A stretch of DNA of 64,000 bases, taken from the IMG/VR virus record IMGVR_UViG_3300035676_000001, one strand, 5' to 3'. A program made the position numbers and the translations under genes. Positions 1-64,000 of the stretch are shown piece after piece; the stretch's first letter is position 1; every line of letters begins with the position of its first letter. The DNA is from a virus (taxonomy: Duplodnaviria > Caudoviricetes). Under the pieces are notes generated by a model, which was not told the origin of the DNA, made no database searches, and saw only the letters and a list, made by a program, of their open reading frames with translations.

Positions 1-126
1 TTCAACTTGCGATGCAGATACCCCAGCAAGGTCCCTACACGCTTCTTCTACCATCAAATGTAGTTTATTTAACTCAAGGCTTTCGACCGACCCATTTCTC
101 TTAATAACTTTTGTTCCGTTGCTCAT
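1..126 (-). CDS. nrdA: Ribonucleotide reductase alpha subunit, 5' fragment (ATP-cone); runs off window
   Basis: Manual translation MSNGTKVIKRNGSVESLELNKLHLMVEEACRDLAGVSASQVE is ATP-cone-like; ATGA overlap with primase stop. Confidence 0.85.
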   Translation of the reverse strand, partial: MSNGTKVIKRNGSVESLELNKLHLMVEEACRDLAGVSASQVE

Positions 127-1103
127 ACTTTCTTCCACTCGTTAAACTTTACTTTTGCCTCTAAGCCTTTGTATGTATGTGATTTTAACACATCCATAAC
201 CTGATGTCCAGTCAGGACCATATCATTAATATCTTTTTCAGTAATTGACCTTGGCCAGATTACTACTTTCTCACCTCTATCGATGAGTTTGGAGATCCTG
301 TTACAGATTTCTTTGTTCCTAGGTTCATTATCAAGAACATACACAATATCGTTGCCCAAATTAAGACTATCGAGTAAAATATCCGATCCGCACATTGCGA
401 TGGCATTTTGGACAAACGTTGAATCAAAGGGACCTTCTGTGACGTAGATTGTTTCATCTTTCTTTACTCCTTCTAATCCATAGACTTTGGGAATACTTTC
501 GTCTAAAATCACCGTAATATATTTAACCTTGCTAGGTCCTAAAGCACGACCTTGAAACCCAAAAATGTTACCATCTAATGCACAAAGGGGAATAACTATT
601 CTGGATTCCTCATATTCTAAACTTTTTTGGTCAAAGGTTTGAACTTGAGTATTTGTCCATTCTTTAAATTTTTCTGCAAAGTAAAATCTATTTGGATCTA
701 GTCTTCGGTCTGTTAGATACTTTTTTGCGGTTTCATTCTCCGCCGCTTTTGGTAGATTCAGTTTCTGCTTAAAGACTGGTTTTGCAAATTCAAACTTGGG
801 TTCTTCAACTACAAAGTTTTTACCCGTATGCCCCTCTTTGAACTTCTCCAAAGTATATTGCTTATGAAGCGTTGGGTCTATCTCTTTCAGAAAGTTATTG
901 AACGATAAACTAGCACCGCAATTGTGGCACTTAAAGTTTGTATTATTCTTTACTGGATAGATATATCCTCTTGTTTTATTCTTGTTCTTCTGAGAGTCTC
1001 CACAGATAGGGCAGCGAAAGTTGTAGAGATCCGCTTTGACCCTTTTAAATTTTTGAAGACGCGAAGATACGAGTCCAATATACTTGGAGTCAATCAAATC
1101 CAT
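123..1103 (-). CDS. gp61: DNA primase
   Basis: Zn finger CPICGDS...CHNC, TOPRIM TEGPFDS and DNEPRN motifs. Confidence 0.95.
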   Translation of the reverse strand: MDLIDSKYIGLVSSRLQKFKRVKADLYNFRCPICGDSQKNKNKTRGYIYPVKNNTNFKCHNCGASLSFNNFLKEIDPTLHKQYTLEKFKEGHTGKNFVVEEPKFEFAKPVFKQKLNLPKAAENETAKKYLTDRRLDPNRFYFAEKFKEWTNTQVQTFDQKSLEYEESRIVIPLCALDGNIFGFQGRALGPSKVKYITVILDESIPKVYGLEGVKKDETIYVTEGPFDSTFVQNAIAMCGSDILLDSLNLGNDIVYVLDNEPRNKEICNRISKLIDRGEKVVIWPRSITEKDINDMVLTGHQVMDVLKSHTYKGLEAKVKFNEWKKV

Positions 1104-1116
1104 TACGAAGGATGCT

Positions 1117-1539
1117 TTATTTTGCTCTCTCTATTGTACTCTGAGATGATGGGTGTGTCAAGAGAGAAGTTGCTGTTGGAATGACTCCAATTAAAAATAC
1201 AACTATCGCAATTGCTCCAACTGCTTTCCATTTAAATTGGGATATTATTTCCACTTTCTCTTCTAGGATATCTATTCTTTCTCCAAGTTCTTTACTAATT
1301 GCATCATGCTGTTCCTTTGAAGATTTTTTAATATCTTCAATCATCGTTACAATCAAATTATCAGTTCGATTACACTGCTCAATCTTTTCATTATGAACGG
1401 CAAGCATTTGACTAATATTTTGACTTGTCTCACCAATCTTTTGAATTGCAGTATCAATTCGTTCCATCATCTGCTCATACACAGACAATCTTTCTTCCAA
1501 GATTGCGATTTTTGTATCTGTGGATGATGGATTAAACAT
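1117..1539 (-). CDS. Hypothetical coiled-coil protein with C-terminal transmembrane helix
   Basis: Heptad-rich body, hydrophobic WKAVGAIAIVVFLIGVI segment. Confidence 0.75.
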   Translation of the reverse strand: MFNPSSTDTKIAILEERLSVYEQMMERIDTAIQKIGETSQNISQMLAVHNEKIEQCNRTDNLIVTMIEDIKKSSKEQHDAISKELGERIDILEEKVEIISQFKWKAVGAIAIVVFLIGVIPTATSLLTHPSSQSTIERAK

Positions 1540-1547
1540 TGTCTTAG

Positions 1548-1778
1548 TTATTGTGGTTTTTTCCAGCGATTACGAGAACCTAAACCTAGGTAAATATTTT
1601 TTTTCTTTTTACGGAATACTGGTGGTTGGTCTGGTGGAAGACCTGCAATATTTCCACTGGAAGCATTGTTTGTTGGTGCAGCAGGAGCAGCAGCACCTTC
1701 TTGCTCCTTAATAAACCTAACTGTAGCAATTAATTTATCTAGTTTATCCATTAGATTGCTTGCAATTGTTCCAGACAT
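1548..1778 (-). CDS. Hypothetical small protein with PTNNASSGNIAG motif and basic tail
   Basis: ORF track; tight packing; start could be a later Met. Confidence 0.65.
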   Translation of the reverse strand: MSGTIASNLMDKLDKLIATVRFIKEQEGAAAPAAPTNNASSGNIAGLPPDQPPVFRKKKKNIYLGLGSRNRWKKPQ

Positions 1779-2122
1779 TCACGGTCTTCTTCAATTTCGT
1801 GAATTTGTGTTCTAGGATATTCTGGCAATCTATTCAGAAAAAGAAGAAAACTTTTAATAGATGGCCAGAGATCACTCTCCAAATTGTAAAATAATAAAGG
1901 AACTGCAGCATCATTAAAGACATTGAACAGAATCGTTAGGTGATTCAGAATCAGATGAATCTTCAATTCGCCGCAGCTTTTATATCTTTTTAATAATCGT
2001 TTTACATAACGAATTCGTTTCAAATCTGACTCAAAATCTTCCATCGTTACCGATTGAGGATTATCGTAAAATTTTATAGCAAATAACAAATAATTATTTT
2101 CATTCAATTCATCAAATCTCAT
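1751..2122 (-). CDS. Conserved T4-like phage hypothetical protein
   Basis: ORF track; MRFDELNENNYLLFAIKFYDNP start typical of T4-like cyanophage proteins. Confidence 0.8.
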   Translation of the reverse strand: MRFDELNENNYLLFAIKFYDNPQSVTMEDFESDLKRIRYVKRLLKRYKSCGELKIHLILNHLTILFNVFNDAAVPLLFYNLESDLWPSIKSFLLFLNRLPEYPRTQIHEIEEDRECLEQLQAI

Positions 2123-2131
2123 ACCATATTA

Positions 2132-2686
2132 TCAGCTATCTGGATATCTCGAATCGTCGTCAGCGTCACCAGTGATGCTACTTCCAGCAACTAATGTTTC
2201 AGCCTTAACTCTGAAGTTACCGTGATTATCAACATAAGTCGTAACACCGACCCAACCAGCGTGTGCTACAGCATAAGCGGCGTTTTTATTACCAACAGTT
2301 CTTCCAGCGGCGACAGTTGCTTCGGTCGTACCAACACCAAAGACAGCAGAGAATCTGTTTGATTTTACATCAGGAGCAAAGAATTGCCCATCTTCAAGAG
2401 TATACTTTGGTTTCTGATTTACTGTGTAAGCAACACCTGCAATTGCACCATTAAGAGGAATCAGGAATTGCGTTGATGCGATTGAAATTTGAGTAGCAGA
2501 GGTTACACCTGAAATTACTGCCTGACCATAAGTAGCGCCGACGCCAACTACTAAAATATCACCAGTTGAAATTCCAGCAGTTACAAAAGTTGTACCACTT
2601 CCGGTTACTACTTCAGTAGCAAGATTGATTGTTATAGTTCCTGTAAGACCCGTGCTAAAAGAATCTTTATTGCCCCAAAGAGACAT
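2132..2686 (-). CDS. Hypothetical virion protein
   Basis: G/T/V-rich beta-type sequence; HAGWV...RVKAETLVA motif; late promoter upstream. Confidence 0.75.
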   Translation of the reverse strand: MSLWGNKDSFSTGLTGTITINLATEVVTGSGTTFVTAGISTGDILVVGVGATYGQAVISGVTSATQISIASTQFLIPLNGAIAGVAYTVNQKPKYTLEDGQFFAPDVKSNRFSAVFGVGTTEATVAAGRTVGNKNAAYAVAHAGWVGVTTYVDNHGNFRVKAETLVAGSSITGDADDDSRYPDS

Positions 2687-2719
2687 ATGCTTTACCTAAT
2701 AAATTTCTTTTTCTAGTAA

Positions 2720-2727
2720 TATTTATA
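2720..2727 (-). promoter_or_regulatory. T4-type late promoter TATAAATA
   Basis: Exact consensus 34 nt upstream of ATG at 2686. Confidence 0.8.
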
Positions 2728-2757
2728 AAAAAAGGAGACCTTTACTTTTGGTCTCCT
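2727..2757 (-). terminator. Rho-independent terminator
   Basis: AGGAGACC/GGTCTCCT stem followed by U-run on minus strand. Confidence 0.8.
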
Positions 2758-2766
2758 CTATATTTC

Positions 2767-2946
2767 TCAGGGAGTTAAATCTTGAGCACCCTTCTTCTTT
2801 AATACTCCTTGAGCTTGAAGAAGAATAAGTGAAAGGATGCCGTTTGATTTTACCTTTGGGTTTGCTCCAAGTGCTTCCGAAACTGCAAAAAGAACAGTTG
2901 CGATAAGAGCCTGATTTGCTAAACACCAAGCGACTAGTGCGGACAT
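2767..2946 (-). CDS. 59-aa hydrophobic small protein (not in ORF track)
   Basis: MSALVAWCLANQALIATVLFAVSEALGANPKVKSNGILSLILLQAQGVLKKKGAQDLTP; RBS-like GAGG upstream; terminator downstream. Confidence 0.75.
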   Translation of the reverse strand: MSALVAWCLANQALIATVLFAVSEALGANPKVKSNGILSLILLQAQGVLKKKGAQDLTP

Positions 2947-2985
2947 AATGACCTCGTGTGAAGAGTATCCTGTCCTATTTAGTAA

Positions 2986-4419
2986 TCAGTCAAATCTAGA
3001 ATGCATTGCGTCTTGTGCTCTTTGAGCAGAAGCACGACGAGCAGCTACTTTTTGAGCAGGAGAGTGAGGACCACCATACTCACCAGCAGCAGGTGGCTTC
3101 TTACCTGGTTCCTTTTTCTGCTGACCCTTTGGAGTTCCTTGCATTTTACGCATAGAACCCTTTACAATCTCAAGTGCTTTATCTCTAGGAGGTCTTGGAG
3201 TTCCTGCTACCTTCTCTTCCTTTCTTCTCTCATCAAGAACTTCACCTTCTGGTTCATAGTCCATCTTGAGACCCATTGCTCTCAACTTATTCTTAACAAG
3301 ATTAACTTTCGTTGGAATTGCTCTGGGGTCTTCTTCACCACCTTCGCTCTTCTTGAGTTTTGGTTTTTCATCCATACCACAATCTGCTTCTTCCTTATGA
3401 ACTGGAAGTCCTTCATGCTTAGTCTTTGCAAATTTCTTTGCTTCTTTCTTACTCATTCCTTCTGCTGCTTTTGCAACTTCAGGAGATGCTGGTTTTGCTC
3501 CTTTTTTAGCAGCATAAACCATTCCCATAAACTTTTGTTGAGCCTGACTTACTGCCTTCTCAGTAATCATTTCACCTTCTAGTTCGTGATGGGCAACCAG
3601 ACCCTTTCCTTGAGCAGGTGAAATTACAACCTTATTCTTACCCTTCATCACATCAATCTTCTTTCCATTCGCATCAGGATTGTCCGATTCACCTTCGTGA
3701 ATAAACTCTTCCTTACGAGTCGCAATTGCCGAACCACGAACATCTCTGCGATGCTGCAGATACTTATCAGTCTTGTTTACTTTACCATCATTATTAACAT
3801 CAGCATCTTCCTTACCAACTGGGTCTAATTTCTCACCACGCTTTGCTCTCGCAGTCTGCTCACCTTTGGTTCTCTCACCTTCATAAGGTTCGCCATATCC
3901 AGTCATCTCAACTTCTTTAATATTTGGATTTGCACGAAGTTCAGAAATCTTTTGACGGTCAGCCATTCTTACATAAGAACGACCATCTTTACCAGTCACT
4001 CTTACCTTATATTTTCTGTGCTCAGCAGTCTCCATCTTCTCCATATAGGTCAGACGAATTGGTTCTTCTTCTTTCTGAACCCCTTCTACAAATACTTTAT
4101 AAAGTGCATTTGCAACACTAGTAGATGCAAACTCTTGAATGTTAAAGTCTTCTGCTTGCATACCACCTTTACCAAAAAGTTTTGCTTTTACCATAGCCTT
4201 TTCTTGCTGAGGCATATTACTGTTGTTCATATACTGAGAATATGCTTGCTGAAGAGATAGTTCCTCTCTTCTAGCACGATAGCGAATATCATAAATCGCT
4301 TGCTTTACTCTCTTCTCTGGAGACTTTCCACCAGCTTCCTTCTTATCTCCGCCAGCAGGAGCTGCGGCAGCAGGAGCGTGTTTTCTTGCTGGAAGCTCTT
4401 CAGCAATATGTTTTTTCAT
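2986..4419 (-). CDS. Modular basic late protein, putative head-internal polyprotein
   Basis: Modules separated by (I/L/V)xE sites; ATAAATA upstream at 4453-4459. Confidence 0.75.
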   Translation of the reverse strand: MKKHIAEELPARKHAPAAAAPAGGDKKEAGGKSPEKRVKQAIYDIRYRARREELSLQQAYSQYMNNSNMPQQEKAMVKAKLFGKGGMQAEDFNIQEFASTSVANALYKVFVEGVQKEEEPIRLTYMEKMETAEHRKYKVRVTGKDGRSYVRMADRQKISELRANPNIKEVEMTGYGEPYEGERTKGEQTARAKRGEKLDPVGKEDADVNNDGKVNKTDKYLQHRRDVRGSAIATRKEEFIHEGESDNPDANGKKIDVMKGKNKVVISPAQGKGLVAHHELEGEMITEKAVSQAQQKFMGMVYAAKKGAKPASPEVAKAAEGMSKKEAKKFAKTKHEGLPVHKEEADCGMDEKPKLKKSEGGEEDPRAIPTKVNLVKNKLRAMGLKMDYEPEGEVLDERRKEEKVAGTPRPPRDKALEIVKGSMRKMQGTPKGQQKKEPGKKPPAAGEYGGPHSPAQKVAARRASAQRAQDAMHSRFD

Positions 4420-4429
4420 GAGAAAACTT

Positions 4430-5731
4430 TTACTTCTTATCTTTTCTATACTTATTTATGAAATTAAGACCGTATGCTATTCCACCTGGTTGCAGATTCT
4501 CTTTACCAGTCCCGATTGCTCCTGGAGTTTGCTTTGCAGCATACTTAAAAGCACCCAAAGTTCCAGTAAGAGTATTTGGTTTTCCTGGAGACCTATACAT
4601 TCTATCCATCTTGACTTCAGTATATTCAGACAAATCTTTAATCCAAGACTTAAACATCATACCCGATTCAGTTACACAAATCAAATAGTTGGTTCCACGA
4701 CGAATGATACGACCAACCATTCCAGTGTTTAGATTTTCTACCAACTGACCAATTCTAAAAATTGATTCTGTGAGATAATTTTCACGAAGAGTTTGGAAAT
4801 CAAACTTAGGTGCAATCTCCCAAATACTCCAACCTTCTTTAATGTTCATTGAAGCACGAAGATTATCATACAATTCCATTGCTTCCTTGCGCTTCATCTC
4901 TGGAGGAAGACCCTCTCTAAACTTCCTAAAGTCTCCTTCAGCAGCGGCAAGTCTCATTCTTGATGCAGACATTCCTTCTACACCTTTTGCATCAGGGTCT
5001 CTTTCTCCAGCAGAGACTACTTCAATATTATCAAATTGATAAAGTTGCCCGTTATAATTGCCTGATAATTTTTCAAACTCTTTAACTCTATCAGACCCAC
5101 CAACAATTCTTACATTCGTATATCCATCATTATGCGCTTTCTTGAGAACATCAAAAATAGTTTTTGTATTTGCATCATTTACAATTCTTTCACTATGAGC
5201 AGGGAACATCCTTCTCATATAAGAAACTTTTGTATCTGGGTCTAATGGATTCTTTTTCTTATCCTGACTTCTTGAAGGATAGATTAAATAGTCACCCTTA
5301 TCTGCTGCAGCCGATTGTGCAGCAACATCCATCAATTGCTGATGCCCAATCGTAGGAGGATTGAAACGACCAAATGCAATTGTAAGAGTTCCCTTTGTTT
5401 TGGGAACTGGTGGTGGAGTTGCAACAGGTTGCTCTTGTGCTGCTGCCTGCTGTTCAGGAGCAGGTGCTTGCTGCTGTGCTGCTTGCTGTTGAGCAAGTGC
5501 TGGGTCTTGATATCCAGGAGAAGCAATTGTTTTTTCCTTTTCAGTTTGCGCTGGGTCCTTTTCACCAACTTTTTGACGCTTATTATAAAACTTGAGTTGA
5601 CCCCTTTCAGTTTTTGCTACAAACTCTCCTTGCCTATCATACCATCCACCGTGCCCGTCGCCAACAAGACCAAGACGCTGAGCTTGTTGAGATGCAGATG
5701 CTTCAGAGATAAACTGGAAAAAACTTTTCAT
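4430..5731 (-). CDS. Cytidylyltransferase/HxGH-family nucleotidyltransferase with capsid-targeting-like N-terminus
   Basis: FGRFNPPTIGH, VGGSDR and MSASRMR motifs; N-terminus MKSFFQFISE. Confidence 0.85.
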   Translation of the reverse strand: MKSFFQFISEASASQQAQRLGLVGDGHGGWYDRQGEFVAKTERGQLKFYNKRQKVGEKDPAQTEKEKTIASPGYQDPALAQQQAAQQQAPAPEQQAAAQEQPVATPPPVPKTKGTLTIAFGRFNPPTIGHQQLMDVAAQSAAADKGDYLIYPSRSQDKKKNPLDPDTKVSYMRRMFPAHSERIVNDANTKTIFDVLKKAHNDGYTNVRIVGGSDRVKEFEKLSGNYNGQLYQFDNIEVVSAGERDPDAKGVEGMSASRMRLAAAEGDFRKFREGLPPEMKRKEAMELYDNLRASMNIKEGWSIWEIAPKFDFQTLRENYLTESIFRIGQLVENLNTGMVGRIIRRGTNYLICVTESGMMFKSWIKDLSEYTEVKMDRMYRSPGKPNTLTGTLGAFKYAAKQTPGAIGTGKENLQPGGIAYGLNFINKYRKDKK

Positions 5732-5733
5732 TC

Positions 5734-5979
5734 TTATTTTTTAATTCTATTACAAATGTCCGACATTATTGACTTTTCGTTTGCAATAATGTAGTTAAGA
5801 CCATTCTTTCTAATCTTAATATATTTATTCTTTAACAAATCTGATTTATTGGATTGAATTTCCTTATCAAGTGCAAAGTAAAAATACTTGATAAAATCAT
5901 TGAAAACATCTTTTGGTCTTGACTTTTTGGTTGTAAAAATATCAAGAACATTATTAAGGAATGCTTGAAGGTCTTTCAT
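5734..5979 (-). CDS. Hypothetical protein
   Basis: ORF track; ATGA coupling to upstream gene. Confidence 0.7.
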   Translation of the reverse strand: MKDLQAFLNNVLDIFTTKKSRPKDVFNDFIKYFYFALDKEIQSNKSDLLKNKYIKIRKNGLNYIIANEKSIMSDICNRIKK

Positions 5980-7109
5980 ATCAAAAACATTCCAGGTTGT
6001 GCTTCCAAATAATTTCTTGGATAAAATCTGTACATTTTTCCTGCTGCAGTAGTTGAACTTGCAACTTCCATTTTATATCGTATCTGAATAATCAAATTAC
6101 TATTTCCAGATAATTTTGTTCCATCAGAATTTGAACGATAGATTTCAATTTTTGGGTCTCCCGATGCATTTATTCTAGCATTATATCTAGCGTTTGCAAG
6201 AATATCCCTAAACTGACGGTCGGCAACTCTTGTTTTGACTCTACCATCTCCAGTAAATTTAACAAGTTCGGTATTAACATTTCTAGAAAGACCGTAGATA
6301 ATGTAGTCAGCAAACTTTACTTTGGTATCAGTTCTATCTGGGGTATCTAATCCTTCGTTTAACTTTTTAGCGGCATAAGCATAAACAAGTCTTGCTGCCT
6401 TTTTAAGATATTCACCACCTCCAGTTTCTTTTGCGTTATCTCTAGAGGCATATTTTTTTGTGAATACTTCTTTATCAAAAAATTCATCAATAAAGTTCTG
6501 ATAATTATTAGCAACTGGGGAAACATCTAATCCCATTTCACTAAAGATATTCAAAAATTTATCAAATCCCTGACCAGATACTTGGTGAAATTGCTCACCA
6601 CCATCAACTTTTAATGAGTAATCAATATTCCTAAATCTTTTATCAGGATTTGTTGGAGAATTAACTTCTATCTTAACATCCGCTTTTGTTCCTTTTTGGT
6701 CTTCTGTTCCAGCAGCAGTTACTCGAATAAAATCTTCACGAGCATTGATAGAAAGACCTCTTGCTTGTGCATTAAGTCTACTATGCGAATTTACAAAGGA
6801 TACTGCGCCATTTTTTAAATCAGAAACTTTTGCCCAATTTGTTCTATCAGACAAAAAATCTTGTGCCTTTTTAGGAACGGATACAGATACGGACACTGTA
6901 TCAATTACAGCACTACCAACATCATTAACTTGCTTAACATATCCCTTCTTCATCATTTCCGTCAATACGGTATCAACATCCGAACCAGTAACTGTCGGTA
7001 GAGTCTTAGAAGATTTTGTTTTTGCTCTTTTTACAAATCTAGCGGCAACAGCAGCAGCAAAAAAAACTTCAAACAAATCACCTCTATTAGCTGATATTTT
7101 TTCCGCCAT
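5976..7109 (-). CDS. Hypothetical protein, putative PD-(D/E)XK nuclease
   Basis: NRGDLFE ... KADV ... YSLK pattern; CTAAATA late promoter at 7124-7130. Confidence 0.55.
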   Translation of the reverse strand: MAEKISANRGDLFEVFFAAAVAARFVKRAKTKSSKTLPTVTGSDVDTVLTEMMKKGYVKQVNDVGSAVIDTVSVSVSVPKKAQDFLSDRTNWAKVSDLKNGAVSFVNSHSRLNAQARGLSINAREDFIRVTAAGTEDQKGTKADVKIEVNSPTNPDKRFRNIDYSLKVDGGEQFHQVSGQGFDKFLNIFSEMGLDVSPVANNYQNFIDEFFDKEVFTKKYASRDNAKETGGGEYLKKAARLVYAYAAKKLNEGLDTPDRTDTKVKFADYIIYGLSRNVNTELVKFTGDGRVKTRVADRQFRDILANARYNARINASGDPKIEIYRSNSDGTKLSGNSNLIIQIRYKMEVASSTTAAGKMYRFYPRNYLEAQPGMFLI

Positions 7110-7130
7110 AAGACTTTTTGAAGTATTTAG

Positions 7131-7155
7131 TGCCCAAAAGAGGACTTGAACCTAT
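7131..7155 (-). pseudogene. 3' stub of a disrupted tRNA (T-arm, acceptor 3' strand, discriminator A)
   Basis: AGG-TTCAAGT-CCT-CT-TTTGGGC-A; TTTGGGC pairs with the 5' stub GCCCAAA at 7741-7747. Confidence 0.8.
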
Positions 7156-7163
7156 ATCGACAA

Positions 7164-7246
7164 TGCTCCAGAGAAGATTTGAACTTCCACGCTTTTTAAG
7201 GCGGCGGATTCTAAGTCCGCTGTGTCTACCGTTCCACCACTGGAGC
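7164..7246 (-). tRNA. trnL: tRNA-Leu(TAG)
   Basis: Acceptor GCTCCAG/CTGGAGC-A, anticodon arm GCGGA-CTTAGAA-TCCGC, long variable arm, T-loop TTCAAAT; CCA not encoded. Confidence 0.93.
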
Positions 7247-7690
7247 TAAACAATTTCTATTTGAGAATGTATTAGTTTGTGTATGACAATTAGGACATAA
7301 TAATCTTAAGTTGTCGGGTCTGTTATCATATGGTTGACCGTTAATATGGTCAACTTGTAATCTTAATGGTTTTCCATTCCAAGTAGAAGGAATGCCACAT
7401 TCAAAACAAGTATTACCTATTTCTTCTATTAATAATCTATATAGAATTTCACGCTTACAAGATTTACCTTTTAAAGAAGTATATTCTAAAAGTGTTTTCC
7501 ATTTATTATATCCACCATATTGCCTAATTTTATTAGTATAATCTGGTTTGTAATCGGGAATCCATTTTTTATATCTTGCTCGTAAAGTATCTGGTTTACA
7601 ATTTAATTCTAAACATAATTGAGTTGGTGATACTCCAGACAATAAAGATTCTATTATGTATTCTTTTTTGTCGTCAAGGTCTTTTCTCAT
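7226..7690 (-). CDS. HNH homing endonuclease (154 aa)
   Basis: CFEC...LQVDHING...DN...NLRLLCPNCH; start re-called at 7690 just downstream of a late promoter; stop lies inside tRNA-Leu. Confidence 0.88.
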   Translation of the reverse strand: MRKDLDDKKEYIIESLLSGVSPTQLCLELNCKPDTLRARYKKWIPDYKPDYTNKIRQYGGYNKWKTLLEYTSLKGKSCKREILYRLLIEEIGNTCFECGIPSTWNGKPLRLQVDHINGQPYDNRPDNLRLLCPNCHTQTNTFSNRNCLAPVVER

Positions 7691-7734
7691 AATTGGTAGA
7701 CACGCTGTATTATTTATACAAAATACTACTAATT
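7691..7734 (-). promoter_or_regulatory. Late promoter TATAAATA (7711-7718) in loop of hairpin abutting HNH start codon
   Basis: AATTAGTAG ... CTACCAATT arms (8/9 paired) directly before ATG. Confidence 0.7.
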
Positions 7735-7747
7735 TTACCATTTGGGC
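7726..7747 (-). pseudogene. 5' stub of disrupted Leu-type tRNA (acceptor 5' strand, decayed D-arm)
   Basis: GCCCAAA-TG-GTAAAATTAGTAG begins 4 nt after tRNA-Ala and resembles a Leu-type tRNA 5' end. Confidence 0.72.
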
Positions 7748-7751
7748 AAAG

Positions 7752-7824
7752 TGGAGAATAGCGGACTCGAACCGCTGACATCCTGCTTGCAAAGCAGGCG
7801 CTCTACCAACTGAGCTAATTCCCC
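7752..7824 (-). tRNA. trnA: tRNA-Ala(TGC)
   Basis: GGGGAATTAGCTCAGTTGGTAGAGCGCCTGCTTTGCAAGCAGGATGTCAGCGGTTCGAGTCCGCTATTCTCCA canonical cloverleaf. Confidence 0.97.
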
Positions 7825-7847
7825 GAAAACCCCGGAGGGTTATTTGT

Positions 7848-8024
7848 TCATTCTACTGCAGAACCAATCTTTTCGTCAAGGTCTGCAATTACATTGCGAA
7901 TATCAGCAACACGAGGAGGAACACTCAATTCATCATAAGTGTATCCTTTTTGTGCATCAAATAGAACTTGACGAACTGCTGCTGCAGCACGAATATCGAT
8001 TTTTACAGATACAGATTTAGCCAT
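7848..8024 (-). CDS. 58-aa hypothetical protein (not in ORF track)
   Basis: MAKSVSVKIDIRAAAAVRQVLFDAQKGYTYDELSVPPRVADIRNVIADLDEKIGSAVE; TGATG coupling to mazG. Confidence 0.75.
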   Translation of the reverse strand: MAKSVSVKIDIRAAAAVRQVLFDAQKGYTYDELSVPPRVADIRNVIADLDEKIGSAVE

Positions 8025-8434
8025 CAGATGTCTCCTTCTTCACGATTTTCACTATAATAAACATCAAAGAAACCGTCAGGATAACGCTTCATCAGTTTAT
8101 CAATATTAGTCTGAACAACCTCATCAAAGGAAACTTCCAGAGCAATACAAGCTTGTGCAATATACCACAGAGTATCACCAAGTTCTTTAATCAGGTGAGT
8201 GCGGGTTTCTTCATTCCAGGACTTACCCTGAAAAACCATCTTCTTCACAATCTCCATAAACTCACCACCTTCGGCATTGATACCAACGGCAGCAGTCAGA
8301 AGACGCTCAATATTAGCACCCTTCTCATCCAACTGAACCATACGGTCAGAGAGAGCGAGAAAATCTTTGGATGCGTCAGAAGTGACGGCATCTACAAAGT
8401 TTTGGTATTTATCAAAATCAACTCGTTGCGTCAT
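8024..8434 (-). CDS. mazG: MazG-like nucleoside triphosphate pyrophosphohydrolase
   Basis: EGGEFMEIVKK...ELGD.LWY motif. Confidence 0.9.
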   Translation of the reverse strand: MTQRVDFDKYQNFVDAVTSDASKDFLALSDRMVQLDEKGANIERLLTAAVGINAEGGEFMEIVKKMVFQGKSWNEETRTHLIKELGDTLWYIAQACIALEVSFDEVVQTNIDKLMKRYPDGFFDVYYSENREEGDI

Positions 8435-9810
8435 GAAAATTTAAATCCTTCAAATGATTTTTTTGGTTTCTTTTCTTCGTAATTATACTCCTCTTCTTGT
8501 CCAGAGTCAAGTATGTCTTGTTGTGCTGACTGCTCACAGTCATACAATCTCATCTTAGCACGGTCAATACCAATAACAAAACGCTTGAAGATTGTTGGGT
8601 CATTGTATCGATTCTTCAATTGTTTGACTAGAATTTGTCCCAACCCCTCCAACTCTTCTGTACTAATAAGGGCAAACATAAGGTCAGCAGTAGCAGGGAG
8701 ACCAAAGGACTCACTAGTATCAGTAAGTTCAACATCAGAGTTCCCATAACCACTGCGGGTAGTCTGGGTAGCAGAGACAATGGGAACATTGAATTCCACC
8801 GCCAAACCGCGAAGTTCTTCTGCAATTGACTTGATATACGAATAAGAATTGATAGAGCTGTTTGCCTTATGCCTAGAGGAAGCACAAATATTAAGGTAGT
8901 CAATGAAAATAATATCAGGTCTGAATGATTTCTTAAGAGCAAGTTCATTGAGAAGTGCCTTGAAATGTCCTGAGTGTGCAGAAGCAGTCGGGTATTCTTT
9001 GATGACCAAAGAACCTTGTGTCTTCTTCGCAATACTATTTACTTTCGTTTCAAACATTTGGCGCGGTAAATCAACCAATTGCTGAATCGGGACATTGAGA
9101 AGGTTTGCGTCAATTCTTTCTGCAATTCGCTCTTCCGCCATCTCAAGAGTGATATAGAGTACATTCCGACCCTGTAACAAGGCGGCGCTAGCCACATGAC
9201 ACATAAACAATGATTTCCCAACACCCGTTCCAGCGAGAGCAATATTGAGAGTCTTGTTAGGTAAACCACCTTTAGTGATTTTGTTGAAATATTCCAGGTC
9301 AAACTCGATTTTATCTTCTTTACGGTGGTAAAATTCATAACGCTCCTCATAGTTCTGAAGATAATCGTGTCCGATATTGTTATCAAACGATACTGCTAGA
9401 GCATCAGAAAGAATGCTTGGAATCGCGTCACGATTTTTCTTCCCATCATTACCATCAGCAATATGAATTGACTCCATCAAAGCAAGATAAATTGCTCTAT
9501 CTCGACACCACTTTTCAGTCGTATCAAGCAACCATTGCTGTTCTACAACACCATTATGAAATCCAGAATTGAGTTCCCGAATCTCTTTGATTTCAGACTC
9601 ATTAAGGTCTGTGCGATTTTCTATCTCAATCGCAAGTGCTTCTGTTGTAATTGCTGATCCATATTTAACAATGAACTTAACAATTTCCTCAAATACGACC
9701 TTTTCGGATCTTTGCTCAAAATAATCTGGTTGTATAAAAGGTATGACTTTTCTGGAGTAATCTTCATTGAATATCAGGTTTCTTAAAATTGTAAGTTCAA
9801 GTCGTTCCAT
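8431..9810 (-). CDS. gp41: Replicative DNA helicase
   Basis: Walker A AGTGVGKS, IFIDYLNIC, ESFGLPATAD motifs. Confidence 0.96.
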   Translation of the reverse strand: MERLELTILRNLIFNEDYSRKVIPFIQPDYFEQRSEKVVFEEIVKFIVKYGSAITTEALAIEIENRTDLNESEIKEIRELNSGFHNGVVEQQWLLDTTEKWCRDRAIYLALMESIHIADGNDGKKNRDAIPSILSDALAVSFDNNIGHDYLQNYEERYEFYHRKEDKIEFDLEYFNKITKGGLPNKTLNIALAGTGVGKSLFMCHVASAALLQGRNVLYITLEMAEERIAERIDANLLNVPIQQLVDLPRQMFETKVNSIAKKTQGSLVIKEYPTASAHSGHFKALLNELALKKSFRPDIIFIDYLNICASSRHKANSSINSYSYIKSIAEELRGLAVEFNVPIVSATQTTRSGYGNSDVELTDTSESFGLPATADLMFALISTEELEGLGQILVKQLKNRYNDPTIFKRFVIGIDRAKMRLYDCEQSAQQDILDSGQEEEYNYEEKKPKKSFEGFKFS

Positions 9811-10388
9811 TACTTATAATGCAAATAGGCACTCATAATATACTTTGGACCACTGATAGGAGGTTCCCCCTTATGAGGAAACATCCAGAGTGGGGGAAAC
9901 ATAATTAAGGTTCCCTGTTTTGGTTGAATTTGAATGTCCTTAAAAATAGTTTGACCACCACTCTCAACATCATTCAAATACCACATAAAAGACAAATATC
10001 TACGGGCGGTCCCATAGTCTACCACATCTACATGGGTATCAAACTGATCTACACCATTTGGTTCGTATTTTTTAATACGAAATTGTTCTAGAGCGTGTTC
10101 TTCTGGAAATACACGCTTATCTACAAACTCATAATACTTATCACGATATTCAAAAATATTTTTAATAATATGATTATGAACTTGATTAACTTCTGGTGTC
10201 AACTCACGATTTTCTGTGAAATTAAACTGAGTAAAGTTAGGTTTTCCGTCATTATCGTGACGCTCTTGTTTATCAGGAACCTGGTCAAATAGACTAATTA
10301 GAAAGTTGCATATATCAGGTTCAAGAGCATTCTCGTAGATATGAATGAAATCTTGAAGTTCATCCATAAGAGAATTCGCCTTTAGCAA
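9810..10388 (-). CDS. 2OG-Fe(II) oxygenase (P4H-like)
   Basis: HVD...[11 protein letters not shown]...HKG...KY facial triad pattern. Confidence 0.9.
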
Positions 10389-11367
10389 TCACATCCAGTT
10401 TCTGCATTACTTCTTCAGTAAAGTATTCTTCTGGATTTGCTAAAATCTGTTTGGCGTAGATTTTTTTACCGTCCATCTCATAGCGACCTGCTACATTCTT
10501 CCAGAGTCCACCAATCTCACCAAGTTCCAGAAGACCGTAGTAACGATCAAGACCGCGCTCATCATAATACAGACGGACTTCAACATCCTTATTCTCCTTA
10601 CTCAAACGCGATTTAGCAGTCTTAGCTTTGATAATATTGCCGACCACTTCTGTTCCATCCTTTTCTTTCTTTTTGCTGAGATATATGATTGAAGACGCTG
10701 CGTATTTGAGTCCGCTGCCTCCACCCATTTCCTTAGTTGGTACATAAGCTCCGATAACATCATAGGTATGATTAGTAACTATCATTGGAATATTTGCTTG
10801 ACCAAGTTTCAAGGTAAGCATACGGAATGCACCTTTAATCAGTTGTGATTTGGTCATGTCACGAACTTCTTTATCATTCAGAGCATCATTAATCTCTTTA
10901 CTTGTGGAAAGCATCCCCAAAGAGTCTAACACGAACATACAAGGATTGCGTTCTCCCTCTGGTTTCTTCATATACAAATCTACTGCCTTGAGTGCCTTTC
11001 CACGAAACTCTTCAACAGTAACAACATTGACAACCACAAGACGAGAAGTATCAATTCCACGAGATTCTAATAGAGATTTAGTGATAGCAGCCTCAGTGTC
11101 AAAGTAGAGACAGTAACCATTGGGATTAGTATCAAGAAAGTTCTTAACCACGGCGAGAGAGAAAAAAGTCTTTCCAGTAGAAGACTCTCCAGCAATAGCA
11201 GTAATCTTATTCCCAGATACGCCACCAAATACACTACCTGAAACCAGTGCATTAAAAATGTATGAACCCGTATCAACATAACTTTCAGTCTCATCAATTT
11301 CTGAAGCAAGTTGGGTATAATCCCCACCAATTTCTTTTACGATATCTTTAAGAAAATCCATCAGCAA
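10360..11367 (-). CDS. uvsX: RecA-like recombinase
   Basis: Walker [23 protein letters not shown] motifs. Confidence 0.95.
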
Positions 11368-11525
11368 ACCATCCCGTATTCTTCACGAAGTATTTTTTTA
11401 TAAGGCAAACCTTGTTCTCTAAGTTCTTTCACCAATTTAAGTTTATGATAAAGAGCAGCATCTCCTCCAAATCCAAGAGAACTGACAATTTTTTTTAGTT
11501 CTTCGTCGTTAATAGGCAAATCCAT
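11361..11525 (-). CDS. 54-aa hypothetical protein (not in ORF track)
   Basis: [54 protein letters not shown]; fills the gp43-uvsX gap with overlaps. Confidence 0.75.
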
Positions 11526-14026
11526 TAGGCAAAAAATAGTTCAAGGTTTACAGTTTTTTCCACATTCCATCCAATTGCATCAAGAATGGACTTAAGTGGT
11601 TCAAGAAAACTCTTTTCAAATTGTAGTTCATAGTCGATGTATTTGTCAAGTCCAAGTTCCAAAGGAAAATCTTGAATGAAAGAAATGATATTTTCTTGAA
11701 TGATATTTGGTTTTTTGAGGTAGATAAATTTAACCTTTTCCCCATTACCAATAAGTGAATATTTATTGGTCAGTTTTTTCTCTTTCACATAGTGATTGAA
11801 CAATAATGCTCCACGAATATGAATGGGAGTTTTTGGTTGATAAATGTTCGATGATGAATAATACTTGCGGACATCAGAAGCAGTTCTTGGGAATGCAATC
11901 TGTTCTGGAGGAAGTTTTTTGAAATCAGAACGACACTTATCAATAAACTCAATCACCTCTTCTTCAGTTCCACTCATCATCAGTTTCAGACCATCCTTAA
12001 TCATCTGACGACAGGGAGCTGGAGTAGAAGACTTGACTGCCTCAATGCCCATCATCTTCAGTTTAGGTTCTTCATAACGAACACCTTCACTATCCCAGAC
12101 ATTGAGAATATAACGCTTCTTCGCAGTCCAGATTCCACGGTCAGCAATATTCTCCCGCTTCATCTGCATCTTCTGGTCATAAGCATTCACATAGTCCGCC
12201 AGTTCTTGGTAGCAACCTTCAATATGCTTTTCAAGTTCCACTTTAGCGACCTTATCAAGGAACGAAACAACGCTTTCAGTAGTTTTCTCTCTTCCCTTGT
12301 ATACAGTCTCAACCAAAGGACCCATATTAAGATAAATGGAATCGGTATCAGAAGCAATGACATAATCAACATCCTGTGTCTTGAGAACTTTATTCAGATA
12401 CTTATTAATCTTATCTTCAATCCAACGAATCGAAACCTGTCCTGAAAGAGTAATTGCTTCAGCATTTGCTAGTTTGAAATAACGGAAATACTGATTGCCG
12501 ATAGCACCATAAGCAGAGTTAAGTTGAATCTTCCTCGCCATTTGGATGTTATTGCACCTTGCAATCTCCTTTTCCAGTTCTTTGGTTTTCTTTTTCTCAT
12601 ACTCTTGTTTAGCAGCAAGCATCTTCTTTTTGTAGATAGTGCGGTCCTCATAAATCTTTTCCATCAGTTCTGGAAGAAATCCACGCACATCTTTGCGATA
12701 CATTGCACCATTAGCACAAACTGCATAATCCTTATACATTTCAAAATTAATTTGCTGATTAAGGATTTTATCTACAGTTACAGACGGATGCCTCTCATCC
12801 AAAAGAGTTTCTGGTGAGATATTGTATTGCATAATCAGGTGAGGATACAGCGAGTTCAAGTCAAAGTTCACCACCCAATCATAAACACCAGGAATCGGTT
12901 CCTTTACATAAGCACCAGCATACTTGGAATCCTTATCCGACCTTACATTCGGAGGAATTACAATATTCTTCTTTTTCAGATAGTTGTAGATAATCGTATC
13001 CCACATCCGAACCTGAGAGAACACATCAGCATAATTTGCTTTAGCGTCATACGCCATCGTCAACGCAAGTTCAATCAGTTTCATCTTGTCTTCCAAACGG
13101 TCAACAAGTTCTACGTCAATGATGTTGTATTCTACAAACTTTTGCCATCCCTTGGTATAGAAATCTTTGAAAGTATCGAATTCACTGTGGTCCAACTTTT
13201 GCTGCCCAAGTTCCACATTCGCAATATGGTCAAGGCGATAAGATTCTTGTGCCTTATAAGTAAACTTCTTATAAAGATTGAGATAGTCAAGTTGACTCAC
13301 ACCACCAATATCATAAGAGATATTTTTACGACCAGAAATGTAAATCTCATCCTCAGTCACTAGCCCCCAAGGAGACATACGCTTCATTAATTTTTCACCA
13401 AGAACACGGTCTATACGACGAACCAAATATGGAATATCATACAGTTCACTATTCCAACCAGTGATGACTTCTGGAGTATTCTCCTCAATCATCCACCAAT
13501 TGATAAAGTCATTTAACAAATCATATTCGTTAGTAAAAGAACGATACTTTACATTGCTTTGCTGATTATTGAATTTACCAAGACCCCAAGTACGAATCTG
13601 TTTCGTATTATAATCTTGAAGCGTAATCAGCAGCACTTCCTCAGCAGCACTTTCTACATCAGGGAATCCATTCTCTGATGCAACCTCAATATCGATAGTA
13701 GTTACTTTGATTTTACTAATATCAAACTTAACTTCATCTTCTGGATAATTTTCGGCAATGTATTGATAGATGTATCGGTCATTTCCAGAAATCTTAAATC
13801 CTTCTACACCATCATACTTCTTAATAAACTCTCTACATTCTCTTACAGTTCCTGGTTGAACTGCTTCAACATATTCACCGTTCAGGGTTTTATATTTCGT
13901 ATTCTTTTTTGAGGGGACAAAAAGAGTCGGGTAAAACTTCTCACGGGTCATGAAATGTTTTCCATTTTCATAACCACGAACCAAGAAGTGGTCCCCGACC
14001 ATCTGAACGTTAGTATAAAATCTCAT
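11525..14026 (-). CDS. gp43: Family B DNA polymerase
   Basis: Exo DIEV, DLNSLYP, KIQLNSAYG and SDTDS motifs; no intein or intron apparent. Confidence 0.97.
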   Translation of the reverse strand: MRFYTNVQMVGDHFLVRGYENGKHFMTREKFYPTLFVPSKKNTKYKTLNGEYVEAVQPGTVRECREFIKKYDGVEGFKISGNDRYIYQYIAENYPEDEVKFDISKIKVTTIDIEVASENGFPDVESAAEEVLLITLQDYNTKQIRTWGLGKFNNQQSNVKYRSFTNEYDLLNDFINWWMIEENTPEVITGWNSELYDIPYLVRRIDRVLGEKLMKRMSPWGLVTEDEIYISGRKNISYDIGGVSQLDYLNLYKKFTYKAQESYRLDHIANVELGQQKLDHSEFDTFKDFYTKGWQKFVEYNIIDVELVDRLEDKMKLIELALTMAYDAKANYADVFSQVRMWDTIIYNYLKKKNIVIPPNVRSDKDSKYAGAYVKEPIPGVYDWVVNFDLNSLYPHLIMQYNISPETLLDERHPSVTVDKILNQQINFEMYKDYAVCANGAMYRKDVRGFLPELMEKIYEDRTIYKKKMLAAKQEYEKKKTKELEKEIARCNNIQMARKIQLNSAYGAIGNQYFRYFKLANAEAITLSGQVSIRWIEDKINKYLNKVLKTQDVDYVIASDTDSIYLNMGPLVETVYKGREKTTESVVSFLDKVAKVELEKHIEGCYQELADYVNAYDQKMQMKRENIADRGIWTAKKRYILNVWDSEGVRYEEPKLKMMGIEAVKSSTPAPCRQMIKDGLKLMMSGTEEEVIEFIDKCRSDFKKLPPEQIAFPRTASDVRKYYSSSNIYQPKTPIHIRGALLFNHYVKEKKLTNKYSLIGNGEKVKFIYLKKPNIIQENIISFIQDFPLELGLDKYIDYELQFEKSFLEPLKSILDAIGWNVEKTVNLELFFA

Positions 14027-14280
14027 CAGGCAGTTAGTTCAAGATACTTCGTAACGATTTCTTCTTTTGGGTCAACGATAGTCAAAATACTATCAGAGTG
14101 AATCATCATCTCTCTTTGGTCAGTAACTTCTGGCCAAGGAGTAAGTTCACCTTCAGCATTAATCTGATAAGGATTAACAATGCGACAATCAGGTTCACCA
14201 AGTTCAGAAGGAACTTCTTCAATTTCGGTGACGATTACATTATCAACCTTCAGTAAAAGACACTTCACTGTTTTGGACAT
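14026..14280 (-). CDS. Conserved hypothetical protein
   Basis: ORF track; coupled to gp43; similar pattern to neighbour (PW...SDSILTIVDP). Confidence 0.75.
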   Translation of the reverse strand: MSKTVKCLLLKVDNVIVTEIEEVPSELGEPDCRIVNPYQINAEGELTPWPEVTDQREMMIHSDSILTIVDPKEEIVTKYLELTA

Positions 14281-14575
14281 TTACTTTCTCCTCATACATT
14301 TGTTTAATAGTATCAATTGGTTCCACAATGGTCACAATCCAATCTGGAGGGACTGGAATCTGAGTATCCTTTGCAAGAACAATCCAGGGTGATAGTGAAA
14401 CCTCTAGGTCTCCACTTGGATTTGCATTTTCTTCAACCAATAGAACAGTTCTACGAGTCTCAACTTTATGTGGGTTTGTGAGGAGATATCCACAAACTTT
14501 ATCGTCAGAAATCAGTTCTTTAGCATCAGAAATCACAGTTTCACCCGACTTCAAGAGTGCTAGTTTAATCGACAT
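14243..14575 (-). CDS. Conserved hypothetical protein
   Basis: MSIKLALLKSGETVI...PWI...DWIVTIVEP. Confidence 0.78.
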   Translation of the reverse strand: MSIKLALLKSGETVISDAKELISDDKVCGYLLTNPHKVETRRTVLLVEENANPSGDLEVSLSPWIVLAKDTQIPVPPDWIVTIVEPIDTIKQMYEEKVNVQNSEVSFTEG

Positions 14576-14596
14576 TTTACTCTATGTGCTCCTACC

Positions 14597-14625
14597 AGTA
14601 TAGCAAAAAAATGGGGGAGCGTCAA
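14597..14625 (-). promoter_or_regulatory. Sigma70-like promoter TTGACG-N17-TATACT
   Basis: Near-consensus -35/-10 with 17-bp spacer upstream of the gp43 operon. Confidence 0.8.
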
Positions 14626-14648
14626 CTGGATTTTGCCAGTTGCTCCCC
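14604..14648 (-). terminator. Rho-independent terminator overlapping the -35 box
   Basis: GGGGAGC-AACTGG/CCAGTT-GAC-GCTCCCC stem plus U7. Confidence 0.8.
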
Positions 14649-14672
14649 TGCGGCGACGATATTCAATTATAT

Positions 14673-14816
14673 TTATCTTTTACGCTTAAATGCACAAACT
14701 TTCTTTTCAGGAGCCATAGCATATTTCACAGTTTTACCATAACAATTTTCTTTTGTTGGTAAAGGAGGATTTCCAAAATCTCCTACCTTTTCCATAAACT
14801 GCTGAAAAGTTTTCAT
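14673..14816 (-). CDS. 47-aa late microprotein with capsid-targeting-like N-terminus (not in ORF track)
   Basis: MKTFQQFMEKVGDFGNPPLPTKENCYGKTVKYAMAPEKKVCAFKRKR; CTAAATA at 14837-14843. Confidence 0.7.
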   Translation of the reverse strand: MKTFQQFMEKVGDFGNPPLPTKENCYGKTVKYAMAPEKKVCAFKRKR

Positions 14817-14839
14817 CGCCCAGTTAAGTTTTCTTTTAT

Positions 14840-15274
14840 TTAGAGATAGTCCTTACGAGTATGATGCTCTGGTACTATTTTCCCAAGTACGATCCGTAAA
14901 AGTCCGTCTTCAAATGTGACTTCGCGGACTTCTGTGTCGTCGGATAAAGTCCACGCTCGTTTAAAACTTCTGCTAGCCACTCCCTTGTGGATAAACGTCC
15001 TATCCGATTCGGCATCTGCTTTTTGTCCTTCGACAAAAAGCTTTCCATATTCCGTGAAAACATTTACCTCTCCTTTCTTGAATCCTGCTAATGCGAGTTC
15101 CAAATGGGATTCGACATTATTTATTTGAATCAGGTTATAAGGAGGATAGTTCGTTGTAGTTTCGTGAAGATTAAAAAGACGATCAAAGTATTCATCCATT
15201 CCAATGCTATTGCGGGTGATTCGTTCCATCAAAGCAGGAAGATCCGCAGCAGTATACCTTGTAAGGTTAGTCAT
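14840..15274 (-). CDS. hsp20: Small heat shock protein (Hsp20/IbpA-like)
   Basis: YPPYNL, LALAGF, HKGVASRSFKRAWTL, FEDGLL motifs. Confidence 0.95.
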   Translation of the reverse strand: MTNLTRYTAADLPALMERITRNSIGMDEYFDRLFNLHETTTNYPPYNLIQINNVESHLELALAGFKKGEVNVFTEYGKLFVEGQKADAESDRTFIHKGVASRSFKRAWTLSDDTEVREVTFEDGLLRIVLGKIVPEHHTRKDYL

Positions 15275-15342
15275 TATGGTAGCTCCTTTAAAAGCGAGGT
15301 TTGATTGTGTGATCCCTATAAGGCGATCATTAATAATTTATA
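15275..15342 (-). promoter_or_regulatory. hsp20 leader: late-like promoter TATAAATT, 5' hairpin, ROSE-like SD-occluding hairpin
   Basis: CUC-G-CU-UUUAA-AG-GAG; UCGCU with bulged G pairs the Shine-Dalgarno sequence. Confidence 0.6.
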
Positions 15343-15352
15343 TTAGTTTGTA

Positions 15353-15766
15353 TTATTTTTCAAGTGTGGTTTTTACTACACTATTCTTAACAGGTCTTCC
15401 AAATGTTCCGGGAGAAAACTTCATACCTTTATTCCAAGCAGGTTTGCCCCTCATAGACATACTAGTTTTTTCTCTCGATGCTTTACTTCTTTTTGATCCA
15501 GAAGTACCTTCTCCACCATCTGTCTTATTAATCAATACACCACCACTATCTTTTTTCCCCCAAAATCTTATGAGTTCCACTTCCAAAGATAATGCTTCTT
15601 GTTCCGTTAAATTTTCTTTTATTCTTACTATTCTATCTTTATCAGGAGGTCGTTGAGCCAAACCCAACTTTCTTTTGTTTGTATCTCTAAATCCAGAACC
15701 TTTCCCAATATAATAAGGAGAATATCTATCTTCACGCAAATAAGCGTAAACGTAATACTTTTCCAT
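15353..15766 (-). CDS. GIY-YIG (Seg-like) homing endonuclease with NUMOD3 motif
   Basis: YVYAY...YYIGKG..R...E.ELI...LIN; RSKASREKTSMSMRGKPAWNKG. Confidence 0.85.
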   Translation of the reverse strand: MEKYYVYAYLREDRYSPYYIGKGSGFRDTNKRKLGLAQRPPDKDRIVRIKENLTEQEALSLEVELIRFWGKKDSGGVLINKTDGGEGTSGSKRSKASREKTSMSMRGKPAWNKGMKFSPGTFGRPVKNSVVKTTLEK

Positions 15767-15767
15767 C

Positions 15768-15853
15768 TGCTTTGTTTGTGGTTATAGTTATTTATACAAG
15801 AAAAGGGGCATTTCTGCCCCAAATCTCTTTGCTTGAATAACCACAAACAAGCA
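15768..15853 (-). promoter_or_regulatory. Long hairpin over the GIY-YIG translation start region; loop holds a terminator (about 15798-15820) and late promoter TATAAATA (15789-15796)
   Basis: Arms TGCTTGTTTGTGGTTAT / ATAACCACAAACAAAGCA (one bulge), ending 1 nt before ATG. Confidence 0.75.
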
Positions 15854-15863
15854 CTATTATTTA

Positions 15864-16406
15864 TCAACCAATAATACTATTTCTCCACTCCTCACTCATA
15901 TTCACCATAATTGCTTCTGCTGCTTCTGGAGTTTCAGCATATCCTTCATCAAGTAAGTGTGAGAGGATGATGTCGTAAATATCATAACTTTCATCAACAT
16001 CTCTTGAATTTGGAACATTTTTACCTGCTCGTCTTGCTGCCTTGTTTCCTGCTCCTCTATCTCTGGTTGGACCAGCAACAGACGCCCAATATGCCGCATT
16101 TCCAGCACGATGAGGTCCTTTTCCAACTCTTTCATCAGCAGGAGCATTCGTTCCACCACGCTTTCTTACTGGATTTTCCTTTGAACCAGTTTCACTTCTA
16201 CCGTAAAGAAGACCTAATGCTGTCTTACCTTTTTCATTATGATACTTACTGCGTGGATTTTCTCCTTTTGATTTATCACCCTTTCTAACTTCTTTATCGG
16301 CTATGGAGCGAAGTTTTGCTCTTCTTTCAGGATTTGTGATAACTTCATCAAGTTGATAAACTTCCAGATATGCTTCTTGAAGATTGCGAAGTTCTTGTGC
16401 GTCCAT
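15864..16406 (-). CDS. Hypothetical basic late protein (MDAQELRNLQEAY family)
   Basis: ORF track; TATAAATA at 16426-16433; C-terminal YDIILSHLLDEGYA...MSEEW module. Confidence 0.8.
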   Translation of the reverse strand: MDAQELRNLQEAYLEVYQLDEVITNPERRAKLRSIADKEVRKGDKSKGENPRSKYHNEKGKTALGLLYGRSETGSKENPVRKRGGTNAPADERVGKGPHRAGNAAYWASVAGPTRDRGAGNKAARRAGKNVPNSRDVDESYDIYDIILSHLLDEGYAETPEAAEAIMVNMSEEWRNSIIG

Positions 16407-16446
16407 TTTATAAATACTTTTTAAGTATTTATAATAATACTTTTAT

Positions 16447-16480
16447 AAAAAAAGACGGGTAGGAAACCCGTCCTCTTTTT
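16447..16480. terminator. Probably bidirectional terminator after regA
   Basis: GACGGGT/ACCCGTC stem flanked by A7 and CTCTTTTT. Confidence 0.75.
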
Positions 16481-16919
16481 ATTCGGCATCCTCTACCTTT
16501 TTCTTTTTAGAACCAATATTATACTTGGTTTCCAGAATCCATTCTCCTTTGTCCTTATAAGCAAGAACCTTAATTTGGTTCAGGGGAGCAATATCTTGGA
16601 TTTTTTTCAGGTCAACAATCGTGATTAGACCCCAATCTGCAAGAAGTTGGGCAATACGATTACGACGCTGAACATCATTCACGGTCAGGTTTGCGTGTTT
16701 GCCATCCAGAGCAAACAGTTCCTTAAAGTGAACGAGATAATATCTACCTTGCTTGTGTAGAATATGGCAAGACTGATAGATTTTCTTTTCCTTTCTTGAA
16801 GCAACTCCGATACGGGTCAAAGTTTCACGAACTTTCAAAAAGTCATCTGGTTCATTCAGAATGACTTCCACCATTTGATCGGGCGCCCACTTTACTTCAG
16901 GTTCTTGAACGACACTCAT
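16479..16919 (-). CDS. regA: Translational repressor RegA
   Basis: DDFLKVRETLTRIGVAS...QSCHILHKQGRYY.VHFKELF. Confidence 0.96.
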   Translation of the reverse strand: MSVVQEPEVKWAPDQMVEVILNEPDDFLKVRETLTRIGVASRKEKKIYQSCHILHKQGRYYLVHFKELFALDGKHANLTVNDVQRRNRIAQLLADWGLITIVDLKKIQDIAPLNQIKVLAYKDKGEWILETKYNIGSKKKKVEDAE

Positions 16920-17296
16920 TTTGTTCCTCCAGTTTCAAATTTCGATTTTATAAAATTAAGTTGTTCTTTAGTAAGAATCCTCAAAGCTTGTTTTGCCTTC
17001 TCATTACTATAACCATAATAACGTTTGACATAATCAAGGTCTTTGATTTTATCTTGACGGAGCCAGGGAGAAAATCTCTTCTTTTTCCTCAGACTATTTA
17101 TAAAGAAGTCATATTGTATCTTTTTGGGGAGAAAATGATATCGATTCATTTCGTTTGCAAACATAATACAATCAATGTGCCCAGAGAGGCAACGATTAAT
17201 AATATACGGAGCATATTCCTTCTCAAGTGAAGGATCTTCGTCAATCAGATGTTGCTTCGTCTGATTGATCGAGTTTAACCAGTCCTTCAATTCCAT
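16916..17296 (-). CDS. gp62: Clamp loader small subunit
   Basis: MELKDWLNSIN...YAPYIINRCLS...YYGYSNEKA; start re-called. Confidence 0.9.
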   Translation of the reverse strand: MELKDWLNSINQTKQHLIDEDPSLEKEYAPYIINRCLSGHIDCIMFANEMNRYHFLPKKIQYDFFINSLRKKKRFSPWLRQDKIKDLDYVKRYYGYSNEKAKQALRILTKEQLNFIKSKFETGGTK

Positions 17297-18113
17297 AATT
17301 AAAAAGCAAGAGTTCTTTACGTTGTTTTTGCTCACGCATATATTCACCAACAGAACGCATTGTGTAAGTCAAATCAAACTCGGCAGCGTTCCAGTTCTTA
17401 AACCTATCTTTTACAAGTTGGTCCGTATTATAACTTACCAACATATCCATATTGTTGGAATTACAATCAGCAGCAAACTTATCGTGATCAAATCCTTTGT
17501 GCATTGATCCTTTGTTCCCATAGAGATTATCCTTAATATCATAAGGAGGATCGAGATACATAAAAGCACTCTTGTCTCCATCCATTAGATAATCGTAGGA
17601 ATAATTAGTTATGCGCCAATTCTTAATTATCTCAGAATACCCAGGCAACTTTTCAATCCCGCGCAGACTGAAGTTGGAGTTAGATGCTTGTTCTGAAAAT
17701 GAAGAACTTTCTGTGAGACCACTGAAAGAACACTTATTAACAACATAGAAAGCCACAGCACGATCGAAACTTGACACATCTTTATCATTGATCTTCTCCT
17801 TAGAAACTAAGAAAAGTTGTCTTGCTTTATCTGGAGTATTAGCAGTACTTTTAATAGTTGTAAGTGCATTGGAAAGATCAACACCAAACATCTGGAGTTG
17901 CTGCCAGAAGTTTACAAGAGGTTCGTAAAGATCATTCACCCAAATATCTAGGTTGGGATACTTTTTAGTGATATAAATTGCAACACTTCCACCACCAAGA
18001 AATGGTTCTCGGAACTCATCATAGTTGCGAAGGTCTGGAAAGTAAGGTCCCATCTTTTCACAAGCACGGGACTTACCACCTGGGTAGCGTAAAGGAGTTT
18101 TCAGGGATTTCAT
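17241..18113 (-). CDS. dam: DNA adenine methyltransferase (Dam/D12 class)
   Basis: LRYPGGKS, EPFLGGGSV, YLDPPY; start re-called at MKSLK. Confidence 0.92.
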   Translation of the reverse strand: MKSLKTPLRYPGGKSRACEKMGPYFPDLRNYDEFREPFLGGGSVAIYITKKYPNLDIWVNDLYEPLVNFWQQLQMFGVDLSNALTTIKSTANTPDKARQLFLVSKEKINDKDVSSFDRAVAFYVVNKCSFSGLTESSSFSEQASNSNFSLRGIEKLPGYSEIIKNWRITNYSYDYLMDGDKSAFMYLDPPYDIKDNLYGNKGSMHKGFDHDKFAADCNSNNMDMLVSYNTDQLVKDRFKNWNAAEFDLTYTMRSVGEYMREQKQRKELLLFNYGIEGLVKLDQSDEATSD

Positions 18114-18114
18114 A

Positions 18115-18669
18115 TTACCATTCATTAGATTCATCCTCCCATTTGTAAAGTTCATCAACAATTTCATGATATAGTTCTCTTACTTGGTTCTTAGGGGCGG
18201 GCAAAACACCCTTAGCAATATACTGAACATCCCTCTTATCAATCACAATATTGAGTCCAGATTTAGAAACGTTTTTTAAGGGATCAAAATTTTTCAATGC
18301 ATTCTCAAAAGATACTACCCCAAAATGACCCTGCATTTGATCAATTAAAAGCATTTGATCAAACTTTTTTTCAGGAAAAGCATTATTTACATTACCTTGA
18401 AAATTTTTAAGCGTTATTGGTTTTGTGTTAAAAGTAGCATCAGTTTGAAATAATTTATCTTTTCCCTTTGCCTCCCAACGGACATTATTATGAATAAAAT
18501 CGTGCCCTAAAGTGTCATCCAATCCAACGTAAGTTAAAGTGCTAGTTTTTTCAATTGCCTTTTCAACAAATACGGTTCTTGTAAATTTTTGTCCACCAAA
18601 ACGAAGGCAACGAGTGTATTTAATTACACCAATAACCATCGAGAAATCAAAATCAATCATTGTTTTCAT
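18115..18669 (-). CDS. Hypothetical protein, putative PD-(D/E)XK restriction-like endonuclease
   Basis: F.EKAIE...GHDF...RWEAKG pattern; 1 nt upstream of dam. Confidence 0.55.
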   Translation of the reverse strand: MKTMIDFDFSMVIGVIKYTRCLRFGGQKFTRTVFVEKAIEKTSTLTYVGLDDTLGHDFIHNNVRWEAKGKDKLFQTDATFNTKPITLKNFQGNVNNAFPEKKFDQMLLIDQMQGHFGVVSFENALKNFDPLKNVSKSGLNIVIDKRDVQYIAKGVLPAPKNQVRELYHEIVDELYKWEDESNEW

Positions 18670-18865
18670 AATCTTTAGGATGATACTTCAAATACTCTCT
18701 AAAAGTAAGTTTCATTTCTTTCTGCGTCATACCACAATGCTTTGCGGCAGCAGGAACAGTCATTTTGGCGCGAAAGAGACCTTCATTTGCCTCTTTTACA
18801 TTTTCAGGAGTTGTTTTTACAGGAATCTCATAAAGAGATGCCTTATCAATTTTAAGCAAACTCAT
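18653..18865 (-). CDS. Conserved hypothetical protein
   Basis: ORF track; overlaps both neighbours. Confidence 0.75.
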   Translation of the reverse strand: MSLLKIDKASLYEIPVKTTPENVKEANEGLFRAKMTVPAAAKHCGMTQKEMKLTFREYLKYHPKDYENND

Positions 18866-19803
18866 TTAAACTCACACTCCACCATTAGTTCAGTTAATGC
18901 AGCTAGGAGGTTAATTTCCTGATCAGCAACGAACGCAATTTGGTATTGATACTTAGCAATAACAAGAACGGCAGCGGGGATAGAGTTGGGAAGTAGAACG
19001 CTATAAAGGGCGTCATAAACCCTGCGAAGAATGAGAGAAGAATCGTTGTCCAAGTTGGCGACCACCCACTTTCGAACTTCGGAGAAGTTTTTTTCTTTGA
19101 GATGTTTAATGAGATCATTTACTGTAACGTCAGAGAAGGATGCAAGAATACCAGAGTCAATTTCGCCGCCCACCGAATACCTTTGACATTCGTTGAGGAC
19201 TCGGCGCCAATCTGGAAAATGTTTGTTAATCAGTTCGGCAAGGACTTTAGGATCGTATCGTACACCTTCCGCATCCAGGATGTCCTGTAAACGCTTGAAG
19301 AAGGATCCTGCCAGCTGGGTTTTTTCTTTTCCTTTAATCCCAAACTCGACGACTGCACATCGGGAGTGAAGGGGTTCGATGATTTTGTTTTTGTAGTTAC
19401 AGGTGAAGATGAAGCGGCAGTTACCAGCAAACTCCTCAATAAACGCCCGTAGGAGGAGTTGTACATCGTTTCCTGTATTATCTGCTTCGTCAATGATGAC
19501 GACTTTGTGTTTAGCATCTGACGAAAGCGAAACGGTCGAAGCGAAGTTCTTCGCATTGTTTCGGACAGTATCGAGGAATCTACCCTCGTCGGATCCATTG
19601 ATGACATAAACATCTACTCCCAATTCATTGCACAATGCTTTTGCTACGGTGGTCTTACCTACACCAGGAGGACCACAAAGAAGCATATTCGGAATTTCGC
19701 CTTTATTTAGAAAATCACTAAAGGTCTTTTTAATATTCTCAGGAAGAATACAATCTTCAATTGTTTTGGGACGATACTTTTCAACCCAAATAAAATTACT
19801 CAT
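18862..19803 (-). CDS. gp44: Clamp loader large subunit
   Basis: WVEKYRP, GPPGVGKTT, DEAD, SRC motifs. Confidence 0.96.
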   Translation of the reverse strand: MSNFIWVEKYRPKTIEDCILPENIKKTFSDFLNKGEIPNMLLCGPPGVGKTTVAKALCNELGVDVYVINGSDEGRFLDTVRNNAKNFASTVSLSSDAKHKVVIIDEADNTGNDVQLLLRAFIEEFAGNCRFIFTCNYKNKIIEPLHSRCAVVEFGIKGKEKTQLAGSFFKRLQDILDAEGVRYDPKVLAELINKHFPDWRRVLNECQRYSVGGEIDSGILASFSDVTVNDLIKHLKEKNFSEVRKWVVANLDNDSSLILRRVYDALYSVLLPNSIPAAVLVIAKYQYQIAFVADQEINLLAALTELMVECEFK

Positions 19804-19805
19804 AA

Positions 19806-19928
19806 TCAAATCCAATCAGGTTTTTTCAATTCACATGCGGGGACAATTTCCCACCATTCATTCCCATCAAAAATATACAATTTATGTGTATCTCTGTCAA
19901 GGAAGATGTCGCCTTTACTGTATTTCAT
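19806..19928 (-). CDS. 40-aa hypothetical protein (not in ORF track)
   Basis: MKYSKGDIFLDRDTHKLYIFDGNEWWEIVPACELKKPDWI; ATGA overlap with upstream gene. Confidence 0.6.
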   Translation of the reverse strand: MKYSKGDIFLDRDTHKLYIFDGNEWWEIVPACELKKPDWI

Positions 19929-20434
19929 ACCCATTCAGGTTTACGCTCAGGCATACGGAGATAATTATCCGCCACCCAAGGTTTGGAAGCAATATACATT
20001 TTGTATGCAGTGAATGTATCAATGCTTTCATCAAGTTTGTATTCGTCGGGCATAGCACGAACGAATGGAGTCACCTCAGTAATCTTTCCTTTGGGGAAAA
20101 GATAATATGCGGCAACAAGAGTATTATAACACGAATGCTGCTTACCATATCGCAGAGTATATTCGTCACACAGATTCATTCCGTGCTTAATCAACCAGTA
20201 TGCATTATGAATGGACTTTGCTGCCCATTGAGTACAAGGATGATTGCGAAAGGCACCCTTCTCAGTTGCATAGGTTGTTCCGTCTGCTTTGGGAAGAGTG
20301 CCGTAGTTATGATACCACTTAGATGCTACAATGGAAAGCATTTGACAGCATTCCAAAGGCATCTTGACGATATGTTTGTCGGGAAGGCATACTGCCGACT
20401 CAGCAGGAAATTCGTTGGTTACAAAGATGTTCAT
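19925..20434 (-). CDS. Pyrimidine-dimer DNA glycosylase (DenV-like) family protein
   Basis: MNIF...DKHIVKMPLE..QMLS...NHPCT.W pattern. Confidence 0.7.
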   Translation of the reverse strand: MNIFVTNEFPAESAVCLPDKHIVKMPLECCQMLSIVASKWYHNYGTLPKADGTTYATEKGAFRNHPCTQWAAKSIHNAYWLIKHGMNLCDEYTLRYGKQHSCYNTLVAAYYLFPKGKITEVTPFVRAMPDEYKLDESIDTFTAYKMYIASKPWVADNYLRMPERKPEWV

Positions 20435-20856
20435 CAGAGACAATACTTTCGAATTACATACTTTACTTTTTCTGGTTTATCTTCCATCCAATATGCTTCG
20501 TGTTCTATACGATAAGAAGCAGTAGATGACTTTACAGAATTATGAACATCTATAATTTTGTTAGCTGGAAGAAACATATCATTTAAAGATATTCCAAAAG
20601 GTTTGTATCCATTGCACAAATGCCCAACATGAGTAGCTTCATGATACACAGTTTCATTCACATAGTGCTTAACATCAAACCCACTGATTTTGATGTTATT
20701 TGTGCAGATAACAAACTTATTTCCAAAGTCTGCATATCCAAAGATATTTTTGTCTCTACAGTATCCAACATTTTCGTGAACACTGTAGTTTGCTCGATAA
20801 ACATCTTGAATAATTTCACGACCGATGGGGGTCAGATAAAGAAGAAATTCCATCAA
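20434..20856 (-). CDS. Hypothetical protein with HExxH motif
   Basis: VYHEATHVGH ... EHEAY. Confidence 0.7.
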   Translation of the reverse strand: MMEFLLYLTPIGREIIQDVYRANYSVHENVGYCRDKNIFGYADFGNKFVICTNNIKISGFDVKHYVNETVYHEATHVGHLCNGYKPFGISLNDMFLPANKIIDVHNSVKSSTASYRIEHEAYWMEDKPEKVKYVIRKYCL

Positions 20857-21539
20857 CCAAAAGTCGAATCAGGTTCCAGAGCAATATAATACTTCAGATT
20901 GTACTTGGTGTTGCTGAATTGGGACAGAAGTTTTTCCGACACGACCACATCATAGGCACCAGGAATAATCTTGATATTTTCCACCTTGAAGTTGAAGGTG
21001 AATTCCTTATCAGTCTCACCAACCACAATAGAATACTCGTTAGAGGTGTCGTTCTTCTTATCACGAACCACCAGACGAATCACACCCGACTCACCAACTG
21101 CCGACAGGTCAGGAAGTTGATAGACCGCTGCTGCCTTCACCAGTTTCTCAAGAGAAGCACTCTCCAGTTGGAAACATACATCTTTAGAAGGAAGTTGAAT
21201 CTCCTTATCGGGAGGAGAGATAATCACATTCGGGTCAGCATAGAAATACTTCACACGACGCTTACCTTCACGAATAGTGATATAAGAATCTTCAGTAAAG
21301 TCAAGGTCAGGGTCTTGGTGAAGACTCAAACCATTCAGGAACTGATTGAGGTCATAAACTGCGAAGTCACGAGGAAACTCTTCAGTAATATCTGCTTCAG
21401 CAAGAATATTCTTAGCAACAGAAATAGTGCGAAGACGAGTCCCTTGCTTTACCAGAATTGAATTATTGATTCCAGCAAAGTTCTTGAGAATAGTCAGAGA
21501 GTTATCAGAGAGTTTCATAGTTTGAGGTTTGAGTTTCAT
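20853..21539 (-). CDS. gp45: Sliding clamp
   Basis: MKLS...LKNFAGINNSI...YDLNQFL...YYIALE. Confidence 0.94.
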   Translation of the reverse strand: MKLKPQTMKLSDNSLTILKNFAGINNSILVKQGTRLRTISVAKNILAEADITEEFPRDFAVYDLNQFLNGLSLHQDPDLDFTEDSYITIREGKRRVKYFYADPNVIISPPDKEIQLPSKDVCFQLESASLEKLVKAAAVYQLPDLSAVGESGVIRLVVRDKKNDTSNEYSIVVGETDKEFTFNFKVENIKIIPGAYDVVVSEKLLSQFSNTKYNLKYYIALEPDSTFG

Positions 21540-21541
21540 AA

Positions 21542-21895
21542 TCAACGGAATTCGGTCAGACCATTATCCTGACGAGAATAATGACCATCAAAGTGGAGCA
21601 GTAGCATAGCATAGTGAATGACTTTCATCAAGTCACGCTTGTTGCGACCATCCTTATCACCATAACGGCTTCCGTACTTAAGGATGTTTGCCTGACAAAA
21701 ACCTGCTGCGAGTTTCTTTGCTGCCATCAGATCAATTGTTTGAATATCAGCATAACCAGATTCATCACCGCAATAATGACCGTGATAAGTGCTGGTCACA
21801 TAATCCTCAACATCTTTGAGGATTTTGTCTTCATTGTATTTCCAAAGATGATTTGTTTTTTCAGTCATAGTAATAGTAAAGGTCGAATCACTCAT
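21542..21895 (-). CDS. DUF3310-like hypothetical protein
   Basis: HY...TID...GF...NILKY..RYG.KDG...DL.K; start uncertain. Confidence 0.7.
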   Translation of the reverse strand: MSDSTFTITMTEKTNHLWKYNEDKILKDVEDYVTSTYHGHYCGDESGYADIQTIDLMAAKKLAAGFCQANILKYGSRYGDKDGRNKRDLMKVIHYAMLLLHFDGHYSRQDNGLTEFR

Positions 21896-21924
21896 AAAGG
21901 AAAGGCATATTTTTACCTTCCCCA

Positions 21925-21953
21925 ATTATATCAGAAAGGAGCAGGTTGGTCAA
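21925..21953 (-). promoter_or_regulatory. Sigma70-like promoter TTGACC-N17-TATAAT
   Basis: Near-consensus boxes overlapping the end of the AAA gene. Confidence 0.8.
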
Positions 21954-23064
21954 CGTATTCTACAGTCAGTTCAGGACCAGTAGAAGGCATCTGGAAGTCA
22001 GCATCAATTTTATCGTAGAGTTCCAGGAAGGCAGTTTTAGTTTCATCATCAAAACGATTGATGCAAACTTGAATTGCTTTTGCTTTATCATTGAAGATGC
22101 TATAAGCACGAATGATATGAACCAGGCGACGGGTAGAGATGATCTCTTCAATACCACCATCATAGAAGGTCTTACGAATCACATCACCCCAATCAACCAG
22201 ACGCTTGCAGAAGTCACGGTCTTCCACACCAAGGTCCAGAGCGATGCCTTCCAGAATCTTCTGTTCGGTAGCAGGAGCAGGATAGGACTGCTCAAAGGTC
22301 ACAGGGAACCGCTCCAGGAACGCCTCATTGAGCACATTGGTGCCGATGAAGCGACCATCATCAGAGCCCTTACCCTTGGTGTTGGCGGTGGCGAACACGT
22401 TGAAACCAGCGACAGGTTTCACGAAGCGACCAATCTTTTTCAGGAAGACACCTTTACCTTCAAGGACAGATTGCAGACACAGAATCTTGTTGGATGCAAG
22501 GTCAATTTCATCCAGCAGCAGAATCGCACCGCGCTCCAGTGCCTCAATCACAGGACCATTGTGCCAGACAGTCTCACCATTCACCAGACGGAAACCACCA
22601 ATCAGGTCATCTTCATCAGTCTCAATGGTGATGTTAACACGAATCAACTCACGCTTCAGTTGAGCACAAGCTTGCTCCACACTGAACGTTTTACCATTAC
22701 CCGAAAGACCCGTAACGAACGTCGGATAAAAAATACGGGACTGAATAATTTTTTTAATATCGTTAAAGTTACCAAACTTGACGAAGGTATCATCTTTATC
22801 GGGAATAAGGTTTTGTTCCACAGCAGGAAGAGCAGCAGGAGATTGATATGCTTGCTCCATTTTACCAACAACAGTAGGGGTGACTTCCAGATTCCAGCGA
22901 CCACGAGAAGTCTTGAACTGCTCCAAACGACGGGTCACAGTCTGATAGTTCAGACTACGAGAAGCACAGAAACCCTTGATGTCGCCAGCAGAGAGTTCAG
23001 AACCAAACAGGGATTGGAGTTCAGAAATCAGTTGGTCGTCAGTCACAGAAGATTTGCGGGGCAT
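21931..23064 (-). CDS. cobS: CobS-like/MoxR-family AAA+ ATPase
   Basis: GLSGNGKT, LLLDEID, ATANTKG, LNEAFLERF. Confidence 0.88.
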   Translation of the reverse strand: MPRKSSVTDDQLISELQSLFGSELSAGDIKGFCASRSLNYQTVTRRLEQFKTSRGRWNLEVTPTVVGKMEQAYQSPAALPAVEQNLIPDKDDTFVKFGNFNDIKKIIQSRIFYPTFVTGLSGNGKTFSVEQACAQLKRELIRVNITIETDEDDLIGGFRLVNGETVWHNGPVIEALERGAILLLDEIDLASNKILCLQSVLEGKGVFLKKIGRFVKPVAGFNVFATANTKGKGSDDGRFIGTNVLNEAFLERFPVTFEQSYPAPATEQKILEGIALDLGVEDRDFCKRLVDWGDVIRKTFYDGGIEEIISTRRLVHIIRAYSIFNDKAKAIQVCINRFDDETKTAFLELYDKIDADFQMPSTGPELTVEYVDQPAPF

Positions 23065-23097
23065 AATGTAGTTAGGTGGTTTTGTTTAACTGAAGTA

Positions 23098-23153
23098 ATT
23101 ATAACAGCAAAAAGGGGGTCTTGGACCCCCCAATGGACAGTTTGAAAATTGGT
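23098..23153 (-). promoter_or_regulatory. Putative early promoter: 7-4-7 palindrome + terminator hairpin + TATAAT
   Basis: ACCAATT-TTCA-AACTGTC 32 bp upstream of TATAAT; GGGGGTC/GACCCCC hairpin plus U-run between. Confidence 0.65.
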
Positions 23154-25298
23154 TCAGGCAACGAGTTCGATAAACTCACCAAGAATACGCTTGTTCATTT
23201 TTTTAGACTTCAGACTCTTCACAAAAGCAGATTTAATTTGTGCTTTAGAAGCATCCTCCGAAACCGCAAACTCAGTGTCTTGGGCTAGAGCAGTAGCAGA
23301 GAGACCGAAGTAAGAATGATACCCAGACTTTTTAATCGTAAATGTCTTTTCCTTTCTCCAAGAACCCATCACCTTATCAAAATCGGGACCATAATATCCA
23401 CAATAACGGCGAATAAAATTACCAGCATCACGAGACTCAAGAACACGAATACCAATGAAGTTAATATCGGCAAACTTGTCCCGCAGATTGCGAAGAAAAA
23501 CATCAGTCATTTGATACCATTCACAATCCAAAGAATAGGTACTTCCAGTCTTACGGTCACGCAAGAATGACCCAAATCCAATCGCAGCAGTTCCCAGAAA
23601 AGGATTATCTTCCCAATGACGCTTCACTTCGCGGTGATACTTAATACCACAAGCTTCACCATCAGTCAGAACAACACACTGGACTTTCTGAAGTTTATTT
23701 TCTTTCTGAAACTTAGGAAGAATCTGATGAAGAGAAATAAGTGCCTCGTTCAAAGGAGTTCCTGAGAGAGAAAGACCCAAAGGAATCTGATAAGAAGTAT
23801 AGCAGTTACGCCCAAAAGAATAAGCAAGACGGAAGATATTCTTCATCTGCTCTTCAAGAGTCTTACCATTCACTTGACTGGTGAGCAGATTCATCATCGA
23901 GAACCATTCTCCAACTTGAATCATACCAGCTTGCTTTTCGTAAGCAAGTTCACGAAGATTTGCCTTACCATTCTCATCATAAGAAACCAGAGGATAATCA
24001 GTCGTGAAAGCATAAACCTCAAACGGAATCGAAACTTTCTTACAGAACCAAACAAGATTGAAGAGTTGCTTGACCGTATCCAGCATCACATCACACATCG
24101 AACCAGACCAGTCCAGAACGAACACCAGACCGTGATTCTTGCCGTTAGCAAGAGTTGTAACCTTCCTGAACAGGTCTTCGTTGTATTTGTAGGTATGAAG
24201 TTTAGAGCAGTCTAGAACACCAGTGCGGGCAGTCGTAGCACGGGCATAGGAGTCTGCTGCCTTACGACACTCAAACTCTTTGACCAAATAATTGACTTCT
24301 TTCTGTGCCGAACGCTTGAACTCTACAAACTGCTTATCAACTTCACCAAAGATGTCTTCATACTTATATTCACGGTCTTCAATGAAAGAATCCCAGGTAT
24401 TTTTACAGTTAGAATGAATATCAGCGTTCGGAACAATTACTTTTTTCAGGTCAAGTTTAGGCAGTTCCAGATAAACATTTTCAGGACCACTATTATTGAC
24501 GAGTTCTTTCAGTGCCTCTTCCAGAGAATCCATTGTCTTCACTTCAGGTTCTTCATTCCTCTCACCACCTTGATTACTTGAAGTCGGTTGCTGCTCCTGC
24601 TCTGCGGACCCACCATAAGAATCAGTTTCGCCAGGTTGCTCCTGGTCATTCTCACCTTCCTGTTGGTCAATAAAATCGGAAGCAGGTTGATTATTAGCAC
24701 CATCCTGCTGCGACTCAAGATTATCCAGAGAAATCTTGGTTTCTTCCTGCTGCTTTTGCTTACAATACTTGTAGAGTGCTTCTGCAGCAATCAGGACATC
24801 TGCAAAAGATTCAGAAGCATCAATCAGATTGATAATTTCCTTCTCTTCTGCAGTAAAGTTCAAATCCAAGAAGTTACCAATCTTGAAATAAAGATTCGCA
24901 CGGTCGGCAAGATTATAAGTTTCCAGTTTATCATCACCAATCTGAAAGAAGTCATCATCGGCAAGTTCCTTGTAACCGTTAAAGAAAGTCTTGGCAAGAC
25001 CAGCATAACGACGCTTCATCAGTTTCTCAATGCGAGCATCCTCAACCACATTCACAAACTGTGGGGGAATCTTATGCTCCTTCAACCAGTCTTCATCAGG
25101 TGTATAGAGAGCGTGACCCACTTCGTGACCCACCAGAAGGTCATAGACAGTGTTGCTTGCCTTATCCCACATAGGCAGAGTCAGAACACGGGTATGAACA
25201 TTAAAGCAGGCAGTCTCCACCTTCTTATGCTCAACCACAAGGTCTTCGGTAGCAAGAAGCTTTGCGAGTTGGGACTTAATTTCGTGGCGGACAGTCAT
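23154..25298 (-). CDS. CobT-like vWA-domain protein with N-terminal HExxH
   Basis: HEVGH; MIDAS LDWSGSM, GTPL, LTDGE. Confidence 0.85.
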   Translation of the reverse strand: MTVRHEIKSQLAKLLATEDLVVEHKKVETACFNVHTRVLTLPMWDKASNTVYDLLVGHEVGHALYTPDEDWLKEHKIPPQFVNVVEDARIEKLMKRRYAGLAKTFFNGYKELADDDFFQIGDDKLETYNLADRANLYFKIGNFLDLNFTAEEKEIINLIDASESFADVLIAAEALYKYCKQKQQEETKISLDNLESQQDGANNQPASDFIDQQEGENDQEQPGETDSYGGSAEQEQQPTSSNQGGERNEEPEVKTMDSLEEALKELVNNSGPENVYLELPKLDLKKVIVPNADIHSNCKNTWDSFIEDREYKYEDIFGEVDKQFVEFKRSAQKEVNYLVKEFECRKAADSYARATTARTGVLDCSKLHTYKYNEDLFRKVTTLANGKNHGLVFVLDWSGSMCDVMLDTVKQLFNLVWFCKKVSIPFEVYAFTTDYPLVSYDENGKANLRELAYEKQAGMIQVGEWFSMMNLLTSQVNGKTLEEQMKNIFRLAYSFGRNCYTSYQIPLGLSLSGTPLNEALISLHQILPKFQKENKLQKVQCVVLTDGEACGIKYHREVKRHWEDNPFLGTAAIGFGSFLRDRKTGSTYSLDCEWYQMTDVFLRNLRDKFADINFIGIRVLESRDAGNFIRRYCGYYGPDFDKVMGSWRKEKTFTIKKSGYHSYFGLSATALAQDTEFAVSEDASKAQIKSAFVKSLKSKKMNKRILGEFIELVA

Positions 25299-25468
25299 TT
25301 GATTTGAATCGTATGTGTATATGATACAAAAGAACCTCCCTTTTTGGGGGAGGTCATGTGCCGCTTTTTGAAGTGGCTCAGTCGTGCTTTTGCTTGTCGG
25401 AGTGCTTGCGGTTTCAGTTTCCGCTTCTGCTCCTTCTTAGAATGGTGGTAGCGGTTGGGGACTTGCAT
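25295..25468 (-). CDS. 57-aa basic hypothetical protein (not in ORF track)
   Basis: MQVPNRYHHSKKEQKRKLKPQALRQAKARLSHF...; coupled to gp46 stop and vWA start. Confidence 0.65.
   Translation of the reverse strand: MQVPNRYHHSKKEQKRKLKPQALRQAKARLSHFKKRHMTSPKKGGSFVSYTHTIQIK
25321..25377 (-). promoter_or_regulatory. Putative early promoter: 7-4-7 palindrome + hairpin + TATCAT
   Basis: GCCACTT-CAAA-AAGCGGC 33 bp upstream of -10; ACCTCCC/GGGAGGT hairpin. Confidence 0.65.
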
Positions 25469-27195
25469 TACTCTTGTGCTTGTGAGGACATCATACGCGA
25501 AAAACCTTTGACTTTCTCGAACCGTAGGACAGTTTCAAATTTGTCATGTAGGTCTGCCTTATGAGAAATCACAAAGATATTAGCATCCTTAATCACATAA
25601 CGAATAATCTTAAGAAACTCATCAGTTCCAAATCCATCAAGTGAAGAATCAAAGACCTCATCCATAATCAGCAGATTAGTATTGACGGAATTTTTGACTC
25701 TCGCAACTTCTCTCCAAGTGAAGAGTAGGGCAAGGTCGATTCTCATTTTTTCACCCTCACTAAAAGAACTATAAGAAAAGTCTTCGTGAATGGGTGATTT
25801 TACAGTTTCGTTGAACTCTTCATCAAGATGGAAGTTAATATAAAAATCCATCATCTGAAGATAACGATTCACCTGCTGATTTATGAACGGAAGATACTTC
25901 TTGATTATCTTCGTTTTTACGCCATCGTCCTTGAGTAAGGAGTAGGCAAAATCGTAATAAACGATTTCTTCTTTTTTCTTTGAAAGGTCTTCGAATGTTT
26001 TTTGGAGATTTTCCCGAAATTCTTCTAACTTTTCATGTTCAGTATTTCGGTTTTCAAGTTGTTCGGTAATAGTTTGAATTTCAGATTCAAGGTCTCGAAT
26101 TTGCCTCTGGTTGAGGGATATCCGAGTATTGTTTTGAGAAATCTCATGGTTGAGTTTCGTAATCTCCTTTGATAGAACTGTGAATTGACGCTCTCTCTCT
26201 TCCTCAAATTTTATAGTCTCCTCAAGTTCTTGAAAACCTTTCTGGAGTTCCTTTGCCTTATTTTGAGCGTCTGCAATTCTATTTAACCGAAACTCATCTT
26301 CAATCGTTTGAGTGCAAGTAGGGCAGACCGTATTCTCTGTGAAAAACTTATGCTCTTTGGTAATCACAGATACTTTCTGCGATATTTTGCCCTTCAGATT
26401 GTTTAGCTTTCTCAACTTATCATCAGCACCAAGCACTTCCTCTTGTTCTTTTGTGCGAGAAAAAACTTCTTCTTCAGTTCTACCACTCTGAGTCATATAA
26501 GCATCGACTTCTTTCATCAATTGGTCGATTTTATTCTTACGATTCTCAATATTTTCCTTACCACGATTTTCAAGTTCATCGATGAAGTTTTGCTGCATCT
26601 TCATCTTATCCTTGAGAGTTTCTTTACGAACATCAAGAGATTTCACTTGGTCTTTTTGGACACGAATCTTTTCTTTGATGAGAGAGTTCATCGCAGAGAA
26701 AATACGAATATCCAGAAGGTCCTCAATCACTTCTCTACGATGTGCCGTAGTCAGTTGCATAAAAGGTACAAATGTGCTAGAACCCAGAATCACAATCTGA
26801 GTAAAAGACTTGTAATTGACCTTGAGAATATTCTCTTCAAGAATGCGTTGATTTGCTCTGTCGTCTGCCTCCTTATGAAGGGGAACGCCATTCACTTCAA
26901 TATCAAAAATATTTGGTTTGATACCACGACGAACCAAATAATCCCGACTATTCACCGAAAACTCAATTTCTACACAACAATCTTTTTCGTTGGTAGTATT
27001 TACAAGTTGAGGTTTGTTAATCTTCCTGAACGGTTTGTTGAAAAGAACAAAAGTAAGTGCATCCAGCATCGTGGATTTTCCAGCACCATTTGTTCCAATT
27101 ACAAGATTGGTATGACTTTTTTGAAAATCAATCTCACTCCACTGGTTCCCAGTTGAAAGAAAGTTTTTCCACTTAATTTTTTTGAAGGTTATCAT
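25468..27195 (-). CDS. gp46: Recombination exonuclease ATPase subunit (SbcC/Rad50-like)
   Basis: GTNGAGKS, CPTC hook, FSEGEK signature, MDEVFD. Confidence 0.96.
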   Translation of the reverse strand: MITFKKIKWKNFLSTGNQWSEIDFQKSHTNLVIGTNGAGKSTMLDALTFVLFNKPFRKINKPQLVNTTNEKDCCVEIEFSVNSRDYLVRRGIKPNIFDIEVNGVPLHKEADDRANQRILEENILKVNYKSFTQIVILGSSTFVPFMQLTTAHRREVIEDLLDIRIFSAMNSLIKEKIRVQKDQVKSLDVRKETLKDKMKMQQNFIDELENRGKENIENRKNKIDQLMKEVDAYMTQSGRTEEEVFSRTKEQEEVLGADDKLRKLNNLKGKISQKVSVITKEHKFFTENTVCPTCTQTIEDEFRLNRIADAQNKAKELQKGFQELEETIKFEEERERQFTVLSKEITKLNHEISQNNTRISLNQRQIRDLESEIQTITEQLENRNTEHEKLEEFRENLQKTFEDLSKKKEEIVYYDFAYSLLKDDGVKTKIIKKYLPFINQQVNRYLQMMDFYINFHLDEEFNETVKSPIHEDFSYSSFSEGEKMRIDLALLFTWREVARVKNSVNTNLLIMDEVFDSSLDGFGTDEFLKIIRYVIKDANIFVISHKADLHDKFETVLRFEKVKGFSRMMSSQAQE

Positions 27196-27454
27196 TCTTT
27201 GGAGGAATTACGATGTCGTCAGGGGTAATCACAGCATACTTGTAATTATACAGCTTACAAGTCTTTATAGCAAGCTCGTCATCAACTTCTACAACTTCCA
27301 TTTCTTTCTGGTAGTCTTCGTCGTCTTCGAGCATCAAAGCATATCTTACAGCATCATCTTCTTCCTCAAAAAGAAAAAGGACTTTTTCTCCGTATTGGTC
27401 TTGAACGGCATAAGCACCGTCATCTTTCCTATCTTTAAGAGTGAGAAGATACAT
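27173..27454 (-). CDS. Conserved hypothetical protein
   Basis: ORF track; lies between gp47 and gp46. Confidence 0.78.
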   Translation of the reverse strand: MYLLTLKDRKDDGAYAVQDQYGEKVLFLFEEEDDAVRYALMLEDDEDYQKEMEVVEVDDELAIKTCKLYNYKYAVITPDDIVIPPKNDNLQKN

Positions 27455-28491
27455 TACTCAACTTCGCAAGCTTGTTTGTATAGGTCTTGAAATATTCCTT
27501 TGATGATATTCTTATCAAATCCAAATTCGGATTCATCAATATAACGATTCAGAATTGAAATAGTATTCTCTTCCTCATCAACTTCAAACTCTTCACTTTC
27601 TTGAATTTCAAAGTTCTCAATAATCTTGAGTTCTTGAACACCTGCAGTATAAAGTTTATCAATGAACTTTTCAAAATCTTTTGGTTTGGTTTTTTTACGA
27701 ACGATTACCTTAACGATTTTGTTTTCATATTCAGTTGCATTAAAGAGTTTGTAATTGGTATCCTCATAATAAAGATTATAGAACAATTTATAAGGATTAT
27801 TAACTGGAGTATGAGTAAGAGTTTCAGTATCAAAGATATGAAATCCACGAGTATCATTCACATCATTCCAATACATCTCATAAGCATTTCCTAAGTAATA
27901 AATCTTACCATTATCGGAACGAGTATGATAGTGTCCAGAAAATACTTTTGTAAATTTATCAAAAATATTTGCATCCATTCCATGCTCTTCCATAATCAGA
28001 TTACGATTCACACGAAAACCTTTAAGTTCTAAGTGTCCCATCGCAATCTTTGCTTTGGACTTCTTGATTTGATTGAGAGTTTCATCATAGTTCTCACTAC
28101 AAATCCAGGGCACCATCATAATATCCAGACCACCAACTTTAATGGTTTGTGGAGAGCTATAAGTCCGAATATTAGGATAGGTCTGAAGAAGCAGACTTGG
28201 AGAATTGACGCTATTGGTATTCTTATAGTAACAATCGTGATTACCAATAATCATATGAACCTCATAGTTTCTCATAGGTTCAAATACAACTCTCTTTGCC
28301 CATTCCAGACTTTGATAATCAATTGACTTACGACTATCAAAAGCATCACCCATATGAATGACTGCTTCTACCCCGTGCTCTTCAAGGGCAGGAAAGAAGA
28401 CATTCTTATAGAAGAGTTCAAAGTGGTCGTGGAGATACTTGGAACCCTTCCTTGCCCCATAGTGAGTGTCTGTGATAATGGCAACTTTCAT
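27454..28491 (-). CDS. gp47: Recombination nuclease subunit (SbcD/Mre11-like)
   Basis: DTHYG, GDAFD, GNHD, GHLE, SGHYH. Confidence 0.96.
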   Translation of the reverse strand: MKVAIITDTHYGARKGSKYLHDHFELFYKNVFFPALEEHGVEAVIHMGDAFDSRKSIDYQSLEWAKRVVFEPMRNYEVHMIIGNHDCYYKNTNSVNSPSLLLQTYPNIRTYSSPQTIKVGGLDIMMVPWICSENYDETLNQIKKSKAKIAMGHLELKGFRVNRNLIMEEHGMDANIFDKFTKVFSGHYHTRSDNGKIYYLGNAYEMYWNDVNDTRGFHIFDTETLTHTPVNNPYKLFYNLYYEDTNYKLFNATEYENKIVKVIVRKKTKPKDFEKFIDKLYTAGVQELKIIENFEIQESEEFEVDEEENTISILNRYIDESEFGFDKNIIKGIFQDLYKQACEVE

Positions 28492-28964
28492 CGGTTACTG
28501 CGATACTGGATATTGTCCTTCATCGTATTATAGTCCGAACTGCTGCCTGAAAGCAAGCTATCGTCAATCATCATTACCTCATCAAACCCAGTGCGTTCGA
28601 TAATCTTTGTCTTAATTTCTAATTGCTTTTTCTCCTTCTGAATACGGCGGAGAAATGCATAGTGAATAATTTGTGTAAAATAAGCAAAAGGATTTTGAGA
28701 CTTCTCTGGATTGAAATTATGAATGTACTGCACACAATTTTCAATACCATCAGAAATCATATCCTCACGGAACATATAATTCACAAAGTTTGGTTTATAT
28801 GATAAATGAGTCGCAATCTTCAGAAAACACTCTCCCAAGTAATTTGTAATACGCGGTTTAGGAAGACCTGCTTCTTTAGCGGCAGCAACCTTAGTACGAT
28901 ATACAATTAGTGCTTCTAATAATTCTTTGTTATTTACATAGTGTTCTGATTTCTTCTTGGGCAT
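28488..28964 (-). CDS. gp55: Late sigma factor
   Basis: HYVNNKE...KIATHLSYKPNF.NY...NPFAYFTQI. Confidence 0.95.
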   Translation of the reverse strand: MPKKKSEHYVNNKELLEALIVYRTKVAAAKEAGLPKPRITNYLGECFLKIATHLSYKPNFVNYMFREDMISDGIENCVQYIHNFNPEKSQNPFAYFTQIIHYAFLRRIQKEKKQLEIKTKIIERTGFDEVMMIDDSLLSGSSSDYNTMKDNIQYRSNR

Positions 28965-28996
28965 AGCATCGGACTCATTAAATATATGATTTACTT

Positions 28997-29025
28997 ATTA
29001 TACCATACATTCGGGGGCTTGACAA
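28997..29025 (-). promoter_or_regulatory. Sigma70-like promoter TTGTCA-N17-TATAAT for gp55
   Basis: Perfect -10, 17-bp spacer. Confidence 0.8.
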
Positions 29026-29047
29026 GATATGAAAATATGTGTAGACT
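29019..29047 (+). promoter_or_regulatory. Divergent sigma70-like promoter TTGACA-N17-TAGACT
   Basis: Perfect -35 overlapping the gp55 -35; points antisense into upstream genes. Confidence 0.55.
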
Positions 29048-29073
29048 AGGTTTGTCTCCGTTGAAGATAAAAA

Positions 29074-29487
29074 CTAGCTTTCTTTAAGACCTTTAAAGAG
29101 CTCTTCAAGTCTCTTACGAGCATCTTTTACTGAAGAGATATATCCCATCTTTTCAGAAGGTTTAACGGCACCACCACCAGGTTTATATACTTCTATTGAA
29201 TCATCATCCTCAGAGAGATATTGATTATAAAGTTCTATAACTCTTTCATCTCTAGATTCAGTCATAGTAATAACTTTATCAAGTTTGATTAAAAAGATAT
29301 CATCACTTGCTATTTCCATCCAAGGTTTAATCTTCACATAAGATGTTGGACCATTGTGAAGCACCTTCATTACAACAGGATTTTGTAGCACTATAATAGG
29401 ATCTCCATCATTCTCATCTATAGATACTAGAGAGAATATTTCTTCACCTGATGTAAGTTTTATAATAGAGTAAAATTCGTCTCCCAT
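29074..29487 (-). CDS. Conserved hypothetical protein
   Basis: MGDEFYSIIKLTSGEEI...KPWM pattern. Confidence 0.8.
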   Translation of the reverse strand: MGDEFYSIIKLTSGEEIFSLVSIDENDGDPIIVLQNPVVMKVLHNGPTSYVKIKPWMEIASDDIFLIKLDKVITMTESRDERVIELYNQYLSEDDDSIEVYKPGGGAVKPSEKMGYISSVKDARKRLEELFKGLKES

Positions 29488-30950
29488 TAGTTTTTAAGAG
29501 GTATGTTTACAATATCGTAGTTAAAGTTTTCTTCATTATAAATTTTAATTCTTTCTATTAAGTGATTGAGTGTATAATTCTTTCTTGATTTATAACTAAT
29601 ATCATCGGCAATATCATATAAAGTTGCTTTTACTTTACTTTCCCCTTTCCTAAGAACTCTTCCGATAGATTGGAGATTTCTAATTCTCGATTTCGATGGT
29701 GACGCAAACACAACATTATGTAAGTTGCGAATATTGATACCGGTAGAAAAAGTTCCATAGGATGCTACGATAATTGCGTTATTTTCTTTCTCTGTTATTT
29801 CACGAACCTTTTCTCGTTCTTCAGTATCCACTCCACCGTGAACAAAGAATACATGACGGTTATCATGCTTGCTACTATTTATGAGTTCGTATAAAGGTTG
29901 TCCGTGACCTTCTACTCTACTGAAAAGAATTAAAGTATTTCCTTTTAAGTCAAGAGCAAGATTACGAATAAATTTGTTTCTTCTTTCGTGTCCGATAATA
30001 TACTGAACCTCATCTTCAAAAGTCTCAAACTTATTCGGTGGGTGTTTCAATAGAAGAATGTTGATATCCAGTTTTGCAAGATGACCTTTTTGCATCAGTT
30101 CATCCGTCTTGATAATCTTGTAAGAAGGACCAAATAATCCTTCTAGAACCCACTTGTGAGTTTGGCTACCATCTAGTGTTCCAGTAAATCCAAAGCGATA
30201 TTTTGCATCACAGAGTTTTGTCATTATAGATATTAATGACTTGGATTTAAACTGGTGTGCCTCATCTCCAACGACTACATTAAATCTTGCAAAATACTGC
30301 TTAGGCAATTTGTAAATACTTTGCCATGTAGTAATAATGACTTGGGAATTGGTTTCCCTCTCCTTTCCCGCATAGATTTTGTGACAGTATGAACCAACAT
30401 CCCACCCGTAATCTGCAAAATCTTTATACATTTGTTCTACAAGGGAAGTCGTTGGGACAACTATCAGAATATTTTGCTGCTTCTCAACATAATATCTCAC
30501 AACAGAATATATCATTAATGACTTTCCAGAAGCAGTTGGAGATATCAATAACTTTCGATTATGTCGCAAAGCGTCGTATACTCCCTCAACTTGGTAATCG
30601 CGTGGGGCGTGCCTACTGATAGCAGTCATATAATCTTTCACACCTTCTCTTGAGATGTTCTCATTTACCTCAAAAGGTAATCCATAGAATTTATTATTTC
30701 TAAATTCGTATGTATAGTTGTGATCTTCACAAAATTTGATAATTCTATCTAAGAGTCCAATGTAAATCTCACCTGTTTGTGTAGAGAACAGGCGAATTTT
30801 TCCGTCCCAGTATTTGTTGCGAAACTGGGGGCTGAATTTTGCATTTGGAACATCAAAAGTAAATTGGTCTTGAAGTTCATAATATACATGAGGTTCTGCT
30901 TGAACGTGGAGATAGACCTCATTCTTTTTTGATATTACCAAATGAGACAT
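29487..30950 (-). CDS. uvsW: DNA helicase UvsW
   Basis: SPTASGKS, GDEAH, GFTGT, QSIGR.LR. Confidence 0.95.
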   Translation of the reverse strand: MSHLVISKKNEVYLHVQAEPHVYYELQDQFTFDVPNAKFSPQFRNKYWDGKIRLFSTQTGEIYIGLLDRIIKFCEDHNYTYEFRNNKFYGLPFEVNENISREGVKDYMTAISRHAPRDYQVEGVYDALRHNRKLLISPTASGKSLMIYSVVRYYVEKQQNILIVVPTTSLVEQMYKDFADYGWDVGSYCHKIYAGKERETNSQVIITTWQSIYKLPKQYFARFNVVVGDEAHQFKSKSLISIMTKLCDAKYRFGFTGTLDGSQTHKWVLEGLFGPSYKIIKTDELMQKGHLAKLDINILLLKHPPNKFETFEDEVQYIIGHERRNKFIRNLALDLKGNTLILFSRVEGHGQPLYELINSSKHDNRHVFFVHGGVDTEEREKVREITEKENNAIIVASYGTFSTGINIRNLHNVVFASPSKSRIRNLQSIGRVLRKGESKVKATLYDIADDISYKSRKNYTLNHLIERIKIYNEENFNYDIVNIPLKN

Positions 30951-30975
30951 TCATAAAATATCAGTTACAAATATT

Positions 30976-31007
30976 TATTGATAATAAAAAAGAGGCATTC
31001 CTGCCTC
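30976..31007 (-). terminator. Terminator hairpin upstream of uvsW
   Basis: GAGGCA/TGCCTC stem with U-run on minus strand. Confidence 0.65.
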
Positions 31008-31728
31008 AATTTGCCAATTTTATCCCAGATATTCCGAATGATGGTCCTTCCCCAGGAGTGAATTTTTTCTTGTTTGATGATGAACCAACATTTGGAAGTG
31101 AGCTGCTACCTCCAGGTACTTTCGCAGTTTGATATCCAGTTCTTTGATTAATTGGACTCATTCCCGCTCTAGAGTAAATAGCACCTCTTTTGGCAGCACC
31201 TTCTGCATCACTTCTTGCTCTTTGTCCAGATGCTGCAATATTTGAGGGTTTATTTACTACAATATCACCTTGTTTTGCTCCAGCATCAATTGCTTTCTGC
31301 TTCACGCCCTTAATTGCTGATAAGAATGCTCTGGCTTTTTGTGATGGGGATAGTTTGGACTTTGCCTTTCCTAAGGTTACATCGTGGACTGCACCCTTTA
31401 TACCTTGTAATTGTTGTTTTAATCCTTTTACAGTTGAACGTACATTTTTTTCACCCTCTTTATACGCATTTTTAGCCACATTAGCGGCAAATGCTGATGG
31501 ACTTGAGTGAGTTCTAATATATGTTGGCACATCAGGTCCATTCTTCATTTTCCAATCGGTTGCAACCTTTGGATTTTGTACTGGTCCTCTTCCTCTAAAT
31601 CCTGCAATTGCCACATCTTTTCTCGCAGCACCTTCAGTTCCCGGAATGGGCATTGTTCCAGATTTGCGCGATGCTGATATTTGACGTAGTTCTCTTGCTT
31701 CTTCTAAGAATTCTTTGAAAGTTTTCAT
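31006..31728 (-). CDS. Basic late protein, putative capsid internal protein
   Basis: MKTFKEFLEE|A N-terminus; K/R/A/G-rich; CTAAATA at 31744-31750. Confidence 0.75.
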   Translation of the reverse strand: MKTFKEFLEEARELRQISASRKSGTMPIPGTEGAARKDVAIAGFRGRGPVQNPKVATDWKMKNGPDVPTYIRTHSSPSAFAANVAKNAYKEGEKNVRSTVKGLKQQLQGIKGAVHDVTLGKAKSKLSPSQKARAFLSAIKGVKQKAIDAGAKQGDIVVNKPSNIAASGQRARSDAEGAAKRGAIYSRAGMSPINQRTGYQTAKVPGGSSSLPNVGSSSNKKKFTPGEGPSFGISGIKLAN

Positions 31729-31746
31729 TCAACTTTTTATTTTTAT

Positions 31747-32178
31747 TTAGTTAAATCCTGATTGGAAACGATGCCATTCAATTGCATTCTTAATTTGATA
31801 TGTTCTGTTGGAAATTGTTTTAATGACTTCTTCAAGAAACTTGAGCATAATATCGTAGTATCTGATTTTAAGTTCTACTTTTGATAGTTTCTCATCGGCA
31901 GACATATATCTTTCAATAGCATCCTTTTCTCTTACCTTATAGGGAAATGGTTCTTCAGCATAAACTTCTAATGGTGCCTTTCCAGTGTAATAATTATAAC
32001 GCTCCAAACGAATCCGATTATGCATCTCTCTTGCTTTTTCACGAAGAAGAGTAATCGTATTATAGATGGTATAATATTTTGAATGAAGTTGTGGAATTTT
32101 TAAAGATTCATCGTGTAAGTTGTCAGGATCAATAACAGAATCTCTCTGCCACATTTCCTGAATTTCATCAAGATTCAT
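31747..32178 (-). CDS. uvsY: Recombination mediator UvsY
   Basis: IPQLHSKY...YYTGKA...NAIEW.RF. Confidence 0.9.
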   Translation of the reverse strand: MNLDEIQEMWQRDSVIDPDNLHDESLKIPQLHSKYYTIYNTITLLREKAREMHNRIRLERYNYYTGKAPLEVYAEEPFPYKVREKDAIERYMSADEKLSKVELKIRYYDIMLKFLEEVIKTISNRTYQIKNAIEWHRFQSGFN

Positions 32179-32741
32179 GTACTTGTAAATGGATAAAGTG
32201 GTTTGCCGTCTGTACCTAGTATATCATAAATGGTGTACTTGAAAGCCACCTCTGCCGTAAAATAATTAATATCCGTAACTGTTGAATCAAAATCCAATGA
32301 GGTTAGGGATACTGGGAAAAGATTTTTAAATTTTACAACTGCTGTTGAACCATAATTACTATTTAAAACATAAAGAGATCCATCACTATATGCTCTATCA
32401 TAATCCACAGTTCCATTCGCATCTCTAATTAAATCTCTATATTCCTCAAGACTTCCTGAACCACCAAAGGCGGTAATCCAGTTGTGAATCGCCATATAGT
32501 TCTCTAAATTTTCATCAACAAGAAATCTTAAGTTCAAATCTCCAAAGGTCATTTTTCCACCAGGTTGTGGAATATCATTTAGATAATCTGGTTGAATTAA
32601 TGTATTAAGAGTTATTTCTGGTATCTTAGCAGAATTGCAAAAGAAAGCAACCTTTGGATACTTTGCTAAAGTGAATTTGAATCCAGTCGGAGATAAAAAA
32701 TTGCGATTGGATATTTGATTAGCAAGGGCATTTGTTGCCAT
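32175..32741 (-). CDS. gp3: Tail tube terminator / tail completion protein
   Basis: NFLSPTGFKF...PGGKMTFGDL.LRFLVDENL.NY; position after gp23. Confidence 0.85.
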   Translation of the reverse strand: MATNALANQISNRNFLSPTGFKFTLAKYPKVAFFCNSAKIPEITLNTLIQPDYLNDIPQPGGKMTFGDLNLRFLVDENLENYMAIHNWITAFGGSGSLEEYRDLIRDANGTVDYDRAYSDGSLYVLNSNYGSTAVVKFKNLFPVSLTSLDFDSTVTDINYFTAEVAFKYTIYDILGTDGKPLYPFTST

Positions 32742-32762
32742 AATGTTTTATTTGTATTTAGA

Positions 32763-32792
32763 TAAAAAAAAGAGGGTCCCGAAGGACCCTCT
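32763..32792 (-). terminator. Major capsid terminator with C(UUCG)G tetraloop
   Basis: AGAGGGTCC-TTCG-GGACCCTCT plus U-run. Confidence 0.92.
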
Positions 32793-32810
32793 AGAGGAAT
32801 GTGAACTAAC

Positions 32811-34211
32811 TCACATAAGATTAGTAACCTTGACTCTTCTGTAGTAAACGTTAGAGTTGGTTGAGATGATACCAGGATCGCTGGTTGTAGCACCCTTAGC
32901 GAATGGGTTGGCGACCAGACCATATCTGGTCTTAAAGCCAATCTTAGGCTGGAAGGTTTGCTCACCAACGGCACGAACCATCTGGAGGGGAACGTATGGG
33001 CAGTAGAAGAGACCTGCATCATAAGGATTAGCACCCTTATATCCAACAACGTAGTACTGGTTAGCAGCAACGTTTGCCGAATATGGGTCGATGTAGACTC
33101 TAAACTTGCCTTGGAGAACACCAGCGAAGGTGTTACCAGTGTCGTCAACGTTCAGGTTAGCGTTGAGTGCAGGGGTGTAATCGAGAACACCAGCCATTGC
33201 AAGTGCTGAAGCAACGTCAGCAGAGCAAACGATGGTGTTGCCCTTTCCTCTACGAGTTTGCTGTGCAATTGCGTTTGCATCGCGCTCGATTTGGAAGATA
33301 AGACCCTTGAACTTCTCAACTGACCAACGACCGTTGGAGTCAACGTCGAGGTCAAAAGTACCAGCGGTAGCAGTGTTTGTCTGAGCACCAGGAACAGCAC
33401 TCTTATAGATGGTACGGATAACTTCGCGGTTGATTTCAGCGAGGATCTCGGTGCTGAGGATGTTAGCAAGCTCAGCTTCAGCGTTCAGACCGTGGATTGC
33501 CTTGAGGTCTTGAGCGAGTTCTAATGAGTACTCAGCTTTCAGAGCTCTTGACTTAGCGGTAACGGTAACCTTTTCAATCGAGAATGCCATCTCGTTGAAG
33601 TAGTTGGTGTTGCCGTCGCCAAGTGCTTCAGCATTACCAGTGGTCATCCCTTCGCCAACGTTGTACTGGTTAGCACCAGTTGCAGCGTTGGTGGTTTGAT
33701 CGGTTGGGCTGAGGATTGAAGGATTGGTTCCACCCTGAGCGGTAGTACCAAGACCAACAGAACCATCGATGAAACCTGCAGTCAGGTTACGGCTGTTGTT
33801 CTGACCAGAGAATGCAGAATCTACTTCGTTGTAGAAGGTTTCTGCACCAGACTGGTTGGTGTAACGTGAACGCATTGCGAAGATGAGTCCAGTAGGACCG
33901 TTCATTGGTTGAACGCCACAAATATCGTAGGCGATCAGGTTAGGCATCGAACGACGGATCAGTGAGATCAGTACGGGGTCGAAACCTGCGGTAGGTGAAG
34001 AAGCACTACCACCAAAACCACCGGTTCCAGCCGAGTTGGTTGGTGAAGCTTCGTAAAGGAATTCACGCTCTTCGCGGATTGAATTCTCTTGGTTCTCTAA
34101 CAGGATTGCGGTTACTGCTCTACGATGAGAATCTTTGATTGGATCAAGACCTTCATAGTCGAGGAGTGGTGCCCACTTCTCCTGCAGATGTTCTGCATTG
34201 AACATTTGCAT
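32811..34211 (-). CDS. gp23: Major capsid protein
   Basis: KWAPLLD, DICGVQPMNGPTGLIFAMR, SRALKAEYSLELAQDL, FQPKIGFKTRY. Confidence 0.98.
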   Translation of the reverse strand: MQMFNAEHLQEKWAPLLDYEGLDPIKDSHRRAVTAILLENQENSIREEREFLYEASPTNSAGTGGFGGSASSPTAGFDPVLISLIRRSMPNLIAYDICGVQPMNGPTGLIFAMRSRYTNQSGAETFYNEVDSAFSGQNNSRNLTAGFIDGSVGLGTTAQGGTNPSILSPTDQTTNAATGANQYNVGEGMTTGNAEALGDGNTNYFNEMAFSIEKVTVTAKSRALKAEYSLELAQDLKAIHGLNAEAELANILSTEILAEINREVIRTIYKSAVPGAQTNTATAGTFDLDVDSNGRWSVEKFKGLIFQIERDANAIAQQTRRGKGNTIVCSADVASALAMAGVLDYTPALNANLNVDDTGNTFAGVLQGKFRVYIDPYSANVAANQYYVVGYKGANPYDAGLFYCPYVPLQMVRAVGEQTFQPKIGFKTRYGLVANPFAKGATTSDPGIISTNSNVYYRRVKVTNLM

Positions 34212-34264
34212 TGGTTTTTACCTCTTTTTTTAAAACGTGTTAGTTTGACTGTATGATTTAAAAA

Positions 34265-35458
34265 TCACTTTTTAGAAACTCTTTGGAGAGTCTGAAGATA
34301 AGCACTCATTGTGCCGTTAACTGATTGACTTTGAGTATAATCAGTTGATTCAGACAGATTTTCACTAGCGTTTCTTTGAGTACCGGTATTTGTTGGGAAA
34401 TATGATTCCTTTAAAGTTACCAGTTTCTCACGATAGCTCTCTTCACTATCAAACTCAACATTTTCTGCAAGAGAAGCGAGTTTGTCCTTCTGAGAAAGTG
34501 CAAGACCCTCAGTGACTTCTGCAAAGACTACATCAGCAACTGACTCTGCTAATCTTCTATTAAGAGCAACATTTCTTTGAATTTGCTCGTTGAGTTTTTC
34601 TTCCATTTCATCAAGTTTATCTACCATGCTCTCGATGACATCATATCTATCTTCAGGGATTGTTACATAATGATCTTCAAAAAGACCCTTCATTCCTTGA
34701 AGGAATGATTCGGTCATTTCGGTCTTAAGACCGTGCTCAACTGCGAGTGCATTTTCAGAAATCCACTCGTCAGCAACATACTCAAGGTAAGCATCAACAC
34801 GGTCGGTAAGACCTTCTTTGATTGCTTCGATTTCTTCTACGAGTGTTGCCTCGTAAGAAGCCTGGAGTTGCTCTTTGATTTCAGCAACCTTAGTTTTGAT
34901 TGCTGCCTCAAAGATGGTGCGAGCCTTCTCTTGGAATTCCTCGGAGAGCTCCTCACCTGCAAGGAGAGCATTGACATCTTCTTCGATGTCAAACTCTTCC
35001 TTCATATCTTCTTCTTCATCTTCACCCTTCTCGTGACCCTTGCCTTCCTTCTTCTCACCCTTTTCTTTTTTGCCTTCCTTATGAGGAGCCTCACCAGGCT
35101 CTTCACCATCTTCCTTCTCTTCTGCTTCAGCAATCAGATCCTCTTCATCCTCCTCGGTCTCCTCTTTCATACCTTGACCAGGTGCCGAAACTGGAGTTGC
35201 TGAAGTGTGAGCAGCTTCTGCTGCTGAGGCTTTAGCATTAACTACGTTCTTGACCTGAGCAAGAGTTTTGCCAGGAGTGTTGAGTTTTGCTGAATCATCG
35301 TCTGTGCGATAATTTTCTGGAGTAGGACCACCTAAATCCTCCCAACCACCAGTTTGTCCAGGAGCAATTCCGGTGGACAACTTGTGCATTGGTTCGGCAG
35401 CTGCAGCCCCTTTGGTTACTACGTTTTCCATTTCTTGTAAATTTCTACCAACGGACAT
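34265..35458 (-). CDS. gp22: Prohead core scaffold protein
   Basis: Acidic; LSEEFQEKARTIFEAA, YLEYVADEW. Confidence 0.93.
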   Translation of the reverse strand: MSVGRNLQEMENVVTKGAAAAEPMHKLSTGIAPGQTGGWEDLGGPTPENYRTDDDSAKLNTPGKTLAQVKNVVNAKASAAEAAHTSATPVSAPGQGMKEETEEDEEDLIAEAEEKEDGEEPGEAPHKEGKKEKGEKKEGKGHEKGEDEEEDMKEEFDIEEDVNALLAGEELSEEFQEKARTIFEAAIKTKVAEIKEQLQASYEATLVEEIEAIKEGLTDRVDAYLEYVADEWISENALAVEHGLKTEMTESFLQGMKGLFEDHYVTIPEDRYDVIESMVDKLDEMEEKLNEQIQRNVALNRRLAESVADVVFAEVTEGLALSQKDKLASLAENVEFDSEESYREKLVTLKESYFPTNTGTQRNASENLSESTDYTQSQSVNGTMSAYLQTLQRVSKK

Positions 35459-35487
35459 TTTAGATTGATTGTGTTATAATCTATATT

Positions 35488-35495
35488 TATTTATA
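35488..35495 (-). promoter_or_regulatory. Late promoter TATAAATA for gp22
   Basis: Exact consensus. Confidence 0.8.
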
Positions 35496-35497
35496 AT

Positions 35498-36148
35498 TTA
35501 TAGATTTGAAAGAAATTCTTGGAACAATTGTACTTTGTTCTCTTGAAGTGTTCTTTCATCAATGAGAGTGTTAATTCTCTTTTGAGTTTGTTCGGCAAGT
35601 TTTTCACGAAGAATACCACCTTCCCAAACCCACTCTTTACCTTCCATAATTCCCTGAACAAAAGCGTCAGGAGCAGAAGGGTCGGCAACGATATCAGCAG
35701 CGGTTGCTAGCATAAAGTCTTCGCCAACAATTTTATGACCTTCGTTGGTCATTTTTAATGAACCAACACCACGAGAAGAAACGCCAAGGCAAACACCTTC
35801 ACCAATGAGAGATTTTGCAATCTTACCCATTGGAGTTTCTAGCAGTTGTGCCTTACCAATAAAATTGGTTCCCTTTTGCTCAAGAGAAACAATCTTATGA
35901 GAAACGCGGTCAAGATTGACGGTAGGACCATCAGGATGACCAAGTTCTCCAAGAGCACGACCCTTAGAAACAAAGGCTTCATTATATCTGCTTACCTCTT
36001 TTGCAAGAGTTTGCATTGGATACATTCTTCCATTACGGTTGCAAATGTCTCCTTGAAGGAAAATACCTTCAATAAACATTTTCTTATCAGCACCTTTACC
36101 TTCGGTAATAAATTCTACCTTTTGAATTTCTTCTGTGATGAGTTTCAT
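35498..36148 (-). CDS. gp21: Prohead protease
   Basis: NRNGRMYP, GELGHP, GVSSRG.GS, ADIVADPSAPDAFV. Confidence 0.96.
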   Translation of the reverse strand: MKLITEEIQKVEFITEGKGADKKMFIEGIFLQGDICNRNGRMYPMQTLAKEVSRYNEAFVSKGRALGELGHPDGPTVNLDRVSHKIVSLEQKGTNFIGKAQLLETPMGKIAKSLIGEGVCLGVSSRGVGSLKMTNEGHKIVGEDFMLATAADIVADPSAPDAFVQGIMEGKEWVWEGGILREKLAEQTQKRINTLIDERTLQENKVQLFQEFLSNL

Positions 36149-36149
36149 T

Positions 36150-36692
36150 TTATTCTGCTACTAGGGTGACAACTTCTGCAATATTGAAGAAAGTATCTGG
36201 TTCAAAGGTAAGGCAAGATACTTTTACACTCTTAGCCAATGTTGCTCCAGTAACTGCAACACCTGTAAGTGCCGAACTATTGAAGTTGATTGTTACTGAA
36301 GAATCAGTCATCGACACAATTGAATTATGTATGGTATTGATTCCTGCTGTAGGAGCATTTTCAATCGTTACATAATCTGTAGGAAGGAATGGATTACCTG
36401 CATTGTTATCAAATGTGAGTGTAGTTGTTGTGCCGGTAGTTACTCCAACAATTCTTTGTCTTCTCAGAGTTTCCTTGAGAATGTCTATACTGTAAGAAGT
36501 GATATGAAAATTATCTTGAGTTGCTACTGGATTTGTTCCAATAGCGATATATCCACCAGAACTGCCGGTGGTCGAACCAATAGTAATTCTCAAATATCCA
36601 GTCTTAAGTGCAATAGGAACACTAGTCGCAGCAACACCAACAGATGGTGCTAGCCTTGGAATTTGTGTATCCTGAATAATTTTTGTTGCCAT
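36150..36692 (-). CDS. Hypothetical virion protein
   Basis: ORF track; beta-rich; in head operon. Confidence 0.75.
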   Translation of the reverse strand: MATKIIQDTQIPRLAPSVGVAATSVPIALKTGYLRITIGSTTGSSGGYIAIGTNPVATQDNFHITSYSIDILKETLRRQRIVGVTTGTTTTLTFDNNAGNPFLPTDYVTIENAPTAGINTIHNSIVSMTDSSVTINFNSSALTGVAVTGATLAKSVKVSCLTFEPDTFFNIAEVVTLVAE

Positions 36693-36883
36693 TATTCTTC
36701 GTCCTCGGTGGATTCTTCATCATCAACTTCATTTTCAATTTCATTATTAAACATTGCTGAAGCGACATAAGGACGAGCATCATCTACTCTTTGTGCCGCT
36801 TTTGTATAGAGAAGTTCTTTAATCCTGCTAGAAACATCTGCAGGGGAACTATCAGTCGCAATCAAATCGATAAGTTCTTCCAT
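36692..36883 (-). CDS. Small acidic protein (position like a prohead core protein)
   Basis: Acidic tail; between portal and protease; TATAAATA at 36908-36915. Confidence 0.7.
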   Translation of the reverse strand: MEELIDLIATDSSPADVSSRIKELLYTKAAQRVDDARPYVASAMFNNEIENEVDDEESTEDEE

Positions 36884-36910
36884 AAAATTGTTTTATTATT
36901 ATAAGATTAT

Positions 36911-38596
36911 TTATATCTTCCCACCTTTGGGCTCTGCAGGAACTTCAGGTGCTGCTGGTTCCATTGGAACTTCTCCCATCGCGGGTTGTTCCGCTCCCAT
37001 AGGTGCCGCTCCTCCTTCTGGAATTGGGTTACCCATTTCGTCTACTGGAGCATTGGGGTCTGGAAGAATACCTTTTTGAATTTCATCTTCAATCTGCTCA
37101 TCAATTTCAATAATTTCAGAATCAGTTTGACGAAGAACTTTTTTGCGAACATATTCGGTAGAGTAATACTTACCAATATAAGGTTCCATTTGAGTCATTA
37201 GAGTCAAACGATTGGTAATCAGTTCTGCCTCTTTGAGTTCTGCAAAATGATTATCGTATAAGAAATCATATTGAATATGATCGCTCATTTTATCCCAATC
37301 TTCTGGAGATACGATATTCTTGAGAAGAAGTTGAGTGCGAAGTAAGTCATTGAACATATTTGCAAAACGCTTTCTTAAGCGTCCTACAAATTTGGAGAAC
37401 TTGAGTTCATCTCTTAAAATTTCTGATGAACGACCAAGATTGAATCCATCTCCTCCACCAGCAATTCTGGTTTCAGGAACTGCAAGTGCTCTATAAAGTT
37501 TTTTCTGGAAATATTCGATGTCGGAAAGTTCGCCAAGATTCTGACCGCCAGGAAGAGTTGTTATTTCTGTACCGCGACCACCTTCACGGCGAGGTAACCA
37601 GAAATCCTCAAGCATACTCATAAACTTGCGGTCATCACGAACCTCACCTGTGTTTGCATCATACACAAGCTTGTTACGATAACGACTCATAACATCCTTA
37701 AGATATTGCTCTGCCTTTACCTTAGGAAGATTACCTACATCAATATAGAAGATTCTTCTTTCTGGGGCTCTCGATAATCTATAAATTACTAGAGAATCCT
37801 CAATCATACGAAGTTGATTGAGTGCCTTGATTGCCTTATGGAGATATGATAGAACTGTTCCTTTATTTCTATCAATCAATCCCGATGTACAATATGTGAT
37901 AGAATCCTTAGCAATCTTTACCCCACCCTTTGCTGAACCAGAAATTGTTCCTGATGGATAATTTGGAGTTGGACTATAAATGAAATACTCTTCAATTTCT
38001 GGGAAATTAGTTTGCTCATTACTAAAGTTCCCACTCATAATGGTTCTATTCGTCAGAAGAGAATTTCGGTCATTTGGATCCGCCTTCTTTTCTTGGCGAA
38101 CATGCTTCATCTTCATTGGATCAATATACCTGAGTTCCTTAATTCCTTCCTCAGGTTTTTTTACATCAATAACTTTTAGATAAAAAACACGACCATCTAC
38201 ATACCAATTCCTAAAGATTTCATGGCACTTCTTATCGAAGTCCATAATTTCTTTGATATATCTGAACTCATCTCTAATAATTTTCTTTAACTTATCACTA
38301 GCATTTAAATTTGATAATTCAATTTCTACTGGAGAATCATAGAGGTCACTTACAATCGCTTCATTAACAATATCTTCAATCGCAGAATCACATTCTGGAT
38401 GCAAAGACATCTCACGATATCTACGAATTAAATCGTACTCAGTTCTGTAGACACCTTCGATATCTACATACTGTCCATAAAAACCCGATTGAATATAATA
38501 ATCAACCCCGTCCTCATTGTTAGGAGGTACGGGGGAAACTATAGATTTGGATTTTTTTTCGTTATCCTCAATCGAAAAACCAAAAAGTTTCGCCAT
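36911..38596 (-). CDS. gp20: Portal protein
   Basis: YRLSRAPERRIFYIDVGNLPK.KAEQY, EDFWLPRREGGRGTEI. Confidence 0.98.
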   Translation of the reverse strand: MAKLFGFSIEDNEKKSKSIVSPVPPNNEDGVDYYIQSGFYGQYVDIEGVYRTEYDLIRRYREMSLHPECDSAIEDIVNEAIVSDLYDSPVEIELSNLNASDKLKKIIRDEFRYIKEIMDFDKKCHEIFRNWYVDGRVFYLKVIDVKKPEEGIKELRYIDPMKMKHVRQEKKADPNDRNSLLTNRTIMSGNFSNEQTNFPEIEEYFIYSPTPNYPSGTISGSAKGGVKIAKDSITYCTSGLIDRNKGTVLSYLHKAIKALNQLRMIEDSLVIYRLSRAPERRIFYIDVGNLPKVKAEQYLKDVMSRYRNKLVYDANTGEVRDDRKFMSMLEDFWLPRREGGRGTEITTLPGGQNLGELSDIEYFQKKLYRALAVPETRIAGGGDGFNLGRSSEILRDELKFSKFVGRLRKRFANMFNDLLRTQLLLKNIVSPEDWDKMSDHIQYDFLYDNHFAELKEAELITNRLTLMTQMEPYIGKYYSTEYVRKKVLRQTDSEIIEIDEQIEDEIQKGILPDPNAPVDEMGNPIPEGGAAPMGAEQPAMGEVPMEPAAPEVPAEPKGGKI

Positions 38597-38625
38597 TTTA
38601 TAAATTTAAACTGTTATTTTACTAT

Positions 38626-39216
38626 TTAGTTAATATCTTCACCACCAGCTTTTTCTGATGTGCCCTTCATGGCTTCCCACCAGAGGACTTGCATTTCTAC
38701 AGTAAACTCTTGAATTGAGTCAGTTCCATAGTCAAGGGCAATGTTGCTGATGCTTGTTGGGAAGATATCATAGAAATGATATGCTCTTAGGGTAGATCCA
38801 TCACGGTCTAACTGGTAGACGAATGCATCTGCTGTATATGCTGCTGGATCAGTTTCACCAGTGTTATCAGAAACTCTGTTGATTTTGTTCATCCAGTTCT
38901 CAAATGCGGAACGGATTGCAAAATCAGTATCGTTCAGAACACCGATTGTCCAGGATTCGAAAGTACGGTCTCCTGCCAACTTCAGAGTTCTTCCTCTAAA
39001 AGAAACTTCGAGAGGAGTTACATTTGATGCTGGGAGTGCAGCAGACTTGACGAGCAATCTTGATTTATCAAGAGTATTGACATCTGTAGGAGCTACATCT
39101 GGAAAAGAAAGAACAACTTCAAATAGGTTGCTTCTGGTGCCACCACCCGACAGTTTGCTCTTGAAGTCGGTAATCTTCCTTAAAGGAGGTGGATTTAGTT
39201 GTTGTCTGGTTGCCAT
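38626..39216 (-). CDS. gp19: Tail tube protein
   Basis: RSNLFEV, FRGR..K.AGDRTF..W, FPT.IS.I.L. Confidence 0.95.
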   Translation of the reverse strand: MATRQQLNPPPLRKITDFKSKLSGGGTRSNLFEVVLSFPDVAPTDVNTLDKSRLLVKSAALPASNVTPLEVSFRGRTLKLAGDRTFESWTIGVLNDTDFAIRSAFENWMNKINRVSDNTGETDPAAYTADAFVYQLDRDGSTLRAYHFYDIFPTSISNIALDYGTDSIQEFTVEMQVLWWEAMKGTSEKAGGEDIN

Positions 39217-39235
39217 AATTGTTTAAACCTCTAAA

Positions 39236-41386
39236 TTAAAAGTTTCCGATTACTTCTTCAAAATCAACACCAGTCTTGGTGGCAACGAAGGTAAGACCAA
39301 TGAAGTTGATTGATCTTGCGGGTTTGATGTAAATGTCAGCAACGAATTCATTATTATCTATCACAGCAGCGGTGTTATTTGTTTCGTCACAAACAACAAC
39401 ATAATCAAAAATACCTCTCTTTGCTTGAACATCACGCAAGAATGGTTCAATTGTATTTACGAAGTTGGTTCTTGTAAGTTCGTCGTTGAATTCGAAGAGT
39501 TGATCTTTTGCTGCCTGAGAAATTGCTCCCTCAAGATAAACAAACAGACGACGAACATTGATTCTATCAAATGCCGATGCCTTAGCATATCCAGTCTTAT
39601 CACCGAACAGAATGATTCCTGCACCAGGCGAGAAGATGACTGGGTTAATTCTGCTCGAATAGAGGCGGTCTCTTTGGGTCTTAGTTGGATTGTAAGCCAG
39701 TTTTACGGCATTCAGAATAGCGCCTCTTGAGGTTCCAGCAGGTGAGTACCAGGGGAAGTTATTGATGTCGTTGCGGGCACAGAGACCAGCAATATCACCG
39801 TTTAGGGGAACATATCTGAATGTATTTGCAAATCTATCGTACATATACTTATAACCACTATCAAAGACTGCATAAGACGAAGATGTGATAGGAGCATAGA
39901 AACTGATTACATTATCAGTAATATCTGCTGCCGAATTGACTGTTACTGCAGTTTGTGATGAAGTATCAGTAAGAGCAGCACCTCTGTATGGTGAGATGAA
40001 TGCAAGTGCATCTTTTCTCAGTTCAGCAACAGAAATTAGTTTATTTGCAAGTGCTTGTGCAGTTTCCTTTGCATATCCAGCAGAACCCATTAATAGGAAA
40101 TCTACCTGGAAGTTCTCTGTGCTTTCGAACAGATCGTAACCTGCTGAAAGTTTTGCGAGAGATGAAGTAAGTGCTCCAGATGTTGTAATATCTGTTCCAC
40201 CATCATAGTTCTTGCCACCACCTAATGCGTTGCTTGAAGAACCTGTAGCGGCAAAATTAACTCCATCTGCTGGTTGATCCCAACCTACATCAGTCGATGG
40301 AGTAAATCCAGAACTAAATCCTGTAGTTACAATACCTGCAGGTGCTCCACCAGCAAAGATATACTGTGAGTTAGTTGCAATATACTTTCTCCAGTATGAA
40401 GGGCTTCCTACTGAGAATTCTGCATCAGTCGCTTTGGAAAGACTTAAATGCTTTTCAAGAATAGTTCCAGCATTTCCGGTTACATTTCCAAGGGAGTCGA
40501 TAACTACAACATGAACCTCGTCAAATCTTGCGTTTCTTGCAGCAGCGAATGCTGAAGTTCCAGGTCTTGGGGCAATATTATTCCAAGAAATTGTTGATGA
40601 TGTTGTTAATCCAACTGTTTGTTGATCGAACCAATCCAAATTGGAAGATACTGCAATGGTTGCAACTCCAACTGAAGCAGAAGTTCTAATAGTCAGATTA
40701 CCTGTGGTTCCGAATGCATAAACTCCACCTTGCTGATAATCAACTGCTGTTTCAGTTCCAGCGGCAGAAACTTGACTTAAAACTTTTACTCCAAGAGTTC
40801 CAGCACCAATTTCGGTAATAATTCCCTTGAGGTAACCATCTAAAACTGAAGTTGAACCTGCACCAGGAAGAACTGAACTAATTGCTTGAGTTACACCATA
40901 ACCAACTACAGCACCTGTAGTTGTAACGCCAAGAATTTGATCTGCTTTACCGTCGATAATTGCTACTCTGATTCCATTTGACCAAGAACCAGGATTCTTA
41001 GCAGCGACTACTACACCAGCAATGGTATTCTCGTCATAACCAAGTTGCTCATAATGCTCCAAGCTTTTAATTTTTACGCTGGAGGCAGTTCCTACAAATC
41101 CGTTTCTTAAATCATCATCGTCTGCTCTTACAACTCTTGCAGAACCACCATAAGCAAGATAAGATGAGGTAACTAACCAATTCTCGTAATGCTTATCGGT
41201 TGCGTATGGTCCACCAAAAGTTGTTAGCAAGTCATTCTCATTCTCTACTAAAGTTGGAGAATCTACAGGTCCTTGTGCAAAAGGTGCAACAATAGCACCA
41301 ACTTTGTTTGACGAAGGAGTAGCTCTTCCAATTGTTAAATCAACTTCCCTTACTACAATTCCAGGAGATGCTAAATTTAGCGGCAT
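39236..41386 (-). CDS. gp18: Tail sheath protein
   Basis: SPGIVVREVDLT, PWYSPAG, FDRINVRRLF, KPARSINFI. Confidence 0.97.
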   Translation of the reverse strand: MPLNLASPGIVVREVDLTIGRATPSSNKVGAIVAPFAQGPVDSPTLVENENDLLTTFGGPYATDKHYENWLVTSSYLAYGGSARVVRADDDDLRNGFVGTASSVKIKSLEHYEQLGYDENTIAGVVVAAKNPGSWSNGIRVAIIDGKADQILGVTTTGAVVGYGVTQAISSVLPGAGSTSVLDGYLKGIITEIGAGTLGVKVLSQVSAAGTETAVDYQQGGVYAFGTTGNLTIRTSASVGVATIAVSSNLDWFDQQTVGLTTSSTISWNNIAPRPGTSAFAAARNARFDEVHVVVIDSLGNVTGNAGTILEKHLSLSKATDAEFSVGSPSYWRKYIATNSQYIFAGGAPAGIVTTGFSSGFTPSTDVGWDQPADGVNFAATGSSSNALGGGKNYDGGTDITTSGALTSSLAKLSAGYDLFESTENFQVDFLLMGSAGYAKETAQALANKLISVAELRKDALAFISPYRGAALTDTSSQTAVTVNSAADITDNVISFYAPITSSSYAVFDSGYKYMYDRFANTFRYVPLNGDIAGLCARNDINNFPWYSPAGTSRGAILNAVKLAYNPTKTQRDRLYSSRINPVIFSPGAGIILFGDKTGYAKASAFDRINVRRLFVYLEGAISQAAKDQLFEFNDELTRTNFVNTIEPFLRDVQAKRGIFDYVVVCDETNNTAAVIDNNEFVADIYIKPARSINFIGLTFVATKTGVDFEEVIGNF

Positions 41387-41421
41387 CTTTATTCTCCGTG
41401 CTATCCAGAATTATCTAAAAG

Positions 41422-41429
41422 TATTTATA
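41422..41429 (-). promoter_or_regulatory. Late promoter TATAAATA for gp18
   Basis: Exact consensus. Confidence 0.8.
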
Positions 41430-41450
41430 AATTCCCACGACTTCACAGAA

Positions 41451-43148
41451 CTATCCGTATTCCCACATATGAGAGCGGTCCCCATATTCGTCAACATTCC
41501 ATATTTCGGTGCTTTCTAATTGACTCTGAGCATTTGCGAATACCCATCTATCACCTGTTTCTATATCTACAGTTACTTCCATATCATCTAAACCATCAAC
41601 AATGAAACCAAATGGAGACATATCTTGCTCAATTTGATTCTTCTGTTCCTCATAAATTCTCTTACGAACATCGTTGTCCGTCATTTCTTTGAAATAATCC
41701 TGAGCAACTAACCAAGAGAAAATTACAAGGCACATTGCTAAGTCATCATTACAACCTTCTTCTGCTTCAAATGAATTACCTCTCTGAGCAAATGTTGTAA
41801 GTTCGCTAATAATCTCATAATCACTTGTAAGTAGTTTATCGTCTTCTAATAAAGTTTTGAGGTTGGAACATCCTAATTTTTTAACTGCGGCAGTCATTCT
41901 CACACCAAGTTGAGATTTTTTACCACTAAATCCAGAACCTACAATCTGACCTGCACGACCTCTCATCGCACACATCAAAACATTATCATACTCCAAATCA
42001 AAGTGTAAAATACTTGCTACCTGGTCACCAATATCATTGACTTCAATCAGTAACCAAGCATCGTTATAACCTTTTGCTACTTCGTGAATGATACTTGGGA
42101 ATAGCATCGGTTTAATTTCATTATTTCGATATTTTGCCACAACCTTATAGGGGAAGTTTGTAATATCAAAAACTACAAATGCAGAATAGTCATTACCCAA
42201 ACCACGGGCAACATCGACCGTGATTAGATAATTATTCTCTTCTTTCGGATGCTCATAGACATCCAATCCAGCATTTCTTTTAATTGGATCATCATAAACA
42301 AGATTGCGAAGTTTTGATGCATTAATAAGAGTATTGACTGACCCTAGAAACTCGCATTCAAACTCAACCTTAAACTGCTGTTCGCTGGTGTTTGCAATCG
42401 TCTGCTCCTTCCAGGCTTCGTCTCTACCAGGCACCTCAGACCAATGGACATCTGTGGGTACATATTCGTTCTTGCCCTTCTCAGCGTCATGCCACATACG
42501 GTAGAAGTGGTTCATACCGCGAGGGGTAGAAACAATAATTACCTTTGTGCTTTGACCAGAAGAAATGGTAGGATAAACTGAAGCAAAGAAGTCATCGGCA
42601 ATGTGATTCGGGATGAACGCGAATTCGTCCAAAAAGATGACATTATAAGATCCACCTCGGACAGCAGATGAGGAAGTAGAGTTTGATGAAATCTTCGATC
42701 CATTTTCTAATTCTAGAGAACCTTTGTTCCAAGATATAATACCCTGTTGCATCCACTTGGGCAAATTCTCATAGGCAAGTTGCAATCTTCCGAGAAGGTC
42801 TCTGGCAGTAGATGCTTTGTTCGCTAGAATAGCTATATTCACATTGTCGTTGAATACTGCATAATGTAATAGATATGAAACGCAAGTCGTAGATTTACCT
42901 GTCTGTCGAGGCATCTTACAAATATTAAATCTATTCTTATGGAAATTTGTTACAAGTTTCTCTTGAAATGGATACATCTCAAAAGGAACAAGACCGTGGT
43001 CCAGAGAAACAATTTTAATATAATTCTTTGCGAAATATACGGGGTCTTCCTTACACTTTAAGAACTCGATGATTTGTTCTTCAGTAAATTCAATCGGCGT
43101 ATTCGCTTTTTTGAGCAGAGGATTGCCCAAATAGACATCATTAGACAT
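41451..43148 (-). CDS. gp17: Terminase large subunit
   Basis: PRQTGKST, FLDEFAF, STPRG, DVARG, DDLAM. Confidence 0.97.
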   Translation of the reverse strand: MSNDVYLGNPLLKKANTPIEFTEEQIIEFLKCKEDPVYFAKNYIKIVSLDHGLVPFEMYPFQEKLVTNFHKNRFNICKMPRQTGKSTTCVSYLLHYAVFNDNVNIAILANKASTARDLLGRLQLAYENLPKWMQQGIISWNKGSLELENGSKISSNSTSSSAVRGGSYNVIFLDEFAFIPNHIADDFFASVYPTISSGQSTKVIIVSTPRGMNHFYRMWHDAEKGKNEYVPTDVHWSEVPGRDEAWKEQTIANTSEQQFKVEFECEFLGSVNTLINASKLRNLVYDDPIKRNAGLDVYEHPKEENNYLITVDVARGLGNDYSAFVVFDITNFPYKVVAKYRNNEIKPMLFPSIIHEVAKGYNDAWLLIEVNDIGDQVASILHFDLEYDNVLMCAMRGRAGQIVGSGFSGKKSQLGVRMTAAVKKLGCSNLKTLLEDDKLLTSDYEIISELTTFAQRGNSFEAEEGCNDDLAMCLVIFSWLVAQDYFKEMTDNDVRKRIYEEQKNQIEQDMSPFGFIVDGLDDMEVTVDIETGDRWVFANAQSQLESTEIWNVDEYGDRSHMWEYG

Positions 43149-43153
43149 AAAAA

Positions 43154-44482
43154 TTACCTCTGTTCAATCCAAGTCATTGCACCATAAGCAACTGCATTCG
43201 TCACACCAGTATCCAAAACTGCAACTGCAAGAGTGAGAGTATCACTAATTGTTCCAATGCCGCTTCTACCAATTTGGTAAACAGTATCCTTATCTAAACG
43301 AATACCTGTACCACCACCACCTTGAATAATATATCCACTATCCAAATCAATACCCGCTGTTCCGATTCCAGTAGCAGTCCTGTTATATTGGGTAAATGCA
43401 TTTTCATCAGGCATATCAACCCAAGTTCCACCAGTCAAATCTGCATTTCGGACAAATTTATATGCCAAACTAATGGCAGTTGAATTTGAAGATGGGCTTG
43501 TTTGATACAAACTTGCTGCCTGGAAGAATGTTGGAAGAACAATACCAGTAAGTGTTGTTGGTTTCAAACGAATTGAAAGAAGTGGATAATAAGTTTGTGA
43601 TACTGGTAAAATTCTACCAGTCACTGCGGTTCCGACATTCTGTGCAATACCCAACTTATCAGTAAATCCTTCACAAATCAAAGAATTGGAACCCTGATAC
43701 AAATAATGAGGACCAGTAGAAACACCTGTCGTGTTTGTAAGTTCTAAACGAATTGGGAGAAATGGAGTTTTGCACCAAGGATAAGGAAGTCTGTTTCCTG
43801 CGTTAATTGTATGAATGGTCCTTACTTGCCCATCTATCTCAAAGTGAAATTTAATCTGCCCTGCACCATACCATTCATATTCCATAACAATCATTTGCTG
43901 TGCGGAGGGAGAAGCAGTAATACCGCTTGGTCCATTACCGTCTAACTTATCTCCATTCCATTCTGAACGAGAATATCTTTCAGTAATAATACCACTTGGA
44001 CCATTACTATTAATCAAGACGCAGGCATAGTCACCACCATCATCCTCAAAATAAAAACCATCTCGCCCATCAAATAAACCAAATCTTCTGCGGACACCAG
44101 ATTTTGGTGGTTCTAATCTGATGGCAAAAGAAATTTCTGCTGGTCTTCCCGAAATGTATCTCATCACATTTCTGGTTTGACGAATGACTTCTGAACCTGC
44201 AGAAGAAGTTACAGACATTCCAACACCACTTATAACGGAGTCCCAAACCGCAGTTCCGCCAACACTAACTCTTGTATCCCATACATCAGTCTCAATTCCA
44301 TATTGGAATGTATTGAAAAAAACAATTTCTGGAGTGGATGTCTTAAGTCTTCCTTTACCTGTTACCTCAATATTTTGTAGATAAGTTGGAAGAGGATTAA
44401 TATTGGTGACCGTTACAATACCAGTAGAACCAAATGTTCCAAATCCTATGGATGCGGGTTGGGGAAGGGGATTGTAAGACAT
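43154..44482 (-). CDS. Hypothetical virion protein (beta-sandwich-like)
   Basis: ORF track; G/T-rich; inserted between terminase genes. Confidence 0.75.
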   Translation of the reverse strand: MSYNPLPQPASIGFGTFGSTGIVTVTNINPLPTYLQNIEVTGKGRLKTSTPEIVFFNTFQYGIETDVWDTRVSVGGTAVWDSVISGVGMSVTSSAGSEVIRQTRNVMRYISGRPAEISFAIRLEPPKSGVRRRFGLFDGRDGFYFEDDGGDYACVLINSNGPSGIITERYSRSEWNGDKLDGNGPSGITASPSAQQMIVMEYEWYGAGQIKFHFEIDGQVRTIHTINAGNRLPYPWCKTPFLPIRLELTNTTGVSTGPHYLYQGSNSLICEGFTDKLGIAQNVGTAVTGRILPVSQTYYPLLSIRLKPTTLTGIVLPTFFQAASLYQTSPSSNSTAISLAYKFVRNADLTGGTWVDMPDENAFTQYNRTATGIGTAGIDLDSGYIIQGGGGTGIRLDKDTVYQIGRSGIGTISDTLTLAVAVLDTGVTNAVAYGAMTWIEQR

Positions 44483-44871
44483 TATACTAAGAACCAGTTA
44501 GAACCGTTGTAAAAATAAGTAAAACTTTGATGATTGATTTTCATCACAACTGAAGTATCGTTTTCAACACTCGCACCAATACCAGCACGAACCGTTACAT
44601 TATATGTAGATATCTTATTGCCTTCATCTTTTACAGTAATTTTTTTACCTGTTAATGGAGACGCTGGAAGGTCTATCAAAACAGGAACATTTGCATTTAT
44701 TGCGATATAATCATCAGAAGTTGTTGCTTGATAGTATGTTGTGACTCCAGAAATTGTTACACAACTTGTAAATCCAACACATGCCCATTGGACACCATTC
44801 CATTTATAATAACGACCTGCGGTATTATAAATTTGATTTAGTAGTGGAGAGTTTGGAAAATTAATCGCCAT
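44482..44871 (-). CDS. Hypothetical virion/fibre-associated protein
   Basis: MAINFPNSP...Y.WNG..W N-terminal motif of cyanophage structural proteins. Confidence 0.75.
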   Translation of the reverse strand: MAINFPNSPLLNQIYNTAGRYYKWNGVQWACVGFTSCVTISGVTTYYQATTSDDYIAINANVPVLIDLPASPLTGKKITVKDEGNKISTYNVTVRAGIGASVENDTSVVMKINHQSFTYFYNGSNWFLV

Positions 44872-44875
44872 AGTT

Positions 44876-46762
44876 CTAAACCTGCTGAATGGTTACAATC
44901 ACTGAAGGAATTCCTGGAATATTTACTGGTATATCTCCACCAGGAGAAGAAATTGATGTGATTGGTTCAGTTCTAGTGAGTTGAACTTGAGTATCATCTA
45001 CCATCCACATATACTCTACATAATCTCCAGCATTCATATCAACAATAAAATTCCAAGCAGCAACTGTTTCGGCATTTGTTCCCTGAACAGCAACAACACT
45101 GGTTGTGTCTGGGATATTAATTCCATTTTTTCTCAACCAAATCCATATATGTCCAGTAGCACCTGAAGGTTTATCTAACTGAACTGAAAACTGTGTATTA
45201 TAAACTCCACCATAAGTAGAAGTAATCCTACTTTGATTTGCTACACTAAATCCACTTTCATTAGCAATGCTACGCAAAAGCATCGGAGTTGATACACCAA
45301 TTCCAGAGCAAGATTGTGATATTGTATCATAATAAGAACCATAGTATCTTGTAGCGGTTCCTAAACCAGTTGCATTGATTGTAACTGTTCCAATTCCATT
45401 CGTAGGAGAAATTGTAATTCCTGTTCCTGCAATAATTTGATTAACAATTGTAGGTTTATTCAGAATGGATGAGATACCAGTAGTTGCATTCCAGTCACTA
45501 TTGACTTGTGCTGCAGGAATTACTGGTTTGTTTAGAATAGATGTAACTCCAGTTACTGCATCCCAATTTGCATTTAATTGGGTAAAACTACCAGTACTAC
45601 CAATACCTGTTGCGTTAATAGTAATGCGTCCAGTATTTGCTGATATATCAATACCAGTTCCTGCAATCAGGTAAGTAACAATACCACTTAATGGGGCACC
45701 ATTACCATAATAAGAAATCGCAGTTACAACTCCGACACTCATTCCAAGATTTGAAGTATTTCCATATCCCAGAGTAACATCTAGGTTTTGTGGAAGATTT
45801 GCTCCTCCTCCACCACCACCTTCGCCGCCGCCACACCCGGGTGCAAATTCTACCCATTGTGTGCTATCACCATCTGGATAATAAAGATATGGTTTACCTA
45901 CTGTGCTATCCCACCAAAGTGGATAAATTATTGGGTCTACTGGAGGTGCATCACCAATAGTTAATCCAATTCCAGTAATAGTTACAATACCGACATGAGA
46001 AGAAACAAAAATATTTGGACCAGCATCGATGTAAGTTACAATACCACTTATGGTTGAACCATCATTTGAACCTATCCACTTATTAGTTATTTCATCATAT
46101 TGTAGAAAGTAATTATCAGTCTTCGCACTATCTCTATCAACATCATCCAAAAACTCAAGACGAGTTTCACCACCTCCACCTAATGTGGAAAGTTGTTGTT
46201 GAATACGATTAAGGAAAAGTTTATAATGCTTTTGAAGATCATCAAGAGTTGCAAAGTTTTGATCCAAAGGAGTTAATGGATCATTTTGCATCTTTACATT
46301 TGAAGGTTCCGAAAGAAGTCCTAATGACTTTTCAATCAGGTCTTCTTTAGGTTCATTAAGATCTTCTAATTCTTCTTTATGATCCTCAAGAACCTCAAGA
46401 ACTTCATCCAAAGAATTTTCAATTACATCATCAATAATTTGTTCTTGTTCTTTGGCTGTCTCAGAATATAACCATTTTTCAAATGCCTTAACTGTTTTTT
46501 CTTCTTGTACTTTTTTCTTTTTAGTTTCCTTTTTTAAATTAACAACTTCTTCAAAAACAGAATCAAGAGTGATATCACCAATTAAAGATTCTTCTTTCTT
46601 TTTTTCTTCTACTTTTTTTTCTTTTTCTTTTTTCTTAAGCGTAGCAAATTCTTCAAAAAGAGAATCCAATCCCAAGTCACCGACTACAGAATCAAATTCT
46701 TCTTTTTTCTTTTTCTTATCTTCTGCTAATAATTTAAAAAAATCAGATAATTCAGAGGACAT
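44876..46762 (-). CDS. Coiled-coil plus fibre-like protein
   Basis: K/E-rich N-terminus; QVNSDWNAT...ILNKP repeats; C1q/BclA-like C-terminus. Confidence 0.72.
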   Translation of the reverse strand: MSSELSDFFKLLAEDKKKKKEEFDSVVGDLGLDSLFEEFATLKKKEKEKKVEEKKKEESLIGDITLDSVFEEVVNLKKETKKKKVQEEKTVKAFEKWLYSETAKEQEQIIDDVIENSLDEVLEVLEDHKEELEDLNEPKEDLIEKSLGLLSEPSNVKMQNDPLTPLDQNFATLDDLQKHYKLFLNRIQQQLSTLGGGGETRLEFLDDVDRDSAKTDNYFLQYDEITNKWIGSNDGSTISGIVTYIDAGPNIFVSSHVGIVTITGIGLTIGDAPPVDPIIYPLWWDSTVGKPYLYYPDGDSTQWVEFAPGCGGGEGGGGGGANLPQNLDVTLGYGNTSNLGMSVGVVTAISYYGNGAPLSGIVTYLIAGTGIDISANTGRITINATGIGSTGSFTQLNANWDAVTGVTSILNKPVIPAAQVNSDWNATTGISSILNKPTIVNQIIAGTGITISPTNGIGTVTINATGLGTATRYYGSYYDTISQSCSGIGVSTPMLLRSIANESGFSVANQSRITSTYGGVYNTQFSVQLDKPSGATGHIWIWLRKNGINIPDTTSVVAVQGTNAETVAAWNFIVDMNAGDYVEYMWMVDDTQVQLTRTEPITSISSPGGDIPVNIPGIPSVIVTIQQV

Positions 46763-46763
46763 A

Positions 46764-48359
46764 TTAACAATTCCAAGCTCTCAGAGATTTATTGATTCTT
46801 GAATTTGGATCGTTTGCAGTTTTTGCTGAAGTCAATTTCTTCTTCATACCACTCATACGAGCACAAAATGATTTTCTACGATTTGATGCCTTCGAACCCT
46901 TCTTTAATTTTGATGGGTCAGTTGTTACAGCAGTCTGTAACTTTGAACCAGGATTCTCTCTTCTATAAGATTCAACACCTTTTTTATTGAGACCACCAGA
47001 TTCTCTTTTACCTTCTTTTCTCTGCCAAGCTGCAGATGCTTCACTCATAAATTCCCCAAATGTCTTTAGGTCTGTAGAGTTTGCTAGTGGAAGTTGAATT
47101 CCTGATAATTTTCCTTTTGCCGCATTTCTTTCACCTTGAGTAGAACCTTGAGATGCAAGTTTTCTAATTTTATCTTGTCTCAATGCGTTTCTTGTATCTT
47201 GTGATGTGTGACCTACTTCAAAACTAATCTGTTCTTTTTGCATCTCACCACTATCTACATAGTCTGCTGCGGTATCAATGTAGTCTGCTGCCTTTGTAAT
47301 CTTTGATTGAACCCAAGCTTCAATACTTCCCTCACCTTTTTTTACTTTTTTCTTGAGTCTATTTGCTGCCTTAATAATAGTAGAAATTTCTGAGCGAGCC
47401 ATCGAATACTCGTGATCGTATCCTTCATTAGCAGGGTGAACTTGTGCAATATCAAACTTCATTTGATTCGTAGTTAACATAGGTGGTGTTGAATATAATG
47501 CCCAGAACTTTGGACCATACTTGCATTCAGACTGAGTTTCGTCTTTTTTGCATTTTGGGCAATATCTTACCATTCCAGTTTCTTCTTTAACGGGAACGCA
47601 ATTTGGAACCATTTTTTTACCCTTCTTTTTCATACCCTCTTCCTTATAACCATCCCAACAATCTTCTGATTTTGTGCCCCAATTAGCAGCACCAACTTTA
47701 CGACATTTGACAAGTGCTCCAGATGCATATGCACTAGGCCAAACATCATATCTTGATTTTACTTTATTGTAGCAAGCATCTTTTTTACCACTACCTTTGC
47801 CTGCTTTATCTTTTACTTCTTGGAGATCCATTTCTTCTGTTCTTACATTTGTTGGTTTTGAAGCACCAGTTTTTTCTGGTTGATTTGGGTCTAAACGATT
47901 TTTTCTTCTTCTTGCAGATTCTTCTTCGTCTTTAGAAAGTGTTCTTTTCATTTTAGAACTTCCACACTTTGGTGTAGAAGTTTGTCCAGGTTGACGAGCA
48001 CAAGGTTTACCTGCCCATTTACCTCCAAGTTGAACCCATCCTTTTTTTCCATCAGATGATTTGGATTTATTAAACCAATCGTGAAGACCTTCATCTCCAG
48101 ACTTGGTTTCTTCCTTCACATCTTTAAATTTCTTATGATGCTTTTTAGCATCTGCCTCCATTTTTTTCAAACGAGTATAATAGTCTGGAATTTCGTCTAA
48201 GTGTTGAAGAGCAATTTCTGTCGCCAACTTTTGATTCTTGGTATGTTCGTGCTCAATTGGAGCACCCATATCAAGTTGCTTTTGGATAAACGAAACTTCA
48301 AGACGATGCTTTTTAGCAATCTCTTCCACAGTTTTGTATGGTTTCAATTGCTCATTCAT
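46764..48359 (-). CDS. Modular basic late protein, putative head-internal polyprotein
   Basis: Short modules separated by xxE sites; internal LKTFGEFMSE|A; CTAAATA at 48384-48390. Confidence 0.75.
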   Translation of the reverse strand: MNEQLKPYKTVEEIAKKHRLEVSFIQKQLDMGAPIEHEHTKNQKLATEIALQHLDEIPDYYTRLKKMEADAKKHHKKFKDVKEETKSGDEGLHDWFNKSKSSDGKKGWVQLGGKWAGKPCARQPGQTSTPKCGSSKMKRTLSKDEEESARRRKNRLDPNQPEKTGASKPTNVRTEEMDLQEVKDKAGKGSGKKDACYNKVKSRYDVWPSAYASGALVKCRKVGAANWGTKSEDCWDGYKEEGMKKKGKKMVPNCVPVKEETGMVRYCPKCKKDETQSECKYGPKFWALYSTPPMLTTNQMKFDIAQVHPANEGYDHEYSMARSEISTIIKAANRLKKKVKKGEGSIEAWVQSKITKAADYIDTAADYVDSGEMQKEQISFEVGHTSQDTRNALRQDKIRKLASQGSTQGERNAAKGKLSGIQLPLANSTDLKTFGEFMSEASAAWQRKEGKRESGGLNKKGVESYRRENPGSKLQTAVTTDPSKLKKGSKASNRRKSFCARMSGMKKKLTSAKTANDPNSRINKSLRAWNC

Positions 48360-48372
48360 TGGTTAAAACTTA

Positions 48373-48795
48373 TTACTCTTTATTATTTAGAAAACCTTGT
48401 TTGAGTAATTTTGAGAGTTCTGAAGTTGACCCGACAAATACTGCGTTATTAGTCACATTATTTGTGGTCTTAGTAGTATCATCTTCTACTTCTTTAAGTT
48501 TCTTTTGCAAATCAATTAATTTGTCTGTGGTATCTGCAACATTCTTAATTAACTGACCAGCAACCTCATATGCTCTTGGGGAACCACCTTCTCCGGCAAG
48601 TTCCATAATTCCATTAATTGCTTCCTGACCCTTTTCAATTAATGAATAAAGATTAGCGCGAGTATATTCGTAATCTTTTTTGATATCATCAGATTTTACT
48701 GGAAGAATATCAAGTTTTTCTGCAGATTTTTCCACCTCAACAATACTACTTTCGATGTTGAGAGCATTATCCAAACCTTCATAATTATTTTTCAT
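48373..48795 (-). CDS. gp16: Terminase small subunit
   Basis: DYEYTRANL...PRAYEV...NNAVFVGSTSEL. Confidence 0.92.
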   Translation of the reverse strand: MKNNYEGLDNALNIESSIVEVEKSAEKLDILPVKSDDIKKDYEYTRANLYSLIEKGQEAINGIMELAGEGGSPRAYEVAGQLIKNVADTTDKLIDLQKKLKEVEDDTTKTTNNVTNNAVFVGSTSELSKLLKQGFLNNKE

Positions 48796-48801
48796 AATCT
48801 A

Positions 48802-49599
48802 TTAGATATCCTTTTGTTGTGTAGGGCTCCAAGTCTTGGAGTCATTGAAGAATTCCCAATTTTCGCTGAATCCAAAATCATCGTCTGGACCAGCATCAAT
48901 TGGATCTGGTTCAACGGTATATCTCATTTCTCTCTTCGCAGTTGTTCTATTCGTATCAGCATAAACATCAACCTGAACCTTACGAATCAGACCCTCAGTG
49001 CTCTCTGCAATAGGACCAAACAGATAGGTTTTTGCTGTAAAATTGAAGGTATAAATCATAATTCTTCTTGTTGAAAAATCACCCTCATAATCATCGGTAA
49101 AGGAAACATTATCTAAAGTTATTGGAATATCTCTTTTTTCTCCGATTGAATCTACCAAATCTATAGACAAGGTAAATGCTGGTTGAAAATATGGAAGAAT
49201 TTGCTCAACTACTTGAAGAGCATCATCTTGTAGTTTAGTCATCAAATTTAATTGAAATCCAATGTTGTAAGGAACTGGAAGATAGACCTTTTTTAGATTC
49301 GTTCCATCAGATGCTTTAAAGGTTTGAGTCACATTTGCCTTTCTTGTAGCATCATATTGAATTGATGTCATTTCAAATGATAGTCTTGGAAGAGTCATTG
49401 CGACTGGTTTATTTAACTCTGCCTGCTGTTCAATTCTTGCAAGAAACTTTTGAGTGGGACCATATGCCAAAGGAACTTTCATTTCACTGATGCTATCTCC
49501 AGTGGAGTCTTTATGTCTAATGTAAATATCATTAAACAAAGTTCCGAATGAGATAACGGTTCTTCTAATAATTTCGTGATAAAAATAAGTCCCTAACAT
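48802..49599 (-). CDS. gp15: Tail sheath stabilizer / completion protein
   Basis: YFYHEIIR..V..FGTLFN, VPLAYGP, LPRLSFE, EQILPYFQP. Confidence 0.94.
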   Translation of the reverse strand: MLGTYFYHEIIRRTVISFGTLFNDIYIRHKDSTGDSISEMKVPLAYGPTQKFLARIEQQAELNKPVAMTLPRLSFEMTSIQYDATRKANVTQTFKASDGTNLKKVYLPVPYNIGFQLNLMTKLQDDALQVVEQILPYFQPAFTLSIDLVDSIGEKRDIPITLDNVSFTDDYEGDFSTRRIMIYTFNFTAKTYLFGPIAESTEGLIRKVQVDVYADTNRTTAKREMRYTVEPDPIDAGPDDDFGFSENWEFFNDSKTWSPTQQKDI

Positions 49600-50990
49600 T
49601 AATAAGTACCGAATGGATTTGACTGTGAAAAATCTATAAAAGTATCTGCTTCGTTTTCTATTTCAATATTTTCACTGTATTTATCATAAAGATCCCAACG
49701 GTCATATGACTGGACAGAATAAATTGCATTTGATTCAGATCCAACAATATTTTCTCCAGGATAAAATCCTTTAGTGGCAGCATTATCAACGAAAGAAATT
49801 TTGAGAATCTTGGTATCCGCATCCCAAGATTTAACTCTTGCAGTTGTTCCTGAATTTGATCCAGTAACGACTTCATTATATAAGTATGTACCCACTCCAA
49901 CTAAAGTTGTTGGTGGTGCAATAGTAACTGTTGGGGCAACTGTATATCCTACTCCAGGATTTGCAATTCTGATAGAACTTATACTTTGTCCTAATCCTAC
50001 AATAGGTTTTGCTACAGCAGTTTCTCCAGTTCCAACAGATCCTGTAATGGTGACAATTGGTGAAGATACGTATCCAGTACCATTGGAAGTCACTACAAAA
50101 TTGGAAATTCCATTTCTAATAGTTTCAATTGAACAAGTTGCTGCTGCACCAGAACCACCACCACCAGAAAATGTGATTGATGGTGCTATAGTGTATCCTG
50201 CTCCAGCATTTGTAAGTATGATAGATTCAATTGAATATACACCTGCTCTAGATGTAGTTATCGCTACTGCAGATGCATTATATCCACCATATGGAGCAGA
50301 TGTAATCGCAACCGTTGGAGTTGATGTATAATCATATCCATCATTATTTAAGAATATTTCTCGAATGTATCCAGTAGATATGATCGCATCTGCTGTGGCA
50401 ACCGAACGTGAACTGATTAATTGTAGAGTTGTGATATATCCTTGGTCTTCAATTTGGGTATCAATTTCGTCTATCGTAGTATCAATAACCTCATCCTCAT
50501 ATTCGAAGAGTTCACATTTTAATTCATAAACGTAAAGTTTTCCTAATTGATAAAAATTAACCTCATGCTCAACAAACTTTACTTCAAATAATCTTTGCCC
50601 AAGTGGGAAATAAACTAAGTCACCCTCTCTAGGTCTGGATGATAATACAATTTCATTATCATCACTATCTTCTAAAAATGGAGAAATAAAGTCTTCAAAT
50701 CTTTCTTTTGATATAATTATGCTTAGTTCGTCTTTTAAACTCATACCAAATTTGGTAAGAATATCACCCTGCCCACTGTATCCTTCAAAATTATTAATAT
50801 ATGCTTCAATTGCAAAATTATCATCAAACTTTGATGATTGAATTTCTCTAAGAATAGATTGTTTCCTTACAAATTTTCTTGGGATGTAGATAACATCCAC
50901 ACCATAAATCTTTAACTGTTCATTAATTAGATCCTGAACGAGTCTTTGTTCACCGGGTGAACCTTGTAAGAAAAAGGGATTAAGTGCCAT
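49599..50990 (-). CDS. gp14: Neck protein with Gly/Thr-rich repeat insertion
   Basis: EQ.KIYG.DV.YIPR, PREGDL.YFP, FYQLGK.YVY.L.CELF. Confidence 0.92.
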   Translation of the reverse strand: MALNPFFLQGSPGEQRLVQDLINEQLKIYGVDVIYIPRKFVRKQSILREIQSSKFDDNFAIEAYINNFEGYSGQGDILTKFGMSLKDELSIIISKERFEDFISPFLEDSDDNEIVLSSRPREGDLVYFPLGQRLFEVKFVEHEVNFYQLGKLYVYELKCELFEYEDEVIDTTIDEIDTQIEDQGYITTLQLISSRSVATADAIISTGYIREIFLNNDGYDYTSTPTVAITSAPYGGYNASAVAITTSRAGVYSIESIILTNAGAGYTIAPSITFSGGGGSGAAATCSIETIRNGISNFVVTSNGTGYVSSPIVTITGSVGTGETAVAKPIVGLGQSISSIRIANPGVGYTVAPTVTIAPPTTLVGVGTYLYNEVVTGSNSGTTARVKSWDADTKILKISFVDNAATKGFYPGENIVGSESNAIYSVQSYDRWDLYDKYSENIEIENEADTFIDFSQSNPFGTY

Positions 50991-50992
50991 TA

Positions 50993-51835
50993 TTATCCAA
51001 TAAAATCGTATGGTGGGAGTTCGTATTCTAAAGCCATTCTTTGCTTCAGGTCTTCTAATTCTCTTTCAGCATCTTCATAGAGTTCTCTACCATTTAGTTC
51101 AATTCCTCCAGGAAGTTTTACTCCTCTAAATTTAATCAAGTTCTGCCCCCACTGCCTTTTCATAAGAGCAGTTAAATATTTTTTAAGGAAACTGTCATTA
51201 TAAACTTTAGTAAATTCTGTCGGATTTAAAATTCTATAACAATCTATAATAATAAAGGTATCTTTATTCTGGGCATTCCAATCAATATCAAGATACATTC
51301 TATTCTGTCTCTTGTTAAATCTAATTTGTTTATCTGTGGTTAGAAGAAAATCAATATCTTCCAGATAACTCTTAACCATAGCATATTGTAAAAGTTCAAC
51401 TGAGTTAAAGTAATATAAATCATTCAAAAACAGTTGATATTTAATACTAAACATTCCACCAGAAATGGAACTAGTGTCAAACTTAAATACCTTTTCAATT
51501 CCAATTACGGAATCTGGAACTTGAATAAAATTTGAAGATTCGTAGAAATTAAAACTAGTAGTTCCAATACCACTAATATTTGCTGTACCAGTTGTTGTTA
51601 CAATACCAACACCATTTGTATTTTTTGCTCTTCCTCTGTTAATATCTTCGTCTGTAAGTTTGTACTTTAAGTACATTCTTTCAACACCATCAAAGTGTCT
51701 TTCTTGAAAGTACTGTAAAGCATCGTCAACCAAATCATCAATTTGGTCATCATCTATATTGATTTCCAATACAGGAGCACCAAGTCTTCTAAGACAATAA
51801 TCAATTAATTCTTGTCTACTTGCTGGCTTTGCCAT
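50993..51835 (-). CDS. gp13: Neck protein
   Basis: LRRLGAPV.EIN, KRQWGQNLIKF.G..LPGG..LNG; start re-called. Confidence 0.93.
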   Translation of the reverse strand: MAKPASRQELIDYCLRRLGAPVLEINIDDDQIDDLVDDALQYFQERHFDGVERMYLKYKLTDEDINRGRAKNTNGVGIVTTTGTANISGIGTTSFNFYESSNFIQVPDSVIGIEKVFKFDTSSISGGMFSIKYQLFLNDLYYFNSVELLQYAMVKSYLEDIDFLLTTDKQIRFNKRQNRMYLDIDWNAQNKDTFIIIDCYRILNPTEFTKVYNDSFLKKYLTALMKRQWGQNLIKFRGVKLPGGIELNGRELYEDAERELEDLKQRMALEYELPPYDFIG

Positions 51836-52473
51836 TAGTACGAGCCTCCATCTATAGCATTTGACCAAGCTGGAACACCAGCATTATCTGTTGTCATTAT
51901 ATAGTTTGTATAATCAATCCCATTTTGTGGACTTGATGTTGATATCAAAAGTCCGGAAGAATTGAAATATGCCATCCCATTTGTATAATATGGTCCATAA
52001 TATAACCCACCAGAAATGGTTGCAATTCCAGATATTATTGCATTTCTAGCGGTAAATTCATCAAATTTTAAATCATCACTAACATATAAATCACCATCAA
52101 CATAAACATCATTTTTAAAAGTACTAATACCTACGAATGTAGATACCCCAGTTACATTTAAATTGAATAATGTTGCAATTCCAGATATTATTGCATTTCT
52201 AGCGGTAAATTCATCAAATTTTAAATCATCACCGACGTACAGGTCGCCATCAATGTAAACATTACTTTTAAATGTGCTTACACCAACGAACGTTGATATT
52301 CCACTTACGTGTAAAGATGTAACTGATGCAATTCCACCAATAACATTTTCTGCCGTTGTTGATCTTCCACCTGCAGATCCAGAAATGCTAGCAACAATTT
52401 TTACAGCATTTTGCTGTCCAACCCTAGTTTTTATTGCATTTTGTTGATCAACTTTGACTTTAATATCTGCCAT
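51835..52473 (-). CDS. Hypothetical virion protein with duplicated 51-aa module
   Basis: ...DGDLYV.DDLKFDEFTARNAIISGIAT twice. Confidence 0.78.
   Translation of the reverse strand: MADIKVKVDQQNAIKTRVGQQNAVKIVASISGSAGGRSTTAENVIGGIASVTSLHVSGISTFVGVSTFKSNVYIDGDLYVGDDLKFDEFTARNAIISGIATLFNLNVTGVSTFVGISTFKNDVYVDGDLYVSDDLKFDEFTARNAIISGIATISGGLYYGPYYTNGMAYFNSSGLLISTSSPQNGIDYTNYIMTTDNAGVPAWSNAIDGGSY
52019..52232. repeat. 61-bp exact direct repeat (52019-52079 and 52172-52232)
   Basis: Read directly; 153-bp offset, in frame. Confidence 0.9.
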
Positions 52474-52817
52474 TATCTGGTAACTCCTTCGGTTACTAGA
52501 ACCATTCCTTCAATAACTCGGTTTTTAATTCCAAAATCATCGGTAATCACAACATCATAAACATATCTACCGGGTTTAATAGTTGTTGTTTGGGCAGCAG
52601 TCAATCTAATCGTAATCTTTCCAGAAGATCCTGGACTTTCAATGGATGCAGTAAAAGATGTTGCTGTAGAACTTCCTGCCCATTTTCTCATTTGAGCAGA
52701 AACAGTATAAAGTGTTAAATCGAATAATGAATTTGTATCTGTTCCTTCTAGAGTAAATGTTTGGCTAAAGTCACTGCCAGCATTCACTACTATATTATTA
52801 ACATATACTGCAGCCAT
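52473..52817 (-). CDS. Hypothetical virion protein (single beta-sandwich)
   Basis: GSDF...G.I...LT..QT..IKPGRYVYDV; TATAAATA at 52840-52847. Confidence 0.78.
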   Translation of the reverse strand: MAAVYVNNIVVNAGSDFSQTFTLEGTDTNSLFDLTLYTVSAQMRKWAGSSTATSFTASIESPGSSGKITIRLTAAQTTTIKPGRYVYDVVITDDFGIKNRVIEGMVLVTEGVTR

Positions 52818-52842
52818 TTATTTTTTAAGCTCTACTTTTTAT

Positions 52843-53019
52843 TTATATCCCCAAATCACCGAGAGAACTCATCACCTCTTGTTGCTTGAGATATAGTTTA
52901 CAATATAATTTTGAAAATTTTTTAAGTTCTTCGTGATCTAATTCATCGATTAATCGTGAATGTTTTTCAAATTCAAATAACTTATTAATTGTTTCCAATT
53001 CAATTTCATTTGGTTCCAT
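52843..53019 (-). CDS. 58-aa NblA-like protein (not in ORF track)
   Basis: MEPNEIELETINKLFEFEKHSRLIDELDHEELKKFSKLYCKLYLKQQEVMSSLGDLGI; two-helix pattern aligns by eye with NblA; GGAG RBS. Confidence 0.55.
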   Translation of the reverse strand: MEPNEIELETINKLFEFEKHSRLIDELDHEELKKFSKLYCKLYLKQQEVMSSLGDLGI

Positions 53020-53209
53020 TAACTAACTCCTTAAGTAATAATTTTATTTCATCAATATCTTTTTTCATCTGATCTAATTCTCTTTTTTGAGTATCACGAT
53101 TGTTTAAACTATTTACATATTGATTATAGGAGTAATTATCACAATTGATAATTGCTCCTGTTTTTTCGTCACGATATAAGTTAGGATGCCCTTTAACTGG
53201 AATCATCAT
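53006..53209 (-). CDS. Conserved small hypothetical protein
   Basis: VKGHPNLYRD..TGAI.N motif plus coiled coil. Confidence 0.75.
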   Translation of the reverse strand: MMIPVKGHPNLYRDEKTGAIINCDNYSYNQYVNSLNNRDTQKRELDQMKKDIDEIKLLLKELVNGTK

Positions 53210-56200
53210 CTAATAGCAATACTCCTCAAATCTTTAAATCTTGGTGCTTGTGATTGATCTGTACCAGCCATTACAATCTTAATTGTATATCCAGTAAAGT
53301 CTCCTAGATTATTAGCATTAAATTCATATTCGAGGAATTGGTTATCCAAACTTGCTGGAACAAATGTATCAGGCAATCCATTATTTTTTGAAGGATCAAT
53401 TACATCTGGATACCCATCCTGATTATTATCAACTGTCAAATTAGTATAACCTGGGAATAATTCAAATGACTGTTCAATTTCACTGGAATCTGGTCTAATC
53501 AAGCTGTATAGAACTCTAAAGTCCGCAGATGCTGGTCTGTAAGCGCCGATAATGACCTTAAGTGCTGTTGCTGGTTGAGATAACCTTACGGTGTTTGAAA
53601 CATATACAGCAGCGTGTGGATCATTAACTAAAGAATTAACTCTACCATCATTAACAAAATCTGTAATTGGATTATTTAATCTGTTACTTGATAAGTTGAT
53701 TGAAGAATTTTTCCAGAAAATCATTGGAGACAGATTTGTATCTGATGTTGATAAATTAATCTTTGCAGTGAAAGATTTATTTCTTAGCATTCCATCCAAG
53801 TAAGTTTCTTCATTAATATTGGAACAAATAATTCTGGTCGAAGATAACTTATTAGAAGCTGCGATTTCAACAGTTTCATACCCCTGATCAATAAATGAAC
53901 TTTCTACACCATCAACACTGGTTCCACTTACGGTTCTAATTTCTGCAGATATTTCAGTTGCAGATCCAGGAACAATACATGCAATCTCTGGAGTAATCGT
54001 ATCATACTGAATATTTTCAGTTGCATAAACATTATTTCCACCACCAGTATATTCTGAATTAAATGAAATTTGTGGAGCAGATGCTAGACTTCCATCCGTT
54101 CCCCTGTTTACTGCATTACTATCAAAGTTTGAACGGTCAAATTCGATATAATAAGTATCAATATCATTACCAGTATCACTGATATCGTGAGTTGCATTAA
54201 TTCTTCTTAGAGAAACTCCACTAAGTTCGTACTTATAAACCATACTATTAACTGCATGATCTAAAACCAGAGTGGAATCAATTCCTCTCGTGATAGTAAG
54301 TAATTGCCCAGTTCCTACAGATTCATATTTAATAATTTCATTTTCAATTTTAATGAATCCTGGATTGGATGCGCTAACAGCAATTCCCTCAAAAGTTGTG
54401 AAGTTTGAAGTTGAAGCAACACTGATTGAAGTGTCGCTAGATAAAAGAGTTGCTGATAGAGTTGTTGGTGCAATATTAGATTCAATATTGCTCAGAGTCA
54501 ATTTATTATTTGAGGCATACATTCCGTGATCGAAATGATTGACCTTCATAAAGTTTCCAGAATAAACACCACCTACTGGAGTTGATGTTCTAATCGTCGT
54601 TCCTGCCAGAGATACTGCTGTTCCAGAATTATCATAATAGACAAGTGTAGAAACTCCAACAGTAGTAAATGATTGTGCCTGAACATTGGAAAGATATAAT
54701 GTATCAAGACCAGTGATTGCAGTAATCGTAATTCTAGCATCACGCCCAGCTGCTGGAGATACATCTGCTGTTTTAATTCCTACTACATCACCAACTGCAT
54801 ACCCATTTCCTGGAGTCGCTACAGTTACTGCAGAAACAACTCCATTTGTGGCAGTCATATTGAGTTTTAATCCACTTCCACTACCACTAATAGCATAAGT
54901 TCCAACATTAGATGTTGAAGTATAGTTAGATCCTCCTGTAGTGATTCCTACAGTAGAAACTGAACTACCTGTACCAACAATATATCCATAATTATATGGT
55001 TTTGCAGCATCTGCAACTTTTCTTCCAGTTGTCAAAATTCCAATCATCGCAGAGTTGGTAATTGTACTTACCCCTACAGCAAATTTCTTAGGTAAAGTTG
55101 TAATTGGATTTTCGAATAGTTTTGGTATATATCCATTACTCTCATTGAGAGTTGGATTCTGGAAATATACACTTCCAGTCTTTGAAGTAAACTCCGCTTT
55201 ATAGAGTTTAAATTTCAAATCTTGATACTGATTCTCTGTCCAGATTGATCCATTCTGAGATTTGAATAGTGCTCCGAGAGCAAACTGCTTAGTATAACGG
55301 ACACTCTCTGCATCTGGTAAAGTTGCAGTATTTTTAGTCTTTTCACCCATTTCAGCAATCCAGACCTCATATTGGTCTGTTTGTGGGGCAAGAAGAACTA
55401 CTGCGTACTCTAAACCTGGAGCAAGATATATTGGATAATCGAAAGTAACAGTTGTTGCTACAGTTCCATCAGTTGAAGTATTGATTTGATTTGGTTTTAA
55501 AATGACTGGATTTCCAACAACTGTTCTTGTTGGTGTTCCCAATTCGACCGTTCTAATCTCGACGGTAAGAGGTGCATTATCTGGGTCTTTACTTGCAAAG
55601 AATAAATCTACTGCAGTCAAATATGCTCCATTACTATCATCATTAGGAGAATTTCCATTCAAATCTTCAATGTTTCCACCAACAGAGAATGATTGTGCAA
55701 GAGGATCGACAAAATAAATCGTTGTTGATGTAGTCGTTACTTTTTGTCTTTCCTCCCAAGTTCCCTCTGCCTTATAAATTGTTTCCGCTGAAGAGATTAA
55801 CTTGCTTCCTGGAAGTGGAGTTTCATTTGTGGAGCTTGAAGATAATTTGTAAACCTTAGATCCTGTTGCAATTCTAACGGGAGGAGCAGGATTTGTATTT
55901 GGATCTCTTAGGAAAAATGCTCCTTGAAGATCTCCATAATTATCAGAAATCAATCTGAGTTGTTTTACATATGCTACTGCTCCGCTAGTTTGACCAACTA
56001 ACTTCATTCCAGTAACCAAATATCCAGAATATAGACCTTGTGCTTCAGCGCATAAAGAATTGATATCTACATTAAGAATTTTTGATGTTGCACTATATGC
56101 TGATGGAATACTTTCATTTTTATCGTATGGGTTGATATTATAAGTTACTGTTGGAGAATTGAAGGGACCTTCTTTATGATTTGATGTTGCAACTCTAAAA

Positions 56201-59200
56201 CTAATTAAATTCTTACCATCATAAGACCCGACAACAGTCTCTCCAACACTAAACGCTGCTGAAGCACCATAATTTTCCAATGTCGAATCAGTTGCAATTT
56301 CAATTAATTTTGGAACGAAATCAACTTCACTATTGCTATCAAGGAATTGATATATTCTCGTTAATGGTTTCAGATTTACTGCATTAAATCCAGTGTTACG
56401 AGATCTCATATAGAGTTCTGTTCCACTAGAAATTAATCTATCTTGAACATTTGTAGAAGAACTTGATCCAACAACAGCAAATGTTCCGGTTGCTCTTAAC
56501 CACACCCAATTTGCCTGATTGATAATATTTACATCTTGAAGTCTAATCGTTCTTACCCAACTATCACTTTCTGGGTTTAATTTTATAGTTCCACTATATG
56601 ATACTACATGGAATGGGTTTACATTTTCAACTTTAGTTGCTAATGGCTGCTCTATCCATCCAATAGATTCATATCTGAGGGTAATTACATCATTTGTCTT
56701 TTGTACATTTGAATCATATAATGAGAAATTATTAGAAAGATCTAAATCTTCATTAATAAAAACCTCGGCAGAAAGTGGTAATAAATTAATACTATTTCTA
56801 CTAATTTGTGGAGTCAGTTCATCATTTACAGTATCTACTTCAACTGTTGAAACTTGTACATTAATAAGATCGCTATTTTTGAAATCATCTACAAAAAATC
56901 CGGTTTTAAATCTATTAAATCCTTGAGCATCTTGAATTTGTAGAGTCTGTGTATTGAGTTCGAGTAAAGAGAGAGAAGTTACTTTTTCTAAATTCTCTAC
57001 TCTATCTTCAATTAATCCAATATCACGCATCGTATATCTTCTATTATCTACTAAAGATATTGAAGCATCTTTTGGATTGTAAAGATATGGGGGCAATGTA
57101 ATTGTTGCCATCTCCATAACTTCATCTGGTTTTGATGGAGCTTTAGGATCTGTCGAAGGAACACCCTGAAGAACGATAAAGTTTCCTAATTTATCCAAAT
57201 AAAGTTTATCAATTCTACCAAGATAGAAATCATAACCAACTAAAGAGCTTTCATTTGGAGAAAGGACTAACTTTGGTTCTGTACCGAAAGTTCTGGAAGC
57301 AAAATCGAATGGAGATGAAGTTGTGCTAGAGAATACAGATACTCGTGGTCTGAAATCTAAAGTATCTGATGCTCTTACATTATTTTTACCAATATTTGGA
57401 ATATCTGATGAGAATCTCGCTGCCTCATAACTATTGACTGTAAATACATCTCCAGTATCACCAGATGGGACTGTATAGTAATCAAATACTACCAATAACT
57501 GATTGGTTGGTGATTCTTCTCCAGAATTTCTTACAAGTCTGGAATAATCATAGTATTGCTCTTTTTGTCCTTTATCAAGAGTAAACTTATTAGTTATATT
57601 TTTATAACTACCTGGGGTGGTGGAAATGAGAGCAGTATTAATATTAGACTCTTCAAAATTAATATTTTCACCTACAACAAATCTATTGGTGTTTAGATAA
57701 ACAATACCTAAATTATTTGAAGATGGTTTAGAAACAATTCTTGCAATTGCCTTACTTGTTCCACCAACAATATTCTCACCGATAATTGCATTTACATCTA
57801 CATTGGCAATAGAACTGAATGAAACTACATCCAAAGATGGTGCAGATGTATTTAAGGATTCATATACTGCAATAACTTTCGCTACATCTGGATAGTTTAA
57901 ACAAATTTCCTCATCTTGGACTCTCAAACCATAATATGGATTATAAGCCAGTCCGTCATTAATAGAAGTACTAATTCCAGTACCAGATTCTGTATACTTG
58001 GATAAAGTTACATTAATTGTTTTACTACGATTAAATTGCTTTACTTTACTTTGAATTCCGTTTTTAATAAATGTTGCATTGATTGCTGCAATATTTTTAT
58101 TATCAATATTACTAAATGTAACTTGATTAGATGACAGAGTAAACTTATCTGAAGTCAAATCTTCAATTGTTCCATCCGCATAATGAATAGAATATCTTTC
58201 TTCGTCAAATGCTTGGAATTGTGAAGTAGCAGAACTTATTCCTAAATCAAAATTACTTGTAGAAACCGTAAGTGTATTACTTGATGGGGTCAATGTAGCA
58301 TTAGACTGTGCTGTAAATGTTAAAATAGAATCACTTAGATTTGTGGTTGAAATATTTGAATCTGGTAGTTGTGCATAAAGATATCCAGATTGCTCATTTC
58401 TAATTTTTGGAGTACCAATTGAAAAAGTTGTACTTGTCTGAGATGCTGGTAAAGAACCATCACAAACACCAGATACATTAGTAACTGATGCCAAAGTCAT
58501 AGATGACCCATCAGCAGAAACTGATTGAACTCTATTATATGTTTCAGTAAGAAATCCTACTCTTTGATATCTAATAATTGTATCCGATGCTATTCCACTG
58601 AAGATTTTTCCAGATGCGGAAACTGCACCACTTGATTGAATAGTAATTACATCAGTTGGAGAAAAACCAAAAGCAGTAGATTTGTCTAATTGGGCATCTG
58701 CTGCAAATGCCGTAGAAAATCCAGATACTGATGTTGACTGGAATAATGATTTAATGTCTTGAGTTGAATATGACCTTATTGATCTTATGGATCTGGAATA
58801 TAATTCCAATCCATTGATTAGAATTTGCTCACCAACGATAAATGTTCCAGATGTTTGTCTCAATGAGATAATGTTAGATCCAGTACCAACAGATGTTGCA
58901 TATCCACTAGCACCACTACTCTTACCTTTTACAAATGATGTTGCAGGAAGTTCGGTTCCAGAGACACCCTGGTTTAAGGTAAGTTGTGTGTAAGTCTGAA
59001 TATCATAGAGATATAAATCCCAATTTGTAGCGGCACTTGAGTATGCTGCATCAGTTACATTGAAGGTATATACTCTAGCATCACCGATTTTAGTTCCTGA
59101 TGCTGCAGTGGTTGATGACTTTCTTTGATTATAAAGTTCTATAGTCGCTTTTTGCTTTGGACCTCCAGAAGCATTATTTACTCGAACCAAATTACCCATT

Positions 59201-60393
59201 TCAAATGGGATATTAATATCAGACTTAGTGGCAGTTGTTCTTGGTTTAGGAACATCTACTATTTCTATACCGGTTTTTTCGATATCATATCCCCTCACAT
59301 ACGCTTTGCCTGGAGCAAACTTGATACACATCAAGTTATCTGATGGGGTATTTCCTTTTTCTGTTTTTTCATTACTAAAGAATAGACCATCATTACCCAG
59401 TCTATTATTCAGAGAATTATTTAATGAAAATTCAAATGGATCTACAACATAATCTCCAGATTCATCATATGTTCTTTGCGCTAGATAATCTCTAATGATC
59501 GAGTATTGAGATTTGGTTTCAATTTTTTTAATTGCACCGTTTTGAACTCTCAATAATTCTACAAAATCAGTATCATTATCAATATCTGTCAGTAGTTTTT
59601 TGGTTAATGTTAGAGAAATTTTAAATCTATCTGCGCCAGGTGCAGCATAGTTAGTAAATCCTTTGGCATTATCATAGAGAGATGAATCATCTTTTGCTGT
59701 GATGATTTGCTCATTAATTCTGAGACCTACACGATATGATGGTGTATTAGTGTAATAGTCGAGAATAATTGTTTGTTTTGGTACTCTTACAAATGTACCT
59801 CTAATGAAGTAGACGCCTTCCCCTATTGAGGCTGCTGATCCGGTAGAAGTTGCATCTGCAGAAATGGTAGTTGCAAAAGATGTACCAGCATTAATTGTTG
59901 TTCCATTGTAAATTACATTTTCACTTGCTGATAAAGATTCTCCATTTTGAAATTCATTAAATGTAAAGTTATTATCGGAATCTTGATATTTTACATATAT
60001 CGTTACATATTCAACATCAGAATTTGGAAGTTGAACTAATTGAATAGTTGCAGTTGTTCCAGAAACCTGTCCTGTTATTTTTTTACCTACAAACTTTTCA
60101 ATGTATGATGCAATATTAACCCCAAATGCTGTTGGGTTTAACTTTACAGCATAAAACTGATTATCAAAAACAATGTTTCCAGGGATCACCATCGATCCCT
60201 CTTTGAAAATATGACTACCGAACGATTCTACTTGATCCTGTAATATTGATTGAAGAGTATTTAATTCTCTTGCCTGTACAGGTCTTCCTGGATTGAATAG
60301 AACCTTATAATAGTTTTTATCCTTAGCGCCGATATCACGCTCATTAAAATCGTCATAATATGGGCTTACATTTAGATTTGTTTTCTGAGCCAT
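53206..60393 (-). CDS. Giant virion structural protein (DUF4815/VrlC-like)
   Basis: PYYDDF...VLFNPGRPVQARELN N-terminus, RTYDESGDY, DPLAQSF; follows gp8. Confidence 0.85.
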   Translation of the reverse strand: MAQKTNLNVSPYYDDFNERDIGAKDKNYYKVLFNPGRPVQARELNTLQSILQDQVESFGSHIFKEGSMVIPGNIVFDNQFYAVKLNPTAFGVNIASYIEKFVGKKITGQVSGTTATIQLVQLPNSDVEYVTIYVKYQDSDNNFTFNEFQNGESLSASENVIYNGTTINAGTSFATTISADATSTGSAASIGEGVYFIRGTFVRVPKQTIILDYYTNTPSYRVGLRINEQIITAKDDSSLYDNAKGFTNYAAPGADRFKISLTLTKKLLTDIDNDTDFVELLRVQNGAIKKIETKSQYSIIRDYLAQRTYDESGDYVVDPFEFSLNNSLNNRLGNDGLFFSNEKTEKGNTPSDNLMCIKFAPGKAYVRGYDIEKTGIEIVDVPKPRTTATKSDINIPFEMGNLVRVNNASGGPKQKATIELYNQRKSSTTAASGTKIGDARVYTFNVTDAAYSSAATNWDLYLYDIQTYTQLTLNQGVSGTELPATSFVKGKSSGASGYATSVGTGSNIISLRQTSGTFIVGEQILINGLELYSRSIRSIRSYSTQDIKSLFQSTSVSGFSTAFAADAQLDKSTAFGFSPTDVITIQSSGAVSASGKIFSGIASDTIIRYQRVGFLTETYNRVQSVSADGSSMTLASVTNVSGVCDGSLPASQTSTTFSIGTPKIRNEQSGYLYAQLPDSNISTTNLSDSILTFTAQSNATLTPSSNTLTVSTSNFDLGISSATSQFQAFDEERYSIHYADGTIEDLTSDKFTLSSNQVTFSNIDNKNIAAINATFIKNGIQSKVKQFNRSKTINVTLSKYTESGTGISTSINDGLAYNPYYGLRVQDEEICLNYPDVAKVIAVYESLNTSAPSLDVVSFSSIANVDVNAIIGENIVGGTSKAIARIVSKPSSNNLGIVYLNTNRFVVGENINFEESNINTALISTTPGSYKNITNKFTLDKGQKEQYYDYSRLVRNSGEESPTNQLLVVFDYYTVPSGDTGDVFTVNSYEAARFSSDIPNIGKNNVRASDTLDFRPRVSVFSSTTSSPFDFASRTFGTEPKLVLSPNESSLVGYDFYLGRIDKLYLDKLGNFIVLQGVPSTDPKAPSKPDEVMEMATITLPPYLYNPKDASISLVDNRRYTMRDIGLIEDRVENLEKVTSLSLLELNTQTLQIQDAQGFNRFKTGFFVDDFKNSDLINVQVSTVEVDTVNDELTPQISRNSINLLPLSAEVFINEDLDLSNNFSLYDSNVQKTNDVITLRYESIGWIEQPLATKVENVNPFHVVSYSGTIKLNPESDSWVRTIRLQDVNIINQANWVWLRATGTFAVVGSSSSTNVQDRLISSGTELYMRSRNTGFNAVNLKPLTRIYQFLDSNSEVDFVPKLIEIATDSTLENYGASAAFSVGETVVGSYDGKNLISFRVATSNHKEGPFNSPTVTYNINPYDKNESIPSAYSATSKILNVDINSLCAEAQGLYSGYLVTGMKLVGQTSGAVAYVKQLRLISDNYGDLQGAFFLRDPNTNPAPPVRIATGSKVYKLSSSSTNETPLPGSKLISSAETIYKAEGTWEERQKVTTTSTTIYFVDPLAQSFSVGGNIEDLNGNSPNDDSNGAYLTAVDLFFASKDPDNAPLTVEIRTVELGTPTRTVVGNPVILKPNQINTSTDGTVATTVTFDYPIYLAPGLEYAVVLLAPQTDQYEVWIAEMGEKTKNTATLPDAESVRYTKQFALGALFKSQNGSIWTENQYQDLKFKLYKAEFTSKTGSVYFQNPTLNESNGYIPKLFENPITTLPKKFAVGVSTITNSAMIGILTTGRKVADAAKPYNYGYIVGTGSSVSTVGITTGGSNYTSTSNVGTYAISGSGSGLKLNMTATNGVVSAVTVATPGNGYAVGDVVGIKTADVSPAAGRDARITITAITGLDTLYLSNVQAQSFTTVGVSTLVYYDNSGTAVSLAGTTIRTSTPVGGVYSGNFMKVNHFDHGMYASNNKLTLSNIESNIAPTTLSATLLSSDTSISVASTSNFTTFEGIAVSASNPGFIKIENEIIKYESVGTGQLLTITRGIDSTLVLDHAVNSMVYKYELSGVSLRRINATHDISDTGNDIDTYYIEFDRSNFDSNAVNRGTDGSLASAPQISFNSEYTGGGNNVYATENIQYDTITPEIACIVPGSATEISAEIRTVSGTSVDGVESSFIDQGYETVEIAASNKLSSTRIICSNINEETYLDGMLRNKSFTAKINLSTSDTNLSPMIFWKNSSINLSSNRLNNPITDFVNDGRVNSLVNDPHAAVYVSNTVRLSQPATALKVIIGAYRPASADFRVLYSLIRPDSSEIEQSFELFPGYTNLTVDNNQDGYPDVIDPSKNNGLPDTFVPASLDNQFLEYEFNANNLGDFTGYTIKIVMAGTDQSQAPRFKDLRSIAIR

Positions 60394-60396
60394 TTC

Positions 60397-61956
60397 TTAG
60401 AATTCCAGGATAATTTTAACGTCTTCTTTTTGTCTAGAACTTCTTGTTACTGTGGGTCTATTATCAATGTAGATTATATCACCTGACTTATTATTTATCT
60501 CTGGATTTGCAAGACCGTTTGTAAATTGAACTCCGAGATTTATAATTTTATTTGAAATTGATGTAGTGATTCCAGAGAAAGAACTATCAATAGAAGCATT
60601 AAACCCACCAGCAACTTTGGAAACTTGATTAGTTGAATTAAATTGAAGAACTTTTCCAGATGTTGATAATCCAACATAATCTGTTTGGTCATAAGTTGTT
60701 GGATTAAAATATAAAGATCTATCTTGATAATATTTCAGAACTTTGGTTTCCGAATCATATGATGCAACATATCCAACAGCAGTTCCACCAGTAACAGATT
60801 GTTGAATCTTATCTCCAACAGAAATACTTCCAGTTGGTGTACCGCTGAATTTCATTGCATAAACTGCAGAAAATTCACTAGAAGTAAATTTGGAAGTATT
60901 AATTCCTGTAGAGTCATATACAGTTGGGTTTTTTAAAATTCCAACTTGCGAGAATTTAGTATCTATTGGAAAATCTTTCGTTGAATCGTCAAATCTCGCA
61001 TAAATTAAAACTTTATCCGCTCCAAGTTCTTTATAGATATCAAATCCGTGACCCTTGGATGGTGGAATAATAGGAATTAATTCGGCATATGTTCCTGGAT
61101 TCCCAGTTGTTCCCAAATCTACAAGAGCATATGTGTAATTCTTTCCACCAGAAGTTACTGTAGCATCAGTAATTCTCCCAGAGGTATCTACATCCAAGGA
61201 TACTGTCGCCCCACTACCATCACCAATGATATTACAAGTTTGACCCGATGTTAGAGTGTATCCCAGACCTCTATTCTGAATATATACTTTTTTTAATTGA
61301 TTATCATTTAAAGTTGAATCGCCGTTTTCTCTAACGGCAGTTATCTGAGAATCTGTAGTAGTTTGCCAATCATTTGGAACGGTAATATATTCGATAGAGT
61401 CAAATTTAATAATATCACTTGGAGAGACGGTATATAAGTATTTCCAAATATATCCATCACCACTTTCACCAGCTCGTGAAGGTTCTAAATCGGTAAAAGT
61501 TGGTTCATCTTGAGAGGAATTTCCTGTAGTATTAATTCCAGATGAACCATTATCAATACAAATATAGACTCTATAATCAGAATTCATTACATAATAATTA
61601 GCATCGTACAATCTCATTGCACCTGTAATTGGTGATGGATTTACAACACTATAATCGGGTCTATACATTTCATATTTTGTACCTTCAACCCAATCTATTC
61701 TTCTAATTACTCTTCTAATATTTGCACTTGTAATTTTTTTACCAAAAAGAGCAGTAGTTTCATAATGATTCAAATAATCAATATTATCTGTTGGATTTGG
61801 AGGTGTAGTATCCCAATTAGAATCTCTACCAAATCCAGAAGTTGTTGGATTGGATAAACCAACAAATACATAATATGAATTTGTAGAATCCTGAACAGAA
61901 TCTATAAAATTAGATGCATTCAGGATTCTAAATTGATCTGTTACAAGTGCAGACAT
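60397..61956 (-). CDS. gp8: Baseplate wedge subunit
   Basis: VTDQFRILNA..F, YRVY.C..NG, DGYIWKYLY, GDIIYIDNR...R...QKED.KIILEF. Confidence 0.9.
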   Translation of the reverse strand: MSALVTDQFRILNASNFIDSVQDSTNSYYVFVGLSNPTTSGFGRDSNWDTTPPNPTDNIDYLNHYETTALFGKKITSANIRRVIRRIDWVEGTKYEMYRPDYSVVNPSPITGAMRLYDANYYVMNSDYRVYICIDNGSSGINTTGNSSQDEPTFTDLEPSRAGESGDGYIWKYLYTVSPSDIIKFDSIEYITVPNDWQTTTDSQITAVRENGDSTLNDNQLKKVYIQNRGLGYTLTSGQTCNIIGDGSGATVSLDVDTSGRITDATVTSGGKNYTYALVDLGTTGNPGTYAELIPIIPPSKGHGFDIYKELGADKVLIYARFDDSTKDFPIDTKFSQVGILKNPTVYDSTGINTSKFTSSEFSAVYAMKFSGTPTGSISVGDKIQQSVTGGTAVGYVASYDSETKVLKYYQDRSLYFNPTTYDQTDYVGLSTSGKVLQFNSTNQVSKVAGGFNASIDSSFSGITTSISNKIINLGVQFTNGLANPEINNKSGDIIYIDNRPTVTRSSRQKEDVKIILEF

Positions 61957-61989
61957 TTGAATATAGTTTTTTTCTATATTTATACTATG

Positions 61990-64000
61990 TTACAGAGTCT
62001 TTTTAATTGGACCAATATTTCTTAAACCATATCCTCTTCTTTGGATAGTTGGGAAAGTTGATAATCCAGCATCAACATTATAAGCAGAAACTGCTATGGA
62101 AATTGGTGATGTTGATCTTGTAAATCCTGACAATTTACCCCAAGAGAATTTACCCACGGAAGACCCTGTTGTTGCAATTCCAACAATAGGTGAAGTTGAT
62201 TGGATGTTACAAGTAATAATTCCAACTGAACTATTAAATGCACTAATATTATAGATATTATCCAAGAAAGTAGTTCCAACTCCAACTATTGCTGAATCGG
62301 TCGTATAAATCGAAGTTACACCTTTTCCGACGGAGGTATTAAAGATATAAATTGGTTGACCAACTACTAACCCCGTAAATGGTGCGAGAGATGAATCTAA
62401 TGTAAATTTAATCGCAAGAGCAGTGCCAATTCCAGTAGATGTTGTAATACCAGTAATATCTCCAGAGAATCCTTGTAAAGTGGTCACATTAGAAATATTT
62501 TCATAAGTAGGATCTGGTAAAGGAACAAGAACCTGTGGAACACTTGATGTCGTATATCCATATCCAGGATTCGTAATTGTGACCGTCGATAGAGATCCAT
62601 TTACAATAGAGATGGTTGCAGTAGCAGTGGTTCCAATACCAACACCAATTGATGGTGGTGCAGAAATACTTACCGTTACTGCTGCTCCAATGTACCCACT
62701 TCCAGCGTTATTAATTGTCAATGCCTGAATAGTACCCCCAACAGAAACAGTTGCTGTAACGGCAGCCGAAACGGGGTCAGCAGCACCAGAAATAATCAGG
62801 GCATCAAATTCTATATTACCAGGAGAAACATTTTCATAATTGAAGAATTGTGCGTTATCAACATAAATTTCCGTGTCTGATGCTGAAATATTTTTAATAA
62901 CCTTTGCAGTTGGATAAATTTGTGATTCAATGGAATCTCTAGATTTAGAAACCACATTACCATCAATAATTTTATCTACTTTTTGCTTAGTCCAATTTAC
63001 TGGTTTGAGATTTTGAGTATCAATTCCCTGCAAAGTATAAAGATTTGTTTGAACTTTATCTGATGATGAGATATCAGTAATAGTTCTCAAATCTTGAGTT
63101 GTGGTAATTCCCAATAATTGATTATTACTATAAACTTGTAAATTATCACCTATCTTAAGAGTTTCATTAATATTTACGGTAACACTATCAGAAGAACTTC
63201 CTCTATAGAAGAAAATAGCGACATTATCTTCTGGTTTAGGTGCTTGAGTAAAGGTAAATGATGTTCCACCATTAAACTGATAGGATAATTTTGGTTGTTG
63301 TAAAATTCCATTGATAAAAATTAGTAATAAGGAATCAAAATCTATCAACTGTGAATCTGGATCGGAAGGATTCCTTTCAAAACTTAATAGTTCCGAATTA
63401 TAGTAAAGTGGGAAACGAGTTCTTGATCCATCTTGATAATCTTTAATGGAATCAATATAATCAAGTTCCCCAAATTGCCAAGCTCCAAATGAATCTGTAA
63501 ATGTATCTAAAACTGTGAGTTGGAATTCCGAAACAGGAGAAGGTATACCATATGCAGTTACCAATCCTACAGTTTTAAATACATCACCTTTCTTAAATCC
63601 ATATCCAGATCTTGTAATTTTAAATCCAGTGACTTCAAATAGGGTAGAACCTACACCTACAGTAGAACTTGCACCAACCTCAACATTTAACAGCAATCCA
63701 ATACCAGTATCCGTAGTATTACCAATACCAAGTCTTGAGACTCCAGTTACAGGTAGATTCTCATAGTTTGGAGAAGAGACATTGATTTGTGGATTGGTAT
63801 ATCCACTACCACCACCAACTACTGTAAATGATAAAGTTCCACCGGCACCTACAGTTGCAGTAATTGTGGCTGCGGAACCTGTATGACCACTTTCAGTTAC
63901 TGCAATAGAAACTGGATTTCTATATCCAGAACCATAATTTCCAGTAGTGCCAATTCCAATCGATACAATAGACCCACCAGAAATAATAGCAGTTACGGAA
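61990..64000 (-). CDS. C-terminal part of large baseplate wedge protein (gp7-like); 5' end outside window
   Basis: Frame open from window edge (63999) to 61990; G..Y/A.A.A repeats; sits upstream of gp8. Confidence 0.75.
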   Translation of the reverse strand, partial: SVTAIISGGSIVSIGIGTTGNYGSGYRNPVSIAVTESGHTGSAATITATVGAGGTLSFTVVGGGSGYTNPQINVSSPNYENLPVTGVSRLGIGNTTDTGIGLLLNVEVGASSTVGVGSTLFEVTGFKITRSGYGFKKGDVFKTVGLVTAYGIPSPVSEFQLTVLDTFTDSFGAWQFGELDYIDSIKDYQDGSRTRFPLYYNSELLSFERNPSDPDSQLIDFDSLLLIFINGILQQPKLSYQFNGGTSFTFTQAPKPEDNVAIFFYRGSSSDSVTVNINETLKIGDNLQVYSNNQLLGITTTQDLRTITDISSSDKVQTNLYTLQGIDTQNLKPVNWTKQKVDKIIDGNVVSKSRDSIESQIYPTAKVIKNISASDTEIYVDNAQFFNYENVSPGNIEFDALIISGAADPVSAAVTATVSVGGTIQALTINNAGSGYIGAAVTVSISAPPSIGVGIGTTATATISIVNGSLSTVTITNPGYGYTTSSVPQVLVPLPDPTYENISNVTTLQGFSGDITGITTSTGIGTALAIKFTLDSSLAPFTGLVVGQPIYIFNTSVGKGVTSIYTTDSAIVGVGTTFLDNIYNISAFNSSVGIITCNIQSTSPIVGIATTGSSVGKFSWGKLSGFTRSTSPISIAVSAYNVDAGLSTFPTIQRRGYGLRNIGPIKKTL

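Follow-up and report, generated by a model that had tools for sequence, protein, structure and literature searches.

Does the short leader of a cyanophage gene for a small heat-shock protein (sHSP) carry an RNA thermometer of the ROSE type, and how did such an element come to lie in a virus? The locus that raises this question is found in a 64-kb stretch of DNA (here called the window), the source of which is a T4-like cyanophage of the family Kyanoviridae. Its gene content includes DNA polymerase gp43, RegA (PF01818) and Hsp20, the last matching PF00011 (E 8.5e-12) and PHROG 432 (E 3.6e-55). By Hsp20, the nearest named relative is the freshwater Synechococcus phage DSL-LC03 (90% identity). 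The gene is one of 25 core genes common to all T4-like cyanophages (PMC3037559). An earlier reading of the window (the original prediction) held that a two-hairpin leader resembling ROSE elements precedes hsp20, that it is transcribed from a late-like promoter, and that temperature-gated late translation of the chaperone could tune virion assembly.

Architecture of the leader and its probable promoter

Every leader element that the original prediction had named was present, in place, in the minus-strand sequence (Table 1; square brackets within motifs mark a bulged G). An A/T box is followed after ~6 nt by hairpin 1, a stable 5'-proximal stem-loop, and then by a linker and hairpin 2, whose 3' strand is the Shine-Dalgarno (SD) sequence. 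The pairs of hairpin 2 are C15298-G15283, U15297-A15284, C15296-G15285, C15294-G15286 and U15293-A15287, and the element ends 8 nt before the hsp20 AUG. Features of ROSE-like thermometers are thus present: location in the 5' leader of an sHSP gene, a U(U/C)GCU motif opposite the SD, a bulged G, and a stable 5' hairpin.

Table 1. Positions of the leader elements and of the hsp20 gene in the window
Feature	Positions	Strand	Basis
A/T box TATAAATT, probable -10 or late-type promoter element	15335-15342	-	sequence
Hairpin 1, UGAUC[G]CC-UUAUA-GG-GAUCA, bulged G15324	15310-15329	-	MFE and centroid fold
A/C-rich single-stranded linker CACAAUCAAAC	15299-15309	-	unpaired in all folds
Anti-SD strand CUC[G]CU, including ROSE motif UCGCU (15297-15293), bulged G15295	15293-15298	-	sequence
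Hairpin 2 loop UUUAA	15288-15292	-	sequence
SD sequence AGGAG, 3' strand of hairpin 2	15283-15287	-	sequence
8-nt spacer CUACCAUA and AUG (15274-15272), outside hairpin 2	15272-15282	-	sequence, fold
hsp20 coding sequence, 144 aa, IbpA-type small heat-shock protein	14840-15274	-	Pfam HSP20 and PHROG 432

The minimum free energy (MFE) fold of the window places the SD in a different register, GCUUU/GGAGC, which also covers it. We do not take this register to be the conserved structure, since most relatives lack its closing C; a C follows AGGAG in just 99 of 241 distinct leaders.

We then considered where the transcript begins and when it is made. The TATAAATT box matches the T4-type late consensus TATAAATA, whose usual place is ~6-7 nt 5' of the start site, at 7 of 8 positions, and a consensus scan paired TAAATT with TTGAAA (15363-15358) across a 17-nt spacer (9/12 matches). 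An A/T-only box lies 5-12 nt 5' of hairpin 1 in 248 distinct relatives, reading TATAAT(T) / TATAATTA, TTAAATA or TATAAATA at the same place. Such variants are compatible with a sigma-70 -10 element as well as with the late motif of cyanophages, NATAAATA (PMC2984593), and a box that alternates in this way is not callable as a late promoter. In phage P-HM2, moreover, hsp20 belongs to the middle expression cluster, with late-expressed regA just upstream (PMC5082946, S2 table). The late-like promoter of the original prediction is therefore unsupported, as is the link that it drew from late translation to virion assembly.

The position of the box would put the transcript start at ~15328-15330, the first bases of hairpin 1, and across relatives a start predicted at the foot of hairpin 1 gives leaders of 45-60 nt. 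In four metatranscriptome libraries, contigs span hsp20 and extend into its leader past the anti-SD strand, to ~15328 at most. This cover is a weak hint that transcription starts 5' of UCGCU and that UCGCU is transcribed; the data are assembled contigs with small shares, uninformative on start, strand and level, and as relatives diverge 5' of 15328, a lack of cover there carries no weight. The promoter box, with this weak cover, leads us to infer that the element lies within the hsp20 transcript.

The surroundings of hsp20 in the window have features of their own. The hsp20 promoter of DSL-LC03 and of most relatives comes immediately after regA and the regA terminator; in the window, two extra ORFs, 15353-15766 (-) and 15864-16406 (-), stand between regA (16479-16919) and hsp20. 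The first of these is homing endonuclease-like (phrog_314, E 1.7e-5; phrog_15526, E 5e-20) and ends 11 nt 5' of the TATAAATT box without a terminator, so that read-through transcripts into the hsp20 leader are possible. The interval separating these inserted ORFs holds a GC-rich terminator-like hairpin (GGGGCAGAAATGCCCC, ~15805-15820), enclosed by a perfect inverted repeat of 14 nt (TTGTTTGTGGTTAT / ATAACCACAAACAA, at 15772-15785 / 15837-15850). A plant microRNA call by Rfam on this palindrome (15772-15850, 32.7 bits) was below threshold and was set aside as spurious. ORF 15864-16406 has, just 5' of its start, a perfect palindrome of 12 nt (TTATAAATACTT / AAGTATTTATAA, 16408-16434) in which the T4 late-promoter consensus TATAAATA appears on both strands. 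Two adjacent DUF6561 paralogs, 14026-14280 (-) and 14243-14575 (-), with E-values of 1.4e-32 and 6.5e-7, lie between gp43 and hsp20. In phage P-SSM2 (L085:1-151), a few hundred nt 5' of hsp20 and before purL, there is a manA RNA (RF01745, 128 bits, above threshold), a known cyanophage RNA motif.

Conservation and covariation of the leader

The window alone was weak evidence for the element; its placement and its conservation raise it above chance. A search of the 64 kb for CTCGCT-N2-12-AGGAG gave a single match, where 0.11 would be expected, and 11 of 100 shuffled sequences contained one or more. The folding energy of the leader lies within two standard deviations of shuffles (z -1.2 to -1.9); since these scores are not significant, single-sequence thermodynamics cannot establish the element.

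The case therefore rests on comparison with relatives. We collected 491 phage hsp20 loci from IMG/VR and sixteen named phages, chosen by protein similarity alone with seven Hsp20 queries (those of the window, S-SM1, P-SSM2, S-RIM32, ACG-2014e, S-TIM5 and DSL-LC02). An SD-containing hairpin of at least 5 bp with one bulged G was found in 488 of the 491, which bears out the prediction that the structure would be conserved in cyanophage hsp20 leaders. The three exceptions read CUCGCU...UGGAG and have lost the innermost pair only. A hairpin of at least 6 bp was found in 97% of distinct leaders, compared with 23% of controls in which the 5' part was shuffled; because nearly a quarter of shuffles pass, the hairpin finder is permissive, and we treat its count as supporting evidence only.

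The sequence itself was also retained. CTCGCT followed within 3-9 nt by AGGAG was present in the leader of 318 of the 324 first-sampled loci, and the UUGCU form of the ROSE motif also occurs in relatives. Phages with an Hsp20 only 38-42% identical to that of the window have the same CUCGCU and AGGAG, in the same order of box, hairpin 1, A/C linker, CUCGCU, variable loop and AGGAG. Conservation of the leader is far above that of the protein. Between the invariant flanks of hairpin 2, the loop takes 44 different sequences of 3-9 nt in the relatives, the linker is G-poor and mostly 8-12 nt long, and the region around the AUG is not conserved.

As loop lengths vary, whole-leader alignment with MAFFT misplaced the SD, and we used instead a covariance model seeded with 14 gap-free leaders. 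In 100 non-redundant sources, this model made exactly one match per source, always just 5' of hsp20. In the window it gave one strong match, at the hsp20 leader (56 bits, E 1e-18). A second match at 2608-2650 (-) scored 11 bits, lies inside ORF 2132-2686, and was taken as chance.

Two departures from the common leader were noted. The metagenomic relative L024 (1401-1503) keeps hairpin 2 and the SD, with unrelated GC-rich sequence replacing the box and hairpin 1, which reflects either a recombination breakpoint or an assembly chimera. Phages S-CAM1 (L335) and ACG-2014e (L336) have an extra GC-rich hairpin followed by a T-run ~40 nt 5' of hairpin 1, between the promoter-like box and hairpin 1, resembling a terminator or attenuator within the leader.

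In the 100-sequence alignment (A3), hairpin 1 was 100% paired, and three of its pairs had changed on both sides (G-C, U-A, A-U). Its covariation score of 0.214 compared with 0.088 in shuffles, was reached by 0 of 500 of them, and was above all slid controls. The bulged G of hairpin 1 and the two C-G pairs above it showed no variation.

Helix 2 was 99.8% paired in the same alignment and near-invariant within the main clade, as expected for a helix with the ribosome-binding site as one of its strands; the few changes there were wobble-compatible and one-sided (CUUGCU, AGGGG). Outside the main clade, four compensated classes were found. The ACG-2014e clade, with about 80 loci, has GUC[G]CU/AGGAC; S-TIM5 and phages related to it have CCAC[G]CUU/AAGGUGG; a freshwater clade has AGAC[G]CU/AGGUCU; and a single locus (L423) has AUC[G]CU/AGGAU. 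S-TIM5 stands outside Kyanoviridae, has an Hsp20 30% identical to that of the window, and likewise has a bulged G in hairpin 1. Two further cases, L329 and DSL-LC02, show a shifted register. Throughout, the constant core of hairpin 2 is C[G]CU opposite AGG.

The third outer pair of hairpin 2, which the finder did not force, was paired in 36 of 36 distinct bulge-anchored stems, as C-G (24), G-C (11) or A-U (1). The fourth outer position was paired in 47%, about the level of chance, and helix 2 therefore ends at the third outer pair. We conclude with high confidence that the leader contains a real, selected, SD-sequestering RNA structure of the ROSE type.

The ACG-2014e clade (L336, L338-L417) shows a further peculiarity. 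With AGGAC as the SD strand, the annotated AUG comes 0-1 base later (AAGGACAUG), which is closer than a normal SD allows. Conservation of the N-terminal peptide MVNINWET nevertheless makes the AUG of this clade look real.

Bacterial relatives of the leader

The Rfam models for ROSE, including ROSE and ROSE_2, gave no match to the window at E-values up to 10, in searches of 1.2 kb and of 96 nt; apart from the palindrome scored as a plant microRNA, what Rfam listed nearby was noise. Searches of relatives with ROSE_3 (RF02523) were more informative. Sub-threshold matches fell exactly on the hsp20 leader at 3 of 20 loci, and in four of five phages the best ROSE_3 match of the whole genome was the hsp20 leader (DSL-LC03, 30.6 bits; S-SM2, 24.9 bits; P-SSM2, 16.7 bits; S-SM1, 15.2 bits); the whole genome of S-TIM5 gave no match. 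The ROSE_3 gathering score of 43 bits was reached by no phage leader. Thus the proposed Rfam check gave nothing in the window itself and, in four relatives, a sub-threshold top match at the expected place. The matches in these four relatives were all full-length, and in the alignment of ROSE_3 to the S-SM2 leader both hairpins and both bulged Gs were held in common. The ROSE_3 consensus consists of two bulged-G hairpins, GGAUGCCGAAgUCGGGUCC and CUcGCuGA..UCaGgAG, and this architecture is present in the window as GAUCGCC..GGGAUC, with a covaried outer stem, and CUCGCU..AGGAG. The window leader has a covaried hairpin 1 stem and a 5-nt loop. Taken together, the motif, the bulged G, the 5' hairpin, the covariation and the sub-threshold ROSE_3 matches in relatives uphold the original view of a two-hairpin ROSE-type leader before an IbpA-type sHSP gene.

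The closest known system is the ROSE_3 leader of Pseudomonas ibpA. Both have two hairpins in a 5' UTR of ~55-62 nt before an IbpA-type sHSP gene. They share the hairpin I core GGAUGCC...GGGUCC with its bulged G, and in both hairpin II pairs CUCGCU with AGGAG across a bulged G, with a single-stranded linker before it and the AUG outside the helix. The phage version is shorter, its hairpin I tetraloop sitting directly on the CC/GG pairs, and its hairpin II, missing the additional GA/UC pairs and G-C clamps, is consequently about half as stable. Whereas the bacterial ibpA promoter is a sigma-32 promoter, the phage leader appears, from the A/T box, to stand behind a phage promoter. We class it as a miniaturized ROSE_3-type leader, most likely under a phage promoter.

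Other sHSP leaders are less similar. Classical ROSE elements (ROSE1 of Bradyrhizobium hspA and E. coli ibpA; Rfam ROSE, ROSE_2) share U(U/C)GCU opposite the SD, a bulged G in the 3'-proximal hairpin, and control of an sHSP gene, but have three to four hairpins in longer leaders. The cyanobacterial sHSP thermometers (Synechocystis hsp17, Anabaena variabilis, Thermosynechococcus hspA) control the same type of gene in the phylum of the phage hosts, and one from Anabaena uses a ROSE-like sequence (PMC4166951). By description they are structurally diverse, single-hairpin or extended, whereas the phage leader resembles the proteobacterial two-hairpin type; the Synechococcus elongatus genome, searched as a control, gave no ROSE_3 match above the cut-off.

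We asked where the gene and its leader came from. A pattern scan of bacterial genomes gave at least 120 matches, mostly chance occurrences in GC-rich genomes, and we kept only leaders in which an SD, an AUG and an sHSP ORF come next. Among the matches listed, the same leader stands before IbpA-type sHSP genes of Pseudomonas, Stutzerimonas, Azotobacter, Ferrovibrio, Acetobacter, Roseospira and others, which belong to the alpha- (Ferrovibrio, Acetobacter, Roseospira) and gamma-proteobacteria; the Ferrovibrio leader even has the hairpin 1 loop UUAUA of the window. The window Hsp20 is 30-37% identical, near full length, to the sHSPs of leader-bearing proteobacteria (E 1e-19 to 1e-24). A scan of bacterial genomes with the window Hsp20 as protein query found one locus only, probably phage DNA in a MAG. 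Since the leader accompanies IbpA-type genes in both alpha- and gamma-proteobacteria, the phages probably received the gene and its leader together. Judged by these sequence comparisons, they look like one inherited unit from an ibpA locus of proteobacterial type, kept through the diversification of the cyanomyoviruses.

Proposed temperature control and competing explanations

The two-hairpin Pseudomonas leader (61-62 nt) is a proven thermometer, with reporter expression 4-6 fold higher at 42°C than at 25°C (Krajewski, Nagel and Narberhaus 2013, PMC3669281). On warming, its hairpin II opens and hairpin I remains closed; hairpin II is sufficient by itself, and deletion of the unpaired G locks it shut (PMC3669281). 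Being homologous, the phage leader most likely works in the same way. In the model that we propose, the ~55-nt hsp20 leader would be a short two-hairpin ROSE-type element of translational control, homologous to proteobacterial ibpA-type leaders, with the transcript probably starting at or just before hairpin 1. Hairpin 1 would aid folding, protect the 5' end, or both. Hairpin 2 (CUC[G]CU/AGGAG, with its one bulged G) would be a deliberately weak helix that, when closed, limits 30S binding, presumably by ribosome occlusion. As temperature rises it would open, so that more Hsp20 would be made in warmer or heat-stressed infected cells. By analogy with the bacterial leaders, we favor, with some reserve, the view that the phage leader acts as a thermometer within the physiological range of the host. 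That nearly every related phage keeps the leader suggests, on the same analogy, that chaperone output is probably tuned by temperature.

Thermodynamic predictions were compared with this model. The nearest-neighbor energy of hairpin 2 at 25°C was -3.9 kcal/mol in the window versus -7.5 kcal/mol in the Pseudomonas-type leader, and the model melting points were 66°C versus 80°C for the bacterial hairpin. With G15295 deleted in silico, the energy at 25°C fell to -7.2 kcal/mol and the SD was fully closed. The window SD was predicted to be mostly paired from 10 to 50°C, its accessibility rising from 0.24 to 0.31, compared with 0.13 to 0.48 for the validated Pseudomonas-type leader; because the nearest-neighbor model is poor on the non-canonical pairs of ROSE elements, this flat profile is not decisive. 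Across 127 distinct versions of hairpin 2, model melting points spanned 48-94°C. A lower set-point than that of the bacterial leader would fit hosts living at 15-30°C.

The little change in predicted accessibility between 10 and 50°C makes a constitutive brake a serious rival. The structure would then be selected, but not as a thermometer: it would hold Hsp20 at a low fixed dose and supply an mRNA-stabilizing 5' stem-loop, as a module that came with the gene and is no longer matched to the thermal range of the host. Aquatic hosts experience small temperature swings, and hairpin 2, at -3.9 kcal/mol (25°C), is a weak helix with nearly flat predicted SD accessibility; such a helix might stand mostly open at ambient temperature, so that it would slow translation mildly and constitutively. 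For Pseudomonas ibpA, Krajewski et al. suggest that hairpin I may shield the transcript from degradation (PMC3669281). Yet a simple brake has no need of an exact bulge geometry, and the bulged G that weakens the helix is kept in 488 of 491 loci through several changes of register. Moreover, the same architecture has been thermoresponsive wherever it was tested (PMC3669281). We therefore regard a brake without temperature response as unlikely.

A second alternative invokes control in trans rather than temperature, with CUCGCU and the GCC/GGG core of hairpin 1 as binding sites for RegA, a translational repressor of the phage, or for a host factor. The gene order invites this idea, as regA lies directly 5' of hsp20 in most relatives, and the invariant Y-G-C-Y/R-G-G of both hairpins suggests a constraint beyond a plain helix. 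The element is nevertheless present in S-TIM5, S-SM1 and P-TIM40, in which regA is not adjacent. T4 RegA binds around the AUG, the very region that is not conserved in the phage hsp20 loci. The same motifs, furthermore, occur on bacterial ibpA leaders that are thermometers in E. coli reporters and in vitro with no added factors, and we know of no RegA homolog in the bacterial genera bearing the leader. We consider this explanation very improbable.

A DNA-level motif (a Pho box, another operator, or part of the promoter), as once predicted for the S-PM2d stretch ATTCAAACTCGCTTAAATA 5' of hsp20 (PMC10976474), can be discounted almost entirely, because the element lies 3' of the promoter box and its pairing-preserving compensatory changes point to RNA. 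The Pho-box reading in particular is ruled out by published binding data: PhoB did not bind the S-PM2d fragment, and hsp20 was not phosphate-regulated (PMC10976474). If the leader is an RNA element as we propose, that published reading of the same motif, which had already failed its binding test (PMC10976474), is corrected.

Returning to the thermometer, a conserved ROSE-type leader would mean that Hsp20 synthesis is gated after transcription, most likely by temperature, as in the bacterial systems. A full-text literature search found no paper linking a ROSE-type element, or any RNA thermometer, with phage hsp20. The original statement that no phage example had been characterized thus stands for ROSE-type elements in the searchable literature, but not for RNA thermometers at large, the first of which ever described was that of phage lambda cIII (PMC4166951). 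There too, the structure of a phage mRNA leader sets translation by temperature (PMC4166951); the lambda cIII leader differs in having an unrelated structure with two alternative folds, a ribosome-binding site that is open at low temperature, and no chaperone gene. If our reading is correct, the hsp20 leader would stand as the first viral thermometer of the ROSE type, and as a case of a cis-regulatory RNA that moved with its gene from bacteria to phages. It would bear on how temperature affects the success of some of the most abundant viruses of lakes and oceans, and leader mutants locked open or locked closed would offer a handle on the role of Hsp20 in infection.

A more speculative extension is that the cyanomyoviruses have made the element a thermosensor of their own, with hairpin 2 adjusted in stability, from one clade to the next, to the range of temperatures in the habitat. 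The register of the element has shifted several times, one bulged G always being kept. We put this forward as a tentative possibility; were it true, Hsp20 dose and infection success would track water temperature.

Finally, both hairpins have the same core, Y-[G]-C-Y opposite R-G-G (15322-15325/15314-15316 in hairpin 1 and 15293-15296/15285-15287 in hairpin 2). The neighboring pairs covary, but the core itself does not vary across the ibpA leaders of proteobacteria and the cyanophage leaders. A plain 5' stabilizer would need no such retention of sequence in hairpin 1. The shared bulged-G core may, as a less likely additional layer, dock a factor common to both hairpins or make a tertiary contact, and so be more than plain helix.
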